Below are positions 1 through 64,000 of a DNA stretch of 64,000 nucleotides, piece after piece. The DNA comes from Alphaproteobacteria bacterium (GTDB lineage: Bacteria; Pseudomonadota; Alphaproteobacteria; GCA-2731375), in assembly GCA_965232515.1 (NCBI GenBank), contig CBDDPY010000002.1, forward strand, positions 1,632,001 to 1,696,000, written 5' to 3'. The notes beneath the pieces were generated by a model, which searched no databases, had not been told where the DNA came from, and saw only the letters and a program-made list of their open reading frames with translations. The stretch's first letter is position 1, and each line of letters starts with the position of its first letter. The translations under genes and the position numbers were made by a program.

Positions 1-24
1 GTCGATGCGCCGGCCGGCCACGCG

Positions 25-1152
25 TTGTTTACGGTAGGCACGACCTATCACACGTTCCTGGCCTGTGGCCTGGCGACGGCATTGCCGAGGTCGATCCGTC
101 GTCACCTGATCATCCATCTCGATTTCGACGACGGCATGGCCATCGTCGAAACGCTACGGACCATGGCCACCCCTCTGTTCGACGAGATTGCCGTTCTGCC
201 GCGCAGCGAAGGCATCCCTGCGCCGCGCTGGCGGTTTCTGGTGGCGGCGAACATTCTGCGGACGGCATGGCTCGCGGCGCGTCGACGCTACGATCGGGTC
301 TATGTCTTCAACGAGGACCGGCCGGTTCACCAAGCGGCCGCCTATTGGGTAAAGCGCCGAAACCCGAACGCCATCGCCTATTGCGGCGAGGACGGCACCA
401 GCGACTACGGCGCGTGCCCCATGTGGGATCACCGCCGGTTCACGGACCGGGTGTCCAGGCGATTGCTCTACGGCTGGTGGTATCGCAATGTCAGGTGGCG
501 CTGCACCGTGCCCTGGGTCGACCGTCACCTGCTGACGCATCCCGAACATCTGCACAATCCGGCGCACGGCAAGCCGATTGAACGCATGCCGTCGTCGCAT
601 TTTCGAGGCCGGGCAATGGCGGATCTGGCCGCGGCATACGCCGCACGGCGCGGCCTGAGCATTCAAGATTTGGAACGGCTCGACGGCATCATCTTCCTGT
701 CCAAATCCCAGAAGGTCGACGATAAGGACGCCTACGTCGGCGACGTGCGCCTGGTGTTGCAACGGGCGCGGGCCGACGGCCTGCGGATTGCCGTGAAGCA
801 CCATCCCGGCGAGCGTCAATCCGATCCCTTCGGCTTTCGCGACGACCGCGATATCGTCGTGCTGCCGCGCGGCCTGGCGACCGAGTTTCTGTTCGTGCAC
901 CCCTCGTGCCGAATTCGCTGCGTGATCAGCGGCTTGTCGACAACGCTGCTGACGGCGCGGTGGCTGCGGCCACAAACGACGGCGATCAGCGTGACGTCGC
1001 TTGTCGGCCGGCACGATCAACAGATCCTCGATATGCTCAGCGCCATGGGCGTGCGCAGGGTCGCAGGCATGACCGACGCGCCGCCGCTCCTGCAGGCCGA
1101 TCAGCATATCCGTCATTCCGATTACGTGGCGCCCGCGCGATCGCAAATTTGA
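25..1152 (+). CDS. Sialyltransferase/polysialyltransferase-like glycosyltransferase (GT38/GT52/GT80-type); possibly 5'-partial
   Basis: EDG motif (GEDGTSDY), HP motif (VKHHP) and later ST motif (SGLSTTL), typical of bacterial CMP-nonulosonate transferases. Frame is open back to base 1. Confidence 0.7.
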   Translation: MFTVGTTYHTFLACGLATALPRSIRRHLIIHLDFDDGMAIVETLRTMATPLFDEIAVLPRSEGIPAPRWRFLVAANILRTAWLAARRRYDRVYVFNEDRPVHQAAAYWVKRRNPNAIAYCGEDGTSDYGACPMWDHRRFTDRVSRRLLYGWWYRNVRWRCTVPWVDRHLLTHPEHLHNPAHGKPIERMPSSHFRGRAMADLAAAYAARRGLSIQDLERLDGIIFLSKSQKVDDKDAYVGDVRLVLQRARADGLRIAVKHHPGERQSDPFGFRDDRDIVVLPRGLATEFLFVHPSCRIRCVISGLSTTLLTARWLRPQTTAISVTSLVGRHDQQILDMLSAMGVRRVAGMTDAPPLLQADQHIRHSDYVAPARSQI

Positions 1153-1239
1153 TAAGACAGCTATATGTCACTGCGCTAATATTCGGTATCAATCGAATCG
1201 TCGATCAGATCTGACGATTTCGCCCGTGGGCGGCTCGAC

Positions 1240-1902
1240 ATGGGGGATGCGATCGCCGACATCGTGACAGCCGAGTTGAGCCGGATTTTTCTGGCCGGAT
1301 ACTTCTCGTTCGTGGCCGTGTTCTACACGCTGCGCATTCTGATCGTGACCAACAAGGGCCGCCGGTCACCGGTGTTTTCGGGCACGCCCGGCAGCGCCCA
1401 GTTCCTGACCCATATGACCTTCCGCGTGATGCGGGTCCTGATCCTGGCCGTCTGCGTGGCCCGACTGTTCGCGCCCGACATCGATCGCTATCTCGGCGTG
1501 ATACAGCCGCTGTGGCGGGCGGAGATCCTGTTGACCGGCGTGGCGCTGATGACCATCGGCTTCGCTTGCATCATCTATCTCAACAATTATATGGGCAGCG
1601 CCTGGCGCTCTGGCACGCGAGACGACGACACCACGAAACTGATTACGACGGGACCGTTCGCGATTTCACGCCATCCCATGATGCTTTGCGTACAGGCGGC
1701 ACAGTTGGGCTTCTTCCTCGCCCTGCCCTCACTGTTCACGCTTGCCTGCCTGCTGATCGGCGTCACGGCCATCCAGATCCAGGTCCGCATCGAAGAGCGG
1801 ATGCTCGCCCGCCGGCATGGCGCGATCTATGCAGACTACTGCGCGCGGACGCCACGGTGGCCGTTCGGCCGAAGTCTGCGTTCGATCTGGGTCCGGGCCT
1901 GA
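1240..1902 (+). CDS. Isoprenylcysteine carboxylmethyltransferase/PEMT family membrane protein
   Basis: Hydrophobic helices; LITTGPFAISRHPM and EERML..HG..YADYC..TPRW motifs. Confidence 0.85.
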   Translation: MGDAIADIVTAELSRIFLAGYFSFVAVFYTLRILIVTNKGRRSPVFSGTPGSAQFLTHMTFRVMRVLILAVCVARLFAPDIDRYLGVIQPLWRAEILLTGVALMTIGFACIIYLNNYMGSAWRSGTRDDDTTKLITTGPFAISRHPMMLCVQAAQLGFFLALPSLFTLACLLIGVTAIQIQVRIEERMLARRHGAIYADYCARTPRWPFGRSLRSIWVRA

Positions 1903-1923
1903 CGGGCAAGCGGCACGCGCCGC

Positions 1924-2670
1924 CTAGACATCCGGCGTATAGAAGCGACTCGACTCCTCGAAACTGATGATTGGCGCGCGGATCGCACCGTCCGGCAACG
2001 CCTGCCCGCGCAGCGGATCGAGCGCCCTTATGTCGTAGGCCGCCTGCCCTTCGTCCAGGCCGGAGACGATGATGTCGAAGGTCGCGGCGCGGGCGCCGCG
2101 GGGCACGAACCAGTGAATGTTGTCGCGGTCGGGACTGATCGTCGACACGTCGCCGACCTCGATCGTCGCATCGACAGACGGGCGGATGACGATGGCGTCG
2201 GCTTCGTCCCGCACCCGGTCATAGTTGCGCACCCGGAACGCGCCCTCGACCACCAGATGGGCAGAGACCATGTGGCGGTGGGCGTGTGGTGTGATGACAT
2301 TGTCGGGCGTGAAGCCGAACCAGGCGGCGGCATAGCGCAGCTTTCGGCGCGCTCCGGCCTCGTCGCGAAAGTGGATGGTGCGCTTCAGCGGATAGGTCGG
2401 AAGCGCGCGGCCGACATGACGGATCTCGGCGCCGTCGATCTCGGCCAGCAGTTGCGGCAGGTCGACCTCCGACGTCAGTCGAGCGACGTCGGCGCGCCAT
2501 GCGGACGGCGACATCTCGCCGTTCGCCAGCGCCCGCGCGATCTCGTCCTGCGCCGCGATCCAGCGAGCCGACGGCCGATCGGCCGCGGCCCGGGCGGCGC
2601 CGAACTCGGCCAGCAGCACGTAGGCCGGAAACGCGGTCAGGACCTGTCCGATGAATTGGCGGCGATGCAT
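1924..2670 (-). CDS. Tat-exported cupin, cysteine/thiol dioxygenase-like
   Basis: MHRRQFI twin-arginine signal with AxA site; PHAHRHM (HxH) plus NIHW third His. Confidence 0.6.
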   Translation of the reverse strand: MHRRQFIGQVLTAFPAYVLLAEFGAARAAADRPSARWIAAQDEIARALANGEMSPSAWRADVARLTSEVDLPQLLAEIDGAEIRHVGRALPTYPLKRTIHFRDEAGARRKLRYAAAWFGFTPDNVITPHAHRHMVSAHLVVEGAFRVRNYDRVRDEADAIVIRPSVDATIEVGDVSTISPDRDNIHWFVPRGARAATFDIIVSGLDEGQAAYDIRALDPLRGQALPDGAIRAPIISFEESSRFYTPDV

Positions 2671-2778
2671 CCCGGTCAGCAGCCCTTCAATTGATTGAAT
2701 TCGGATCGTGTCTTACCCGTCGATTGCGACGAAAAAATGGCGGAACAGGCGCCGTCCGGCGTTCGGCGAAACGATGAC

Positions 2779-2828
2779 TGAAACAATTGAAACAAACGGT
2801 CACCCCGGCAGAAACACGGCAGAAACAG
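2779..2828 (+). promoter_or_regulatory. Four GAAACA direct repeats upstream of the globin; candidate transcription-factor site
   Basis: tGAAACAat-tGAAACAaa and gcaGAAACAcg-gcaGAAACAgt in the divergent intergenic region. Confidence 0.45.
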
Positions 2829-2883
2829 TGGCAACGTATGCGTAAAAGGTTTCTTGTTCACCGTCACGGGATGCCGGCCGCCA

Positions 2884-3300
2884 ATGACTCCCGAACAGAT
2901 CTCTCTTGTGCAAGAGAGCTTTCGCACCATCGCCCCGATCAAGGAAGCGGCGGGGTCGCTGTTCTATGAACGACTATTCACCCTGAACCCCGCCCTGAAA
3001 AAGCTGTTCCGGCGCGACATGGGCGACCAGAGCCGCGAACTGCTGAATATGATCGGCCAGGTCGTCGACGGCCTGAACAATCCGGACGAGGTCTTGCCCG
3101 TGGCGCGGCGTCTGGGCGCGCGGCATTCGGGCTATGGCGTGAAGCCCGAACACTACGAAACCGTCGGCGAAGCGCTGCTCTGGACGCTGGCGCTGATCCT
3201 GGGCGACGAGTTCGACGCAAAGACCAGAGAGGCCTGGACCGCGGCCTATGGGCTGTTGTCGGCCGCCATGCAGGAGACGCCGAGCAACGTCTCGGCCTGA
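2884..3300 (+). CDS. Single-domain globin (flavohaemoglobin/Vitreoscilla-like globin domain)
   Basis: MTPEQISLVQESF, FYERLF, LGARH (proximal His), YGVKPEHY, AWTAAY. ATG at 2884 preferred over the track start 2854. Confidence 0.92.
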   Translation: MTPEQISLVQESFRTIAPIKEAAGSLFYERLFTLNPALKKLFRRDMGDQSRELLNMIGQVVDGLNNPDEVLPVARRLGARHSGYGVKPEHYETVGEALLWTLALILGDEFDAKTREAWTAAYGLLSAAMQETPSNVSA

Positions 3301-3302
3301 CC

Positions 3303-3818
3303 GTGGCCGACGCGGGGCAGGCAGTATTGGCGCCCTGCCCCGGCTGCGGCGCTTTGGTGCCGGAGAGCGGCGGGCCGACGCATGCCTATCTCGGCACCGT
3401 GCCCGGTTGCTGGGCGCTCTATGGCGAGGTGCTGGCGCGCGAATACAGCGACGCCGCCTACATGCGGGTGCACAATCTGACGGTCGACGCCTATTCGGTA
3501 CAGCATCCGGGCCGGCCCGAACGCCGCACGAACCGCTCGGTGCATGCACATTTGTTGTCGCTTTATCTGCGGCTTGAGCGAAAGGAGCGCCGCGAAACCA
3601 TTACCGCCGCCATGGCGAAAACGGCCGACCTGCCGGCCGACGCGCTGGGCTGGCTGCTGCCACCATCCAGCCTGGGCGAGATCACCGTGCTAGACGTACA
3701 TGCCGCCGCCGATGCGGTCGCGCATGGCGAGCGCGTCAACGCCTGGGCGGCGGCTGCCTGGCGGGCCTGGGAACCGCACCACGACAAGATCGAGCGGCTG
3801 GCAAGGCAGATCCTTTAA
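3303..3818 (+). CDS. DUF5946-like protein
   Basis: CPGCG...THAY...GCW and VDAYSVQHP motifs; starts 2 nt after the globin stop. Confidence 0.7.
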   Translation: MADAGQAVLAPCPGCGALVPESGGPTHAYLGTVPGCWALYGEVLAREYSDAAYMRVHNLTVDAYSVQHPGRPERRTNRSVHAHLLSLYLRLERKERRETITAAMAKTADLPADALGWLLPPSSLGEITVLDVHAAADAVAHGERVNAWAAAAWRAWEPHHDKIERLARQIL

Positions 3819-3853
3819 CGCGTCGTTCGCAAACGCACGCTGCTCCGTCAGGG

Positions 3854-3897
3854 TTGACAGAACCCGCGGCGGGCTTTCGAATTGATCTGCCATCAAT
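3854..3897 (+). promoter_or_regulatory. Putative promoter/operator of the ABC operon
   Basis: TTGACA at 3854-3859; inverted repeat ATTGAT-N5-ATCAAT at 3881-3897; GGAGG RBS at 3923. Confidence 0.5.
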
Positions 3898-3936
3898 CCA
3901 AATACTAACAAACAGTCGTTCGGGAGGACGTTGACG

Positions 3937-5247
3937 ATGCTCAGCTCACATCTCAAACGCGTAAGCCTGAGCCTTGCCGCGGCCGGCGTGTTGGCAGCGG
4001 CAAGCATCAGCGCGCAGGCGCAGCAGAAAGAAATCAAGATCGGCGTGATCTACGACTATACCGGCCCGCTGGCGGCCGGCGGCTCAAGCCTGCAGGCGCT
4101 GGGCGCGAAGATCATGATCGACTACTTCAATAGCCAGGGCGGCGTCGAGGGCTACAAGATCAACGCCATCTACGCCGACGCCCAGAGCAAGCCCGACGTC
4201 GCGATCAACGAGGCGGTGCGCCTGATCGAGCAGGAAAACGTCGACATGCTGCTCGGCTTCTATTCCAGCGCGCAGTGCGTGCCGGTCTCGGCCAAGGTCG
4301 ATTCGCTGAAGAAGTTCATGTGGATCACGACCTGCATCTCGCCGGCCGTGCTGAAGGACCGGAACCTGAAATACGTGTTCCGGGCGCAGCCGCATGGCGG
4401 TCTGTTCGGCCTGCAGTCGCCGGAGTTCCTGGCCCACTATGCGAAAGAGAAGCTGGGCATCGAGCCGGGCGACCTGAAGGTCGCCATCATCCACGAAGAC
4501 GGCGCCTACGGCAGCGGCGTCGCCGGCGGCAACGCGGCGGGCGCGAAGCAGCAGGGCTTCAAGGTCGTCCTGAAGGAAGGCTATTCGGCGACGGCGCCGG
4601 ACTTGTCATCGCTCGTCACCAAGCTGAAACGGGCCCGGCCGGACGTGATCCTGCACACCGGCTACAATCCGGACATCACCTTGTTCCTGCGGCAGGCGCG
4701 CGAGCTGGGCCTGCGCTTCAAGGCGCTGATCGGCCACGGCGCCGGCTACGGCGTGCCGGACAAGCTGTTCGACGCCTTTGGCCAAGACGCGAACCACATC
4801 TTCAATGTCGATCCGGTGTCGATCTGGCTGGTCAGCCCCGAGGTGCTGCAGTCGGGCCTGCCGGATATCACGCAGATGGTCGGCGAGCAGTACAAGAAGG
4901 CTGAGCCCGACACCAAGGAGTTCTCGGCCCATGTCGGCATGGCGGCCAGCAACTCCTACGTCTTCTTCTCCGACGTGCTGCCGCGCGCGATTAAGAAGTA
5001 CGGCGGCATCGATGCCGACTCGCTGCGCCAGGCGGCGCTGGAGACCGACATTCCGGTCGGCGGCACGCTGATGGGCTTCGGCGTGAAGTTCAATCCGCCC
5101 GAGCATGAGATGGCCGGGCAGAACGACCGCGCCTCACCGGTCATCGTCCAGTACATCGACAACAAGGCGCATATTGTCTGGCCGAAGGCGCTGCAGTCCC
5201 TCGATCCGGTGCTGCCGTTGCCCAAGGACTCGCCCTATGCCAAGTAA
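3937..5247 (+). CDS. ABC transporter substrate-binding protein (LivJ/HAAT family)
   Basis: Signal peptide, IKIGVIYDYTGPLA, DLSSLVTKLK; first gene of a livGFHM-type operon. Confidence 0.93.
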   Translation: MLSSHLKRVSLSLAAAGVLAAASISAQAQQKEIKIGVIYDYTGPLAAGGSSLQALGAKIMIDYFNSQGGVEGYKINAIYADAQSKPDVAINEAVRLIEQENVDMLLGFYSSAQCVPVSAKVDSLKKFMWITTCISPAVLKDRNLKYVFRAQPHGGLFGLQSPEFLAHYAKEKLGIEPGDLKVAIIHEDGAYGSGVAGGNAAGAKQQGFKVVLKEGYSATAPDLSSLVTKLKRARPDVILHTGYNPDITLFLRQARELGLRFKALIGHGAGYGVPDKLFDAFGQDANHIFNVDPVSIWLVSPEVLQSGLPDITQMVGEQYKKAEPDTKEFSAHVGMAASNSYVFFSDVLPRAIKKYGGIDADSLRQAALETDIPVGGTLMGFGVKFNPPEHEMAGQNDRASPVIVQYIDNKAHIVWPKALQSLDPVLPLPKDSPYAK

Positions 5248-5289
5248 CCGCTCCGGCCGGGTGGGCCCGAGCACGCGACCGTCGCGGTA

Positions 5290-6057
5290 ATGGCGGACGC
5301 CATACTGACCGTCGAAGCGCTGACCAAGCGCTTCGGCGGTTTCACCGCGGTCGACGAAGTATCATTTACCGTCGGTGAAGGCGAGATCCTGGGCCTGATC
5401 GGGCCGAACGGTTCGGGCAAGAGCACGATCTTCAACATGATCGCCGGCTCGCTGCGGCCGACCGCCGGCACGATCCGGTTTCGTGGACAGGAGGTCGGTG
5501 GGCTGAGCCCGAACCGGATCTGCGCGCTGGGCATCGGCCGCACCTTTCAGATCCCCCGGCCGTTCCACAAGCTGTCGATCCTGGAGAACGTGGCGGTCGC
5601 CGGCTATTTCGGCCAGGGCCGCCGGGTCGGCAAGGCGGAGGCCTGGGAGACGGCGGCGCGATCGCTCGACATGGTCGGCCTCGCCTACGGCGATCACGCG
5701 TCGGTCGACATGCTGGGCGCGGCGGGGCTGAAGAAGCTGGAGCTGGCGCGCGCGTTGGCGACCAACCCGACGCTGCTGCTGGCGGACGAAAGCCTGGGCG
5801 GTCTCGACGAAAGCGAGATGGACCAGGCGGCCGACATGCTGGAGCGCATCCGCCGCGAGATGGGCATCACCATCATCTGGGTCGAGCACATCATGGGCGT
5901 GCTGATGCGCGTCGTCGACCGGGTCATGGTGCTGGACCATGGCGAGCTGATCTCGGAAGGCCTGCCGGCCGACGTGGCGCACGACCCGAGGGTGATCGAA
6001 GTCTATCTCGGCACCGACGCCAGCGACGTGCAGGCCAGTGTCGGGGCGGCGGGTTAG
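5290..6057 (+). CDS. ABC transporter ATP-binding protein (LivG-like)
   Basis: Walker A GPNGSGKS, GIGRTFQ, LLLADE, VEH, VIEVYLG. Confidence 0.94.
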   Translation: MADAILTVEALTKRFGGFTAVDEVSFTVGEGEILGLIGPNGSGKSTIFNMIAGSLRPTAGTIRFRGQEVGGLSPNRICALGIGRTFQIPRPFHKLSILENVAVAGYFGQGRRVGKAEAWETAARSLDMVGLAYGDHASVDMLGAAGLKKLELARALATNPTLLLADESLGGLDESEMDQAADMLERIRREMGITIIWVEHIMGVLMRVVDRVMVLDHGELISEGLPADVAHDPRVIEVYLGTDASDVQASVGAAG

Positions 6058-6084
6058 CGTGGCGATTTCCGCATCGCCCTTTTC

Positions 6085-6171
6085 GTCATGCCCGGAGTTG
6101 ATCCGGGCATCCAGGGGCATCGACCGCTGGCACGCTGGTGTCTGGATTGCCGGGTCAAGCCCGGCAATGAC
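6085..6171. repeat. REP-like composite palindromic element
   Basis: GTCATGCCCGGAGTTGATCCGGGCATCCA ... TGGATTGCCGGGTCAAGCCCGGCAATGAC: two hairpin units in inverted orientation, intergenic within the operon. Confidence 0.8.
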
Positions 6172-6200
6172 CAAGGTACGTGGGTTTTTGGGGCAACCGG

Positions 6201-6914
6201 ATGGCCGCCATGCTTGAACTGCAGAACGTGAATGCCGGCTATGGCGCGTTTCAGGCGCTGTTCGATGTCAGCCTGGAGGTCGCGGCCGGCGAGGCCGTCG
6301 CCGTGATCGGCCCGAACGGCGCCGGCAAGACGACGCTGATGCGGTTGATCTCGGGCTTGATCCCGGTGCGCTCGGGCCGGGTGGTCATGGAGGGGCAGCC
6401 GCTGGACGAGGTCAAGCCGCACGCCATCGTCGAGCTCGGCATCGCGCACGTACCGGAGAACCGGCGTTTGTTCCCGCGCATGACGGTCGAGGACAACCTG
6501 CGCATGGGCGCCTTCGCGAAGGCGGCGCGGGCACACTTCCGCGAGCGCCTGGACTACATCTACGAGTTGTTCCCGCGGCTGAAGGAACGCCGCGCGCAGT
6601 TCGCCGGCACCATGTCCGGCGGCGAGCAGCAGATGTGCGCCATCGGACGGGCGCTGATGTCGGGGCCGAAGCTGTTGCTGATGGACGAGCCGTCGGCCGG
6701 CCTGGCGCCCGTCGTGGTGCAGCAGGTGTTCGAGCTGGTCCGGCGCATCCGCAAGGAAGGCTATACCGTGCTGATCGTCGAGCAGAACGTGCAGCAGGTG
6801 CTGCAGGTCGTCGACCGCGCCTACCTGCTGGAAGCCGGCACGCTGAGATCCAGTGGCACGGCCGACGAGCTGCTGGCGAGCGAGAGCGTGCGCAAGGCGT
6901 ATATGGGCGTTTGA
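6201..6914 (+). CDS. ABC transporter ATP-binding protein (LivF-like)
   Basis: GPNGAGKT, VPENRRLF, MSGGEQQM, LMDEPS. Confidence 0.94.
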   Translation: MAAMLELQNVNAGYGAFQALFDVSLEVAAGEAVAVIGPNGAGKTTLMRLISGLIPVRSGRVVMEGQPLDEVKPHAIVELGIAHVPENRRLFPRMTVEDNLRMGAFAKAARAHFRERLDYIYELFPRLKERRAQFAGTMSGGEQQMCAIGRALMSGPKLLLMDEPSAGLAPVVVQQVFELVRRIRKEGYTVLIVEQNVQQVLQVVDRAYLLEAGTLRSSGTADELLASESVRKAYMGV

Positions 6915-6928
6915 GGGGGACGCGATCC

Positions 6929-7801
6929 GTGGAAACCATTTTCGACATCTATCTCTTGGAAGCGCTGATCAACGGCCTGCTGTTCGGCGGCGTGCTGGCG
7001 CTGCTGTCCCTGGGCCTGAACCTGATCTTCGGCGTCGTTGACGTGGTCTGGATCTGCTACGCCGAGATCGTGATGTTCGGCATGTACGCGATCTTCTGGC
7101 TGCATGGCGTCTACGAGCTGCCGATCGTGTTGGCCGCCCTGCTCGCCATCGTCGGCACCGGCGCCATGGGCTTCCTGGTGCACTTCCTGGTGATCTCGCC
7201 GATCCTCGGCTCGGCGCCAATCAACCAGCTGCTGGCGACCGGCGGCCTCTTGTTCTTCCTGCAGAGCTTCGCGACCCTGCTGTGGGGCATCGAATTCCGC
7301 AATATCGGCCTGCGCCTGCCGGTGCTGCAATGGGGCGAGCTGTTCTTCAGCTACGCCCGCCTGCTCGCCTTCGGCATCGCCGTGATCGGTATGGTGGCGA
7401 TCTATCTGTTCCTGACCCGGACCTATATGGGCACGGCGATCCGGGCGATCTCGCAGGACCGCGAGATCATGACGCTGATGGGCGTGGATACGCGCAAGGT
7501 CTATCTGGTGACGTCCGTGGTCGGCGGCAGTCTCGCCGGCCTCGCCGCCAGCCTGCTGGTGCTGCAGTATGACGTGCATCCGTTCGTCGGCCTCAGCTTC
7601 GGGCCGATCACCTTCGTCATCTGCGTGATGGGCGGTCTCGGCAACATGGTCGGCGGCTTCATCGCCGCCTTCATCCTGAGCGAGGTGATCTCGATCGGGG
7701 GCTTCTACGCCGAGCTGGAATGGGGCTACGTCGCGGCCTTCGTGATCTTCATCATCGTCATGTTCATCCGACCCGAGGGCATCCTGGGGAAGAAGTCATG
7801 A
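6929..7801 (+). CDS. Branched-chain amino acid ABC permease (LivH-like)
   Basis: LGLNLIFGV, GTAIRAISQD, GGLGN, RPEGILG; GTG start at 6929 after GAGGGGG. Confidence 0.92.
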   Translation: METIFDIYLLEALINGLLFGGVLALLSLGLNLIFGVVDVVWICYAEIVMFGMYAIFWLHGVYELPIVLAALLAIVGTGAMGFLVHFLVISPILGSAPINQLLATGGLLFFLQSFATLLWGIEFRNIGLRLPVLQWGELFFSYARLLAFGIAVIGMVAIYLFLTRTYMGTAIRAISQDREIMTLMGVDTRKVYLVTSVVGGSLAGLAASLLVLQYDVHPFVGLSFGPITFVICVMGGLGNMVGGFIAAFILSEVISIGGFYAELEWGYVAAFVIFIIVMFIRPEGILGKKS

Positions 7802-8844
7802 CGGCGATCCCGCAAGCGACCGCGACGCGCCGGCTGGAGCCGCGGCACATTGCCGCCGTCATTGTCGCCATCGCGCTGATCAGCGTGCCGATCCTGCGCA
7901 CGCAGTCGGAATGGTTCGCCTATCCGATGCATATCATGGTGCTGATCATGATCTGGTCGCTGGCTTATACGAGCTGGTCGCTGATGGGCCGGTTCGGGCT
8001 GGTGTCGCTGGGCCACGGCGCCTTCATGGGCATCGGCGCCTATGTCACGGCCTTGCTGTGGAACTATGCCGGCCTGACGCCCTGGCTCGGCATCCCGATC
8101 GCGCTCGCCACCGTCGCTCTCGTGGCCTTCATCGTCGGCTATCCCTGCTTTCGCTTTCGCATCGTCGGCCACTATTTCGCGCTCGTGACGCTGGCGCTGA
8201 GCGAGATCGTGCGCCAGGTGATCATGGCGACGCGCGACTATACCGGCGGTTCGCTCGGCTTCACGCCGACGCCGCATGGCGACGGGTTCTCGCTCTATGC
8301 GTTGCAGTTCGCCGACCGCGAGGTGTTCTACTACGTCGCCTTCGCGGCCTGGGTGTTCGGCCTCTGGGTCTGGCGGCGGGTCGACCGGTCGATGGACCGC
8401 TATGCGCTCGACGCAATCTCCGAGGACGAGGACGCCTCGGCCTCGGCCGGCGTCTGGGTCACGCGCGAAAAGCTGAAGATCACCATCCTGAGCGCCGTGC
8501 TGACCGGTTTCGCCGGCATTCTTTACATGCAGTACCAGCAGTTCATCTCGCCCGACACGGTGAGCGGCATCGCCATCTCGCTGCAAATCGTCTTCGCCGT
8601 CGTGGCGGGCGGCATCTACGTGATGTTCGGGCCCACCGTGGGCGCCGTGATCACAATCCTGCTGGCCGAAAGCCTGCGCGTCGCCATCGGCACCAAGATG
8701 GTCGGGCTCGACACCACGATCTACGGCCTGCTGCTGGTGCTGTTCATCATCTTCCTGCCGAAGGGCGTGCTCGGCGGCATCATGGAATGGTGGCAGAATC
8801 GCCGCCCCGCCGGCCGGCCGGCAGCCGCGGCGGGGGACGACTAG
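7798..8844 (+). CDS. Branched-chain amino acid ABC permease (LivM-like)
   Basis: SLGHGAFMGIGAY, GHYFALVTLA, FLPKG; ATGA overlap with the upstream permease. Confidence 0.92.
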   Translation: MTAIPQATATRRLEPRHIAAVIVAIALISVPILRTQSEWFAYPMHIMVLIMIWSLAYTSWSLMGRFGLVSLGHGAFMGIGAYVTALLWNYAGLTPWLGIPIALATVALVAFIVGYPCFRFRIVGHYFALVTLALSEIVRQVIMATRDYTGGSLGFTPTPHGDGFSLYALQFADREVFYYVAFAAWVFGLWVWRRVDRSMDRYALDAISEDEDASASAGVWVTREKLKITILSAVLTGFAGILYMQYQQFISPDTVSGIAISLQIVFAVVAGGIYVMFGPTVGAVITILLAESLRVAIGTKMVGLDTTIYGLLLVLFIIFLPKGVLGGIMEWWQNRRPAGRPAAAAGDD

Positions 8845-9593
8845 TAGGCGCTGGCGCCGCTGTCGGCGGGGTAAATGGCGCCGTTGACGAGGCTGCTTTC
8901 GTCGGAGGCAAGGAACAGCGCCAGCCAGGCGATCTCCATGGGCTGGCCGGTGCGCAGCGGTCGCTCGACGTTGTCGCGGTCATCGTCGCCCGTCATGCCG
9001 AAAGAGGCCGTGCGCGCGGTCAAGACGGCGCCGGGCGCGATGGCGTTGACCCGGATATGCATGGGCGCGCATTGCAGCGCCAGCGCCTTGGTCAGCGTCA
9101 GCACGCCGCCCTTGGCCGAAGTGTAGGCGTCGGCGCCCGCCGTGCCCTTCATGGCGCGGATCGACGTGGTGTTGATGATGGATCCGCCGCCGGCGTCGCG
9201 GATGTGCGGGATAGCGAAACGGCAACCGAGAAACGTGCCGAACAGATCGACGCCGATCGTGCGCCAGAACTCGTCCAACGGCATGTCGACGACGCTGCCG
9301 TCGCGCGCCGTGGCGCCGCCGGCATTGTTGTAGAGCACGTCGAGGCCGCCGAAGGCGTCGGCCGCCCGGTCGATCGCCGCCCGCATGCTGTCGGGCTGGG
9401 TGACGTCGGTCTCGATGAACAGCGCCTCGCCGCCGGCCGCGCGCGCCGCCTCGGCCGCGGCCTCGCCGCCGGCGACATTGATATCGGCCAGCGCCAGCCG
9501 CGCGCCCTCGCGCGCGAACAGCTCGGCCGAGGCCGCGCCGATGCCGCCCGCCGCGCCGGTAATGAAGACCCGCTTGTCCTGCAGCCGTGCCAT
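8841..9593 (-). CDS. Short-chain dehydrogenase/reductase
   Basis: TGAAGGIG, NNAG, YTSAK (YxxxK), IRVNAIAPG; start MARLQDK at 9593. Confidence 0.93.
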   Translation of the reverse strand: MARLQDKRVFITGAAGGIGAASAELFAREGARLALADINVAGGEAAAEAARAAGGEALFIETDVTQPDSMRAAIDRAADAFGGLDVLYNNAGGATARDGSVVDMPLDEFWRTIGVDLFGTFLGCRFAIPHIRDAGGGSIINTTSIRAMKGTAGADAYTSAKGGVLTLTKALALQCAPMHIRVNAIAPGAVLTARTASFGMTGDDDRDNVERPLRTGQPMEIAWLALFLASDESSLVNGAIYPADSGASAY

Positions 9594-9690
9594 TTCCGCC
9601 TCCCGATCTGAATGCCTGAAATCGTCGTTTTCGTCCGTGCGTCGAAGACGGATAATAGGGACCAGGAAACGGTTCGTCGGGAGAAATTGC

Positions 9691-10524
9691 ATGGCGTTGC
9701 GTACGGCACAGATCGAGGCCCACCGACAGCGGATGGCGGACGACGGCTATACCGTGGTCGAAAACGCGATCCCGGCCGGGCTCGTCGCCGACCTGCGGCG
9801 CGCGCTCGACGACATGGAAGCGCGGCGCGGACTGGACTACGCCAAAACCGGCTTCGAGGGCCGCAAGACGCTTCGCATCTACAACCTGCTGGCCCACGGC
9901 GACGTATTCCAGCAGATCCCGATTCATGAGAACACGCTGCCGATCGCCGAGGCTGTGCTGGACGACGGCCTGCAACTCTCGTCGCTGTCCGCGATCGTTC
10001 TCGGCCCCGGCCAGGAGGCCCAGCCGCTGCACGCCGACAGCCAGATGATCCCCCTGCCCCGGCCGCATCCGACGATTTCAGTGAACGTGATGTGGGCACT
10101 GACCGACTTCACCGAAGCGAACGGCGCGACCCGCGTCGTGCCGGGCAGCCACCGGTTCGATCACGCGCCGGCCTATGACGAGACCTACGAGACCGTCGCC
10201 GCCGAGACGCCGGCCGGCAGCGTAATGTTCTTCGACAGCGCGCTGTGGCATGGCGGCGGGGCGAACCGCACGGACGCGCGGCGCTACGGCATCGCCTGCT
10301 ACTACTGCGCCGGTTGGATCCGGCCGCAGGAGAACCAGCAGCTTGGCATTCCGCGCGAACTGACCACGACCTTTCCAAGACGCCTGAAGCAGCTCTGCGG
10401 CTACGGCGTCTACAAGGGCATCTACGGCCACGTCGAGAACCGCGACCCCATTGAGCTGTTGGGCGAGCCGCGTGCCGGGATGATGGTCTGGGAAGCCAGC
10501 GACAAGGCCGCGGCCAAGCGGTAA
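9691..10524 (+). CDS. Phytanoyl-CoA dioxygenase (PhyH) family Fe(II)/2-oxoglutarate dioxygenase
   Basis: QPLHAD (HxD), DFTEANGATRVVPGSH, LWHGGGAN, R.QEN. Confidence 0.9.
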   Translation: MALRTAQIEAHRQRMADDGYTVVENAIPAGLVADLRRALDDMEARRGLDYAKTGFEGRKTLRIYNLLAHGDVFQQIPIHENTLPIAEAVLDDGLQLSSLSAIVLGPGQEAQPLHADSQMIPLPRPHPTISVNVMWALTDFTEANGATRVVPGSHRFDHAPAYDETYETVAAETPAGSVMFFDSALWHGGGANRTDARRYGIACYYCAGWIRPQENQQLGIPRELTTTFPRRLKQLCGYGVYKGIYGHVENRDPIELLGEPRAGMMVWEASDKAAAKR

Positions 10525-10535
10525 CCCCGGCGACG

Positions 10536-11039
10536 TTACTCCCAGCCGACGCAGAACGGCTCGGGCCGCAGGTCTTCCGGATCGCCGTCCGCGTCGGGCG
10601 GCGGGAAACTCTGCTTGAAGCCGAACGCGTACGCCGAGGGGCCGTGCTCGTTGAGATAGGCCAGCCGCTCCAGCCCCTCGTCCACCGTCGGCAACCGTCC
10701 GGCCTCGACCCACCAGAGCACCTGGTAGGCGCCGGTCGGCGGCGCGAACCATTGCCGCCGCTTGGCCATGACGCCGCGATGCGCGGTCTTGTAGACGAAG
10801 GCGAACAGCGACTCGACATCGGTCCAGACAGACATGTTGACGATGAAGCTGGGATCTTCGGTCACCTGGATGTCGGTGGCGTTGCCGGAATCCGACTGCA
10901 GCCGCCAGACGAAACCGGGGCTGTCCTCGGCCAGCGCGTTGATCTCGTCGAGCGCGTCCATGAATTCGGCGACCCTCGGATCGTCCTGCGGGTGAAGCAG
11001 GTTGCCGACGTTCATCTGCGCGATATGCCAATCCGTCAC
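10536..11039 (-). CDS. DUF3291 domain protein (own GGAGGAG RBS and GTG; in frame with the upstream ORF)
   Basis: HIAQMNVG, INALAEDSPGFVWRLQ, NMSVW, VLWWV, HGPSAYAFGFK. Confidence 0.85.
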   Translation of the reverse strand: MTDWHIAQMNVGNLLHPQDDPRVAEFMDALDEINALAEDSPGFVWRLQSDSGNATDIQVTEDPSFIVNMSVWTDVESLFAFVYKTAHRGVMAKRRQWFAPPTGAYQVLWWVEAGRLPTVDEGLERLAYLNEHGPSAYAFGFKQSFPPPDADGDPEDLRPEPFCVGWE

Positions 11040-11756
11040 GGAACGCTCCTCCGATGTTGTGGCGACACTGATTGAAGGCGGTACGACACGCACCGCCGGC
11101 AGATCCCGGCACATGGCCGCGTTGCGATCGGGACGCACGCGGCGATCCGGACGAAACGTCCAGACCGCGAGCACGCCCTGTAGCGCGATCAACACGCCGC
11201 TCGGCAAGCCCGATCCTTCCCAATCGCCGATCGCCAGCCCGAGATGTCCGGACCAGATCACCGCGACGGCGCCCGCCATCGTCAAGATGACGCCGCCGGC
11301 GACAACCGGGACCCGCCATCGATCGACACGGGCTTGCGACCACAGGAGCCGCAGCGTCAGGCCCCCGTGTCCCAGCCCCGCCAGAGCAAGCGCGGACCCG
11401 CCGACCTGCCCGACCCAGCCAATCTCGGGCGCCTGATTGACAATGGCGAGCGTCGCGAGCGCGATCAGTCCGGCCGCGGCAACCACGATGCTGGTCGCGG
11501 CGCGCAGCAAGACATGCGGTTCATCGGCAAATGGCGCTTCGCGTTGCAGACGGTCGACGAGCATATCGGCCGCGCCGAACCGACGAACGGCCTCGCGCGC
11601 CGCCTCCGGTTCGCTCAGACCGGTCTCGGATAGCCCCGCGGCGCTGTCGCGCAGATGCACCTCGACCTCGGCCAGAATGCGGGTCGTCTGCCGATGCGAC
11701 GCCGGCAGCCGTTCGGCGAGCGCCTGAAGGTGAGCGGCGATCGAATCCTGCGTCAT
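10536..11756 (-). CDS. Permease-prefix/HAAS-like domain plus 4 TM helices, reading through in frame into DUF3291
   Basis: ILAEVEVHL...GLSEPEAAREAVRRFG followed by four hydrophobic segments; ATGA overlap with padR; no stop before DUF3291. Confidence 0.65.
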   Translation of the reverse strand: MTQDSIAAHLQALAERLPASHRQTTRILAEVEVHLRDSAAGLSETGLSEPEAAREAVRRFGAADMLVDRLQREAPFADEPHVLLRAATSIVVAAAGLIALATLAIVNQAPEIGWVGQVGGSALALAGLGHGGLTLRLLWSQARVDRWRVPVVAGGVILTMAGAVAVIWSGHLGLAIGDWEGSGLPSGVLIALQGVLAVWTFRPDRRVRPDRNAAMCRDLPAVRVVPPSISVATTSEERSVTDWHIAQMNVGNLLHPQDDPRVAEFMDALDEINALAEDSPGFVWRLQSDSGNATDIQVTEDPSFIVNMSVWTDVESLFAFVYKTAHRGVMAKRRQWFAPPTGAYQVLWWVEAGRLPTVDEGLERLAYLNEHGPSAYAFGFKQSFPPPDADGDPEDLRPEPFCVGWE

Positions 11757-12076
11757 GTCGTCGGCGCCACGATCGCCGTGACGGCGCCGGCGAACTGCCG
11801 CCATTCCTCGGTCTGCTTCGCCATCGCCCGACGTCCCTTGCGGGTTAGCCGATAGACCCGCCGGCGGCGTCCATTAGCCGTCGACCAGCCGCTCGCCAGC
11901 AGCCCCGCCTGTTCAAGGCGGTGCAGCGCCGGGTAGACCGTACCCTCCGGCAGGTCGAACAGGCCATCGCTGCGCCGACGCAACGACTCGATGATCGCGT
12001 AGCCGTGCAGCGGTGCGTCATCGACCGCGGCCAGGATCAGCAGATCGAGATGTCCCTTCAGCGCCTCGCCCTTCAT
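11753..12076 (-). CDS. PadR family transcriptional regulator (short subfamily)
   Basis: LKGHLDLLIL, HGYAI, EGTVYPALHRLE, RRVYRLTRKG. Confidence 0.95.
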   Translation of the reverse strand: MKGEALKGHLDLLILAAVDDAPLHGYAIIESLRRRSDGLFDLPEGTVYPALHRLEQAGLLASGWSTANGRRRRVYRLTRKGRRAMAKQTEEWRQFAGAVTAIVAPTT

Positions 12077-12113
12077 ACCTCGGAAAACTAGGTATAATGC
12101 ACGTGCGCGTCAA
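12075..12113 (-). promoter_or_regulatory. padR promoter with overlapping palindromic operator; probably leaderless
   Basis: Minus strand TTGACG-N17-TAGTTT then 8 nt to the ATG; perfect inverted repeat ATACCT-N9-AGGTAT at 12075-12095 covers the -10 and start codon. Confidence 0.7.
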
Positions 12114-12183
12114 GCGGCTCGATCCAGCGATCATTCCGATCTTTGTGATCGCGGCACATGGTTCTAGGCTGGCTATAACAACC

Positions 12184-13041
12184 ATGGCCGATGCACCTCC
12201 ATTCAATTTCCTCCGGCGACCGCCACAGGCGGCGTTGGCAGGCTTTGTCGACGCCATCTGGTGCGCGACCGGCCGCGTGCCTTATCGCGCAGAACGCATT
12301 CTGCCGAACGGCAAGCCAGTGCTGATCTTCAACCTTGGCGCCCCGTTTCGGATGACGGACGGGACCTGCAGCGCGCCACCAGAGATCCATCGCGACGCCT
12401 GGCTGTGTGGCAACAGGGCCCGATTTCTAGTCAACGAGCCGCTGGCCGAAACCAATGTCATCGGCGTCACGTTCCGCAGCCACGGGGCCGCGGCGTTGCT
12501 GGGCTTGTCGATGCGGGAGATCAGCGGCCGGATGATCGAGGCCGAGGCGGTGCTCGGCGGCAGGCTCGCCGAGGTTCGCGAGCGCCTGTCCGATGCCGTC
12601 GGATCGGATGCGAAGATTGCCGTCGTCGAATCCTTGCTCCTGCGGCTCCGGACGGCGGCGACGCCGCCGCCCCGGATGATCCAATGGGCGACCAGGCGGC
12701 TTGCCGCTGCCGATCCGCCGTCGATTTCGGCCTTGAGCGCCGAGCTCGATGTGAGCCAGAAGCACCTGATCGACCGGTTTCATCATCATGTCGGCCTCGC
12801 CCCAAAGACGCTGCTGCGGATTCATCGCTTCGAACGGGCGCTTGCCGCGTTGAACCGGCCGGGACCGGTCCGCCTGGAGCAAATCGCGCTGGTCTGCGGC
12901 TACTACGACCAGGCGCATTTCAATCGCGACTTCGCCGACTTCAGCGGCATCAATCCGACGGCTTATGCGACGACACGGGCGGCGTTCTTTGCCGACCCAC
13001 ATCAGGCGGACGATACCGGCCTGTTCGTGCCCCTCGATTAA
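12184..13041 (+). CDS. AraC family transcriptional regulator (DUF6597-type N-terminus)
   Basis: ERILPNG, GVTF, HVGLAPK..LRIHRF, GYYDQAHFNRDF. Confidence 0.9.
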   Translation: MADAPPFNFLRRPPQAALAGFVDAIWCATGRVPYRAERILPNGKPVLIFNLGAPFRMTDGTCSAPPEIHRDAWLCGNRARFLVNEPLAETNVIGVTFRSHGAAALLGLSMREISGRMIEAEAVLGGRLAEVRERLSDAVGSDAKIAVVESLLLRLRTAATPPPRMIQWATRRLAAADPPSISALSAELDVSQKHLIDRFHHHVGLAPKTLLRIHRFERALAALNRPGPVRLEQIALVCGYYDQAHFNRDFADFSGINPTAYATTRAAFFADPHQADDTGLFVPLD

Positions 13042-13129
13042 ACGTCGCGCGAGGTAAAATTCGTCCAAGACGGCGATAACGGTCGTCGCTAGCGTGTCCG
13101 GCATCGGCAACGGACATGGGAGGCGCGGC

Positions 13130-13573
13130 ATGGCGCGGGGATTTCGGGCAACGACGAAGATCGACAGACAACAGTCGGATGTCTGGTCCTTCATGACCGA
13201 TCTCGCCAACGCGCCGTCCTGGATGAAAGGCATCGAGCAGATCGCGCCACTCGCAGACGGCGCGATGCGCGCGGGCGTCCGGTTCCGCACGGTCTCGAAC
13301 GCCGGCGGCCGCGGCGTCGCGCGCGAAACCGAGCTGGCGGTCTGGGAGCCGATGACCCGCTTTGCGTTGAAGTCCGAACAGGGCGGAATCTCGGCCGTCT
13401 ATGAGTACCGCTGTACGGCCGAAGGTTGCGGCACCAAGGTCGATCTGCATGCCTGCTGCACGGCGCGGGGACCGGTGTGGCGGCTGCTGCATCCGCTGAT
13501 CGCCTACATGATGCGCCGGCATGACGGCGATCAGCTCGACCGCCTGCGGCGGGTGCTGGAGGCAGGGCGTTAG
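13130..13573 (+). CDS. SRPBCC/polyketide cyclase-like protein
   Basis: IDRQQSDVWSFMTDLANAPSW and C-terminal helix LDRLRRVLE; GGAGG RBS. Confidence 0.8.
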   Translation: MARGFRATTKIDRQQSDVWSFMTDLANAPSWMKGIEQIAPLADGAMRAGVRFRTVSNAGGRGVARETELAVWEPMTRFALKSEQGGISAVYEYRCTAEGCGTKVDLHACCTARGPVWRLLHPLIAYMMRRHDGDQLDRLRRVLEAGR

Positions 13574-13611
13574 CGGAGCGACGCGCGACCTTCCCCGAAT
13601 TCGCGCCGGGA

Positions 13612-14820
13612 TCAGACCTCGCGGCCGAGCAGTGCGTCGTCGAAAGGAAAATTCGACATCAGCTGCCAGCCGGTTTCGGTCACTTCGACCTGCTGTTCCA
13701 GCTTGACGCCCTCGGCGCCGTCGCGGCTGCCGATGAAGCTCTCGAAACTGAGCACCATGCCCGGCTCGACGACGCCGTCATAGCCGGCATCGGGATAGTC
13801 CCTGGCGTAGACGATCAGCGGGTACTCGCCGGTCATGCCGACGCCGTGGGCCAGCAGGTAGTAGCGGTGCAGCTCGTACTTCTCCGGGATCACCCAGCCG
13901 CGCTCCGACAGCTCACGGAAGCCGATGCCGGGCTTCAGCAAATCGAGGTTCGCGTGCACCTGTTCATAGGCGAGGCGATAGAGATTGCGCTGATCGGGCG
14001 TCGGCGCGGCGTCGCCGCAGAGCCAGGTGCGGCTGAAGTCGGCGTAGTAGCCGTGCTGGCCCAGCGTGTCGGTGTCGAGGCAAACCAGCTCTCCGGCCTG
14101 GATGACGCGGTCGCTCGACTCCTGGAACCAGGGATTGGTGCGTGGGCCGGAATTCAGCAGACGGGTTTCGACATAGTCACCGCCGGCGGCGATGACGTGC
14201 CGCCAGAGCTCTGACCAGACTTGATTTTCCGTGACGCCTGGTTCAATGGCATCGCGCAGCGCGGCAACGCCGGCTTCGACCACGGCCACGGAGGCGCGCA
14301 TCATGTCGATCTCGTGCGGCAGCTTGATGGCTCGCGCCCGCTCGACCGGCGCCTGCGCGTCGACGATCTCGTAGCCGCGCGCGGCCAGCGCCAGGGCGGC
14401 GTCGGCATTGAAGCGCTCGAGGCCGACGCGTTTGTTGCCGCCGGCATGCGTCCGGATCAGGTCGTCGATCTCGTCGGTCCAGGCACGCGTCGCATCGGCA
14501 AGGTTCTGCGCCGCCGCAACATAGGACACGGTCTTGGCGATGCGGATTTCGTCAACCGTCTCCAGGTCGGCGACGAGATGGGCGCAGCCCGCGAACTCGA
14601 ACAGCACGACAGGGCCGTCGGCGGCGATGAAAACGTACCGTGCCGGGTTGCGCGCTGTGTAGATCTGCATGTTGCGGGCGTCGGTGGCGTAACGGATGTT
14701 GACGGGATCGACCAGCACCAGGCTGCCGATGTCGCACGCCGTCATCTGCTGCCGCAGGCGCGCGAGACGGCCGCGGCGGACCTTGGAGATCTGCGCCGGG
14801 CCGAGACGTGCCGCGGTCAT
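13612..14820 (-). CDS. M24 metallopeptidase-fold protein, DddP (DMSP lyase)-like
   Basis: DPVNIRYATDARNMQ, ETRLLNSGPRTNPWFQE, DTD...ADFSRTW, HGVG, GVKLEQQV. The position of the DddP catalytic Asp is Gly. Confidence 0.85.
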   Translation of the reverse strand: MTAARLGPAQISKVRRGRLARLRQQMTACDIGSLVLVDPVNIRYATDARNMQIYTARNPARYVFIAADGPVVLFEFAGCAHLVADLETVDEIRIAKTVSYVAAAQNLADATRAWTDEIDDLIRTHAGGNKRVGLERFNADAALALAARGYEIVDAQAPVERARAIKLPHEIDMMRASVAVVEAGVAALRDAIEPGVTENQVWSELWRHVIAAGGDYVETRLLNSGPRTNPWFQESSDRVIQAGELVCLDTDTLGQHGYYADFSRTWLCGDAAPTPDQRNLYRLAYEQVHANLDLLKPGIGFRELSERGWVIPEKYELHRYYLLAHGVGMTGEYPLIVYARDYPDAGYDGVVEPGMVLSFESFIGSRDGAEGVKLEQQVEVTETGWQLMSNFPFDDALLGREV

Positions 14821-14833
14821 GCCGGTCTCGCGG

Positions 14834-15859
14834 TCAGGCTGGCGGCGGCAAGACGCTGTCGGCGATGGCTTGTTCGCCGCGGTGGAGAAGCTCGCAGAAA
14901 CCGTCGCTGTCGATGTTGGAGCCGCAGATGATCAGGCCGACACGCTTGCCGCTGAGCCGCTCGCGCAGCGGGCCGAAGGCGCCGGCCACAGCGGCGGCGG
15001 CGGCCGGCTCGACGGCGAGCTTCATGTCGGCGAACAGCATGGCGATGCCGGCCGTCATCTCGTCGTCGCTGACCAGCACCACGTCATCGAAGTTCCGGCG
15101 GCAGGTCTCGAAGGCGTACGGCGTCGTCATCGGCGGCGCCAGGCTGTCGGCGATGGTCTCGACCTTCTCGAGCGTCTGCGGCGCGCCGGCCTCGATGCTG
15201 CGGCGCATGACGTTCGCGCCCTCGGGTTCGACGCCATAAACGGCACAGCCCGGATGGAGCAGCTTCGCGGCGCTGGCGACGCCGCTCGACAGCCCGCCGC
15301 CGCCGACGGCGACCACAACGGCGTCGAGTTCGCCCGCGTCCTCGAACAGTTCGAGCGAGACGCCGGCCGTCGCCAGCGTCACCGGCGGACCTTCGAAGGG
15401 GTGGATGAAGAAGCGGCCTTCAGTCTCCTCGAGCGCGTGCGCGCGGGCGAACGCCGTCGGCCCGTCCGGCTCGATCAGCACCTCGGCGCCGAAGGCCTCG
15501 GCCGCCGCGATACGGGCCGGGTTGGCGGACGCCAGCATCACCACCTTGGCCTCAGCGCCGACCACCGAAGCGGCGTAGGCCGACGCGATGGCATGGTTGC
15601 CGGCGCTGACCGCGGTGACGCCCGCCGGCCGGTCGGCCAGCAGCAGCCGATTCACAGCACCGCGCGCCTTGAAGGTGCCGGTGCGCTGGAACAGCTCGAG
15701 CTTGAGCACGACCCGGGCGTCGGCACCGAGATAGGACGCGACGCGACGGCCCGTCCAGTCGGCGACCGGTGTGCGCTCCGTGTAGGGCGCAAGCCGGGCA
15801 TGGGTCTCGCGCATGGCCGCCAGCGTTGGCGGTGTGTATTCGAACGCTGTCATGGGCAT
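14834..15859 (-). CDS. PLP-dependent threonine/serine dehydratase family protein
   Basis: KLELFQRTGTFKARGA, SAGNHA, VGGGGLSSG, CGSNID. Confidence 0.92.
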   Translation of the reverse strand: MPMTAFEYTPPTLAAMRETHARLAPYTERTPVADWTGRRVASYLGADARVVLKLELFQRTGTFKARGAVNRLLLADRPAGVTAVSAGNHAIASAYAASVVGAEAKVVMLASANPARIAAAEAFGAEVLIEPDGPTAFARAHALEETEGRFFIHPFEGPPVTLATAGVSLELFEDAGELDAVVVAVGGGGLSSGVASAAKLLHPGCAVYGVEPEGANVMRRSIEAGAPQTLEKVETIADSLAPPMTTPYAFETCRRNFDDVVLVSDDEMTAGIAMLFADMKLAVEPAAAAAVAGAFGPLRERLSGKRVGLIICGSNIDSDGFCELLHRGEQAIADSVLPPPA

Positions 15860-15917
15860 GCACTTTCGGCCGCTTATCGGCGCGCCGTCAAGATGTCCGT
15901 CTACGGATCGACCCGCG

Positions 15918-16751
15918 TCAGGCCGGCTTGCGGCAGAGCACCTCGATGGGTTTCAGGCGGCCTTCGATGACATTGCTGGCGGAGTTGCGTTGCTTCTGTT
16001 GGTAGTCGTCGCCCATGATGATGTGCGCGCCCAGCTTCGGCGGACCTTTGCGGGCGATGCGTTCGCGCTGCGAGTCGTAGAAGGCGAGCATCTTCTCGGT
16101 GTTGTCCAGGCAGGACAGGATCTCGAAGCCGGTCGCCGATAGGCTGCGCACGGTCTCCTCAGCGGTCTCGAGATAGCTGTGCACGCCGTCTGACGACCAG
16201 GGCACGGGATAGGTGACGTTTGCGTCGGGCGTGGCCAACGCCATCTCGGAGAGCGCGAGGAAACCGCCGGGCCGGATCACGCGGAAGGCCTCGGCATGCT
16301 GACGCGTCCGGTCGGCGATATTCATGGACACGTTCTGGCAATAGGCGCCGTCGAAGCTCGCATCCGCGAAGGGCAGATCGAGCGCGCTGCCTTCGCGGAT
16401 CTCGACGCGGTCGGCCAGACCGGCGTTGCGCGTGAACCGCTGGCCGACCTCGCAGAATTCCGGCGTCAAGTCGATGCCGGTCACCCGGCAGCCGAACCGC
16501 TGGGCCATGTAGCGCGCCGGCCCGCCGATGCCGCAGCCGATGTCGAGGATGTGGTCGTCCTTGCCCACCGACAGCGCATCGGCCAGTTGTTCGGTCGCGG
16601 CCAGCCCGCGGGTGTGGAAGTGATCGATCGGCGTCAGGTCGTCCACGCTGGCCTGCTCGATATCGATGCCGGCCTCGGCCAACGCCGCGGCGATCTCCTG
16701 ATATAGGCTGCGACGGCCGTAGTGGGCCGCAACCGCATTGTCGGTGGTCAT
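15918..16751 (-). CDS. Class I SAM-dependent methyltransferase (sarcosine/dimethylglycine MT-like)
   Basis: DHFHTRG, ILDIGCGIGGPAR, VTGIDLT, LPFADASFD, YPVPW; start MTTDNAV. Confidence 0.88.
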   Translation of the reverse strand: MTTDNAVAAHYGRRSLYQEIAAALAEAGIDIEQASVDDLTPIDHFHTRGLAATEQLADALSVGKDDHILDIGCGIGGPARYMAQRFGCRVTGIDLTPEFCEVGQRFTRNAGLADRVEIREGSALDLPFADASFDGAYCQNVSMNIADRTRQHAEAFRVIRPGGFLALSEMALATPDANVTYPVPWSSDGVHSYLETAEETVRSLSATGFEILSCLDNTEKMLAFYDSQRERIARKGPPKLGAHIIMGDDYQQKQRNSASNVIEGRLKPIEVLCRKPA

Positions 16752-16812
16752 GACGATAGACTCCGTTTCGCCGCATTCGAGGCGGCATGTTCCACCGGCC
16801 GCCGCATACGTA

Positions 16813-17577
16813 TCAAGTTCTCGATATGGAGATGCCGCCGTCCACCAGAAAGGCCGCGCCGGTGACGAAGCTGGCGGCGTCCGACGCCAGATGCAGCACC
16901 GAACGCGCGATCTCGTCGGGCGTCGCCGTGCGCTTGAGGGCATGCAGACCCTCGACGTAGGCCTGGATCTCCGGCGTGTTCGCGACGGCACGGCCCATCG
17001 GCGTGTCGGTGCCGCCGGGCAGGATCGCGTTCACGCGAATGCCCTGCGCGCCATGCTCGGCGGCCAGCACCTGGGTCAATCCGATCACGCCCGCCTTGCT
17101 GGCCGCATAGGCGGCCATGCCCGGCATGCCGACGGTGTGGCCGACGAAGGTCGAGGTGAAGATGAGCGAGCCGCCGCCGCGCGCGATCATCGCCGGGATC
17201 TGCCGCCGGGCGCCGAGAAACGCGCTGGTCAGGTTGGTTTCGAGCGTGTCGCGCCAGCCCGCCGGCGACACGTCCATCACCGGCGCCATTTCGCCGAGCG
17301 TCCCGGCGTTGTTGAAGGCGATGTCCAGGCCGCCGAATTCACGCTCCGCCAAATCAACCAGCGCCTCCGCGCAGGCCTGGTCCCGATTGTCGCCGGCGTG
17401 CGCGACCGCGGCACCACCGTCGGCGACGATCTCCGATACCAGCGTATCCAAGACCTGCCTGCGGCGGGCGGACACGACGACCTTCGCGCCTTCGCTGGCG
17501 AACAGCTTCGCCGTCGCCCAGCCGATGCCGGAACTGGCGCCGGTGACGATGGCCACCTTGTCATGCAACATGTTCAT
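16813..17577 (-). CDS. Short-chain dehydrogenase/reductase
   Basis: TGASSGIG, FNNAG, YAASK, IRVNAILPGGTDT. Confidence 0.94.
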   Translation of the reverse strand: MNMLHDKVAIVTGASSGIGWATAKLFASEGAKVVVSARRRQVLDTLVSEIVADGGAAVAHAGDNRDQACAEALVDLAEREFGGLDIAFNNAGTLGEMAPVMDVSPAGWRDTLETNLTSAFLGARRQIPAMIARGGGSLIFTSTFVGHTVGMPGMAAYAASKAGVIGLTQVLAAEHGAQGIRVNAILPGGTDTPMGRAVANTPEIQAYVEGLHALKRTATPDEIARSVLHLASDAASFVTGAAFLVDGGISISRT

Positions 17578-17676
17578 GCTCTGCTCCTGCAAACCGTTGT
17601 CGCCGTGATGGCGTTCGGCGGCAACATTTGCCGGAGCCTGGAAATCGCGGCCACCCGGATCTTGCGCGCGGCACTG

Positions 17677-18072
17677 CTATCGCATCGCCAGGGCCTCGAT
17701 TTCGATCAGCAGCTCGGGAAACGCCAGCCGCGACACGCCGAGCAGCGTCGAGGCCGGCCTGCAACCTGCGGCGCTGAGCCGCGCCATCAGCGGTTCCGAC
17801 TCGGCGAGGAAGCGGTCGACGTCGAGCGTGTAGTAGCGGATCTGCACGATGTCGGCGACGGACCAGCCGGCCTCGCTCAGCACGGTTTCGACGTTGTCGA
17901 AGGCCAGCGCGATCTGGGCGCCCATGTCGTCGGGATGTTGGGGGACGCCGTCCGCATCGTTCGGAGTCTGGCCGGAACACACCAGCAGGCTTCGCGGACC
18001 GACGATCTCGTTCGCCTGTACGAAGCCGTAGCGGTCCTGCCACTGCCATGGATTGACGACAGTTTTGTGCAT
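17677..18072 (-). CDS. RidA/YjgF family protein
   Basis: CSGQT, AQIALAFDNVETVL, PASTLLGVSRLAFPELLIEIEA. Confidence 0.9.
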   Translation of the reverse strand: MHKTVVNPWQWQDRYGFVQANEIVGPRSLLVCSGQTPNDADGVPQHPDDMGAQIALAFDNVETVLSEAGWSVADIVQIRYYTLDVDRFLAESEPLMARLSAAGCRPASTLLGVSRLAFPELLIEIEALAMR

Positions 18073-18300
18073 GGATTTCTCCCGTTGCGAGCGCGCCGGC
18101 AAATCCGGCGGCTGCAGGAGTAAAGACGGCGGACGGGTCGGCGCCGTGACATCGGCCATCGAGCCTTTGTCCGTTACGACAGCGACGGCTGGCCGGCAGG
18201 CCGATGAGCCCCTGAACGGGATCTGGCAACAGAACCTTGCGCCTGCTAGGTCTCTCCACGGTGCACGGCATGACAATGCAAGAAGGTTGAGGTCGGTCTG

Positions 18301-19431
18301 ATGTGGTCAACGCCTGGCTTTCGGGATGGCGGCGTGGCGGCGGCGCTTGTTTCGGCCCTCTTGTCGTTCGGGTTCTGGCTGCTGGTGATCGCGTTCGATT
18401 TCCATGAAGCGCCGGCCAACGCGCCCGAGGCGTACGTGACCTATTTCCAGCAGGTCAATTGGTGGCCGTACCCGTTCTTCTTTCTGGCCTTGGCGCCGGG
18501 CCTCTGGCTGACCTGGCGGCCGATGCTGCGTGCCTGGCGGCGGCTGGCCGACACCGGCGTTCTTCTCGGGTCCGATGGCGCGCCCGATGAGACCGCGATG
18601 CAGGCGATACTCGACGCGGTGCAACGGAAGCGCCGCGTTGCCGTCGTCGCGGCGCTCGCCGTCGCGGTGTTCGTCAATACAGCGGATTGGCTGCCGCGCT
18701 ACGGTGTCCATGTCGGCACCGCCGACTTCGACAAGCAGTTGGCCTACGCGTGCAAATTTCCCAGCCCGTCGGTGAAATGGATTTTCGAGGCACAGGCAAG
18801 CGCGGGTGAATCCGCCTGCGCCGGTCGAGTTGACGCACAGGCCAGCGACGCGCCACAACCGGGCATCGCGCCGCCGCCCGGCCAGATCGTGTTCAACGCC
18901 GTGCTGGTCTTGCAACAGTTCCTGATCGTGCTTTTCGCCGCGCTCGCCGTCGCGCAGGTGCTGCTGCACACGCTGCTGTTCGCGGTGTTCGAGCGGCTGG
19001 CGGTCGCGCGCGAAAACGGAATTCGACTACTGCTCAACGGCCGATCTCCGTTGAACGAATTCGGCCTGGAGCATTGGAACTACACCCTGAACAATTTCTA
19101 TTGGGCCGTCAGTCCCGCCATGCTGGCCGTGTTCCTGTCGCGGATTTCGACACCGCCCGAGGATTACCTGCCGGGTCAGGTGATGCTCGGTATCGCCGTG
19201 CCGGCCTGTCTGATCGCGCCCATGGTCGCCACGATCATCGTGCGCCAGGCCCGACTGCCGGCAGCGTGGAAGACGGTGCAGCCGCAGGGGCCAGTCGCGG
19301 CGGAGGACTTCCGGCGGCAACAGCTTTGGCCGCTCGATCGCAACTGGTCGTCCAAGCTCGGCATCTTGTTCGCCTTCGGGCTGGCGGCGCTGTCGCTCGG
19401 ATTCGAATTGAGCCAATTCACCGGTCTCTAG
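18301..19431 (+). CDS. Hypothetical polytopic membrane protein
   Basis: 376-aa ORF with about 7 hydrophobic segments filling the gap between genes; no family recognised. Confidence 0.7.
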   Translation: MWSTPGFRDGGVAAALVSALLSFGFWLLVIAFDFHEAPANAPEAYVTYFQQVNWWPYPFFFLALAPGLWLTWRPMLRAWRRLADTGVLLGSDGAPDETAMQAILDAVQRKRRVAVVAALAVAVFVNTADWLPRYGVHVGTADFDKQLAYACKFPSPSVKWIFEAQASAGESACAGRVDAQASDAPQPGIAPPPGQIVFNAVLVLQQFLIVLFAALAVAQVLLHTLLFAVFERLAVARENGIRLLLNGRSPLNEFGLEHWNYTLNNFYWAVSPAMLAVFLSRISTPPEDYLPGQVMLGIAVPACLIAPMVATIIVRQARLPAAWKTVQPQGPVAAEDFRRQQLWPLDRNWSSKLGILFAFGLAALSLGFELSQFTGL

Positions 19432-19458
19432 ACCCGTGCCTCAATAGCCCGCCCTCTG

Positions 19459-19485
19459 TGTCACATTTGGGCGGGCGCCATCGTC
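19459..19485 (+). promoter_or_regulatory. ECF41-type sigma factor promoter
   Basis: Exact TGTCACA-N16-CGTC directly upstream of a CMD/AhpD gene, the established ECF41 target class. Confidence 0.75.
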
Positions 19486-19526
19486 TTCATGTCAGCAATC
19501 GCACATTTCCGACAAAGGAGACGACC

Positions 19527-19958
19527 ATGGCGGACGCCAATATCGTGAACTATGCCGAGCACGGCGGTGACCTGCTGTCGGCCCTCGAGGCCGTCGAGAA
19601 GGTGATCGGCGGGCGCGGCATCGAGCCGGGCCTGCATCATCTGATGCTGCTGCGCGCCTCGCAGATGAACAAATGCAGCTTCTGCGTAAAGATGCACGCG
19701 CGCGACGCCCGCAAGGCCGGCGAGACCGACCACCGGCTCGACCACCTGATCGTCTGGCGGCAGGTCACGGACTTCACGGCGCGAGAAAAGGCCGCCTTCG
19801 CCTGGACCGAAGCACTGACCGACCTGAAGGACGAGACCGACTATGGCCGACTGCGCGAGCAGTTGCGGGCGCACTTCACGGACGGGGAGATCACGACCCT
19901 GACCGCGATCGTGTCGATGATCAATCTCTGGAACCGCATCCAGATTTCCGCACACTGA
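19527..19958 (+). CDS. Carboxymuconolactone decarboxylase/AhpD family protein
   Basis: LRASQMNKCSFCVKMH (CxxC), FTAREKAAFAWTEALT, INLWNR; AAGGAG RBS. Confidence 0.92.
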   Translation: MADANIVNYAEHGGDLLSALEAVEKVIGGRGIEPGLHHLMLLRASQMNKCSFCVKMHARDARKAGETDHRLDHLIVWRQVTDFTAREKAAFAWTEALTDLKDETDYGRLREQLRAHFTDGEITTLTAIVSMINLWNRIQISAH

Positions 19959-20051
19959 TAACATGCCTTGGCGAGGCGGCGGCCGGGGTTGATCCGGCCG
20001 CCGCCGTCACCACGTCTGCGGAACGCGACGCGCGCAGACGGGGGAGACGAC

Positions 20052-20468
20052 ATGCCGAAGAAGCAAGCCCACTACACCGGCCAGTGTCTGTGCGGCGCCG
20101 TGCGCTATGAGGTGCGCGGGCCGTTGACCGAGCCGCATGCCTGCCATTGCGGACAGTGTCGCCGGCAGAGCGGTCATTTTGTCGTTGGCAGCGAGGCGAA
20201 CCGTACGGACCTCGCGCTGACAGAGGAACGTGGCCTCGCTTGGTACCGCTCGTCGGAATGGGCGCGCCGCGGCTTCTGCCGCGACTGCGGCTCAGTGCTG
20301 TTCTGGGACGACGGCGGCGAGCTCGTCGGCATTAATGTCGGCTGCCTCGATCAGCCGACCGGCCTAACGCTGGCGCGGCATATCTTCGTTGACGATAAGG
20401 CGGACTATTACGAGATCGACGACGACCTGCCGAAGTTCGCTGGGTCCAGCACCCCGATGCCGTCCTGA
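20052..20468 (+). CDS. GFA/CENP-V family protein
   Basis: GQCLCGAVRY, CHCGQCRR, RGFCRDCGS. Confidence 0.92.
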   Translation: MPKKQAHYTGQCLCGAVRYEVRGPLTEPHACHCGQCRRQSGHFVVGSEANRTDLALTEERGLAWYRSSEWARRGFCRDCGSVLFWDDGGELVGINVGCLDQPTGLTLARHIFVDDKADYYEIDDDLPKFAGSSTPMPS

Positions 20469-20484
20469 CCAGCCGGTAACAAAT

Positions 20485-20907
20485 TCACCCGCCGTCGGCG
20501 ACGCTGAAGGCGCCGCTGGCGCGGACGATGTTTCGGCCGTCGACGCTGAGATAGCAGTTGGCGAAGGCGAGCCGCCGGCCGATGCGTTTGCTGTCGCAGA
20601 CCGCCTCGATCCAGTCGCCCAAACGGCCGGCGCCGATGAAATCGACCGACAGGCTGGCGGTCAGCAAGCGCGCCGGCGGGTCCTGGCTCCAGGACATGGT
20701 CTTGCCGAGCACAATGTCGGCGAACGAGACCAGCAGCCCGCCATGCACGATGCCGCGACGGTTGCAGTGATAGTCCAGCACACGCAAGCCGAAGACCGGC
20801 CCCGCCGCGCCGTCCTTCTGGTAGAGCGGGCCGATGCGGTCGAGGAACGGGCTCGGCTCGTCATAAGCACGGTAGCCCGGCGGCAGATCGTCCGTGTCCG
20901 ATGTCAT
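20485..20907 (-). CDS. PaaI family thioesterase
   Basis: HCNRRGIVHGG...FAD, TASLSVDF hotdog motifs. Confidence 0.9.
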   Translation of the reverse strand: MTSDTDDLPPGYRAYDEPSPFLDRIGPLYQKDGAAGPVFGLRVLDYHCNRRGIVHGGLLVSFADIVLGKTMSWSQDPPARLLTASLSVDFIGAGRLGDWIEAVCDSKRIGRRLAFANCYLSVDGRNIVRASGAFSVADGG

Positions 20908-20928
20908 CAGGCGTTTCCGCTCCCTGCC

Positions 20929-22155
20929 CTACCCGTCGTCGAGCGACAGCGCCCGCAGCTCGGCCAGCAGATCCGGATGGCGGTAGCCGAGGTCCTCGCG
21001 CTCGCCCGGATCCCGGTCGAGATCGCAGAGGAACTCGAAGCCGCCGTCCCAGAGATACTTCCAATTGCCGCGCCGGACCGCGCGCTGGGCCCGGGCGCGC
21101 CAGTTGTCGCTTTCCGACGGCAGATCGATGCGCCAGCGCAGCGGGCGCGCCGCCGCGTTGGCGATGCCGGGATCGAGCAGGTCGATGCCGTCCAGATCCC
21201 TGTCCGGCGCGATGCCGGCCGCCGCCAGCATGGTCGCGGCGATATCCATCAGAATTCCGGGCCTGGACGCGACTTCGCCCGCCGCCACTTGGGCCGGCCA
21301 GCGCAGGATCATCGGCACCCGGATGCCGCCCTCCCACAGCGTGCCGAAGCCGTGAAAGAACGGGCCCTTGGTCGCCAGCTCAGCGCCACCATGGTCATAG
21401 GTCAGCAACAGCAGTGTGTCTTCGAGCAGACCCTGCCGCTCGAGCGCCGCAACGATGCGGCCGACGCTGGCGTCGAGATGCTCGACGGCGGCCACATAGT
21501 CCGCGCGGCTGCCGTTGATCCAAGTGTCGAGCCGGGCCGTGTCCCGCTCGCGTCCCGGCGGGTCGTAGGGTGGCAGCGCCGCGTTGTAGGCGACATATAG
21601 AAAGAACGGCGCGCCGCCGGTCCGGTCGATGAAGCCGACGGCCTCGTCCGTGAACAGGTCGGTCGTGTAGCCCGGACAGTCGACCGGCTCGGTGTTGCGG
21701 TAGAGCCCGTCGAGGCCCTCGCGGGTCCGGTGCGAGTAGTAGTCGATGTTCCAGTCGTGAAAGCCGAGGAAGTCATCGAAGCCGTGCGCGTTCGGCCCAT
21801 CGGCCGGCGTGTAGCCGAGGTGCCATTTGCCATAGAGCGCCGTATGGAAGCCGGCGTCCTTGAAATAGCGCGCGAGCGTCTTCTCCGCGATCGGCAGCCC
21901 CGCCTCACCGCGATGGATGTTGCGCTCGATGCCGAGACGGCGCGGCGAGCGGCCGGTCAACATCGCCGCGCGGCTGGGCACGCAGATCGGCGCGGCACCG
22001 TAGAAATCGGTGTAGCGCCGGCCCTGCTCCGCCAGCCGCCGGATCTGGGGCGTGCGGATTTCCGATTGGCCGAACGGCTCGATATCGCCGTAACCCATGT
22101 AGTCGAACACGATCAGCACGATGTGCCGCGCGCGGGAACCGCTCATGTCATGCAC
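20929..22155 (-). CDS. Sulfatase-like hydrolase (Cys type)
   Basis: CVPSRAAMLTGR, GKWHLG, YDHG, EGGIRVP. Confidence 0.9.
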   Translation of the reverse strand: MHDMSGSRARHIVLIVFDYMGYGDIEPFGQSEIRTPQIRRLAEQGRRYTDFYGAAPICVPSRAAMLTGRSPRRLGIERNIHRGEAGLPIAEKTLARYFKDAGFHTALYGKWHLGYTPADGPNAHGFDDFLGFHDWNIDYYSHRTREGLDGLYRNTEPVDCPGYTTDLFTDEAVGFIDRTGGAPFFLYVAYNAALPPYDPPGRERDTARLDTWINGSRADYVAAVEHLDASVGRIVAALERQGLLEDTLLLLTYDHGGAELATKGPFFHGFGTLWEGGIRVPMILRWPAQVAAGEVASRPGILMDIAATMLAAAGIAPDRDLDGIDLLDPGIANAAARPLRWRIDLPSESDNWRARAQRAVRRGNWKYLWDGGFEFLCDLDRDPGEREDLGYRHPDLLAELRALSLDDG

Positions 22156-22261
22156 TCAATGAATGTTCGCAGCCGGTCGTCGGATCGTAGTCCATGAACG
22201 AACGGCATCAAACCGGCCCTCACACAGACCGGCTGGCGACACCGGAGAATTTTATGCACAG

Positions 22262-22307
22262 GAACAAAACAAGATCATTGACACACAAGAACAAACCATG
22301 AATTAAT
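22262..22307 (+). promoter_or_regulatory. Sigma70-like promoter with two alphaproteobacterial LexA-like boxes
   Basis: GAAC-N7-GATC (22262-22276) and GAAC-N7-GAAT (22289-22303) flank TTGACA (22278-22283); AT-rich -10 region at about 22301-22307. Confidence 0.6.
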
Positions 22308-22312
22308 AGTTC

Positions 22313-22395
22313 TCGAAAAGCCCGGCGCACGGTCGGCGTTGCGGCGGTGGCGAGACCCCGCCCCGGCAGCCGAACCCCACGAACCGGGCTTTTGA
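22313..22395 (+). ncRNA. Candidate structured small RNA (long stem-loop)
   Basis: AAAAGCCCGG (22316-25) pairs with CCGGGCTTTT (22384-93); inner TCGGC/GCCGA and GGCGG/CCGCC stems; starts just after the putative promoter. Confidence 0.35.
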
Positions 22396-22447
22396 TTTCC
22401 AGAACCGGACGAGGCCGATGCCGAAGACGCCAGCACGACCGTCCGGT

Positions 22448-22867
22448 TCAGTCGTCCGGCAGGGGCCGTGGGTTGCCGTCGTCGTCGATGGCGACGTAGA
22501 CGAAAGTGCCCTCGGTGACCTTGATCTCGTCGGCGGCGTCGCGGCGGTTGACGATCGTCTCGATCTGCACGGTCACCGACGTCCGGCCTGTTTTGACGAC
22601 GTGCGCATAGAGGCTGACCAGATCGCCGATATGGATCGGCCGGTGGAAGGTCATGGCTTCGACCGCGACCGTCGCGAGACGGCCCCTGGTGGCCCGGCCG
22701 GCGGCGACGGCGCCGGCGATGTCCATCTGGCTCAGGACCCAACCGCCGAAGATATCGCCGTTGGCGTTTGCGTCGGCGGGCATGGGCACCGTGCGCACGA
22801 CGGGTTCGCCGCGCGCGGCGGATTCGCCCCGGGCCGGGGCTTGACGGGATGTGGGAGAATCACGCAT
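22448..22867 (-). CDS. Acyl-CoA thioesterase (YciA-like)
   Basis: MPADANANGDIFGGWVLSQMD, GRTSV, FVYVAID. Confidence 0.93.
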   Translation of the reverse strand: MRDSPTSRQAPARGESAARGEPVVRTVPMPADANANGDIFGGWVLSQMDIAGAVAAGRATRGRLATVAVEAMTFHRPIHIGDLVSLYAHVVKTGRTSVTVQIETIVNRRDAADEIKVTEGTFVYVAIDDDGNPRPLPDD

Positions 22868-23009
22868 GTCGGTATCGGCCCCTTGAATGCCCGGTTTCTA
22901 CCAGATTTTGAGGTTTTGCTAACGCTTAACACTTTATTATGCGATGACAATGGTTAACCTCGCGCCCCATGTCATACATCTCGCGTAAACTTGTCCGACC
23001 CGGTACGAC

Positions 23010-24998
23010 ATGAACGACAAACCCGTGAATGATCTGTTCGAGACCCCGCCCGCCGGCCGCGGCGGCTATTCCGCCAAGGACATCGAGGTCCTGGAGGGCC
23101 TGGAGCCCGTACGCCGCCGGCCCGGCATGTATATCGGCGGCACCGACGAGCGGGCGCTGCACCATCTGGCCGCCGAGGTGCTGGACAACGCCATGGACGA
23201 GGCCGTCGCCGGCCATGCCAGCCGCATCGAGATCGAGCTCGGCGCCGACGGCGCGCTGTCGGTGTCGGACAACGGCCGCGGCATCCCGGTCGATCCGCAT
23301 CCCAAATTCAAGAACAAGTCGGCGCTGGAAGTGATCCTGACGACGCTGCATTCCGGCGGCAAGTTTTCGGGCGACGCCTACCGGACGGCGGGCGGCCTGC
23401 ACGGCGTTGGCGTCTCGGTGGTCAATGCGCTCGCCGAACGGCTGACCGTCGAGGTGGCGCGCGACCGTAAGGTCTGGACCCAGAGCTACAAGCGCGGCAA
23501 GCCCACGGCCAAGCTGAAGCAGGCCGGCGGGGCGCCGAACCGCCGCGGCACCAAGGTGATCTTCCTGCCCGATCCCGAGATCTTCGGGGCGTCGGCGCAT
23601 TTCCGCCCGGCCCGCCTCTACACCATGGCGCGGTCCAAGGCCTATCTGTTCCGCGGCGTCGAGATCCGCTGGAAGTGCGCCAAAGAGCGCATCCCGGCGA
23701 AGGACGAAACGCCGACGGAAGGCGTGCTGCATTTCCCCGACGGGCTGCAGGATTTCCTGGCACACAGCCTGAACGGCGCCGAGACGGTGACGCCGAAGCC
23801 GTTCGCGGGCCGGGCCAAGCTGAACGGCGAGGACGCGGCCGGCGAGGTCGAATGGGCGATCCACTGGCCGGTCGCCAGCGACGGCTGGGTCCGGTCCTAC
23901 TGCAACACGGTGTCGACGCCCGAAGGCGGCACGCACGAAGCGGGGTTGCGCGCGGCGCTGACCAAGGCGCTGAAGGCCTATGGCGAGCTGACCAACAACC
24001 GCAAGGCCGGCCAGATCGCCGCCGACGACGTGCTGGGCCCGGCGGCGGCGCTGCTGTCGCTGTTCCTGCCGGAACCCCAGTTTAGCGGCCAGACCAAGGA
24101 GAAGCTGTCGAACCCGGAAGCGACGCGGCTGGTCGAGAACGTCATCCGCGACCATTTCGACCACTGGCTGTCGGGCGATCCGGTCAGCGCCAACAAGCTG
24201 TTGGCCTGGGCCGTGGAGCGCGCCGACGAGCGCCTGCGCCGCCGTCAGGAGCGCGAAGTCAACCGCAAGACCGCGGCGCGCAAGCTGCGACTGCCAGGCA
24301 AGCTCGCCGACTGCTCGCGCAGCGCCGCCGACGGCACCGAGATCTTCATCGTCGAGGGCGATTCCGCCGGCGGCTCGGCCAAGCAGGCCCGCGAGCGCAA
24401 AACCCAGGCCGTGCTGCCGCTCAGGGGCAAGATCCTGAACGTCGCCAGCGCCGGCAGCGCCAAGCTCGCCGGCAACCAGGAACTCTCGGACCTGATGCAG
24501 GCGCTGGGTTGTGGCACCGGCACCAAATACCGCGACGACGATCTGCGCTACGATAAGGTCATCATCATGACGGATGCCGATGTCGACGGCGCGCATATCG
24601 CCTCGCTGCTGATGACCTTCTTCTATCGCGAGATGCCGGAGTTGATCCGCAACGGCCATCTGTTCCTGGCGCTGCCGCCGCTCTACCGCCTGACCCAGGG
24701 CAGCAAGACGGTCTATGCCCGCGACGACGCGCATAAGGAAAAACTGCTGGAAACCGAGTTCAAGGGCCGCGGCAAGGTCGATGTCGGCCGCTTCAAGGGC
24801 CTGGGCGAGATGCTGCCGGCGCAGCTGCGTGACACCACCATGAAACCGGCGAACCGGACGCTGCTGAAGGTGGTGATCCCGGAAGACGAGACCCGCGACA
24901 CCGACAGCCTGGTCGAGCAGCTGATGGGTCGTAAGCCAGAGCTGCGCTTTCAGTACATTCAGGAACACGCCCGCTTCGTCGAAGACATCGACGTCTGA
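23010..24998 (+). CDS. parE: DNA topoisomerase IV subunit B
   Basis: EVLDNAMDEA, DNGRGIPVD, LHSGGKF, VEGDSAGGSAKQAR, PLRGKILN, MTDADVDGAHI, RFKGLGEM; 662 aa with no GyrB insert. Confidence 0.95.
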   Translation: MNDKPVNDLFETPPAGRGGYSAKDIEVLEGLEPVRRRPGMYIGGTDERALHHLAAEVLDNAMDEAVAGHASRIEIELGADGALSVSDNGRGIPVDPHPKFKNKSALEVILTTLHSGGKFSGDAYRTAGGLHGVGVSVVNALAERLTVEVARDRKVWTQSYKRGKPTAKLKQAGGAPNRRGTKVIFLPDPEIFGASAHFRPARLYTMARSKAYLFRGVEIRWKCAKERIPAKDETPTEGVLHFPDGLQDFLAHSLNGAETVTPKPFAGRAKLNGEDAAGEVEWAIHWPVASDGWVRSYCNTVSTPEGGTHEAGLRAALTKALKAYGELTNNRKAGQIAADDVLGPAAALLSLFLPEPQFSGQTKEKLSNPEATRLVENVIRDHFDHWLSGDPVSANKLLAWAVERADERLRRRQEREVNRKTAARKLRLPGKLADCSRSAADGTEIFIVEGDSAGGSAKQARERKTQAVLPLRGKILNVASAGSAKLAGNQELSDLMQALGCGTGTKYRDDDLRYDKVIIMTDADVDGAHIASLLMTFFYREMPELIRNGHLFLALPPLYRLTQGSKTVYARDDAHKEKLLETEFKGRGKVDVGRFKGLGEMLPAQLRDTTMKPANRTLLKVVIPEDETRDTDSLVEQLMGRKPELRFQYIQEHARFVEDIDV

Positions 24999-25013
24999 GA
25001 CCACGGCCGGACG

Positions 25014-25763
25014 GTGGCGCCGGAACTGCTCGCCGTCGTCTTCGCCGCGTTCTTCTTTGCCGCTTTCGTCAAGGGCACGACCGGGCTCGGCTTCTCCACC
25101 GCCTGCCTGCCGATCCTGGCCATGACCATCGGCCTGAAGGCGACGCTGCCGCTGCTGATCATCCCCTCGCTCGCGAGCAATGTCGTGGTGATGCGGGATG
25201 CCGGGCATTTCAGGGAGACCGTGCGGCGGTTCTGGCCGCTGTTCCTCGGCGCGGTGCCGGGCCTTATCGTCGGTCTCTGGCTGTTGACCTGGGTCGACCA
25301 GGCCCATGCCGGCGCCGTGCTGGGACTGGTGCTGATCGGCTATGGCGCCTTCACGCTCGCCAACCCGCATCTGCGGCTGCCGCAACGGCTCGCCCGTCCA
25401 CTTGCCGTGCCGACCGGTCTCTTGACCGGCACGGTGAACGGGCTCACCGGCTCCCAGGTGATGCCGGTGCTGCCCTATCTGCTCTCGCTGCGACTCGACC
25501 AGAACCGGTTCGTGCAGGCGATCAACTGCTCGTTCACCTTCTCCAGCCTGATCATGGCGGTCGGCCTGTCGCGCATCGGTTTGATGACCGTCGATACGGC
25601 CATCGTCTCGGCCTTCGGCCTGATCGCCGTCGTAATCGGCGTCAAACTGGGCGGCCGCCTGCGCCGCCGCCTCTCGGCCGAGCAGTTCCGCCGCACCGTG
25701 CTCTGGCTGTTGATGGCGCTTGGCGCCCTGCTCGCCATCAAACCGGTCCTGTTCGCAAGCTAG
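25014..25763 (+). CDS. Sulfite exporter TauE/SafE family protein
   Basis: About 8 TM helices; FVKGTTGLGF motif and internal repeat GTVNGLTG. Confidence 0.85.
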   Translation: MAPELLAVVFAAFFFAAFVKGTTGLGFSTACLPILAMTIGLKATLPLLIIPSLASNVVVMRDAGHFRETVRRFWPLFLGAVPGLIVGLWLLTWVDQAHAGAVLGLVLIGYGAFTLANPHLRLPQRLARPLAVPTGLLTGTVNGLTGSQVMPVLPYLLSLRLDQNRFVQAINCSFTFSSLIMAVGLSRIGLMTVDTAIVSAFGLIAVVIGVKLGGRLRRRLSAEQFRRTVLWLLMALGALLAIKPVLFAS

Positions 25764-25838
25764 CCGCTCGAGACAACTTGCAGTCGGCCGGGACGCTGCT
25801 AGGCTGATCGTCGAAGCAACGGCATGGCGGAGGGTCGG

Positions 25839-26717
25839 ATGCCACGGGACTACGATCGGTCGGCCGAGGACATCGGCAACATTGTCGGGCTGGAACACGT
25901 CAACGTTCGCGTGCCGGATCAAGGGCTTGCGACGTTGTTTTACGTCAGTGCATTGGGGTTGACGCGCGATCCTTATCTGGTGACCGGCGTGATCAACATG
26001 TGGATCAATGTCGGCCGCAGCCAGTTCCATCTGCCAACCGGCGAGGCGCAGCGGCTGCGCGGCCGGACCGGACTGGTGCTGCCGGATCTCGACGCGCTGG
26101 AACAACGCCTCGCCGCCGTGCGCGACCCGCTGTCGGACACCGACTTCGGCTATGAAACCGGCAATGACCGGATCGACGCCACCTGCCCCTGGGGCAACCG
26201 CATCCGCTGTCATGCGCCGGACGCCCGGTTCGGACCGATCACGCTCGGCATGGCCTATGTCGAACTGGATGTACCGGTCGGCGCGGCAGGCGGGATTGCG
26301 CGGTTCTACAACCAGCTCCTCAACGCGCCGGTCAAGCTGGGCGAGGTCGACGGCGCCGCGGCGGCCTTCGTTACGGCCGGGCACAAGCAGTCGCTGGTCT
26401 TTCGCGAGACGGATGCGGCGCAGCCGGCCTATGACGGCCATCATCTGCAGATCTACGTGGCCGATTTCTCGGGTCCGCACGAAAAGCTCAACGAACGCGG
26501 CCTGGTCAGCGAAGAAAGCAACCAGCATCAGTACCGTTTCCAGAACATCGTCGACCCGGACAACGGCGACCTGCTGTTCGAGCTGGAGCACGAGGTGCGG
26601 TCGATGACGCATCCGCTTTACGCCCGGCCGCTTGTGAACCGCAATCCCGCGCAAACCAACAACGCCTTCGCGCCCGGTCACGAGGTGTTACCCTGGGCGA
26701 TGCCGTTTGCAGGTTGA
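25839..26717 (+). CDS. VOC/glyoxalase-like protein
   Basis: LEHVNVRVPD..A.LFY..ALG, SQFHLP, GHHLQIY. Confidence 0.65.
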   Translation: MPRDYDRSAEDIGNIVGLEHVNVRVPDQGLATLFYVSALGLTRDPYLVTGVINMWINVGRSQFHLPTGEAQRLRGRTGLVLPDLDALEQRLAAVRDPLSDTDFGYETGNDRIDATCPWGNRIRCHAPDARFGPITLGMAYVELDVPVGAAGGIARFYNQLLNAPVKLGEVDGAAAAFVTAGHKQSLVFRETDAAQPAYDGHHLQIYVADFSGPHEKLNERGLVSEESNQHQYRFQNIVDPDNGDLLFELEHEVRSMTHPLYARPLVNRNPAQTNNAFAPGHEVLPWAMPFAG

Positions 26718-26837
26718 GCACACGGCGCATTTGCGAAAATGTGATCCCTAATGATGTGACGATTGACACAGCACATGGGAATTTAGGGGTGCAGAAACGT
26801 ATATATGAGGAGTGGGAACCGGTAACGACATCAGGTG

Positions 26838-27434
26838 ATGGATATGAAACCTGCTTCCTCCCTGCTCGGACCCGCCGCGGCGACGCTTACTATCCTGGCG
26901 CTCGCGGCCTGCAACAGCAGTTCGGCCACCCGTCTCAGCTACGTTGACACCAATCCCGGCTACAGCCGGTCGATCGTGCAATACGCCTCGTCCGGCGCGG
27001 CCATGCCGCTGGAAGTGCGCGGCGCCACGCCGGGCATTCCAGCGCAGGCGGTCGCGGCCGGCATGCGCCTGCCCGGCTGGTTCGAGCCGAAGCCGTTCGC
27101 GCTGGGGCCGGTCGAGGGCGCACCCAGCGGCAATTACCGGGTGGTCATGGTGATCAACCCGGACCGCCCCGTCGGCGCCAAGCGTGTGTGCGGCGATGCC
27201 GGCAGCATCGGCACCGCGCCCGGCCCGGAGTTGAAGCTCCAGGCCGCATTCTGCGCCGGCGACGAGGCCTTGAGCCAGGCGACGGCCTTCGCGCCGAACA
27301 CCCAGGCCGGCACGGCCGAATTCCAGGACGCGTTGAACCAGATGTCGCTGGCGTTGTTCCCGCCGCGCAATCCCATTTTCGACGATGACCGGCGGCCCAA
27401 CCGGCTGCGGTTTGGAGGATTTATCAATGGCTAA
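26838..27434 (+). CDS. Hypothetical lipoprotein (paralog A)
   Basis: Lipobox LAAC; clear similarity to the downstream ORF. Confidence 0.75.
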   Translation: MDMKPASSLLGPAAATLTILALAACNSSSATRLSYVDTNPGYSRSIVQYASSGAAMPLEVRGATPGIPAQAVAAGMRLPGWFEPKPFALGPVEGAPSGNYRVVMVINPDRPVGAKRVCGDAGSIGTAPGPELKLQAAFCAGDEALSQATAFAPNTQAGTAEFQDALNQMSLALFPPRNPIFDDDRRPNRLRFGGFING

Positions 27435-28020
27435 TCGCAAATCGATGACCCGCACACAGATGTTTACCAGCGTCGCCGCCATCGCGGCATTGGGAATCGC
27501 CGGCTGCGCCGGCGTGCCGCGGGTGACCAATGTCAGCTTCGACTCGTTTTATGACGGCAGCGCCGTGACGCATGCGTCGTCGGGCGGCGCCATGCCGCTT
27601 GTGGTGCACGGCAACCCGTACGGCGTCAGCGACGATCAGGCGACGGCGCAGGTGGCACAGGCCATGCGGCTGCCGTCCTGGTTCTCATCGGCGCCGATGG
27701 CGCCGGTGCCCGAGGCGAACGGTCCGAGCGGCGACTACCGGCTGGTGCTGGTGTTCAATCCGGAACGCGGCGTCGGCAGCCGTCGCATCTGTCGGGACCT
27801 GAACGACGTGCGCACGTCGGGCGCCGACAACTTCCGGGTCTATGCCGTGTTCTGTGCCGGCGACCAATATGTCAGCCAGGCTTACATGACGGTCGGCGGC
27901 CCGACACCGCAACCCGGTACGCCCGCCTTCCGCTCGGTCATGGATCCGCTGATGGATCAGCTGTTCCCCGCCGAGAACCCGGATCGCCGGTTCTTCGAGA
28001 ACGAGATCATCACGGGCTGA
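27427..28020 (+). CDS. Hypothetical lipoprotein (paralog B)
   Basis: Lipobox IAGC; shares ASSGxAMPL, MRLPxWF, YRxVxVxNP, FCAGD and LFPxxNP with paralog A. Confidence 0.75.
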   Translation: MANRKSMTRTQMFTSVAAIAALGIAGCAGVPRVTNVSFDSFYDGSAVTHASSGGAMPLVVHGNPYGVSDDQATAQVAQAMRLPSWFSSAPMAPVPEANGPSGDYRLVLVFNPERGVGSRRICRDLNDVRTSGADNFRVYAVFCAGDQYVSQAYMTVGGPTPQPGTPAFRSVMDPLMDQLFPAENPDRRFFENEIITG

Positions 28021-28035
28021 GGCGCCGACCCGCCG

Positions 28036-28734
28036 TCACGCCGTCAGCCAGTCCCGTAGGGCGGCGTTGACGGCGGCGGGCTGTTCCATCGTGGCGAGAT
28101 GGCCGCAATCCTCGATCACGACGAGGCGCGAGCCGGCGATGCCGACGTGGATTTCCTCGGCCATGGCGAGCGGCGTGCGGCTGTCCTGACGGCCGACCAG
28201 AACCAGGGTCGGACAGCGGATCTCGGCCAGCATCGGACGGCTGTCCGGTCGACCCATGATTGCCGTCTGCTGACGAAAATAAGCTTCCATGCCAACGCTT
28301 TGCGACATGGCTTTGATGTCGTTCATCAATTCCGTATCGGCCAGCCGGTCGGGATGCACGAATTCCGGCAACAGCCGGTCGGTCATGCCGCGGAAGCTGC
28401 CCTTGCGGGCGAGTTCCAGCATGTCGCGGCGCTGCGCCAGCCGTTCGGGATCGTCCCGTTGCGCCGTGGTGTCGAGCAGGGCCAGACGCTCGACGCGATC
28501 AGGCGCCTGGCGCATGATCTCGAACGCCACATAGCCGCCGAACGAGAGACCGGCGAGCGCGAAGGCCGGCGGCGCGTCGTCCAGGATCGCCGCCGCGATG
28601 TCGCCGATATCGTCATGCCCGAGGTGCTCGTCCGTCACCCTGATCTCGGCGATATCGGCGAGGTTCTGGACCTGAGCCCGCCAGAGGACCTCGGTGCAGA
28701 GCAGTCCCGGCACCAGAATTAAGGAATTCTTCAC
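28036..28734 (-). CDS. Alpha/beta hydrolase
   Basis: LVPGLLC, GLSFGG nucleophile elbow, GRQD, CGHL; GTG start. Confidence 0.9.
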   Translation of the reverse strand: MKNSLILVPGLLCTEVLWRAQVQNLADIAEIRVTDEHLGHDDIGDIAAAILDDAPPAFALAGLSFGGYVAFEIMRQAPDRVERLALLDTTAQRDDPERLAQRRDMLELARKGSFRGMTDRLLPEFVHPDRLADTELMNDIKAMSQSVGMEAYFRQQTAIMGRPDSRPMLAEIRCPTLVLVGRQDSRTPLAMAEEIHVGIAGSRLVVIEDCGHLATMEQPAAVNAALRDWLTA

Positions 28735-28890
28735 GCTTTTCCGCCCCTCTAGAATCGGCCTTCGGCGGTGCAGCATAGTTGACAATGGGCCGCCAGCACA
28801 TTATCTGCCCTGGTAGAACAGAAAGGTAACGTGATCCCGTTCGCCGGCATGGGGCCGGCATTCGTGTTTACCGCGTGAAATTCGCACTGC

Positions 28891-30336
28891 ATGTCATTTG
28901 CCGAACTAGGCTTAAGCGAGCCGATCCTCAAAGCGATTGAGGACGCCGGCTACACCCAACCAACACCGATCCAGCAACAGGCGATTCCGCAGGTTTTGCA
29001 GCGCCGCGACGTTCTCGGCTGTGCCCAGACCGGCACCGGCAAGACCGCCAGCTTCACGCTGCCGATGATCGACATCCTGGCCAAGGGCCGGGCCCGGGCG
29101 CGCATGCCGCGCTCTCTGATCCTGGAGCCGACGCGCGAGCTGGCGGCCCAGGTGGCCGAGAACTTCGAGGTCTACGGCAAGTACAACAAGCTGAGCATGG
29201 CGCTGCTGATCGGCGGCGTCTCGTTCGCCGACCAGGACCGCAAGCTCGACCGCGGCGTCGATGTGCTGATCGCGACGCCGGGCCGCCTGCTCGACCATTT
29301 CGAGCGTGGCAAGCTGTTGCTGCGCGGCGTCGAGGTCCTGGTGATCGACGAAGCCGACCGCATGCTGGACATGGGCTTCATTCCCGACGTCGAGCGCATC
29401 GTCGCGCTGACCAATCCGAACCGGCAGACGCTGTTCCTGTCGGCGACCATGCCGCCGGAGATCCGGCGCCTCGCCGATATGTTCCTGACCGAGCCGGAGG
29501 AGATTACGGTGGCGCCGCCCGCCTCGCCCGCGGCGACGGTGGAACAGTCGCTGACCATCGTGCATCCCGACGACAAGCGCGAGGCGCTGCGCAAGCTGTT
29601 GCGCAGCCAGCCGGTGAAGAACGCGCTGATCTTCTGCAACCGCAAGCGCGACGTCGATATCGTCGACAAGTCACTGCGCAAGCACGGGTTCAACGCTGCC
29701 GCCCTGCACGGCGACATGAGCCAGGGCCATCGCACCGAGACGCTGCAGCGCTTCAAGGACGGCGACCTGCCGTTGCTGGTCTGCTCCGACGTCGCCGCGC
29801 GCGGGCTCGACATCGCCGGCATGAGCCACGTGTTCCTGTTCGACCTGCCGATGCACGCCGAGGACTATGTGCACCGGATCGGCCGCACCGGCCGCGCCGG
29901 GATGAAGGGCCGCGCCTTCGCGCTGGGCACACCGGAGGACGGCAAGTTCCTGGGCGCGATCGAGAAGCTGATCGGACGCGACATTCCCCGCTTCGAGATC
30001 GAGGGCGTCGAGTCGATGGAGATCGACCCGTCGTTCAGAAAACGCGGCCGCGGGGGACGATCCGCCCGCGGCGACGGCGGGCGTCGCAGCGAACGCGGGC
30101 GCCGCGGAGAGCGGCCGGCGAAAGCCAACGGCGGTGCCGAACGGCCGCGCGCGCCGATCCGTCCGGACCAGCCCGAAGAGATAACGGCCCAGCCACCGGC
30201 GCGCCGCCAGCCGCCCGCGGACAAGCCCGCCCGCGCCAAGCGGCGCAAGGACGGCGACCGCCGCGACGATAAACCGGTTGTCGGCCTGGGCGATCACGTG
30301 CCAGCCTTCCTCTTGCGACCGGTCCGCCGGCCGTAG
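28891..30336 (+). CDS. DEAD-box RNA helicase (RhlE-like)
   Basis: Q motif, AQTGTGKT, PTRELA, DEAD, SAT, ARGLD, HRIGRTGRAG; basic C-terminal tail. Confidence 0.96.
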   Translation: MSFAELGLSEPILKAIEDAGYTQPTPIQQQAIPQVLQRRDVLGCAQTGTGKTASFTLPMIDILAKGRARARMPRSLILEPTRELAAQVAENFEVYGKYNKLSMALLIGGVSFADQDRKLDRGVDVLIATPGRLLDHFERGKLLLRGVEVLVIDEADRMLDMGFIPDVERIVALTNPNRQTLFLSATMPPEIRRLADMFLTEPEEITVAPPASPAATVEQSLTIVHPDDKREALRKLLRSQPVKNALIFCNRKRDVDIVDKSLRKHGFNAAALHGDMSQGHRTETLQRFKDGDLPLLVCSDVAARGLDIAGMSHVFLFDLPMHAEDYVHRIGRTGRAGMKGRAFALGTPEDGKFLGAIEKLIGRDIPRFEIEGVESMEIDPSFRKRGRGGRSARGDGGRRSERGRRGERPAKANGGAERPRAPIRPDQPEEITAQPPARRQPPADKPARAKRRKDGDRRDDKPVVGLGDHVPAFLLRPVRRP

Positions 30337-30394
30337 ATGGTTTTCGGGATCGGTCCCGCCGGTCCCGCTCCAAAATTCACGAGGGGTAGGCGCG

Positions 30395-30637
30395 ATGCAA
30401 ACGATCTTCGCCATGGTGAAGTGCGAGCTGGGCAAGACCTACGATGTCGCCAGCGACGCGGTCGAGAATGTCGAGCACGTCTCCGAGGTTTATTCGATCT
30501 CAGGCCAGTACGACCTGATGATGAAGTGCTACCTCGACGACGACATGGACATCGGCCGCTTCATCAACGAGAAGATCCAGCTGATTCCCGGGGTGAAGGA
30601 CACCTTCACCATCATCACCTTCAAGTCGTTCGCCTGA
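30395..30637 (+). CDS. Stand-alone Lrp/AsnC ligand-binding (RAM) domain protein
   Basis: VSEVYSISGQYDLM...IQLIPGVKDTFT; no HTH; 80 aa. Confidence 0.85.
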   Translation: MQTIFAMVKCELGKTYDVASDAVENVEHVSEVYSISGQYDLMMKCYLDDDMDIGRFINEKIQLIPGVKDTFTIITFKSFA

Positions 30638-30654
30638 GCAGTGGGGGCCGCAAG

Positions 30655-31968
30655 ATGACGTCAGCGCCCACGCGCAACGCCGACCTCGACGTCGCCATCG
30701 CCGACGCCGAGGCGGCCTATGTCGCCGCCAATCCCAAGAGCGAGGCCCAGTACGAGGCCGCCTGCGCCGCCATGCCCGGCGGCAATACGCGGACCGTGCT
30801 GTTTTATCCGCCGTTTCCGCTGACGCTCTCGAAGGGCGAGGGCGCCCGAGTGCGCGACGCCGACGGTCACGACTATGTGGACTTTCTGGGCGAGTACACG
30901 GCCGGGCTCTACGGCCACTCCAACCCGGTGATCATGGCGGCGCTGCGCACGGCGCTCGAATCCGGCATCGTGCTGGGCGGCCATACCATGGCCGAAGCCC
31001 GGCTCGCGTCGGCCGTCTGCGACCGCTTCCCATCGATCGAACGGCTGCGCTTCACCAACTCCGGCACCGAAGCGAACCTGATGGCGGTGTCGACGGCGCG
31101 GGCCGTGACCGGCCGTTCGAAGGTGATGGTGATGAACGGCGGCTATCACGGCGGCGTCTTGTATTTCGCCGCGCCCGATATGCCGATCAACGCCCCCTTC
31201 CCCTATCTCAAAGGCCGCTACAACGATGTCGACGGCTGCCGCGATCTGATCCGGGCCAATGCCGACGATATCGCCTGCGTGATCCTGGAGCCGATGCTGG
31301 GCAGCGCCGGCTGCGTGCCGGCAAGCCGCGATTTCCTCGCCATGCTGCGCGAGGAAACCGAGAAGGCCGGCGCGTTGCTGATCTACGACGAGGTGATGAC
31401 CTCGCGGCTCGATCCCGGCGGCTTGCAGGGCCGGCACAACGTGCTGCCGGACCTGACCACGCTCGGCAAATATGTCGGCGGCGGGCTCAGCTTCGGCGCT
31501 TTCGGCGGCCGGGCCGACACTATCGACCGCTACGATCCGCGGCGGCCGGACGCCATTCCGCACGCCGGCACCTTCAACAACAACGTCCTGACCATGAGCG
31601 CCGGCCATGCCGGCCTGACCGAAGCCTATCCCGTCGACGCCGTGGCGCCGTTCAACGCCCAGGGCGACCGCCTGCGCGACCGGCTGAACGCCTTGTGCCG
31701 CGATCGCGGCCTGCCGGTGCAGTTCACAGGCATGGGCTCAATGCTGGCGGTGCATTTCCACGACGGCGACATCAACGACTTCGACGACGTGCTGGCCGGC
31801 CGCAACGAACTGCGGCCGCTGCTGCATCTCGACCTGCTGAGCCACGGCGTCTATGCGGCGCGGCGCGGCATGTTCGTGCTGTCGCTGCCCATGGGCGAAG
31901 CGGAATTCGACGCGCTGGTCAATGCGGTGGACGAGTTCCTGGCGACCCGTGGCAGCCTGATCGGCTAA
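30655..31968 (+). CDS. Class III aminotransferase (GSA aminomutase-like; resembles beta-amino acid transaminases)
   Basis: MPGGNTRTVLFYPPFP, FTNSGTEAN, GGYHGG, DEVMTSR, LGKYVGGG, HAGTFNNN. Confidence 0.88.
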   Translation: MTSAPTRNADLDVAIADAEAAYVAANPKSEAQYEAACAAMPGGNTRTVLFYPPFPLTLSKGEGARVRDADGHDYVDFLGEYTAGLYGHSNPVIMAALRTALESGIVLGGHTMAEARLASAVCDRFPSIERLRFTNSGTEANLMAVSTARAVTGRSKVMVMNGGYHGGVLYFAAPDMPINAPFPYLKGRYNDVDGCRDLIRANADDIACVILEPMLGSAGCVPASRDFLAMLREETEKAGALLIYDEVMTSRLDPGGLQGRHNVLPDLTTLGKYVGGGLSFGAFGGRADTIDRYDPRRPDAIPHAGTFNNNVLTMSAGHAGLTEAYPVDAVAPFNAQGDRLRDRLNALCRDRGLPVQFTGMGSMLAVHFHDGDINDFDDVLAGRNELRPLLHLDLLSHGVYAARRGMFVLSLPMGEAEFDALVNAVDEFLATRGSLIG

Positions 31969-32609
31969 CCCAGAACGATATCGAACTGACCGCCGAGCGC
32001 CTTCGCCTCGAGGTCCGGTCGCGGCCGCAGGTCGACGGTGAGCAGGCGCTGGCGCTCCAGTCCGCCGATGCGGCGATAGAGGAAGTCGCGGTCGTTGCGG
32101 GGCTCGCCGGCGATGTACATCTGCGTCACCAGACGGTCAAAGCCATTGCCCAAAACAGCGAAGTGGATGTGCGGCGTGCGGCTGCCATAGGGCACCGGCT
32201 TGATCGTGCGGAAGCGATAGCCGCCGTCGGCCGCGGTGATCGTCTCGCCATAGCCCTGGAAGTCCTCGTCCCGGCCGCCGCGGCGGGCGTCTGACGTGTG
32301 GATGTAGCGGCCGTTGGCGTCGCACTGCCAGATCTCGACCCGTGCGCCGGCAATCGGGTTTCCGGCGGTATCGACCACGCGACCGAAGACATGGGTGATC
32401 TCGCCGACGGCCTGCGCCGCACGGCCCTGCACGCGGACCAGATCGTTGTCAGTGTCGAGCGACAGGACGTTGGGGTAGAACGGCCCCGCCGACTGGCGCG
32501 GCGTCGTCGGCAGCGCGGCCGCGAGGGGCGTTTTGGTGGCCGCGAGGGTCGCAAACGAACCAATCGTGCCGGCGATGAGGTAGCGGCGGCTTGCGTTAAT
32601 TCGGACCAT
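31965..32609 (-). CDS. Intradiol ring-cleavage dioxygenase (protocatechuate 3,4-dioxygenase-like) with probable Tat signal
   Basis: SRRYL signal, GPFYP, VEIWQCDANGRY, FRTIKPVPY, RTPHIH. Confidence 0.88.
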   Translation of the reverse strand: MVRINASRRYLIAGTIGSFATLAATKTPLAAALPTTPRQSAGPFYPNVLSLDTDNDLVRVQGRAAQAVGEITHVFGRVVDTAGNPIAGARVEIWQCDANGRYIHTSDARRGGRDEDFQGYGETITAADGGYRFRTIKPVPYGSRTPHIHFAVLGNGFDRLVTQMYIAGEPRNDRDFLYRRIGGLERQRLLTVDLRPRPDLEAKALGGQFDIVLG

Positions 32610-32728
32610 GATTGGCATGTGGCCGGAAGGGACCGCGGTTTCAAGTCCGGGCGAACGCGGTCGCGAGGACTTGAACGGCACGTCGAACATCGACAACATC
32701 CGACCGTGCGTGGCGTGACAGGTGAGCG

Positions 32729-33871
32729 ATGGCGCAAGATCAATCCGACAACCGACAGGCCTTCCGGTTCTTCGACAACCGGGAAAAGTATCTGCTGTTC
32801 GTCACTACCTGCAGCGAGAAATGGGCGGTCTCGGAACGGGTCGGCCGCGAACTGCTGCAACTGACGCCGAAACCGCCGGCGCTGAGACTGTTCGACGCCG
32901 GCATGGGCGACGCCACGGTGCTGACCCGGGTGATGCGCGACATGCACTGCCGCTTTCCGACGGTGCCGTTCTTCGTGGTCTGCAAGGAAATCAGCATGGA
33001 GGACGTGCGGCTGAGCCTGGAGAAGATGGCCGACCGCTTCTTCGAGCATCCACAGACCGTGCTGGTCGTGACCAACATGTACTATTCGGAAGCGCCCTGG
33101 CTGCGACCGAACAAACGGGAGGCGGCGGATGCGCTGGAATGGTGGCCGATCCCGCTGCAGGGCAGCACGGCGCACGAATTCGACGCCCAGATCAAGGCGC
33201 TGCAGCCCTATCTCAGCGCCGGCTGGCAGACCCGGACCAGCGAGAAGACCGGCAATCCGCTCTATCAGAAGCCGGCCGTGATGGTGCTCTACCGCTCGGA
33301 CCAGCGCTTCGTCCTGGACCGCATCATGCCCGAGCCCGGCGGCATCGAGGCGAATTATGACCTCGTCATCGCCTCGCAGCCCTATCGCGCCCGGCTGCCG
33401 GCGGAGCTCAAGGTGCGCAATGTGCTGGCGCCGTTGTCGCGCGCCCTGGGCCCCGGTGGCCGCATGGTCGTCGTGCAGAGCACCGGTCGAGACCCCGGCA
33501 TGGAGATCATCAACCGCATCTGGCCGGACGAGCGGCCGTTCCGCACGCCGGCGCGGTCGCTGATCACGGCGCTCCGCGACAAGCTGAAAGACGAGATCCC
33601 CGACCTCAATTTCGGCGGCGATCACGACGAGCACGCGCTGTTCAAATATCATCTGCATGCGCTGCCAAACGAGATCGGCAGCAGCATCGGCACCTCGACG
33701 CTGCTGGCGGCCTGGAACGCGGCGATCTACGTGGCCCAGATCGACGACGGCCAGCTCGCCGAGGCGCTGGCCGACGGCCGCTATCTCGACGTGACGCAAG
33801 AGGTATTGCTAGAGCATGACGGTCTATGGTTCCTCGACGAGTCCTTCGTCGTCTCGCGGCCGGCTGCCTGA
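32729..33871 (+). CDS. Conserved hypothetical protein with SAM-methyltransferase-like motif
   Basis: 380-aa ORF with host-like codon usage; LRLFDAGMGDA resembles methyltransferase motif I. Confidence 0.65.
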   Translation: MAQDQSDNRQAFRFFDNREKYLLFVTTCSEKWAVSERVGRELLQLTPKPPALRLFDAGMGDATVLTRVMRDMHCRFPTVPFFVVCKEISMEDVRLSLEKMADRFFEHPQTVLVVTNMYYSEAPWLRPNKREAADALEWWPIPLQGSTAHEFDAQIKALQPYLSAGWQTRTSEKTGNPLYQKPAVMVLYRSDQRFVLDRIMPEPGGIEANYDLVIASQPYRARLPAELKVRNVLAPLSRALGPGGRMVVVQSTGRDPGMEIINRIWPDERPFRTPARSLITALRDKLKDEIPDLNFGGDHDEHALFKYHLHALPNEIGSSIGTSTLLAAWNAAIYVAQIDDGQLAEALADGRYLDVTQEVLLEHDGLWFLDESFVVSRPAA

Positions 33872-33874
33872 GCC

Positions 33875-34249
33875 ATGACCGGTCTAGGCAACCGTATCGT
33901 GCCCAGCCTGCTGGTGCGCGACATGACCGAAACCCGCCGCTTCTATGTCGACGGCCTCGGCTTCCGCGTCACCGGCAGCTATCCCGACGAAGAAACGCCG
34001 GCCTGGCTCGAGCTGACCCGCGACGGCGTCTCACTGCAGTTCTACGCCGAGCCGCCCGTCGGCACGCCCGACCGGCCGACATTCAGCGGCACGCTCTACC
34101 TCTATCCCGACGACGTGGCCGCGCTCGCCGACGAATTGCGCGACCGTGTGCCGTTCTCCTGGGGCCCTGAGGTCATGGACTACGGCATGCGCGAATTCGC
34201 CGTCCAGGACCCCAACGGCTACTACATCGCCTTTACAGAGCCGGCGTGA
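33875..34249 (+). CDS. VOC/bleomycin resistance family protein
   Basis: FYVDGLGF, YGMREFAVQDPNGY. Confidence 0.9.
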   Translation: MTGLGNRIVPSLLVRDMTETRRFYVDGLGFRVTGSYPDEETPAWLELTRDGVSLQFYAEPPVGTPDRPTFSGTLYLYPDDVAALADELRDRVPFSWGPEVMDYGMREFAVQDPNGYYIAFTEPA

Positions 34250-34278
34250 CGGTCGCTCTCGACCATAACATCGCGTAG

Positions 34279-34403
34279 CCCTCACCCTCCCACGCGACTG
34301 CTGTCGCGTGGGTCCCTCCCTCTCCCGCAAGCGGGAGAGGGGTTGTTAGGCCGAAGCGGTGGCGGCCCCCTCTCCCGCTTGCGGGAGAGGGATGGGGTGA
34401 GGG
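34279..34403. repeat. Alphaproteobacterial palindromic intergenic repeat (CCCTCTCCCGCAAGCGGGAGAGGG type)
   Basis: Two inverted copies of the CCCTCTCCCGC-aa/tt-GCGGGAGAGGG hairpin bounded by CCCTCACCC ... GGGTGAGGG. Confidence 0.85.
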
Positions 34404-34479
34404 CAAGTGGTGGTGATCGAACCGGCCTACCCATCCGATGAGTATTGACTGCATCGCGCTTGTCCGGCTTGCGTAGTTA

Positions 34480-34509
34480 TTTTAGGTTTAAAACTTCGCA
34501 GTCTGAAAT
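34480..34509. promoter_or_regulatory. Candidate MarR operator of the aromatic CoA operon
   Basis: Perfect TTTTA-N4-TAAAA at 34480-34493, AT-rich in a GC-rich background, followed by a weaker TTC..CTGAAA site; just upstream of the operon. Confidence 0.55.
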
Positions 34510-34530
34510 ATTCGGAATGCCGGGAAACCC

Positions 34531-35340
34531 ATGTCCGACCGAGCCCAATCCGTTGACGACACCGCCCTGCACCTTGCCGGACAGCACGCGCTGGTGACTG
34601 GCGGCGGGCGGGGGATTGGGGCGGCGATCGCGGTCGAGCTGGCGCGACTGGGTGCGGATCTGACGCTGACCGGACGCTCGGAAGCGCACCTCGACATCAC
34701 GGCGACCGAAATCAACGACCGCTACCAGGTCCGGGTCGCGATCTGTCCGATGGATATCTCGGTCGAGACAGCGGTGCGGGACACCGTAGCGTTCGCGGCC
34801 GAGAAGCTGGGGCCACCGACGATCCTGATCAACAATGCCGGCGTCGCGCCGGCCGGCCCGTTCGAGGACCTGGACCTGGAGATCTGGCGGCACGCCTTCA
34901 GCGTCAATGTCGAGGGCGTGTTCCTGTGTACGCACGCCGTCCTGAACGGCATGCGCGAGGCCGGCTGGGGCCGAATCGTCAACATCGCCTCGACCGCCGG
35001 CCTGACGGCCTATCCCCATGTCGCGGCCTATGTCGCCTCGAAGCACGCGGTGGTCGGGATGACCCGGGCGCTGGCGCTGGAGCTGGCCCGCACCGGCGTT
35101 ACCGTGAACGCGGTCTGCCCGGGCTACACCGAGACCGACATGGCGCAGGGCGCGATCGATAACCTCGTCGCCGCCGGCCGCTCGGAGGACGAGGCCCGCA
35201 AACTGTTGGCGAAGAAGAACCCGCAAGGCCGTCTGGTGCAGCCGGACGAGGTCGCGCAGGCCGTCGGCTGGCTCTGCCTGCCGAGCTCCGCGGCCGTCAC
35301 CGGCCAGGCCATCGCCGTCGCCGGCGGCGAAGTGATGTAG
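34531..35340 (+). CDS. SDR, 3-hydroxyacyl-CoA dehydrogenase-like (aminobenzoyl-CoA cluster type)
   Basis: TGGGRGIG, NNAG, YVASKH, VCPGYTETD, NPQGRLVQPDEVA, AVAGGEVM. Confidence 0.9.
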   Translation: MSDRAQSVDDTALHLAGQHALVTGGGRGIGAAIAVELARLGADLTLTGRSEAHLDITATEINDRYQVRVAICPMDISVETAVRDTVAFAAEKLGPPTILINNAGVAPAGPFEDLDLEIWRHAFSVNVEGVFLCTHAVLNGMREAGWGRIVNIASTAGLTAYPHVAAYVASKHAVVGMTRALALELARTGVTVNAVCPGYTETDMAQGAIDNLVAAGRSEDEARKLLAKKNPQGRLVQPDEVAQAVGWLCLPSSAAVTGQAIAVAGGEVM

Positions 35341-35353
35341 GCCCAGGCCCGCC

Positions 35354-35869
35354 ATGGACGATCCGACGCCATTGCAAACGAACGGCGCGCCGGACAAGGA
35401 AGCCGGCGTCCAGCACGAAGACAAGCTGGAGCTGCGCGTCTGGCTGCGCCTGTTGACCTGCGCCACCATGATCGAGCGCGAGGTGCGCGGCCGCCTGCGC
35501 CGCGATTTCGAGATCACGCTGCCGCGCTTCGACGTGCTGGCCCAGCTCGACCGCGCCACGGATGGCCTGACCATGGGCGAGCTGTCGGGCCGGCTGATGG
35601 TCTCGAACGGCAACATCACCGGGCTGATCGACCGGCTGGTGGCGGAAGGCCTGGTGACGCGGGCCGCCAAGCCCGGCGACCGGCGCAGCGTGCACGTGCG
35701 CCTGACCGACAAGGGCAAGCAGGCCTTCGACGCCATGACCCCGGCGCACGAGGCCTGGATCGACGAGATGCTGGCTGGCCTGTCGCGCCGCGAGATGGCC
35801 GAGCTCTACGACCTGCTGGCGCGGTTGAAATCCTCGGCGTCTCCCGCCGAGATGGAAACGGGTGACTGA
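35354..35869 (+). CDS. MarR family transcriptional regulator
   Basis: [42 protein letters not shown]. Confidence 0.94.
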
Positions 35870-37083
35870 TGGCGGATAAATCGTTTCTCGACTGGCCGTT
35901 CTTCGAAGACGGCCACCGGGCCTTGCATGTGGAGCTGGAGACCTGGGCGCGCGACAACCTGGCGCCGCTGGAGCACGGCGAGGACGCCGATGCGATCTGC
36001 CGCGAGATGGTGCGGCGGTTGGGCGACGGCGGCTGGCTTTCCTACGTGATCCCGCAGGCCTATGGCGGCATTTACGAACGGCTCGACGTGCGCTCGATCT
36101 GCCTCGCCCGCGAGGTGCTGGCGCGCACGGCGGGCGGCCTCGCCGACTTCGCCTTCGTCATGCAGGGGCTTGGCACCGGCGCGATCTCGCTGTTCGGCAG
36201 CGAGGAGATCAAACGCCGCTACCTGCCACCGGTCTGTGCCGGCGACCGCATCGCCGCCTTCGCCTTATCGGAGCCGCAGGCCGGTTCGGATGTCGCCAAC
36301 GTGTTGACCACGGCGCGCGAGGATGGCGACGACTTCGTGCTGGACGGTCAGAAGACCTGGATCTCGAACGGCGGCATCGCGCACCAATACGTGGTCTTCG
36401 CGCGCACCAGCGACGACGGTGCCAAGGGCTTGAGCGCCTTCGTCGTCGAGGCCGACACGCCGGGCCTGGAGATCACCGAGCGCATTGAGATCATTGCGCC
36501 GCATCCGATGGCGACGCTGACCTTCAAGGACTGCCGCGTGCCGAAGACGCATCTGTTGGGCGAGGTCGGCCAGGGCTTCAGGATCGCCATGACCAGCCTC
36601 GATATCTTCCGCACATCGGTGGGCGCGGCCGGCCTCGGCTTTTCAAGGCGAGCGCTCGACGAAGCGATCGGGCGCTGTCAGGAGCGCGAGGCCTTCGGCC
36701 AGAAGATCGCCGAGTTCCAGCTGGTGCAAGAAAAGCTCGCCGACATGGCGACCGATATCGACGCCAGCGCGCTGCTGATCTACCGCTCGGCCTGGACCAA
36801 AGATAGCGGCGCCGCGCGCGTCACCCGCGAGGCCTCGATGGCGAAGATGTATGCGACCGAGGCCGCGCAGCGCGTGGTCGACGCCGCCGTGCAGCTGTTC
36901 GGCGGCACGGGCGTGGTCGCGGGCGCGACGGTGGAACGCCTCTATCGCGAGGTCCGGGCCCTGCGGATCTACGAGGGCACGACGGAGATCAACAAGCTGG
37001 TGATCGCGCGCCAGACGCTGGCCGCGCAGGCCGAAGCCGCGGCCATGGAAAAGGCGCTCGACCGTGCCGGAGGCGCCCGATGA
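35869..37083 (+). CDS. Acyl-CoA dehydrogenase
   Basis: [43 protein letters not shown]. Confidence 0.94.
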
Positions 37084-38549
37084 AGCTGCTGGAACCGCTC
37101 GATATCAACGGCATGGTTCTGCCGAACCGCGTCATCGTGCCGGCCATGGTGACGCGGCTCTCGGGCGAGGACGGCTATGTCAACGACGACATCATCGACC
37201 GCTACGCGCGCTATGCCGAGGGGCATGTCGGGCTGATCGTCGTCGAGGCGACGGCGATCCACCAGTCGAAGTCGGGCCCGCTGCTGCGCCTGTCGGACGA
37301 CGCCTTCGTGCCGGGCCACCGCGAGCTGGTGAAGCGCGTGCACGACGCATCGGATTCGAAGGTCGTGCCGCAGATCATCCACTTCATGAAGATCGCGCGC
37401 TCCGGCTGGCGGCAGACCATCGAGATGCTGGAGCAGGCGGATATCGACAAGATCATCGCCGATTTCGGCACCGCCGCGGCGCGGGCGCGCGAGGCCGGCT
37501 ATGACGGCGTCGAGCTGCACTCGGCGCACGCCTATACCCTGTCGTCGTTCCTGTCGCGCCACAACAAGCGCCGCGACGGCTATACCGGCAAGACGCTGGA
37601 AGGCCGGCTGAAGATGTTCGGCCAGGTGATGACCGAGGTGCGCCGGCAGGTCGGCCACGACTGGCCGGTCGGCGTCCGGTTCCTGGCCGAGGAGGCGATC
37701 AAGGACGGCTACGCCCTGCCCGACTCCAAGCGCATCGCGCTGCGCATGGCGCAGATGGGCGCCGACTACATCTCGCTGTCGGTCGGCGGCAAGTTCGAGG
37801 ACGCCGTGCCCAAGCCCGGCCACCCGGTCTATCCCTATACCGGCTATTCCGGCGACCGCTGCATGCCAGGCGACTGGTATCCGGACCTGCCGCACGCACA
37901 CCTCGCCGCCGGCATCAAGCAGTACATCAACGCCAAGGGCTATGACGTGCCGGTGGTTTCGATCGGCAAGATCAACGATCCGCGGGAGGCCGAGAGCCTG
38001 CTGCAGGACGGCAAGGCCGACCTGATCGGCATGGCCCGCCAATTGCTGGCCGATCCGGACTGGCCGCGAAAAGTGGAGGAAGGCCGGCCGGACGAGATCC
38101 TGCATTGCATCTATTGCAACGTCTGCAAGCAGCTCGACGAGAACTTCAAGAAAGTCACCTGCTTCCTCTGGCCGAAGAACAACCTGCAGGCCCCGGCCGA
38201 CATCGCCGGCGCCGTGCACCCGACCTGGCCGGCGGGCGGCGCCGGGCTCAGCGCCGACGTCGTGGACGGCCGGATCAAGCTGGCCTGGAACAAGGCCGAG
38301 GGCGACGGCATCATCGGCTACGACGTCTATCGGGCCGAGGACGGCGAGGCCGAGACGTCCTGCATCGAGGCGGTGAAGAGCGCGAAATACGCCGACCGGC
38401 TGGTGCTGGGCGGCCTGACCTACCGCTACTATGTCCGCGCCTTCGACGCCCAGGGCCGCGCCAGCCCGCCGTCGAACGCCATCACCATAGAGATGCCGAT
38501 GCCCGACTTCGAGCCGAGCCTGCCAGACGGAGCCGTGGAACATGCCTGA
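37080..38549 (+). CDS. NADH:flavin oxidoreductase (Old Yellow Enzyme) with Fe-S motif and C-terminal fibronectin type III domain
   Basis: [36 protein letters not shown]-x11-C, then IKLAW...GYDVYR...[16 protein letters not shown]. Confidence 0.88.
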
Positions 38550-40194
38550 GCCGAAGGCGCCGGGCGGCACGTCCGCCCACGTCGACACGTTCGCCGCCGA
38601 CCATCTGCCGCCGCAAGCCGAGTGGCCGCCGATGGACTACAGCCAGCCGGCGGAGCTGGCGAAGTACCCCGATCGCATGAACTGCGCCGCGTGGCTGCTG
38701 GACCGGCAGATCGAGAAGTTCGGCGAACGGCCGGTGCTGCGCACGCCGGACAGCATGTGGACCTATAACGAGCTGCACGACGTCGCCAACCGGATCGCCA
38801 ACGTGCTGGTCGACGAGCTGGGCGTCGAGCCGGGCAACCGGGTACTGATGCGGAGCCCGAACAATCCGATGTATGTCGCCTGCTGGTTCGCGGTGATGAA
38901 GGTGGGTGCCGTCGCGGTGGCGACCATGCCGCTGCTGCGCGCCCGCGAACTGACATACATTGCCGACCTGGCGCAAGTTAAGGTCGCCTTGTGCGACAAG
39001 CGCCTGGCCGAGGAAATGGAGATCACGGTCGAGAAGTCGGCGACGCTGAAGAAGGCGATCTATTTCAACGGCGACGACGCGGACGGTCTGGAAGCGCGGC
39101 TGTCGGACAAATCGGCGAGCTTCGACAATGTCGACACGGCGGCCGACGATGTCTGCCTGATCGCCTTCACCTCGGGCACCACCGGCCAGCCCAAGGGCTG
39201 CATGCATTTCCACCGCGACATCCTGGCGATCTGCGATACCTTCTCGCGCTACATCCTGCAGCCCGGGCCGGACGATATCTTCGCGGGCTCGCCGCCCATT
39301 GCCTTCACCTTCGGCCTGGGCGCGCTGGTCACCTTCCCCATGCATGCCGGCGCCTCGAGCCTGCTGATCGAGAGCTACACGCCAGATACCATGCTCGCCG
39401 CCATCGCCGAGCACGAGGTGAGCGTGCTGTTCACGGCGCCAACCATGTACCGGGCGCTGACGCCGCTCGCCGCAAAGCAGGAGCTGCCGAGCCTGAAGAA
39501 ATGCGTCTCGGCCGGCGAGAGCCTGCCGAAGCCGACCTGGGACGACTGGCACGCCGCCACCGGCATCCGGATCATTGACGGCATCGGCTCGACCGAACTG
39601 CTGCATATCTTCATCGCCTGCGCCGGCGACGACATCCGCCCGGGCGCGACCGGCAAGCCGATCCCGGGCTACGCGGCGACCATCGTGGACGACGCCGGCA
39701 ACGAGGTGCCCGACGACACGGTCGGACGCCTCGCCGTGCGCGGGCCGACGGGCTGCCGCTACATGTCGAACCCGGAGCGCCAGGCAACCTACGTGCGGAA
39801 CGGCTGGAACCTGACGGGCGATGCCTATCTGCGCGATGCCGACGGCTATTTCTGGTACCAGGCGCGGACCGACGACATGATCATTTCGGCCGGCTACAAC
39901 ATCGCCGGGCCGGAGGTGGAATCGGTCCTGATGGAACACCCGAGCGTCGCCGAATGTGCTGTTGTGGGCGCGCCGGACCCGGAGCGCGGCGAGATCGTCA
40001 AGGCTTTCGTGGTGCTGCGCGACGGCGCCGCGGCCAACGACGAAACCGCGAAGGCGCTGCAGGACCACGTCAAGGCGACCATCGCGCCCTACAAGTATCC
40101 GCGCGCCGTCGCCTTCCTCGACGCCCTGCCGAAGACCCAGACCGGCAAGATCCAGCGCTTCGTCCTGCGCGAGCAGGAAGCGGCCGCCAAGTGA
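38542..40194 (+). CDS. Aromatic acid-CoA ligase, 2-aminobenzoate-CoA ligase-like
   Basis: SAHVDTFAADHLPP, FTSGTTGQPKGCMHFHRD, DGIGSTE, ARTDDMIISAGYNI, APYKYPR, TGKIQRF. Confidence 0.88.
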   Translation: MPEPKAPGGTSAHVDTFAADHLPPQAEWPPMDYSQPAELAKYPDRMNCAAWLLDRQIEKFGERPVLRTPDSMWTYNELHDVANRIANVLVDELGVEPGNRVLMRSPNNPMYVACWFAVMKVGAVAVATMPLLRARELTYIADLAQVKVALCDKRLAEEMEITVEKSATLKKAIYFNGDDADGLEARLSDKSASFDNVDTAADDVCLIAFTSGTTGQPKGCMHFHRDILAICDTFSRYILQPGPDDIFAGSPPIAFTFGLGALVTFPMHAGASSLLIESYTPDTMLAAIAEHEVSVLFTAPTMYRALTPLAAKQELPSLKKCVSAGESLPKPTWDDWHAATGIRIIDGIGSTELLHIFIACAGDDIRPGATGKPIPGYAATIVDDAGNEVPDDTVGRLAVRGPTGCRYMSNPERQATYVRNGWNLTGDAYLRDADGYFWYQARTDDMIISAGYNIAGPEVESVLMEHPSVAECAVVGAPDPERGEIVKAFVVLRDGAAANDETAKALQDHVKATIAPYKYPRAVAFLDALPKTQTGKIQRFVLREQEAAAK

Positions 40195-41210
40195 CGGCGG
40201 CGGCCGAAGCCGCCTGGCGGGCGGCGACACGGATGCATCACCGCTATCTGACCGGGTTGATCCTCTACACCCTGCAGAAGCGCGGCGAGGAAGCCGCGAC
40301 GGAACTGGTGTTCCGCACCTTCCGCGAGCAGCATCACGAGAAGTTCCTGCCCGGCCTGAAGCGGCTCGGCCTCGAGGGGCTGCCGCCGGCGGTGGCGGTG
40401 GGGCGGTATTTCTATCTGGCGAACGGCATGGGCGGCGTGAAGATGGAGCTGATGCCGGAATCCGAGACCAAGGTCTGGATCCGCTATCCGCCGCCGCGCT
40501 GGATTTGGGAGGGCGCGGCGATCTGCGCTGTGCCGACGCCGGTATCGCTCGCCTTCCCCCGCGCCTTCCACTCGCAGTGCGGCGTCAGCATGGGCGTGCC
40601 GAACCTGGGCTTCGTCTGCACCGCCGTCACCACCGACGGCGAGCCGGGCCTGGAAGGCTACTTCAAGATGTTTGACCGTGACCTGGCGGGCGACGAACGC
40701 CTGCAGTTCGCCCGCGGCGAGCCGAGCCCGGACTTCGATTCCGCCGCGGCGCCGGTCATCGACCTGACGCCGTCACAACGCGTGAAGTCGCGGCGGAACT
40801 ATGCGCTGCAGTTCGTGCGCACCATGCTGCCGATCGCCGTCGACATGTTCGGCCCCGATCTGCCGCGCGAGGCGGCCGTGCTGATCGGCATGCACCATGC
40901 CGAGGAAACGGCGGAGATACTTGAAAAAAATACCAATGATATCAATGGCTTTTCCGATTATTTTGCTGCGATGCTTGAGGGCAGCGGCGAGACCGTCGAG
41001 CGAGATGGTTCGGCGATCCGCATGCACGGCTGGCGGCTGATGCAGGACAAGCCGGACGTCACGGCCGGCGTGTTCGACGCCTGGCACGGCCTGTGGGAAG
41101 GCGCGCTAATGACCGCCAACCGGCGTCTCACCCTGCATATTGAGCAGCGCGCGGACCGCACTTCAGAACATTGGCAATGGCGCGTGGGTGACGCTGCCCG
41201 GCCGGTCTAG
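40191..41210 (+). CDS. Hypothetical protein translationally coupled to the CoA ligase
   Basis: GTGA overlap with the ligase stop; 339-aa globular ORF (YPPPRWIWEG, LGFVCT, PGLEGY). Confidence 0.75.
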   Translation: MTAAAEAAWRAATRMHHRYLTGLILYTLQKRGEEAATELVFRTFREQHHEKFLPGLKRLGLEGLPPAVAVGRYFYLANGMGGVKMELMPESETKVWIRYPPPRWIWEGAAICAVPTPVSLAFPRAFHSQCGVSMGVPNLGFVCTAVTTDGEPGLEGYFKMFDRDLAGDERLQFARGEPSPDFDSAAAPVIDLTPSQRVKSRRNYALQFVRTMLPIAVDMFGPDLPREAAVLIGMHHAEETAEILEKNTNDINGFSDYFAAMLEGSGETVERDGSAIRMHGWRLMQDKPDVTAGVFDAWHGLWEGALMTANRRLTLHIEQRADRTSEHWQWRVGDAARPV

Positions 41211-41797
41211 CGTTTGCTCCAGGCCAAGGCGTCCTCGAGGCGGTCGTCGCCCCAGAAGATCTCGCCGTCGACCGCGAATGTCGGCGAACCGAAGATGCCC
41301 AGCGCGCGGGCCGCGTCGGTCTCGTCCTCTAATCGTTGGACATTGTCGTCCGCGTTGGCGGCGGCGATGACGGCGGCCGGATCCTTGTCCAGAGACCGAA
41401 GCACGTGTTCGACGTTGTCGTCGACGCCGAGCGGCCGATCTTCAAGGAACCAGGCGCGATAGCTCGCCTTCGTGTAGTCGGGGCACCAGCCCTCCTTGGC
41501 CGCCAGCACGCCGACGCGGTTGGCAAGCAGATCGGGATCGACCGGATATTGCGGCTGGCCGCGGTATTCGAGGCCGTAGCCGGCCGCGCGGCGTTCCAGA
41601 TCGCGCCACATATAGGCCGCCTTCGCCGGCTTGGTGGCGAAGGGAATGTTGTCCATTTCCAGCATGATCGCGCGGACGTTGAACGGGCGCCAGTTGACAT
41701 TGACGCCAGCCTCCGCCGCCGCCTGCTCGATCCGCATGACGCTCAGGTAGGTGTAGGTGCTGCCGTAGAAAAAGAAGAAATCGATCGATGCGGACAT
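41207..41797 (-). CDS. 2-hydroxychromene-2-carboxylate isomerase/kappa-GST (DsbA family)
   Basis: IDFFFFYGSTYTYL, YMWRDLERRA, GIFGSPTF, FWGDDRLE. Confidence 0.92.
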   Translation of the reverse strand: MSASIDFFFFYGSTYTYLSVMRIEQAAAEAGVNVNWRPFNVRAIMLEMDNIPFATKPAKAAYMWRDLERRAAGYGLEYRGQPQYPVDPDLLANRVGVLAAKEGWCPDYTKASYRAWFLEDRPLGVDDNVEHVLRSLDKDPAAVIAAANADDNVQRLEDETDAARALGIFGSPTFAVDGEIFWGDDRLEDALAWSKR

Positions 41798-41851
41798 GAC
41801 GCGTCTCTCCTTTGTGCGGGCGATCTCCGACCGGTTGCCGCGTCGCGGACT

Positions 41852-42031
41852 CTACAGCGACTCGACGTCGGCGTCGGAGAATGCCCATTCAGTGGGTTCG
41901 TCGAGCTCGGCGAAGAACAGACGTTCGGCTTCGGCCATGGCCGCGTCCTCGTCGGGGGCGTTGACCTTGGCCACCCAATAGAGCTCGCCGCGCTTGAGGC
42001 TGGCTTTCAGGGTCACGTTGAACTTCGGCAT
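41852..42031 (-). CDS. Small acidic hypothetical protein (59 aa)
   Basis: MPKFNVTLKASLKRGELYW...WAFSDADVE; GC3-biased codons; fills the intergenic gap. Confidence 0.6.
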   Translation of the reverse strand: MPKFNVTLKASLKRGELYWVAKVNAPDEDAAMAEAERLFFAELDEPTEWAFSDADVESL

Positions 42032-42111
42032 GGCCCCGCAGATACGCCAACCCGCGTGTCGGCGCAACCGTTCGATCTGATAGACTGCGCGGGAACAGGA
42101 CCTGGAGCACG

Positions 42112-43887
42112 ATGAATACGCATCTCAGCCTCGCCGACAAGGACGTCGCTATCCCGCCGGCCGACAGCCCGGTCGCACCCGATACACGCGGCATGAACTT
42201 CTATGCCGCGGACGCGTCGTTGCGCGGATTGCTGCCGCTCTATCTCGACGCAGAGACCTTGGGCCAGCTGGAACCGCATCTGCAGCGCATGGGCGAGCTG
42301 GCGGCGAACCGGCTGGAAGACCTGGCGATGACCGCGGACAAACACCCGCCTGTGCTGGTCCAGCGCACGCCGCGCGGCGAGGATCGGCAGAGCATCGAGT
42401 ACCACCCCGCCTATCGCGAGATGGAGCGGATCGCCTTTGGCGAATTCGCGCTGCACGCCATGAGCCACCGCGGCGGCGTGCTGGGCCGCGAGACGCCCTG
42501 GCCGGTGACAGCGAAATACGCGCTGTCCTACCTGTTCGTGCAGGCCGAATTCGGTCTGCTCTGCCCGGTGAGCATGACCGACACCGTCCATGGCCTGATT
42601 GCCAAGAACGGCCCGGACGTGCTGCGCGAAAGATATGGCGCGCCGATGCTGCGCCAGGACCTGAACGCGCTCTATCAGGGCGCCATGTTCATGACCGAGC
42701 GGCACGGCGGCTCGGATGTCGGGGCCAACCAGGTCGTGGCCCGGCAGGCGGCCGGCGAATGGCGGCTCTACGGCGACAAATGGTTCTGCTCGAACGTCGA
42801 CGCCGAGGTCACGGCGGTGCTGGCGCGGCCCGAGGGCGCCGGCCCGGGCACCAGGGGCCTGGGCCTGTTCCTGCTGCCGCGGCACCTGGACGACGGCCGG
42901 CCGAACCGCTATCGCATCGTGCGCCTGAAAGACAAGCTCGGCACACGGTCGATGGCGAGCGGCGAGGTCGTTCTGGAAGGCGCGACGGCCCATGTGATCG
43001 GCGAGATCGACCGCGGCATCCTGCAGATGATGGAAACCGTAAACGCCTCGCGCCTGTCGCAGAGCATGCGGGCCGCGGGCGTGATGCGCCGCTGCTGGCA
43101 CGATGCGCTGACCGTGGCGGGGCATCGGGTGGCCTGGGGCCGGCCCATCGCCGAGTTCCCGCTGCTGCGCCGGCAGTTGCTGAAGATCTTGCTGCCGGCC
43201 GAGGAATGCCTGTCGTTCCTGCTGTTCACCAGCCAGGCGCTGGACAAGGCCGAGGCAGGCGACGACGAAGCGGCGCAACTGCTGCGACTGGCGACGCCGC
43301 TGATCAAGTTCCGCAGCAACCGCGACCAGCGGCGCATCACCGGCGACGCGCTCGAGATCCGCGGCGGCAACGGCTATATCGAGGACTGGGCAAACCCGCG
43401 CCTGGTGCGCGACGGGCATCTGGGCGTGCTGTGGGAGGGCACCAGCAACATGGTCGCGCTCGACGCCATGCAGCGCGCCATCGCCAAGAAGGGTGCGCAC
43501 CGGGTGTTCCAGGCCGCGCTGCACGAACGGCTCGACGTCGCCGCCAAGATCCCGACGACCGTGCGCGACCGCCTGCGCGGCCATGTCGACCGCGCCGTCG
43601 CCTATGCCGAGCGCGTGGCCGGCCAGGGCGAGGCCGGCGAGGCGCAGGCGCGCAAGGCGTCGTCAGCGCTCTATCACGCCGCCAGCGCCGCCCTGCTCTG
43701 CTGGGAAGCGGCGATGCTGGACGATCCGAGGCGGTTGCTGCTCGCCGGGCTTGTCGACCGCTTCAAGCTGTCGCCGCAGGACCCGCTGAGCGACGACGAC
43801 GCGGCGCTGGAAACGGCCGCCGCCGCGACGCTGATCGACGGCGCGCCGACGACGCTGGCGGACGCCGCCGCGCTGATCGCGGGCTGA
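42112..43887 (+). CDS. Acyl-CoA dehydrogenase, AidB-like
   Basis: CPVSMTD, FMTERHGGSDV, KWFCSN, RLKDKLGTRSMASGE, GGNGYIE, WEGTSN. Confidence 0.92.
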   Translation: MNTHLSLADKDVAIPPADSPVAPDTRGMNFYAADASLRGLLPLYLDAETLGQLEPHLQRMGELAANRLEDLAMTADKHPPVLVQRTPRGEDRQSIEYHPAYREMERIAFGEFALHAMSHRGGVLGRETPWPVTAKYALSYLFVQAEFGLLCPVSMTDTVHGLIAKNGPDVLRERYGAPMLRQDLNALYQGAMFMTERHGGSDVGANQVVARQAAGEWRLYGDKWFCSNVDAEVTAVLARPEGAGPGTRGLGLFLLPRHLDDGRPNRYRIVRLKDKLGTRSMASGEVVLEGATAHVIGEIDRGILQMMETVNASRLSQSMRAAGVMRRCWHDALTVAGHRVAWGRPIAEFPLLRRQLLKILLPAEECLSFLLFTSQALDKAEAGDDEAAQLLRLATPLIKFRSNRDQRRITGDALEIRGGNGYIEDWANPRLVRDGHLGVLWEGTSNMVALDAMQRAIAKKGAHRVFQAALHERLDVAAKIPTTVRDRLRGHVDRAVAYAERVAGQGEAGEAQARKASSALYHAASAALLCWEAAMLDDPRRLLLAGLVDRFKLSPQDPLSDDDAALETAAAATLIDGAPTTLADAAALIAG

Positions 43888-43890
43888 TCC

Positions 43891-44949
43891 ATGCAGAGCC
43901 CGGGCATGCGCGACCTGCCGCTGCTGCCGACCATGGGCGTCGGCAGCTATGCGACGCCGGGTTGGCTGTTTCCGGTGCGCGAGGCCATGGGCCAGGGTCG
44001 CCTCGGACCGGACGACATCACGGAGGCCTTCGAGGACGCAACCCGCATCGTCATCGCCGACCAGATCGAGGCCGGGGTCGACATCGTCTCGGACGGCGAG
44101 CTGCAGCGGCAGCGCTTCGTCTACGAGATGTATGACCGCATCACCGGCATCGACCGCCGGCCTTCGCCGCGCCGGTTGGGCGTGCCGGGCTACGACAAAG
44201 CGCCAAAGTTCGTCGCCAACGAGCGCCTGCGGGCGCCGAACGGCCTGGGCCTTGTGGACGAATTCAACGACCTGAAGCGCCTGGCGCCCGAAAGCCGCCT
44301 GAAGATCGCCTTCCCCGGCCCCCTCACCTTCGCCCGCAATATCCGGCCCGGCGCGGCTTATGGCGACGGCGACAGCGCCAATGCCGACCTGATGGCCGAC
44401 ATCGTCGCCATGGTGCGGGACGAGGTCGCCGCGCTCGCGATGGCCGGGGCCGAGTTGATCCAGATCGACGAGCCGGGCCTGACCAACCTGCCCGACTTCG
44501 TCACCATCGAGAACGCCGCCGCGCCGATCAACGCCGCCATCGACGGCTACGCCGAGCGCACGGCCGTGCATGTTTGCTATGGCAATAACGCCAGCCGGCC
44601 CTACGCCCGCCGCGATCTGGCGCGGCTGCTGCCGGCGATCCGGGCGCTGCAATCGCCATTGCTGTCGCTGGAGTTCGCCAACCGCGAGATGGCAGAGCTG
44701 GAACTTCTGGGCGAGCTGTCGGGCCGGTTCGAAATCGCCGCCGGCCTGGTCGACGTGAAGTCGTTCTACGAGGAAACACCGGAAGATATCGCCGCCCGCA
44801 TCCGTGCGACGCTCGAATATGTGCCGGCAGACCGGCTGTCGGTAACACCGGATTGCGGCTTCTCGGCCATCCCGCGCTGGCTCGCCCGGCACAAGATGCA
44901 GGCCATGGTTAACGGAACCTTGCTCGTGCGGGCCGAACTGACCGGCTGA
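43891..44949 (+). CDS. Cobalamin-independent methionine synthase II family (single barrel)
   Basis: VGSY, SDGELQR, IQIDEP, HVCYGN, LEFA, PDCG zinc ligands. Confidence 0.9.
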   Translation: MQSPGMRDLPLLPTMGVGSYATPGWLFPVREAMGQGRLGPDDITEAFEDATRIVIADQIEAGVDIVSDGELQRQRFVYEMYDRITGIDRRPSPRRLGVPGYDKAPKFVANERLRAPNGLGLVDEFNDLKRLAPESRLKIAFPGPLTFARNIRPGAAYGDGDSANADLMADIVAMVRDEVAALAMAGAELIQIDEPGLTNLPDFVTIENAAAPINAAIDGYAERTAVHVCYGNNASRPYARRDLARLLPAIRALQSPLLSLEFANREMAELELLGELSGRFEIAAGLVDVKSFYEETPEDIAARIRATLEYVPADRLSVTPDCGFSAIPRWLARHKMQAMVNGTLLVRAELTG

Positions 44950-45002
44950 GCCGTTCCCGGCAAACCGCCTGTTAACCGGGCGCGTGGCAGACTGCCGAGT
45001 CC

Positions 45003-45779
45003 ATGAATGTACTGGCGACAACGGCGATCAGACCCACGGCCCCGGTCAGCACCCGGCCGGCCGCTCCTGCCGCTTTGCCTGACCCCAAGCCGACCGAGAC
45101 AGCCGCGCCCAGCGGTGACAAGGCGGGCGGCAAGGCGGCGAAGCCGTCGAACCTGCTGGACGTCAAGAGCCTGCTGACGGCCCAGGAGTCCGAGGCCGGC
45201 AAGAAGACCGGGGTCAACCAGGAGTTGACCGAGGAAGAGCAGAAGATCGTTTCCGAAATGAAGGCGCGCGACGCTGAGGTCCGCCGGCACGAGGAAGCGC
45301 ATGCCCGCACCGGCGGTCAATATGCGGGCTCGCCGAGCTACCAGTATGAGAAAGGCCCCGACGGCCGGCGCTACGCCGTGTCCGGCGAGGTGCCGATCGA
45401 CGTCGCGCCGGTTCCGGGCGATCCGGCGGCGACGATCCGCAAGATGGAGACCGTCAAGCGCGCGGCCCTGGCCCCGGCCGAGCCGTCGTCTCAGGACCGT
45501 TCGGTCGCCGCCAAGGCCGATCAGGAGAAGATGAAGGCCCGCGCCGAGCAGCTGAAGGAACGCCGCGAGGAGACCGCGGCGCAGAATGGCACCGGCAAGA
45601 CCGAGGCCGGCGATCCGGCTTCGCCGAACGCGGGCCCCACCGAACCGGCCACCGCCACGACATCGTCTGCCGGTCCGCAACAGCCCGACAGCGGCTTCAG
45701 CATTGCCGCCACGGCCTATTCCGCCGCCACCAGCACCACGACACAGCCTGTCCAGCAGCTCTTCGGCCTCGTCGCTTAG
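45003..45779 (+). CDS. SprA-related putative metalloprotease
   Basis: RDAEVRRHEEAH (HExxH), GPDGRRYAVSGEVPID, AALAPAEPSSQDRSVA. Confidence 0.85.
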   Translation: MNVLATTAIRPTAPVSTRPAAPAALPDPKPTETAAPSGDKAGGKAAKPSNLLDVKSLLTAQESEAGKKTGVNQELTEEEQKIVSEMKARDAEVRRHEEAHARTGGQYAGSPSYQYEKGPDGRRYAVSGEVPIDVAPVPGDPAATIRKMETVKRAALAPAEPSSQDRSVAAKADQEKMKARAEQLKERREETAAQNGTGKTEAGDPASPNAGPTEPATATTSSAGPQQPDSGFSIAATAYSAATSTTTQPVQQLFGLVA

Positions 45780-45937
45780 TCTTTCGTGATGGCCCGTTGA
45801 TCTTGGCGCTTCGCCGGGACCGGCGTGCGGTCGGTAGCGCTCGACTGGATCTGACCACTCGGGCGGCCGAATAAGGTCACAGGTTGGCCAAGGATGCGCG
45901 CGATAGGCTCATCGCCAGTCCAGAAAGGAAGCGACCG

Positions 45938-46423
45938 ATGAAGAAACTCGTCATTGTTGCGGTCGTTGCCGGTCTGATCGGCTTCGTCGCCGGCAACGCC
46001 TTCTGGTATCTCTTCAGCCCGCTGTGGATCGATGTCGTCGTGGACGAGCGGGCCAGCGCCGCCGCGACCGCAAAGGCGCTGGCGACAGGCAATTTCGTCG
46101 ATGCCGACAGCGCCCATAGCGGCAAGGGCATTGCGACGATTTACGAAAGCGAAACGGGCGAGCGTCTGCTGCGTCTGACGGAGTTCGAGGTGACCAACGG
46201 ACCCGCCTTGGAGGTCTGGCTGGTAACCGCCGAAGCACCAACCTCATCCGACAGCGTCAAGGCCGGCGAATGGCTGTCGCTCGGCAAGCTGAAGGGCAAT
46301 ATCGGGGATCAGAACTACGACATCCCCACCGATGCCGATTTGTCCCGCTATCGCGCGGTCGTTATCTGGTGCGAGCAGTTCGGCGTGCTGTTCTCGCCGG
46401 CCACCTTGAGCCCGGCAAGCTAG
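45938..46423 (+). CDS. DM13 domain-containing protein
   Basis: N-terminal TM, H.GKG.A, TNGPAL.V.L, LGKLKGNIGDQNY, VVIWCEQFGVLF. Confidence 0.9.
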   Translation: MKKLVIVAVVAGLIGFVAGNAFWYLFSPLWIDVVVDERASAAATAKALATGNFVDADSAHSGKGIATIYESETGERLLRLTEFEVTNGPALEVWLVTAEAPTSSDSVKAGEWLSLGKLKGNIGDQNYDIPTDADLSRYRAVVIWCEQFGVLFSPATLSPAS

Positions 46424-46432
46424 CCCAACAGC

Positions 46433-47368
46433 TCAACTCGGCGGCCGTGGGGCGCCGGCCGACGCGGCGCGGGTGGCGTTGAGCCTGGCTTCGCGGTAGG
46501 CGATGTAGGTGGTGCTGGCGAAGATCGTCAGGCCGCCGATCCAGGTGAACAGCTCCGGCACCTCTGCGAAGATGAAGAAGCCGAGGGCGCTGGCCCAGAT
46601 CAGCCGGGTGAAGTCGAGCGGCAGCACTGCCGTGGCGTCGGCGAGCTTGAAGGCCTGCGCCATCGCGACATGCGCGATACTGCCGACCGCGCCCATCAGC
46701 AGCAGCCAGGCATATTCCTCGGCCGTCGGCCATTGCCAGACGAAGACGGCCGGAATCAGCGACAGGGGCGTCATGAACAGGCCCATGTAAGCGGTGATTG
46801 TCAGGCTGGAATCGGTCCGCGACAGCACCTTGATGACGAGCATGGCGCAGGCCCAGATCGCCGATGAGGTCAGCACCAGGATCGCGCCGGTGTCGAGCGT
46901 GACCAGGCCCGGCCGGATGATGATCAGCGCGCCGATAAAGCCGACGATAAGCGCCGTGATGCGCCGCAGGCGCAGACGCTCGCCCAGAAAGATGACGGCG
47001 CCGATGGTGGCGAACAGCGGCGCCGTGAAGCTCATGGCCGAGATCTTGGCGAGCGGCGAGATGCTGACGGCGGTGAAGAACATCAGCATGGCGCAAATCT
47101 GAATGGCGCTGCGCAGCAGATGCAGCGGCAGATTTTCGGTCCGGAACACGGACAGGCCATGACGCACGAAGAACGGCGCCAGGACGACCAGGCCGAAGAA
47201 GTTACGGAAGAAGGCGATCTCGAACGGGTGCAGGTCGCTTGCCGTGTGCTTGATGATCGCGTGCATGCCGGAAAAGCCCAGCGTCGACACGACGATCAGC
47301 AGCATCGCCCGCGGCGTCGGCGGGATACGGTTCGACTGTGTTTTGAGGAACGACAACAGAGAGGACAT
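46433..47368 (-). CDS. DMT/EamA family transporter
   Basis: About 10 TM helices; EIAFFRN, FLGERL, FAEVP. Confidence 0.9.
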   Translation of the reverse strand: MSSLLSFLKTQSNRIPPTPRAMLLIVVSTLGFSGMHAIIKHTASDLHPFEIAFFRNFFGLVVLAPFFVRHGLSVFRTENLPLHLLRSAIQICAMLMFFTAVSISPLAKISAMSFTAPLFATIGAVIFLGERLRLRRITALIVGFIGALIIIRPGLVTLDTGAILVLTSSAIWACAMLVIKVLSRTDSSLTITAYMGLFMTPLSLIPAVFVWQWPTAEEYAWLLLMGAVGSIAHVAMAQAFKLADATAVLPLDFTRLIWASALGFFIFAEVPELFTWIGGLTIFASTTYIAYREARLNATRAASAGAPRPPS

Positions 47369-47419
47369 CTGCCGGCAACATAGCCGTCTCGACCTCGGGA
47401 CCGCAATCGCGGTTCGCCG

Positions 47420-48841
47420 TCAGGTTCCCGAAACGGGCAAAACGACGCGGGCCAGCAGGCCGCCGCCGGGTGCGTCGGCGAGGGTTATGTCGCCGCCATG
47501 CCGGCGGGTAATGGCGCGCACCACGGCGAGGCCGAGTCCGGTGCCGCCGGTCTCGCGGCTGCGCGAGCCCTCCAGGCGGAAGAACGGCGTGAAGACCTTC
47601 TCGCGCATGTCGACCGGGATGCCGGGGCCACGGTCGGCGACCGTCACCTCGACGCGATCGTCGTGGCCAGTCAGCCCGACCTTGGCCTCGCTGCCGTAGC
47701 GCACGGCGTTGTCGATCAGGTTGGCGAAGGCCCGGCGCAAGGCCGTCGGCCGGCCTTCGAAGGTCAGCCGGTCGGGGCCGTCATAGGCTACCGCCTGGCC
47801 GGCGTCGGCGAGATCGTCGCACAGGCTCTGCAGCAGGCTGGCGATGTCAAAGCGCGTACGCGGCTCCTCGGCCGCGTCGTCGCGCGCGAACGACAGGGTC
47901 GCGTCCAGCATCGACTGCATCTCGTCCAAGTCGTTCAGCGCCTTACGCTGCTGCTCGTCGTCCTCGATGAACTCGGCGCGCAGGCGCAGACGCGTGAGCA
48001 TTGTGCGCAGGTCGTGCGAGATCGCCGCCAGCATCAGGGTGCGGTCGTCGACAAAGCGGCGCAGCCGTTCCTGCATGCGGTTGAAGGCGCGCGTGGCCCG
48101 TCTCAGCTCGCGGCTACCGTGCTCGGGCAGCGGCGTTGCCCGGACGTCGAGACCGAGCCGGTCGGCGGCCTCGGTAAAACGCCGCAGCGGCCGGGTCAGC
48201 CGGTGGGCCGCCCAGATCGAGATCAACACGATCAGTCCCACCATCGCCGCCAGCCAGATCAACGCCGGCCAGCCCCGGCGGATCGGTCGGTCATGGCGCG
48301 CCGTGAACACCAGCCAGCTGCCGTCGGACTGGCCGACCGAGACCAGGACGCCGCCCCGCCATCGCGGCAAGTCGTGCGTCTGCGGCGGCATCACGTCGTC
48401 CAGCGAGTCGCGCCAGCCGGCCAGGACCTGAATCTCAACCGGACGGTCGCCGAGCGGTTGCAGCAGCCGACTCAAGTGTCGCCGAATCCGTTGTTCGAAC
48501 CGGCGCTCCTCGCCGATGCGCGGCGGCGGCGCCGGCAGGAACTGTACCTGCAGCAAGGGGCCGTTCAAGGCCCGCAACAGGCGCGGTCGCTCGGCCACCG
48601 GTGTCGTTTCGGCCAGTTCGACAATGGCGATGACACGGTCGGCGGCCTGCTGCGCCGTCCGGTTGACGAACGCCGTGCGCCGTTCGGACCAGTCGAAAGC
48701 CTCGTGCGCAACGATGATGGCGATCAGGCCGAGCACGATAATGACGGCGACGCGGCCCGCGATTCCGCTGGGCCATAGTCGGAAGGCCCGTCGGAAGGGG
48801 CGCTGGAAGCGGCCCCGCGTGTCGGTCTCCTCCGTCGTCAT
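47420..48841 (-). CDS. Sensor histidine kinase (HAMP, EnvZ-like)
   Basis: 2 TM, HAMP, ISHDLRT, NLIDNAVRY, DRGPGI, GTGLGL. Confidence 0.95.
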   Translation of the reverse strand: MTTEETDTRGRFQRPFRRAFRLWPSGIAGRVAVIIVLGLIAIIVAHEAFDWSERRTAFVNRTAQQAADRVIAIVELAETTPVAERPRLLRALNGPLLQVQFLPAPPPRIGEERRFEQRIRRHLSRLLQPLGDRPVEIQVLAGWRDSLDDVMPPQTHDLPRWRGGVLVSVGQSDGSWLVFTARHDRPIRRGWPALIWLAAMVGLIVLISIWAAHRLTRPLRRFTEAADRLGLDVRATPLPEHGSRELRRATRAFNRMQERLRRFVDDRTLMLAAISHDLRTMLTRLRLRAEFIEDDEQQRKALNDLDEMQSMLDATLSFARDDAAEEPRTRFDIASLLQSLCDDLADAGQAVAYDGPDRLTFEGRPTALRRAFANLIDNAVRYGSEAKVGLTGHDDRVEVTVADRGPGIPVDMREKVFTPFFRLEGSRSRETGGTGLGLAVVRAITRRHGGDITLADAPGGGLLARVVLPVSGT

Positions 48842-49557
48842 CGCCGCGCCACCTCGCAGGTGAAGATGTAGCCGCCGCCGCGCACGGTCTTGATCATCGC
48901 CGGCTCGCGCGGGTCCACCTCGATCTTGCGGCGCAGGCGGCTGAGCTGAACGTCGATGCTGCGGTCGAACGGCACCGCCGCACGGCCGCGGGTCAGGTCC
49001 AACAACTGCTCGCGGCTGAGCACACGTTTGGGGTGCGCGGCGAAGGCCGCCAGCAGGTCGAACTCGCCGCCGGTCAGCGGCACCAGCACGTCGTCGGGCG
49101 AGCGCAGTTCGCGCCGCGCCAAGTCGAGACGCCAGCCGTCGAACGACAGCACCTCGTCGTCGGCGGGCTCGTCGGTGCGCGGCGCGGCGCCGGTCCGGCG
49201 CAGCACCGCCTTGATCCGGGCCAGAAGCTCACGCGGATTGAAGGGCTTGGCCAGATAGTCGTCGGCGCCCATTTCCAGGCCGATGATGCGGTCAGTCTCC
49301 TCGCCGATCGCCGTCAGCATGATCACCGGCAGGTTCGAGTCGGCGCGCAGCCTCCGGCAGAGGCTGAGCCCGTCCTCGCCCGGCAGCATCAGGTCGAGCA
49401 CGACGAGGTCGAAGCGGCCGTCGGTCAGCGTCTGCATCATCGCCCGGCCGTCGGCGGCCGTGTCGACCCGGTAGCCGTGCTTGGTCAGGAAACGGGCCAC
49501 GAGATCGCGGATCTCGCGGTCGTCGTCGACGACCAGGATATGCGGGCTGCGGCTCAT
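48838..49557 (-). CDS. OmpR family response regulator
   Basis: ILVVDDD, LDLMLPGEDG, GADDYLAKPF, FDRSIDV, IKTVRGGGY. Confidence 0.95.
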   Translation of the reverse strand: MSRSPHILVVDDDREIRDLVARFLTKHGYRVDTAADGRAMMQTLTDGRFDLVVLDLMLPGEDGLSLCRRLRADSNLPVIMLTAIGEETDRIIGLEMGADDYLAKPFNPRELLARIKAVLRRTGAAPRTDEPADDEVLSFDGWRLDLARRELRSPDDVLVPLTGGEFDLLAAFAAHPKRVLSREQLLDLTRGRAAVPFDRSIDVQLSRLRRKIEVDPREPAMIKTVRGGGYIFTCEVARR

Positions 49558-49600
49558 GGCGGGGATTATAGGGAGCGGCTGTCGCCCTGCTTGGGAATTT

Positions 49601-49679
49601 TGTAACGCAATGTTGCAGAAGCCCGGCCTGCAATCGGACGTTACCAAACGCCGGATTCCGGGACATGCGCGCGTTACAA
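49601..49679. promoter_or_regulatory. Candidate response-regulator boxes in the divergent promoter
   Basis: TGTAAC-N4-TGTTGC at 49601-49616, with further GTTACC and GTTACA half-sites towards the spy-like gene. Confidence 0.5.
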
Positions 49680-49746
49680 ACGGGTCTTAGGTCTTGGGTC
49701 AAGGCGCCGGCTCGGCGCCGAACAACGACCAACAAGGAGATCTGAC

Positions 49747-50277
49747 ATGACCCGCAAGCGTCTTCTCGGTTTCGCCGGCGCCGCCGCCATCGGCCTCGCC
49801 GTCACCGTGACCGCGATCTACGTGGCGCCGTCGGACCTGGCGGCGCAGACCGCCGAGGTCGTCGCCGCGACGCCCGCGTTCTTCGGCAGCCGGCATGGCG
49901 GCTGGCGCGGCCATCACGGTGGCCGTGGCATGGCCCGGCTGTGCAGCGATGCCCGCGACGAAGGCCTGAACCGCGCGATCTCGTTCGTGGAAGGCATCAT
50001 GGCCTTCACGCCGCCGCAGGAGGAAGCCTGGGCCAAGCTGGCCACCTCGCTGCGCGCCGGCAGCGACTCGATCGGCGAGGCCTGCGGCGACATGCGCGCG
50101 GCCGGCCGGCCGGACACTGCACCGGAACGCCTGGCACGGCTCGCCAGCATGATGACCACGGGCGTCTCGATCATCGAGCAGGTCCGACCCGATTTCGACG
50201 CCTTCTATGCGACGTTGTCTGAGAAGCAGCAAAAGGCCCTCGACGACCTGATGCAGCATCGCGGCCGCCGCAGCTAG
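49747..50277 (+). CDS. Spy/CpxP family periplasmic chaperone-like protein
   Basis: Signal/TM, TPPQEEAW, TAPERL, FYATLSEKQQ (LTxxQ-like); AAGGAG RBS. Confidence 0.85.
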   Translation: MTRKRLLGFAGAAAIGLAVTVTAIYVAPSDLAAQTAEVVAATPAFFGSRHGGWRGHHGGRGMARLCSDARDEGLNRAISFVEGIMAFTPPQEEAWAKLATSLRAGSDSIGEACGDMRAAGRPDTAPERLARLASMMTTGVSIIEQVRPDFDAFYATLSEKQQKALDDLMQHRGRRS

Positions 50278-50286
50278 GCCGAAGCA

Positions 50287-50313
50287 CCCGCCGCGGTACA
50301 GCGCCGCGGCGGG
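50287..50313 (+). other. Intercistronic hairpin
   Basis: CCCGCCGCGG-N7-CCGCGGCGGG directly after the spy-like stop; no clear U tract. Confidence 0.55.
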
Positions 50314-50341
50314 CATCCTTCCATCTTTCGAGGGGTCCGAC

Positions 50342-50827
50342 ATGACGATGTCAACGATGGCGCGGCGCAGCGACGACAACCCCAACGTTGTCGCGCGGCC
50401 GCCCTACCTGTTTCTGGGCGCCATCGCGATCGGCGCAGCCATCGACTTCTTCTGGCCGGTGCCGATGTTTCCGAACATCCTGCAGCTTGCCGTCGGTTTG
50501 CCGCTGATCGGCGCCGGTTTTGCCATCATGATCGCCGCGATGCGACGGTTCAGCCGGGCCGGCACCAACGTGCCGACCTATCTGCCGACCCGGGCGCTGG
50601 TGAAAAGCGGACCCTACCGTTACTCCCGCAACCCGATCTATGTGGCGCTGGCGCTGATCCATGCCGGTATCGGCTTCAGCGCCGACAGCATCTGGGTGCT
50701 GGCGATGCTGCTGCCGGTGCTGCCGGTGATCCGCTGGGGCGTGGTCGCGCGCGAAGAGCGGTATCTCACAGACAAGTTCGGCGACGAATACCAACGCTAC
50801 AAAGCGGCCGTGCCGCGCTGGTTCTGA
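50342..50827 (+). CDS. Isoprenylcysteine carboxylmethyltransferase family protein
   Basis: LVKSGPYRYSRNPIY, REERYLTDKFGDEYQRYKAAVPRW. Confidence 0.9.
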   Translation: MTMSTMARRSDDNPNVVARPPYLFLGAIAIGAAIDFFWPVPMFPNILQLAVGLPLIGAGFAIMIAAMRRFSRAGTNVPTYLPTRALVKSGPYRYSRNPIYVALALIHAGIGFSADSIWVLAMLLPVLPVIRWGVVAREERYLTDKFGDEYQRYKAAVPRWF

Positions 50828-50857
50828 CCGCGGTCCAGACAAGGGAGGCAAAGGACC

Positions 50858-51562
50858 ATGCTGCAAGCAATCGCCGCGCCCTGGTTCGACAAATCCAGCC
50901 TGCATGCGCGCTACCGTTTTCTGCAGAGCGGCCTGTGGGAAGGTCTGCATGGCCGTCGCCGCCGCACGGCGTTCCAGGTCCGCGAGGCGGCCGTGATGTT
51001 CGCGGACCTTCGTGGCTTCACGCAAATGGCCGAATATCTCCCGCCCCGCGATGTCGTGGCCCTGCTCCAGGGTTTCTATGGTCGCATGTCAGACATCGTC
51101 GCCCGTCATGGCGGCAGCGTTGAGGCCTTTTTGGGCGACGGTCTGATGGCGACCTTCGGCGACGATGACGGCCGGCGCGCGGCGGCGAACGCATTGAGCT
51201 GCGCCGACGCCGCCTTCGCCGCCATCGCCACATGGAATGACGAACGCACGGCCATGGCGCTGCCCCGGGTGCGTCTGTCGGTCGGTCTGCACCATGGCGA
51301 CGTGGTGCTGAGCGACGTCACCGGCGAGCGCCATGCCGGCGTCAAGGCGCTGGGCGACGTCGTCAATGTCGCCAGCCGTCTCGAGAAGCTGACCCGCGAG
51401 CTCGATTGCTGCGCCGTCATCAGCGACGATCTGGTGCGCGCGGCGCGCCATCATGCCCCGCAGCAGGTGGCGCTGGCGCTGGCGGACTTCAGCCGGATCG
51501 ACGGCCAGCATCTGCGCGGCCGCGACCGGGCGCTCGACGTCTGGGTGCTGCCGGCAGGATAG
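50858..51562 (+). CDS. Stand-alone class III adenylate/guanylate cyclase domain protein
   Basis: VMFADLRGFT, FLGDGLMA, GLHHG, GDVVNVASRLE, LRGR. Confidence 0.88.
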   Translation: MLQAIAAPWFDKSSLHARYRFLQSGLWEGLHGRRRRTAFQVREAAVMFADLRGFTQMAEYLPPRDVVALLQGFYGRMSDIVARHGGSVEAFLGDGLMATFGDDDGRRAAANALSCADAAFAAIATWNDERTAMALPRVRLSVGLHHGDVVLSDVTGERHAGVKALGDVVNVASRLEKLTRELDCCAVISDDLVRAARHHAPQQVALALADFSRIDGQHLRGRDRALDVWVLPAG

Positions 51563-51626
51563 CTCGACGCGATCCTCTCGCCTTGTCATGCTGGTGCCGA
51601 CGGACGGGCCAGAGGGGAGAGACGAC

Positions 51627-52301
51627 ATGCCATTGAACTATCTTGAGGACACGCCGCCGGTGACCGATGCGCTGCGCGCGGCCGTGGTCGAGGACTTGCC
51701 GGAGATCGACGACATCACCGACGTCGAGCTGCGGACCAAGGTGATCGAGGCCTGGGCGACGGCACTCGCCGGCTCCAGCTTCGACCGCATTACCGACATT
51801 CCCGGCGCCGGCAACCCGAACGATTTCGTGCTGAAGCGCGGCAGTCAGGCCGATCACCTGCGCGGCGTCGCGCATTTCGCCACCATGATGGTGGACGAGT
51901 TCCGACGCACGCACCCGGAAGCCGAGGTCAACCGCGACGTGGTGCTGGCCGGCGCGCTGTGTCACGACGTCGGCAAGGCCTGGGAGTTCGATCCGGTGAA
52001 CCAGGCGCGCTGGCGGGACGATCCGTCACGCGCCGGACAGCCGTCGCTGCGGCACTCGGTGTTCGGCGTGCATATCTGCCTCAGCGTCGGCCTGCCCGAG
52101 GAGATCGCGCATATCGCGCTCGGCCACTCGATGGAGGGCCAGCACATCGGGCTCAGCACCGAATGCACGATCGTGCGCCACGCCGACCATACCTGGTGGC
52201 TGACCGCCTGCTCGCTCGGCCTGCTGCAGCCGGACACCATCGCGCATGCCGGTCCGACCATGCGTCCCCGCCGCCTGCCCAACGAACCGCGGGCGGCCTG
52301 A
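51627..52301 (+). CDS. HD-domain metal-dependent phosphohydrolase
   Basis: ADHLRGV, LCHDVGK, LRHS, GHS, HAD. Confidence 0.85.
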   Translation: MPLNYLEDTPPVTDALRAAVVEDLPEIDDITDVELRTKVIEAWATALAGSSFDRITDIPGAGNPNDFVLKRGSQADHLRGVAHFATMMVDEFRRTHPEAEVNRDVVLAGALCHDVGKAWEFDPVNQARWRDDPSRAGQPSLRHSVFGVHICLSVGLPEEIAHIALGHSMEGQHIGLSTECTIVRHADHTWWLTACSLGLLQPDTIAHAGPTMRPRRLPNEPRAA

Positions 52302-52306
52302 GACGG

Positions 52307-53119
52307 CTAAAACCGCTTGTCGCTGTCGAGCACGTCGCCGGGCTTGAGCGTGGGCCGGCGGCGGAGCTCCTCGTAGTAGGGCGTGAAGTCCGGCGCCGTC
52401 GCCTCGAACAGCTGATCGAAGCTGTCGATGACGAAATAGCTCTCCTGGTAGTCGTCGATGCGGTAGTTCGTCTGCATGATGCGCAGCAGATCGAATCCGA
52501 GCCGGTTCGGCTTCGGGTCCTCCAGGCAGTAGATCGACTCGCCCTTGGACGAGACGATGCCGGCGCCGTAGATGCGCATGCCTTCTGATGTGTTGATCAG
52601 GCCGAATTCGACGGTGTACCAGTAGAGCCTGGCGAGATAATTCAGGGCGTTCAGGCCCAACGCCTTCAGGCCGCCCTTGCCGTAGGCCTCCATGTAGTCG
52701 CCGAACACCGGATTGGCCAGCATCGGCACATGGCCGTAGATGTCGTGGAAGGCGTCCGGCTCCTGCAGATAGTCCATCTGCTCCGGCTTGCGGATCCACC
52801 ATGTCACCGGAAAGCGCCTGTTGGCGAGGTAGTGGAAAAACACGTCGTCCGGCACCAAGCCCTCGACGGCGATGATGCGCCAGCCGGTCTCGCCCTCGAG
52901 AACGTCGCTGAGACGCTCATAGTCGGGAATGCCGTCGGCGGCGACGCCGAGCGTCTCGAGCCCGTCGAGGAATTCCTGGCAGGCCCGGCCGGGCAGCAAC
53001 TTCGCCTGGCGCTGGAACAGCGTGCGCCAGGTGGCGTGCTCGGTTTCGGTGTAGGCGTTCCAATCCTGCTTGACGATAAAGTCGTCGGGATCGGTCGACA
53101 GCTTGACCTCCGCGTGCAT
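52307..53119 (-). CDS. phhA: Phenylalanine 4-monooxygenase
   Basis: DYLQEPDAFHDIYGHVPML, RLYWYTVEFGL, IYGAGIVSS, YFVIDSF. Confidence 0.95.
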   Translation of the reverse strand: MHAEVKLSTDPDDFIVKQDWNAYTETEHATWRTLFQRQAKLLPGRACQEFLDGLETLGVAADGIPDYERLSDVLEGETGWRIIAVEGLVPDDVFFHYLANRRFPVTWWIRKPEQMDYLQEPDAFHDIYGHVPMLANPVFGDYMEAYGKGGLKALGLNALNYLARLYWYTVEFGLINTSEGMRIYGAGIVSSKGESIYCLEDPKPNRLGFDLLRIMQTNYRIDDYQESYFVIDSFDQLFEATAPDFTPYYEELRRRPTLKPGDVLDSDKRF

Positions 53120-53233
53120 GGCATCGGTCTCCTTCGAAGCGATGATCGCCGGGCGTTTCAGGTCCCGGCCGTTTCGCCTAATGTAAGCTGGGAGTGGTTA
53201 ATTTGCAGCCACGAAGCGTTGGCGCACGGGAGG

Positions 53234-53695
53234 ATGACGATGGCCGGCTTTAAGATCTTGGCAACCAATCACACGAGCTTCACGGTGAGCGATCTCGACC
53301 GGTCGATCGGCTTTTTCACGCAAGCGCTTGGCTTCGAGCTGCTGAGCCGGGCGCCGCGCGATCCGGCCGCGATCCGGCAGATCACCGGCGTGTCCGGGGC
53401 CGAGATGGAGGTCGCCTTCGTGCAGGGCCCCGGCCATCGAATCGAGCTGATCCAGTATCTGGCGCCGGCCGACAAGGGCCGGGTCGAATCGCGTCCCTGC
53501 GACACCGGCTTCGCCCATATCGCCTACGACGTCGACAACATCGAGGGCGCGATCGCGGCGGCCGCCGACCACGACGTCCAGCCCATCGGCGCGCCCTACG
53601 TGATCGATCAGGGCCCGAACACCGGCTGCCGCGTCGCCTACCTCCGCGACCCCGACGGAATCACGGTGGAGTTCATCGAGAAGAAGGCAGCATAG
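53234..53695 (+). CDS. VOC/glyoxalase family protein
   Basis: NHTSFTVSDLDRSIGFF, IELIQY, HIAYDV, YLRDPDGITVE. Confidence 0.9.
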   Translation: MTMAGFKILATNHTSFTVSDLDRSIGFFTQALGFELLSRAPRDPAAIRQITGVSGAEMEVAFVQGPGHRIELIQYLAPADKGRVESRPCDTGFAHIAYDVDNIEGAIAAAADHDVQPIGAPYVIDQGPNTGCRVAYLRDPDGITVEFIEKKAA

Positions 53696-53720
53696 TCCGC
53701 GGCAATCGCACCGCGCGACG

Positions 53721-53821
53721 CTTCGAGACGCCCGCTGACGCGGGCTCCTCAGCGTGAGGGCTATTCGTGGAAAACGCTCAACCTCAGCCTGAGGAGCGGT
53801 CCGAAAGGCCGCGTCTCGAAG
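53721..53821. repeat. Alphaproteobacterial palindromic repeat (CTTCGAGACG...CTCCTCAG type)
   Basis: CTTCGAGACG...GCTCCTCAGCGTGAGG and inverted CCTCAGCCTGAGGAGC...CGTCTCGAAG between convergent genes. Confidence 0.8.
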
Positions 53822-53835
53822 GCGGCAACGGGCAC

Positions 53836-53866
53836 AAAAAAGCCCGCGCCGGAGTCCGGCGCGGGC
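53836..53866 (-). terminator. Rho-independent terminator of the TRAP binding protein gene
   Basis: GCCCGCGCCGG-N3-CCGGCGCGGGC followed by T6 on the minus strand, about 20 nt after the stop. Confidence 0.85.
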
Positions 53867-53887
53867 CTCTCTGTTGGCGTATCCGCG

Positions 53888-54991
53888 TCAGCCGTACTTG
53901 AACGGCAGCGAGCGCGCGTTCCAGAACGCCTGGTCGGCGATCTTCGCCCAGCCGATCGACTTCGTGCGGTAGGCGATGAAGCTGTCGTAGACCTTCTGGG
54001 TCATGGCATCGTCGGCCGCCGCTTCCTTGACGACCTCGCCGGAGACCCGGCCGATCTCGGCCATCAGCTCGTCCGGGAACTTCTTCAGCTGTACGCCGTG
54101 CTTCTTCACCAGGACGTCCAGCGAATTGGCGTTCTGGGTGTTGAAGTCGGCGTATTCCTTCCAGGCCTGGGCCTGGATCACGGCGTCCAGCATGGCCTGC
54201 TGATCGGACGGCAGGCTCTTCCAGACGTCGAGGTTGAACAGCACCTCGCCCGAGGTTCCCGGCTCATGGAAACCCGGCCAGTAGTAGTTCTTGGCGACCT
54301 TGTAGAAGCCGAAGGCCAGGTCGTTCCACGGACCGACCCATTCGGTCGCGTCGATGGCGCCGGATTGCAGCGCCGGGAAGATCTCGCCGCCTGGCAGGTT
54401 GACGGCCGCGGCGCCGATCCGGCGCAGCACTTCGCCGCCCAGACCCGGCATGCGGATCTTCAGGCCCTTCATGTCCTCAAGGCTGTTGATCTCCTTGCGG
54501 AACCAACCGCCCATCTGGACGCCGGTGCTGCCGCGCAGGAACGGCTTCAGGTTGAAGCCGGCCGCCAGCTCGTCCCACAGCTCCTGGCCGCCGCCGGCAT
54601 AGATCCAGCCGGCATGCTCGGTGCCGGTCAGACCGAACGGCACTGCGGTGAAGAAGTTGAAGGCCTTGGACTTGCCCTGCCAGTAGTAGGCCGCCGAGTG
54701 GCTCATATCCGCCGTGCCGCTGGAGACGGCATCGAAGCTCTCGAACGGCGGCACCAGCTCGCCGGCGGCGAAGACCTTGATCTTCAGCTTGCCCTCGGAC
54801 ATGGCCTCGACCCGCGCGGCCAGATCCTCGGCCGCGGTGCCCAGACCCGGGAACCGCTTCGGCCATGTGGTGACCATTTTCAATTCCCGCGTGCCCTGCG
54901 CGATGGCCGGCGTCGGGAATGTTGACGCGGCGGCGGCCGCGCCGGCGACACCGGTGACGGCGGCGCCTCTTAGGAATAAGCGACGTTTCAT
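53888..54991 (-). CDS. TRAP transporter substrate-binding protein (DctP, TakP-like) with Tat signal
   Basis: MKRRLFL, MVTTWPK, AAYYWQGK, QMGGWFRKEI, KIRMPGLGG, DATEWVGP, YWPGFHE. Confidence 0.94.
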   Translation of the reverse strand: MKRRLFLRGAAVTGVAGAAAAASTFPTPAIAQGTRELKMVTTWPKRFPGLGTAAEDLAARVEAMSEGKLKIKVFAAGELVPPFESFDAVSSGTADMSHSAAYYWQGKSKAFNFFTAVPFGLTGTEHAGWIYAGGGQELWDELAAGFNLKPFLRGSTGVQMGGWFRKEINSLEDMKGLKIRMPGLGGEVLRRIGAAAVNLPGGEIFPALQSGAIDATEWVGPWNDLAFGFYKVAKNYYWPGFHEPGTSGEVLFNLDVWKSLPSDQQAMLDAVIQAQAWKEYADFNTQNANSLDVLVKKHGVQLKKFPDELMAEIGRVSGEVVKEAAADDAMTQKVYDSFIAYRTKSIGWAKIADQAFWNARSLPFKYG

Positions 54992-55255
54992 TATTTCAAT
55001 TCCCCGTTGACGGTTTTCCCAGATGTCAGCGTCGAACCACCGATGCCATTTCGCCATGACGGCTGCGACACCACCCCTCCGGCGCGCAGCTTAACCTTGC
55101 CGTCACATAGGTGCAATGCAACGTCACGCATTCATTTGATCGAAAATTCCATACTTGCCGGCGATCCTCGCGCGCCTATGATCGCCCACGGCGGCAGGCC
55201 CGTCACCGCGGCCTTTCGCCGCGTTTCGCCGACAACGTGAAAGGTTCGCCCCGGC

Positions 55256-56254
55256 ATGAAGCTTGTTCTCAGAGGGTCCTATCCTGACGGGCACCTGGAC
55301 TATATCCGGCAGCAGCTGACATCGGACTGGCGCATCGAACCCGTCGATCCGGAGGACGACAAAGCGGCCTTCGCCGCGGCGCTCGCGGATGCCGACGCGG
55401 TCGTCGCCATGGGCTGGTCGGCGGGGCAGCCGGCGGCGCCCAATCTGCGCCTGCTGCAATTACCGGGCGCCGGATACGATCGCATCGATTTCACGGCCGT
55501 GCCGCCAAACGCCACCGTGTGCAACGTCTTCGAGCATGAGATCGGTATCGCCGAATACGTGCTTGCCGGCATCCTGCAGTGGGAGACCTGGTTCATGCGC
55601 CTGCACAACGGGATGCGGCAGGGCAGCTGGCGGGACAGCCTGTTTACGCGGGGACCGACGCATGGCGAACTGTTCGGCAAGACCATCGGCATCGTCGGCT
55701 ACGGCCGGATCGGCCAGGAGGTGGCGAAGCGCGCCAAGGCCTTCGGCGTGACCGTCCGGGCCTGCACCCGGTCACCGCGGAAGCGCGACGACAACGTCGA
55801 CCGGATCGCGGGCATGGACGGGCTCGACGCCATGCTGCCGGACTGCGACTACCTGCTGATCGCCTGTCCGCTGCTGAAATCGACCCGCGGGCTGATGGAC
55901 ACGCGCCGCTTCGGCCTGATGAAAGACAGCGCCGTGATCATCAACGTGGCGCGCGGCGAGGTGATCGACGAGGACGTGCTCTACGCCGCCTGCCGCGACC
56001 GCACGATCGGCGGCGCTATCATCGACACCTGGTACAACTACCCGGGCAGCCGCGACCCCGACGCCGTGACCTACCCCTCCAGGCACCCGTTCCAGGAACT
56101 GGAAAATGTCTTCATGTCGCCGCATTCGGCCGGCTGGACGACGGGCCTCTGGCCACGTCGCTGGAAGGTGATCGCCGAGAACATGAACCGGCTGGCCCGC
56201 GGCGAGGATCTACTGAACAAGCTCTACGAGCCCGGCGGCGCCCCGCCGGAGTGA
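55256..56254 (+). CDS. D-isomer specific 2-hydroxyacid dehydrogenase
   Basis: GAGYD, GIVGYGRIG, INVARGEVIDE, MSPHSAG. Confidence 0.92.
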   Translation: MKLVLRGSYPDGHLDYIRQQLTSDWRIEPVDPEDDKAAFAAALADADAVVAMGWSAGQPAAPNLRLLQLPGAGYDRIDFTAVPPNATVCNVFEHEIGIAEYVLAGILQWETWFMRLHNGMRQGSWRDSLFTRGPTHGELFGKTIGIVGYGRIGQEVAKRAKAFGVTVRACTRSPRKRDDNVDRIAGMDGLDAMLPDCDYLLIACPLLKSTRGLMDTRRFGLMKDSAVIINVARGEVIDEDVLYAACRDRTIGGAIIDTWYNYPGSRDPDAVTYPSRHPFQELENVFMSPHSAGWTTGLWPRRWKVIAENMNRLARGEDLLNKLYEPGGAPPE

Positions 56255-56267
56255 GGCACTGTTATTG

Positions 56268-56334
56268 GTCATCCTGGCGAAGGCCAGGATCCACCGCTGA
56301 ATCAGATTTGGATGCTGGCCTGCGCCAGCATGAC
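56268..56334. repeat. REP-like composite palindromic element
   Basis: GTCATCCTGGCGAAGGCCAGGATCCA ... TGGATGCTGGCCTGCGCCAGCATGAC; same GTCAT..TCCA/TGGA..ATGAC frame as 6085-6171. Confidence 0.8.
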
Positions 56335-56372
56335 AAACGGGTGCAGGTGGCTCGGGTGTTCTTTGGCTGCCC

Positions 56373-57158
56373 TCACCGCGCCTTGGCGGCGGCCATGCCG
56401 AGATGCATGCCGGCGTCGCAGATCAGGACCTCGCCGGTAATGTTGCGGCTGCCGGCGAGCAGCATCACCGCGGCTTCCGCCATGTCCTCGGGCGTGCCGG
56501 CGCGGCGCAACGGCGCGCGGGTTTCGAGCGCCTTGAGCTGGGCGTTGTAGGCCTCGTCGCCCATGCCCTGCCGCAGCCATTCGCCCTGCACGAAGCCGGG
56601 GCAAAGGGCGTTGACCTTGATGTCGGGGCCGAGCGCGCGGGCGAGCGACAGCGTCATGGTGTTGACCGCGCCCTTCGACGCCGCATAAGCGACCGAACTG
56701 CCGACGCCCATGACCGCGGCGATCGAGGAGATATTGACGACGGAGCCGCCGCCCGAGGCCCGCATATGATCGGCGCAGGCCCGGATCATCTGATAGCCGC
56801 CGACCACGTTGACGCCGAAGATCCGCTGGAAGTCCTCGGCCTGGAGACCCTCCAGGTTGTCATGCGCATTGAACGTCGTGGTGCCGGCGTTATTGACCAG
56901 GCCGTCGAGCCGGCCCCAGCGGTCGAAAGCCGTGTCGGCGAGACGCCGGCAATCGGCGTCCGAGGCAACGTCGGCCTGCACCACCAGCGTCTCCGCGCCG
57001 GCCGCCTCGCAGGCCTCGGCGACGGCCTTGGCGGCGGCCTCGCTGCGGCTGTAGTTGATGACCACGTTGGCGCCACGGCCAGCCAGCAGCTTCACCGTCG
57101 CGGCCCCGATGCCGCTTGACGATCCGGTCACGATGACGGTCCAGTCCTTGACGTCCAC
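56373..57158 (-). CDS. Short-chain dehydrogenase/reductase
   Basis: TGSSSGIG, VNNAG, YAASK, VNALCPG; GTG start at 57158. Confidence 0.92.
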   Translation of the reverse strand: MDVKDWTVIVTGSSSGIGAATVKLLAGRGANVVINYSRSEAAAKAVAEACEAAGAETLVVQADVASDADCRRLADTAFDRWGRLDGLVNNAGTTTFNAHDNLEGLQAEDFQRIFGVNVVGGYQMIRACADHMRASGGGSVVNISSIAAVMGVGSSVAYAASKGAVNTMTLSLARALGPDIKVNALCPGFVQGEWLRQGMGDEAYNAQLKALETRAPLRRAGTPEDMAEAAVMLLAGSRNITGEVLICDAGMHLGMAAAKAR

Positions 57159-57269
57159 CTGCAATCCCCTTCCCTGAAATCGACTGCGTGACCCTAATCG
57201 GCCGGGCGTTTCCAACCAACCACGAAGTTGGTTGCCGTCGGCCAGCCGGGGCACTAAGTTCCCCGCGCC

Positions 57270-58004
57270 ATGACCTATTGCGTTGGAATTCTCGTCGACG
57301 ACGGGCTTGTATTCGTCTCGGATTCGCGGACCAATGCCGGCGTCGACCAGGTCGCCACCTTCCGCAAGACCATCACCTATCACCGGCCGGACGACCGGGC
57401 GATCGTGCTGCTGACGTCGGGCAATCTGTCGATCACGCAGTCGGTCGAGACCCTGCTGCGGCGCGCCATCGAGGCCGAGGACGAGAGCCGCAGCCTGATG
57501 CAGGTGCGCTCGCTGTTCGACGGCGCGCGGGCGGTCGGCGGCGCCCTGCGCGAGATCTACGAATACGACGGCAAGCACCTGGAAGCCCACAACACCGATT
57601 TCAATGCCGGCCTGATCCTGGGCGGACAGATCAAGGGCCAGCCGCCGCGGCTGTTCCAGATCTACGCCGCCGGCAATTTCATCGAGGCGACGACGGAAAC
57701 GACCTTCTTTCAGACCGGCGAAACGAAATACGGCAAGCCGGTGCTGGACCGCCTGATCAGCCGGGATACCAGCCTGACGACGGCGGCGAAATGCGCGCTC
57801 GTCTCCTTCGATTCGACCATGCGCAGCAACGTCTCCGTCGGCATGCCGCTGGATTTGACCTGCTACCGCAGCGATTCCTACGAATTCGGCGTGACCGAGC
57901 GGATCGACGAGACCTCAGCCTATTTCAACATGATCCACAACGAGTGGTCGGCCGGCCTGGGACGGGTATTCAACGAGGTGCCCGACCCGGAATGGGAGAT
58001 CTAA
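57270..58004 (+). CDS. Proteasome-type Ntn protease (Anbu)
   Basis: MTYCVG (Thr1 nucleophile), SDSRTNAGVD, GNFIEA, GETKYGKP, DSTMRSNVSVG.P.D. Confidence 0.93.
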   Translation: MTYCVGILVDDGLVFVSDSRTNAGVDQVATFRKTITYHRPDDRAIVLLTSGNLSITQSVETLLRRAIEAEDESRSLMQVRSLFDGARAVGGALREIYEYDGKHLEAHNTDFNAGLILGGQIKGQPPRLFQIYAAGNFIEATTETTFFQTGETKYGKPVLDRLISRDTSLTTAAKCALVSFDSTMRSNVSVGMPLDLTCYRSDSYEFGVTERIDETSAYFNMIHNEWSAGLGRVFNEVPDPEWEI

Positions 58005-58139
58005 GGTCACCGGCCCGAATTCGGAAATATGTGGGCAGCCAAACAATTGCTTCAGGGCGGGTCCCGGTTTCGCTAAGATCGCGCCCAGCTTCGGCTTGCC
58101 GGGGAGGCGGCCGACCATCCGTCTGGGAGGAGGATTTTT

Positions 58140-59306
58140 ATGAAGAAGAAACTCGTCGGACTAGTGTCCGCGTTGGCGCTGTTGGCGACGCCGTCGCTCG
58201 CCGCGGATACGGTCAAGGTTGGCTTTATCGTGACCCTGTCGGGGCCGGCCGGCATCATCGGCAAGCACATGAAGGACGCCTTCGAACTTGGGCTCGAGCA
58301 TGTCGGCGGCAAGATCGGCGGCCTGGAGACCGAGGTCATCTTTGGCGACGATCAGCGTAAGCCGGATGTCGCCAAGCAACTGGTTGACAAGATGATCAAA
58401 CGCGACCGCGTCCAGTTCGTGACCGGCATCATCTGGTCGAACCTGATGATGGCGATCCATGGCCCCGTCACGCGCTCGGATACCTTCCTGATCAGCTCCA
58501 ATGCCGGCCCCTCGCCGATCGCCGGCAAGCGCTGCTCGGAGAACTTCTTCTCGGTGTCCTGGCAGAACGACCAGACGCCCGAGGCGATGGGCAAGTACCT
58601 GCAGGACAAGGGCATCGACAATGTCTACCTGATGGCGCCGAACTACCAGGCTGGCAAGGACATGCTCGCCGGCGTGCAGCGCTACTATAAGGGCAAGGTC
58701 GCCGGCCAGGTTTTCACCAAGCTGGGCCAGCAGGACTATTCGGCCGAACTGTCGACGCTGCGCGCGGCCAAACCCGACGCCGTTTTCGTCTTCCTGCCGG
58801 GCGGCATGGGCATCAACTTCGTCAAGCAGTACGCCCAGGCCGGCTTGAAAGACTCGATCCCGCTCTACACCGCCTTCACCGCCGACGCCGTGACCCTGCC
58901 GGCGCAGAAGGACGCGGCGCTGGGCGTGCTGGGCACCCAGACCTGGAGCCCCGACCTCGGCAACCCCGTGAACAAGCGCTTCGTCGAGGATTTCAAAGCG
59001 AAGTACGGCTACATCCCGTCGTTCTACGCCGCCCAGGCCTATGACACCGTGCGCTTCCTCGACGCCGCCGTCGCTAAGGTCGGCAATGTCAGCGACCGCG
59101 ACGCGCTGCGCGCGGCCATGCGGTCGGGCGACTTCCCGAACACCCGGGGCTCGATCAAGTTCAATAACAACCACTTCCCGATCCAGAACTTCTACATGCG
59201 CGAAGTGGTCAAGCAGGACGACGGCAGCTTCACCACGAAGATCCAGGGCATCGTCTTCCCGGCCTATGGCGACAGCTATGCCAAAGACTGCAAGATGAGC
59301 TGGTAG
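58140..59306 (+). CDS. ABC transporter substrate-binding protein (LivJ/HAAT family, aromatic-acid-binding-like)
   Basis: Signal peptide, TLSGPAG, DDQRKPD, NAGPS, PNYQAGKD, FLPGGMG. Confidence 0.93.
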   Translation: MKKKLVGLVSALALLATPSLAADTVKVGFIVTLSGPAGIIGKHMKDAFELGLEHVGGKIGGLETEVIFGDDQRKPDVAKQLVDKMIKRDRVQFVTGIIWSNLMMAIHGPVTRSDTFLISSNAGPSPIAGKRCSENFFSVSWQNDQTPEAMGKYLQDKGIDNVYLMAPNYQAGKDMLAGVQRYYKGKVAGQVFTKLGQQDYSAELSTLRAAKPDAVFVFLPGGMGINFVKQYAQAGLKDSIPLYTAFTADAVTLPAQKDAALGVLGTQTWSPDLGNPVNKRFVEDFKAKYGYIPSFYAAQAYDTVRFLDAAVAKVGNVSDRDALRAAMRSGDFPNTRGSIKFNNNHFPIQNFYMREVVKQDDGSFTTKIQGIVFPAYGDSYAKDCKMSW

Positions 59307-59326
59307 ACCTGATGGTCTGACGCTGG

Positions 59327-59360
59327 ACGGGGACGCCGAAAGGGCGTCCCCGTTTCTGTT
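59327..59360 (+). terminator. Intercistronic hairpin/terminator after the binding protein gene
   Basis: ACGGGGACGCC-N5-GGCGTCCCCGT followed by TTCTGTT. Confidence 0.65.
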
Positions 59361-59404
59361 GGCGGCCCGGCGCCGCGCAGCCTACGACGAGGAAACATTC
59401 CGAT

Positions 59405-60328
59405 ATGGACGGCTTGCTGCTGCTGGAGCAGACGTTCAACGGCCTGCAGTTCGGCGTCATGCTGTTCCTGATGGCGGCCGGGCTGACGCTCGTGTTCGGC
59501 ATCATGGACATGGTCAACCTGGCGCACGGCTCGCTGTATATGGTCGGCGCCTATATCGCGACGACCTTCACCCAGTGGACCGACTCGTTCGTGCTCGGCA
59601 TCCTGCTGGCCGTGCCGGCGACGGCGCTCGTCGGCATTGTCGTTGAAGTGGTGGTGCTGCGGACGCTCTACGACCGCGACCACCTGGACCAGGTGCTGGC
59701 CACCTTCGGGCTGATCCTGTTCTTCAACGAGCTGGTGCGTATCGTCTGGGGACCGGCGGCGCTGTTTTCGGACATCCCCGCTTTCCTGCAGGGCCAGGTC
59801 GAAATCATCCCCGGGGCCCCCTACCCGGCCTATCGCCTGGCGATCATCGGCGTCGGCCTGGCGGTGGCGCTGGCGCTCTACCTGATCGTCAGCCGCACCC
59901 GCATGGGCATGCTGATCCGCGCCGGCGCCAGCAACCGTGAAATGGCCGGCGCACTGGGTGTGAACATCAAGCTGCTGTTCACGCTGGTCTTCGGCCTCGG
60001 CGCCGCCTTTGCGGGCCTCGCCGGCATGATGACCGGGCCGATCACCACGGTCGAGCCGGGCATGGGCGATCCGATCCTGATCCTGGCCTTCGTCGTCATC
60101 ATCATCGGCGGGATCGGCTCCGTGCGCGGCGCCTTCGTGGCGGCGATCCTGGTCGGCCTGGTCGATACCATCGGCCGGGCCTTCCTGCCGCAGTTCTTCC
60201 GCCTGTTCGTCGCCGACTCGACGGCAGACGCGGTCGGGCCGGCCGTGGCCTCGATGCTGATCTACATTCTGATGGCCGCGGTCCTGTTCTTCCGCCCCCA
60301 GGGCCTGTTCCCGGCCCGGACCGGCTGA
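59405..60328 (+). CDS. Branched-chain amino acid ABC permease (LivH-like)
   Basis: GLTLVFG, NLAHGSLYM, GGIGSVRGA, RPQGLF. Confidence 0.93.
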   Translation: MDGLLLLEQTFNGLQFGVMLFLMAAGLTLVFGIMDMVNLAHGSLYMVGAYIATTFTQWTDSFVLGILLAVPATALVGIVVEVVVLRTLYDRDHLDQVLATFGLILFFNELVRIVWGPAALFSDIPAFLQGQVEIIPGAPYPAYRLAIIGVGLAVALALYLIVSRTRMGMLIRAGASNREMAGALGVNIKLLFTLVFGLGAAFAGLAGMMTGPITTVEPGMGDPILILAFVVIIIGGIGSVRGAFVAAILVGLVDTIGRAFLPQFFRLFVADSTADAVGPAVASMLIYILMAAVLFFRPQGLFPARTG

Positions 60329-60336
60329 GCCCGAAC

Positions 60337-61311
60337 ATGCAAATCCTGCGACAGCCCCGTATTCTGGCGCAATTGATCCTGCTGGCGCTGCTGGCAGCCG
60401 TGCCGCCAATCATGACGGCGATCGACGAGCCCTTCTACACCAGCCTGTTCACCCGGATCATGATCTTCGCCATCGCCGCGGCCAGCCTGGATCTGATCCT
60501 GGGCTTTGGCGGCATGGTCAGCTTCGGTCACGCCGCCTATATCGGCGTCGGCGCCTATTCCGTCGGTATCCTGAGCTTCTATGGGGTCGACAACGGCTTT
60601 ATTCAGTTTCCGCTGGCGGTCCTGCTGTCGGCGGTGTTCGCCACCGTGATCGGCGCCATCTGCATCCGCACATCGGGCGTCTATTTCATCATGATCACGC
60701 TCGCCTTCGCGCAGATGCTGTACTTCCTCGGCATCAGCCTGGAGGAATATGGCGGCGACGACGGCATGCCGGTTTACCGCAGCGAGTTCGGCGGCCTGAT
60801 CGACCTCTACGACGCCAACCATCTCTATTACCTGGTTTTCGCCGTGCTCGCCGCGACGCTCTATTTCGGTCACCGCCTGGTCAATTCCCGTTTCGGCATG
60901 GTCGTGCGCGGCATGAAATCGAACAGCCTGCGCATGAGCGCCGTCGGCTACCCGGTCTATCGCTACCGGCTGGCCGCCTATGTGATCTCGGGCACGATGT
61001 GCGGCGTCGCCGGCGCGCTGTTCGCCAACTGGTCCGAGTTCGTCAGCCCGGACATCATGCATTGGGTGCGGTCGGGCGACCTGATCATCATGGTCATCGT
61101 CGGCGGCATGGGCACGCTGTTCGGACCGGTATTGGGCGCCACCGCCTTCCTGCTGATGGAAGAATACCTGCCGGAAATCATCGAAGGCGCGGCGCCGGGC
61201 GCCGGCGAGCACTGGCATTTCGTGTTCGGCCCGATCCTGATCCTGATCGTGCTGTTCGCCAAGGGCGGCATCTTCGGCCTTTTCGCCGGCCGGGAGCGGT
61301 CCGATGACTGA
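60337..61311 (+). CDS. Branched-chain amino acid ABC permease (LivM-like)
   Basis: SFGHAAY.GVGAY, GVYFIMITLAFAQM, GGMGTLFGP. Confidence 0.93.
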   Translation: MQILRQPRILAQLILLALLAAVPPIMTAIDEPFYTSLFTRIMIFAIAAASLDLILGFGGMVSFGHAAYIGVGAYSVGILSFYGVDNGFIQFPLAVLLSAVFATVIGAICIRTSGVYFIMITLAFAQMLYFLGISLEEYGGDDGMPVYRSEFGGLIDLYDANHLYYLVFAVLAATLYFGHRLVNSRFGMVVRGMKSNSLRMSAVGYPVYRYRLAAYVISGTMCGVAGALFANWSEFVSPDIMHWVRSGDLIIMVIVGGMGTLFGPVLGATAFLLMEEYLPEIIEGAAPGAGEHWHFVFGPILILIVLFAKGGIFGLFAGRERSDD

Positions 61312-62059
61312 GCCGATGCTGGAGGTCGAGGGTCTGGTCAAACGCTTCGGCGGCCTGACTGCGACGGACGACCTGAGCCTGACCGTCACCGTCGGCGAGA
61401 TCCACGCCATCATCGGCCCGAACGGCGCCGGCAAGACCACGTTGATCGCCCAGCTCTCCGGCGACCTGACGCCCGACGACGGCCGCATCCGCTTCGCTGG
61501 CCGGGACATCACCGGGCTGCGATCGGACGAACGCTCGCATCTGGGCCTGGCGCGGTCGTTCCAGATCACCAGCATTTTTCCCGACTTCTCGGCGCTCGAC
61601 AACGTGGCGCTTGCCGTGCAGGCACATGCCGGTCACTCGTTCCGCTTCTGGTCGCGGGCGCGCCGAGACGGGGCCCTGCGGACGCCGGCGATGGCGGCGC
61701 TCGACGAGGTCGGCCTGGCGGACCGCGCCGGGATCACCGCGGCCAATCTGAGCCATGGCGAGCAGCGGCAGCTGGAAATCGCCATGGCGCTGGCGACCGG
61801 GCCAGAGCTGTTGCTGCTGGACGAGCCGATGGCCGGCATGGGCGTGGACGAGTCGGCACGTATGATCGAGCTGTTGCAGGGCCTCAAAGGCCGCCACACG
61901 ATCGTGCTGATCGAGCATGACATGGACGCGGTGTTCGCGCTGGCCGATCGGATCACGGTGCTGGTCTACGGCCGCGCCATCGCCACCGGCGCGCCGGCTG
62001 AGATCCGCGCCAACGCCGAGGTCCGGCAGGCCTATCTGGGGGACGATCATGGCGACTGA
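61304..62059 (+). CDS. ABC transporter ATP-binding protein (LivG-like)
   Basis: GPNGAGKT, LARSFQ, LSHGEQR, LLDEP, IEHDM. Confidence 0.94.
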   Translation: MTEPMLEVEGLVKRFGGLTATDDLSLTVTVGEIHAIIGPNGAGKTTLIAQLSGDLTPDDGRIRFAGRDITGLRSDERSHLGLARSFQITSIFPDFSALDNVALAVQAHAGHSFRFWSRARRDGALRTPAMAALDEVGLADRAGITAANLSHGEQRQLEIAMALATGPELLLLDEPMAGMGVDESARMIELLQGLKGRHTIVLIEHDMDAVFALADRITVLVYGRAIATGAPAEIRANAEVRQAYLGDDHGD

Positions 62060-62077
62060 GCGGACCGATGGTTAACG

Positions 62078-62779
<702 letters not shown>

Positions 62780-62866
62780 CGGAATCCTAATTGCCGAGAC
62801 ATACGCGTGGTACGTGCTGGCAGTTGCGCAAAAAACTGTGACTTCAATCCCACTATTCGGATTCCC

Positions 62867-62881
62867 TTAACATCATTTTTA
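62867..62881. promoter_or_regulatory. CtrA-like box upstream of the diguanylate cyclase
   Basis: TTAA-N7-TTTA, one mismatch to TTAA-N7-TTAA, in an AT-rich intergenic region. Confidence 0.4.
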
Positions 62882-62969
62882 CGGCACGAATTCTAGTGTG
62901 GGCGGCAGAGGGCAGCGCGTATGGCGGCCGTTTCGAAAAGGCGCCAACGCTAGGACTCGGGATCTCACC

Positions 62970-64000
62970 GTGGAACAACAGGTCAGCGTCGAACAAGCCG
63001 CGAAATTCGCCGAAAAGGCACATGAGGCCATGTATCAGCATGGCGTGCCGCCGACGCCATCGAATTTCGCCGTCTGGTACCACTATCATTCCGGACGGTT
63101 TCCGGACCTGACCCGCACGATCGAGATCCATCTCGCCAATAAGCGGTCATTCGACGCGGCCCTGAACCGTGAGTTGCATGACCGGTTTTTCGGCTCGGAA
63201 AACGAAGCCAACAACATCCGGCAGATCAGCTCCCAGATCGAAAGCACATTGGGGGACGTGCTGGACCGTATGGGTGAAGTCGGCGCCGACACCGATCGCT
63301 ACGGCAGCATCCTGGCCGAGGTCAGCAGCGAGATCGACGGAGCCGACAGCAGCGGTATCCAGAAGATCGTCGCCAAGCTGGTTGCCGAGACACAGCGCAT
63401 GGCGGACCAGAACGACGCCCTGAAAGGCAAGCTGGAAAGCTCGTCGCTGGAGATCAATCAGCTGCGCGAAGATCTGGCGAACGTCCGACAGGAGTCGCTG
63501 ACGGACGCGCTGACCGGCATCGCCAACCGCAAGATGTTCGACGCCACGCTGCAAGAATGCGCCGACGGCGCCCTGCAGAACGCCGAGCCGCTGTCGCTGA
63601 TGCTGCTCGATATCGATCACTTCAAGAAGTTCAACGACAACTTCGGCCACCAGCTCGGCGACAAGGTGCTGCAGCTCGTGGCGCATACGCTGACCCAATG
63701 CGTGAAGGGCCGCGACCTGCCGGCGCGTTATGGCGGCGAGGAGTTCGCCGTCATCCTGCCACGGACCAGCCTCGAGGACGCGACGACGCTGGCCGATCAG
63801 GTCCGCCTGTCGGTTGCGCAACGCAAGATCGTGCGCAAAAGCACCGGCCAGGACCTGGGCACCATCACCATGTCGATCGGCGTCTCGGCCTATGTCCCGG
63901 GCGAAGACCTCGACGGTCTGGTCAAGCGCGCCGACGAAGCGCTTTACGCGGCCAAGAACGCCGGCCGCAATCGGGTGATGACGCAGGCCGCCGACACAAA
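62970..64000 (+). CDS. Diguanylate cyclase (GGDEF), 3'-partial; absent from the ORF track
   Basis: Own translation from GTG 62970: GVPPTPSNFAVWY, coiled coil, TDALTGIANR, DIDHFKKFND.FGH, ARYGGEEF, ALYAAKNAGRN; no stop before the window end. Confidence 0.93.
   Translation, partial: MEQQVSVEQAAKFAEKAHEAMYQHGVPPTPSNFAVWYHYHSGRFPDLTRTIEIHLANKRSFDAALNRELHDRFFGSENEANNIRQISSQIESTLGDVLDRMGEVGADTDRYGSILAEVSSEIDGADSSGIQKIVAKLVAETQRMADQNDALKGKLESSSLEINQLREDLANVRQESLTDALTGIANRKMFDATLQECADGALQNAEPLSLMLLDIDHFKKFNDNFGHQLGDKVLQLVAHTLTQCVKGRDLPARYGGEEFAVILPRTSLEDATTLADQVRLSVAQRKIVRKSTGQDLGTITMSIGVSAYVPGEDLDGLVKRADEALYAAKNAGRNRVMTQAADT

Follow-up and report, generated by a model that had tools for sequence, protein, structure and literature searches.

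The operon at positions 34477-41210 of the window (the whole 64,000-nucleotide stretch of DNA analysed) probably forms one of the two parts of a split MarR regulon that degrades an ortho-substituted benzoate aerobically as its CoA ester; anthranilate is the likeliest substrate, salicylate a possible one. It contains a 489-amino-acid Old Yellow Enzyme (OYE-489), and the same genome encodes, 1.25 Mb away, a bifunctional aryl-CoA monooxygenase/reductase (ACMR, defined by NCBIfam model NF006101). The co-occurrence of OYE-489 with ACMR and a relative that carries both in a single operon indicate an aerobic aryl-CoA pathway to which OYE-489 has been added, not an oxygenase-free one. The first-pass annotation had proposed a pathway that lacks the monooxygenase and is possibly O2-independent or directed at another substrate; this is not supported, since the ACMR-family gene lies behind the same operator as the operon.

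The operon comprises an operator palindrome followed by six genes, and Pfam and NCBIfam profiles confirm the gene order and families first assigned to it. The predicted MarR operator (34477-34496) is a 20-bp imperfect palindrome, TTATTTTAGGTTTAAAACTT, followed after 34 nt by the start codon of the SDR gene. The genes, all on the + strand, encode an SDR of 269 amino acids (34531-35340; adh_short PF00106, 205.9 bits), a MarR-family transcriptional regulator of 171 (35354-35869; PF01047, 50 bits), an acyl-CoA dehydrogenase (ACAD) of 404 with three ACAD Pfam domains (35869-37083), OYE-489 (37080-38549; PF00724, 164.5 bits), an aryl-acid CoA ligase of 550 (38542-40194; AMP-binding, 261.5 bits) and a hypothetical protein, HYP, of 339 (40191-41210). 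The near-universal overlap of stop and start codons that had been noticed is present at four of the five junctions (MarR/ACAD, 1 nt; ACAD/OYE, 4 nt; OYE/ligase, 8 nt; ligase/HYP, GTGA), and only SDR and MarR are separated, by 13 nt. Profile searches against Pfam and NCBIfam found neither a monooxygenase domain nor an enoyl-CoA hydratase (ECH) inside the operon, as had been claimed.

The ligase scores 386.2 bits against the benzoate-CoA ligase family model TIGR02262 (cut-off 375.25), and its closest solved structure is that of an anthranilate-CoA ligase (4WV3, 311 bits), followed by a benzoate-CoA ligase (2V7B); its start codon is uncertain, as family alignments start near residue 41-50. The genome also encodes kynureninase, a source of anthranilate (321.6 bits; cut-off 246.4), and this gene and the closest solved ligase together hint at anthranilate as the substrate. 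The top NCBIfam matches of the SDR are 3-hydroxybutyrate dehydrogenase-type models, each below its cut-off. The ACAD likewise reaches the cut-off of no NCBIfam equivalog, its best match being acryloyl-CoA reductase AcrC (294.8 bits; cut-off 640) and its second cyclohexane-1-carbonyl-CoA dehydrogenase (263.5 bits; cut-off 650).

Orthologues of these genes adjoin ACMR elsewhere. Ten alphaproteobacterial loci from genomes without OYE-489 have the order ACMR-SDR-MarR-ECH-ACAD-ligase, with MarR not found in one of them, ACAD in two and the ligase in three. Their products are 42-54% (SDR), 46-59% (MarR, in nine of the ten), 57-64% (ACAD) and 52-54% (ligase) identical to those of the window, and their ECH is 65-71% identical to that of a relative. 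The window operon is thus well described as a rewired aminobenzoyl-CoA-type cluster, with a backbone shared at 42-71% identity.

In Azoarcus evansii the abm clusters encode an SDR, a MarR regulator, an acyl-CoA dehydrogenase, a ligase, an enoyl-CoA hydratase and a bifunctional flavin monooxygenase/OYE reductase. In outline (PMC4539516, PMC3534580), the ACMR of the aerobic 2-aminobenzoyl-CoA pathway is 2-aminobenzoyl-CoA monooxygenase/reductase. The window operon shares with that pathway an anthranilate/benzoate-type CoA ligase, MarR, an SDR and ACAD orthologous to the ACMR neighbours in the ten clusters and, elsewhere in its genome, a gene of the ACMR family under the same operator. It differs in that its ACMR is unlinked and the operon has no hydratase, in that an OYE-[4Fe-4S]-Fn3 enzyme is inserted between ACAD and ligase, and in the V4R-like gene appended at its end.

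The salicylyl-CoA 5-hydroxylase route, to which the Streptomyces sdg genes belong, is a second point of comparison. NF006101 is named 'bifunctional salicylyl-CoA 5-hydroxylase/oxidoreductase' in NCBIfam, and the ACMR-family protein of this genome exceeds its cut-off (1161.3 bits against 1078); by analogy, a fused FAD monooxygenase/OYE protein would hydroxylate an aryl-CoA in both. Unlike that route, the window operon has no identified gentisate-type genes, and its ligase is a single enzyme of the benzoate-CoA-ligase family.

The split of the regulon rests on the operator. An operator-like palindrome had been placed at 34480-34509; it exists, but at the coordinates given above. A repeat search recovered only AGGTTTAAAACT of it, and the palindrome by itself is weak, but a box of consensus TTATTTTAAGCTTAAAATAA precedes the SDR gene in 21 of 23 related operons with at most four mismatches, far above chance. 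Searched as a degenerate 20-mer, it has exactly two zero-mismatch sites in the 7.39-Mb genome, one at the window operon and the other 65 nt upstream of the start codon of the ACMR-family gene (G000:C2:2917494-2919776). Of 11 loci with a stand-alone ACMR gene, 7 have the box immediately before that gene (at most four mismatches), and two of the four without it are from genomes that lack OYE-489; nor was it found before the ACMR gene of locus L154. Within the organism's own order it is found 27-71 nt upstream of ACMR in nine of 17 loci at up to three mismatches and was not found at that threshold in the other eight, and among the canonical clusters it precedes ACMR in six of ten. From this conservation we infer that MarR binds the box. 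It had been foreseen that the canonical genes might lie elsewhere under the same operator, and this holds for the monooxygenase; a hydratase orthologue, 71% identical to the cluster ECH, is present as well (C2:5998124-5998930), but a search of its surroundings gave no operator.

OYE-489 and ACMR also occur together. In a sample of the class, ACMR matches are present in all nine genomes with OYE-489 and in 34 of 201 overall, and in the organism's own order in 20 of 21 genomes with OYE-489 against two of 12 without it, although these counts are not independent, as the genomes are related. One relative (L103) carries SDR-MarR-ECH-ACAD-OYE-ligase-ACMR on one strand. Conservation of the full gene set, which had been put forward as a check, is partial: among 24 related OYE-489 loci the SDR is found in 23, MarR in 22 and an adjacent ligase in 23, but an ACAD, a facultative member of this cluster type, in only five and HYP in none.

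The [4Fe-4S]-type motif CxxCxxC-x11-C reported for the OYE (C343-x2-C346-x2-C349-x11-C361) stands up to alignment. Its cysteines, together with H147, H150 and Y152, are invariant in all 28 family sequences and align with the cluster cysteines of trimethylamine dehydrogenase (TMADH), E. coli 2,4-dienoyl-CoA reductase (DCR) and histamine dehydrogenase. OYE-489 shares the FMN TIM barrel and a CxxCxxC-x(11-12)-C motif at the same position with the FadH-type Fe-S OYEs (1PS9, 2-naphthoyl-CoA reductase 6QKG, BaiCD, TMADH and histamine dehydrogenase), several of which use CoA esters as substrates, and its top Foldseek matches are YqjM-type OYEs, 1PS9 and 6QKG. It is, however, much shorter than these enzymes (489 amino acids against about 640-730), retains a YqjM-type H-x-x-H-x-Y site, and has at residues 237-268 an invariant, family-specific loop that they lack. 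Neither a Pfam search nor the AF2 model revealed an FAD/NAD(P)H module, and the place of that FAD/NAD(P)H (or ADP-binding) half is taken by a sandwich of about 90 residues, so the enzyme would need an external electron carrier or direct use of NAD(P)H at FMN. The best 120 homologues (474-552 amino acids, 71-96% identity) bear generic names only, and a literature search for this enzyme type found no paper.

We note that this C-terminal part, a seven-strand, Fn3-like beta-sandwich (residues ~391-471), was absent from the first-pass annotation. It is seen in the AF2 model (barrel plus sandwich) and by an fn3 match of E 0.023, and is further supported by a precomputed PF00041 match in one family member, P0103.

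It is possible, though unlikely, that OYE-489 itself attacks the ring, as an O2-independent and ATP-independent dearomatising (or reductively deaminating or dehydroxylating) aryl-CoA reductase that acts directly on the product of the ligase and gives the pathway an entry point additional to that by ACMR, for instance when oxygen is scarce. Such a role would suit the tie to the ligase, which adjoins OYE-489 in nearly every locus and is fused to it in six proteins of 863-1034 amino acids (an OYE-489 homologue plus an AMP-binding ligase domain), as well as the commonest operon form, SDR-MarR-OYE-ligase (14 of 16 loci in the order), which holds no other ring-modifying enzyme. ACMR and OYE-489 are also reciprocal in operons (the ten canonical loci against 23 of the 24 OYE-489 loci), one genome (G592, 96% complete) has OYE-489 and no ACMR match, and the fold and cysteine motif are those of the dearomatising OYE 2-naphthoyl-CoA reductase. 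Benzoyl-CoA epoxidase BoxB is encoded in 32 of 33 genomes of the order, hence a benzoyl-CoA product would be usable, but so near-universal a gene does not discriminate between the readings. On the other side stand the shared operator, the co-occurrence of ACMR with OYE-489 (9/9 and 20/21 genomes) and the operon that bears both; moreover, the FAD/NAD(P)H module through which NCR-type enzymes receive electrons is absent from OYE-489, and no conserved gene for a low-potential donor lies beside it in the related loci examined. Monocyclic aryl-CoA is also far harder to reduce than naphthoyl-CoA.

It is improbable that OYE-489 runs oxidatively like TMADH, desaturating or aromatising an alicyclic or hydroaromatic acyl-CoA and passing electrons from FMN through [4Fe-4S] to ETF; together with the ACAD it would then channel reduced ring acids towards the aryl-CoA pathway. 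Its cysteine region does match best those of trimethylamine and histamine dehydrogenases, which donate to an external acceptor, it has no NAD(P)H module, and the host has BoxB and ACMR among its oxygen-dependent routes. The neighbouring ACAD, with its second match to cyclohexane-1-carbonyl-CoA dehydrogenase, also points this way, but it is far below the cut-off of that model and an ACAD is present in just five of 24 loci; the ligase most resembles those for aromatic acids and scores only 230.8 bits against the cyclohexanecarboxylate ligase model (cut-off 792.3), ETF genes did not turn up in the flanks examined, and to aromatise a ring before ACMR dearomatises it again would be uneconomical. 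Very improbably, the common operator reflects only a common regulator and the window operon degrades a different acid (another substituted benzoate or a phenylpropanoid, for example) with no biochemical link to ACMR: neither its SDR nor its ACAD fits a specific equivalog, and the flanking genes differ among relatives (aldehyde dehydrogenase, esterase, MetE-like, aminotransferase), but its backbone genes have their orthologues in ACMR clusters, its ligase is closest to anthranilate-CoA ligase, and the co-occurrence and the hybrid operon point to one pathway.

HYP has no Pfam or NCBIfam match even at E<=10, and its 2238 homologues, wherever named, are all 'hypothetical'. Its GTG start overlaps the ligase stop codon and is backed by conserved N-terminal residues. 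In the AF2 model (pLDDT 92) each half superposes on V4R/Bet3/H-NOX-like domains: by VIA-align, residues 1-169 match the phenol-sensor domains of PoxR/DmpR (5FRU; Z 7.7, 156 residues) and residues 201-337 match TRAPP Bet3 (2CFH; Z 9.9, rmsd 3.3, 137 residues), and Foldseek gives probabilities near 1, with E-values of only 5e-3 to 4e-2. HYP is thus predicted to be a tandem V4R/Bet3/H-NOX-like fold; it differs from PoxR, DmpR and Bet3 in having two such domains and no DNA-binding or output domain. Of 80 homologue-bearing loci, one has the homologue beside this operon, and among the loci examined HYP is a genus-specific add-on. It would be a small-molecule-binding protein, but its many invariant polar residues may be compatible with an enzymatic role.

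In the split regulon that we favour, the ligase would convert the acid to its aryl-CoA, and the aryl-CoA or the acid would probably release MarR and thereby de-repress the two promoters that carry the box, at the window operon and at the distant ACMR-family gene. ACMR would make the O2-dependent attack on the ring and the first reduction, and the SDR and ACAD would carry out beta-oxidation-like steps. We infer a role in this pathway for OYE-489, which, in close partnership with the ligase, would most likely reduce a carbon-carbon double bond in a CoA ester with a ring enone or enamine (the reverse being desaturation) at its FMN barrel and classical His-His-Tyr ene-reductase site, with electrons from ETF or ferredoxin or directly from NAD(P)H. 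Candidate substrates are the ACMR product, 2-amino-5-oxocyclohex-1-ene-1-carboxyl-CoA, and an off-pathway 5-hydroxy-aryl-CoA, and the ligase-OYE fusions and gene order fit action on the primary aryl-CoA at least as well. The stand-alone ACMRs share 59-68% identity with one another but only 51-55% with the ACMRs of canonical clusters, so they may catalyse a somewhat different reaction. Canonical clusters work without OYE-489, which is therefore not required downstream of every ACMR; where present, it would be an extra enzyme beside ACMR and no substitute for it.

The operon occupies positions 34477–41210 of the plus strand of the window, including a palindromic operator-like box, and contains six plus-strand genes. 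An SDR gene (34531–35340) is followed by genes for a MarR regulator (PF01047; 35354–35869), an acyl-CoA dehydrogenase (ACAD; 35869–37083), the 489 amino acid Old Yellow Enzyme homologue OYE-489 (37080–38549), an AMP-forming CoA ligase (38542–40194) and HYP, a 339 amino acid protein without a family match (40191–41210). Overlaps of 1, 4, 8 and 4 nt are present at four of the five junctions, and the SDR and MarR genes are 13 nt apart. Among 24 other OYE-489 loci, the ligase gene adjoins that of OYE-489 in 23 (the 24th locus ends at a contig end), and SDR is found in 23, MarR in 22, ACAD and an enoyl-CoA hydratase (ECH) in five each, and HYP in none. By these counts the invariant core is SDR-MarR-OYE-ligase, and the ACAD of the window is a facultative member of the operon type; the gene set picked out by the first-pass annotation is thus conserved in its core but not in ACAD or HYP. 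OYE-489 is encoded in 9/201 genomes of a sample of the class and in 21 of the 33 genomes of the host's order. A second and wider sample, labelled "phylum", gave no OYE-489 among 400 further genomes, with three candidates scored per genome and with the listed genomes belonging to the host's own class, and we read this as a patchy distribution and not as absence.

The backbone of the operon is that of a known type of cluster. The bifunctional aryl-CoA monooxygenase/reductase (ACMR, NF006101) is present in 34 of the 201 class genomes, and ten loci in genomes that lack OYE-489 have the gene order ACMR-SDR-MarR-ECH-ACAD-ligase (MarR was not found in one of these, ACAD in two and the ligase in three). 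The proteins of these canonical clusters are 42–54% (SDR), 46–59% (MarR), 57–64% (ACAD) and 52–54% (ligase) identical to those of the window, and their ECH is 65–71% identical to that of a relative of the operon. Gene order and identities together indicate that the window operon shares their backbone; its SDR and ACAD are orthologous to those found beside ACMR, and ECH is absent from it. In one relative, locus L103, all the parts lie on one strand in the order SDR-MarR-ECH-ACAD-OYE-ligase-ACMR. The likeness that had been proposed to the aminobenzoyl-CoA pathway of Azoarcus is therefore supported. In the pathway outlines given for aerobic 2-aminobenzoyl-CoA metabolism in PMC4539516 and PMC3534580, the enzymes after ring attack are described solely as "β-oxidation" enzymes. 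The operon is genuine and conserved, a variant on a pathway type already known, and one of its enzymes belongs to an uncharacterised family; a full-text search, whose coverage ends short of subscription journals, returned no paper on the operon or on the architecture of its OYE.

ACMR-type clusters include the monooxygenase gene, whereas the window operon lacks it and the same genome carries it unlinked. Neither the operon nor the window region holds an ACMR gene, and the one gene of the genome that passes the NF006101 cut-off of 1078 bits, with a score of 1161.3, lies 1.25 Mb from the window in the same contig (C2:2917494–2919776). The two are joined by the box, a 20 bp palindrome of consensus TTATTTTAAGCTTAAAATAA that precedes the SDR gene in 21 of 23 related operons and whose copy in the window, at 34477–34496, is TTATTTTAGGTTTAAAACTT. 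A degenerate form of this pattern has exactly two zero-mismatch sites in the 7.39 Mb genome, the window box and a site that precedes the start codon of ACMR by 65 nt. The first-pass reading that the pathway has no monooxygenase is consequently not supported, and ACMR belongs with the operon at the level of the regulon and not of the cluster, since its gene is distant but lies behind the same operator. The box is also directly upstream of stand-alone ACMR genes in 7/11 loci with at most four mismatches (of the four misses, two are in genomes that lack OYE-489, one is a second copy of ACMR and one is locus L154), 27–71 nt before ACMR in 9 of 17 loci of the order with at most three mismatches, and upstream of ACMR in six of the ten canonical clusters. 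A MarR regulator and a palindromic operator, to which MarR is predicted to bind, are thus common to the canonical clusters and the window operon, and from these patterns the window operon and the distant ACMR gene appear to form a split regulon with the box as its putative MarR operator. Co-occurrence of OYE-489 and ACMR is strong: ACMR is found in all nine OYE-489 genomes of the class sample, and in the host's order in 20 of 21 genomes with OYE-489 versus 2 of 12 without it, counts that overstate independence because the genomes are kin.

No sigma-70 promoter was found on the plus strand at 34240–34560 at the threshold set; the operator is preceded by a conserved CTTGCC block, which may be the −35 element. 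Between a glyoxalase-like gene and the operator, at 34289–34395, lie nested GC-rich hairpins, with two copies of CCCTCTCCCGC..GCGGGAGAGGG that form a 29 nt inverted repeat and with a further 10 nt hairpin, and these look like REP-type intergenic repeats. We note that a third, weaker box, TTGTTTTAGGCCTAAAATGT, with three mismatches, lies elsewhere in the contig (C2:926615–926634, locus L193) between divergent genes for a RidA/L-PSP-like protein and a class I/II aminotransferase; it may be there by chance, since a reversed-pattern control gives as many sites at up to three mismatches (6 versus 6). An enamine/imine deaminase of the RidA type would fit a pathway with an enamine CoA intermediate.

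A hydratase is also encoded elsewhere. The gene at C2:5998124–5998930 is an orthologue of the cluster ECH at 71% identity and scores 468.5 bits against the NF006107 cut-off of 330, and no operator was found near it. Of the two genes whose presence elsewhere under the same operator was to count against the first-pass reading, that of the monooxygenase was found so placed and that of the hydratase was found without the operator. The ECH gene is flanked by an AliA-like (cyclohexanecarboxylate-CoA-ligase-like) gene, which scores 687.5 where the cut-off is 792.3, and by one for an SDR that is BadH-like (268.6, cut-off 431.2). The surrounding locus (L115, C2:5988500–6008400) also includes a branched-chain-type ABC transporter and may be a separate alicyclic-acid cluster. 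The window operon itself does not match the cyclohexanecarboxylate (ali/bad) pathway at the AliA, AliB or BadH level: its ligase scores 230.8 against 792.3 for the AliA-type TIGR03208, its ACAD 211.3 against 575.35 (TIGR03207) and 263.5 against 650 (NF043006), and BadH is absent from the best 25 of the 219 families matched by its SDR.

OYE-489 has an Oxidored_FMN barrel (PF00724, 164.5 bits) and the cysteine motif C343-x2-C346-x2-C349-x11-C361, so the CxxCxxC-x11-C motif noted in the first-pass annotation is indeed there. Its four cysteines are conserved without exception in the family (28 of 28 members) and align with the [4Fe-4S] cysteines of trimethylamine dehydrogenase (TMADH, 1DJN), E. 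coli 2,4-dienoyl-CoA reductase (1PS9) and histamine dehydrogenase (6DE6), and they form a putative [4Fe-4S] site. The sequence H147-S-A-H150-A-Y152, also invariant in 28/28 members, aligns with the HxAHGY of YqjM-type structures and of ACMR OYE domains, and OYE-489 thereby has the residues of the classical YqjM-like ene-reductase site, a His-x-x-His/Asn pair with a Tyr proton donor. Barrel and cysteine motif (CxxCxxC-x(11–12)-C) are shared with the two-module iron-sulfur OYEs of the FadH type (2,4-dienoyl-CoA reductase, NCR, BaiCD, TMADH), but the C-terminal nucleotide-binding module is theirs alone. No C-terminal FAD/NAD(P)H-binding or ADP-binding domain is present in the 489 residues, and its alignments to the models for BaiCD, mycofactocin OYE_2 and bilirubin reductase break off around position 250–380 of about 640. 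In its place the AF2 model (mean pLDDT 76.6) has a seven-strand β-sandwich at residues 391–471, which give a weak fn3 match (E 0.023). The Cys loop (344–371) and a family-specific, nearly invariant loop (237–268) are of low confidence in this model, whose top Foldseek matches are YqjM-type OYEs, 1PS9 and 6QKG. The best 120 database relatives are 474–552 amino acids long, 71–96% identical, mostly from Alphaproteobacteria and carry generic names only.

OYE-489 is tightly tied to the ligase. A search for relatives of residues 230–489 in proteins 1.75- to 5-fold longer (E ≤ 1e-20) gave six proteins of 863–1034 amino acids; all six carry an AMP-binding ligase domain fused to the OYE-489 homologue, and none carries a nucleotide-binding module. 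By Pfam the domain order in one fusion, P0243, is OYE, β-sandwich, AMP-binding, AMP-binding_C. The operon ligase itself is of the benzoate/anthranilate type, scoring 386.2 bits with TIGR02262, whose cut-off is 375.25, and its best solved relative is the anthranilate-CoA ligase 4WV3 (311 bits), with benzoate-CoA ligases next. This similarity and a kynureninase encoded in the same genome are indirect hints that anthranilate or salicylate may be the substrate; kynureninase fits anthranilate as the natural substrate but proves nothing.

In the best reading of these data, OYE-489 would be an accessory ene-reductase or dehydrogenase of the ACMR route, its substrate being a CoA ester from that route with a ring enone or enamine, and would exchange electrons through its Fe-S cluster with an external carrier. 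The ligase fusions and the gene order suit action on the primary aryl-CoA at least equally well, and they keep alive the idea of an O2-independent dearomatising reductase. In its full form that idea would make OYE-489 a new kind of dearomatising aryl-CoA reductase, docked to the ligase by its Fn3 domain, and would give aerobes a way round ACMR that spares oxygen and is under the same repressor. With FMN and [4Fe-4S] but no NAD(P)H module of its own, the enzyme would need neither O2 nor ATP to reduce an ortho-amino- or ortho-hydroxybenzoyl-CoA to a β-enamino/β-keto cyclohexene-carboxyl-CoA whose ring can be opened hydrolytically; we consider this reading improbable. As a third possibility, OYE-489 may run oxidatively, as TMADH does. 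That it stands in for a broken reductase half of ACMR is rejected, the HxAHGY motif being kept in 22/22 aligned ACMR sequences. BoxB is uninformative as a discriminator for a benzoyl-CoA-forming reaction, since nearly all genomes of the order carry it (32/33). In one relative, and in its locus L098 alone, the ligase is followed by a gene (5447–6481, minus strand) for a 344 amino acid protein whose matches to 4Fe-4S-dicluster motifs are weak and below the cut-offs (E 3e-4 to 7e-3), a candidate electron partner.

The last gene, HYP, most likely starts at a GTG that overlaps the ligase stop codon, since homologues conserve residues before the first ATG. Its AF2 model (pLDDT 92) has two similar helix-sheet domains: residues 201–337 superpose on Bet3 (VIA-align Z 9.9, rmsd 3.3 over 137 residues) and residues 1–169 on the phenol-sensing domains of PoxR/DmpR, on BcsD and on H-NOX (Z about 7.7), the Foldseek E-values being weak (5e-3 at best). 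The predicted fold resembles that of the V4R/Bet3-like small-molecule-binding family; fold alone is no proof of function, and with its many invariant polar residues the protein may instead be an enzyme. Two sets of HYP family members, 26 and 24 in number, gave no match to Pfam; ATC hydrolase (PF14196), a lead only at an Atlas score of 0.88, was likewise matched by hmmscan in none of them and was set aside. A profile search gave no bridge to a named family, since the best 150 of its 828 matches are all clear members and no named family is among the matches listed. It is a large family, with 2238 homologues, 828 clusters (50% identity) and members in no fewer than 584 species genomes, and just one of 80 loci with a homologue adjoins the operon, L009 of a close relative. 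HYP is thus seen beside the operon solely in the window and L009, which argues against a conserved pathway member. The flanks of 18 other homologue loci, taken from crude ORF calling with many ORFs unnamed, are variable (MMPL, ECH, ACAD, TctC, luciferase-like and others). None of the genes that follow the ligase in relatives is homologous to HYP; they encode, among others, the protein with weak Fe-S motifs, a 2-hydroxyacid dehydrogenase or a thioesterase.

Several neighbouring genes may also be noted. A DsbA/HCCA-isomerase-like gene (41207–41797, minus strand) is convergent on HYP and overlaps its end by 4 nt; a 34% identical paralogue (L106:7118–7714) lies near the stand-alone ACMR-family gene, in a locus that also has a dienelactone-hydrolase-family gene, a second SDR gene and an EamA transporter. 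Just downstream of the operon, 42112–44949 encodes an AidB-like acyl-CoA dehydrogenase (591 amino acids) and a MetE-catalytic-domain-like protein (352 amino acids), and a MetE-like gene recurs near the ligase in L009, L175 and L182; a link to the pathway is possible. Upstream, 30337–32699 contains a gene for a class-III aminotransferase of 543 amino acids that is much extended at its N-terminus, and a minus-strand gene for an intradiol-dioxygenase-like protein (Dioxygenase_C, 244 amino acids); class-III aminotransferase genes flank the operon in L175 and L181 too. In four minimal SDR-MarR-OYE-ligase loci (L177, L178, L179 and L182) an aldehyde dehydrogenase gene adjoins that of the SDR on the opposite strand, followed in two of the four by an Abhydrolase_3 esterase gene.

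The OYE-[4Fe-4S]-Fn3 architecture is widespread, and we found no characterised member of it. OYE-type enzymes are workhorses of biocatalysis, and one wired to an external electron carrier would therefore be of practical interest. The locus offers a clean, testable regulon with a 20 bp operator, a MarR regulator, two promoters and a conserved partner enzyme. To our knowledge, what follows ring attack in the aerobic 2-aminobenzoyl-CoA pathway has never been resolved step by step. The reaction of OYE-489, once found, would either fill a gap in the classical pathway or, on the bolder reading, reveal an O2-independent dearomatisation of monocyclic aryl-CoA.
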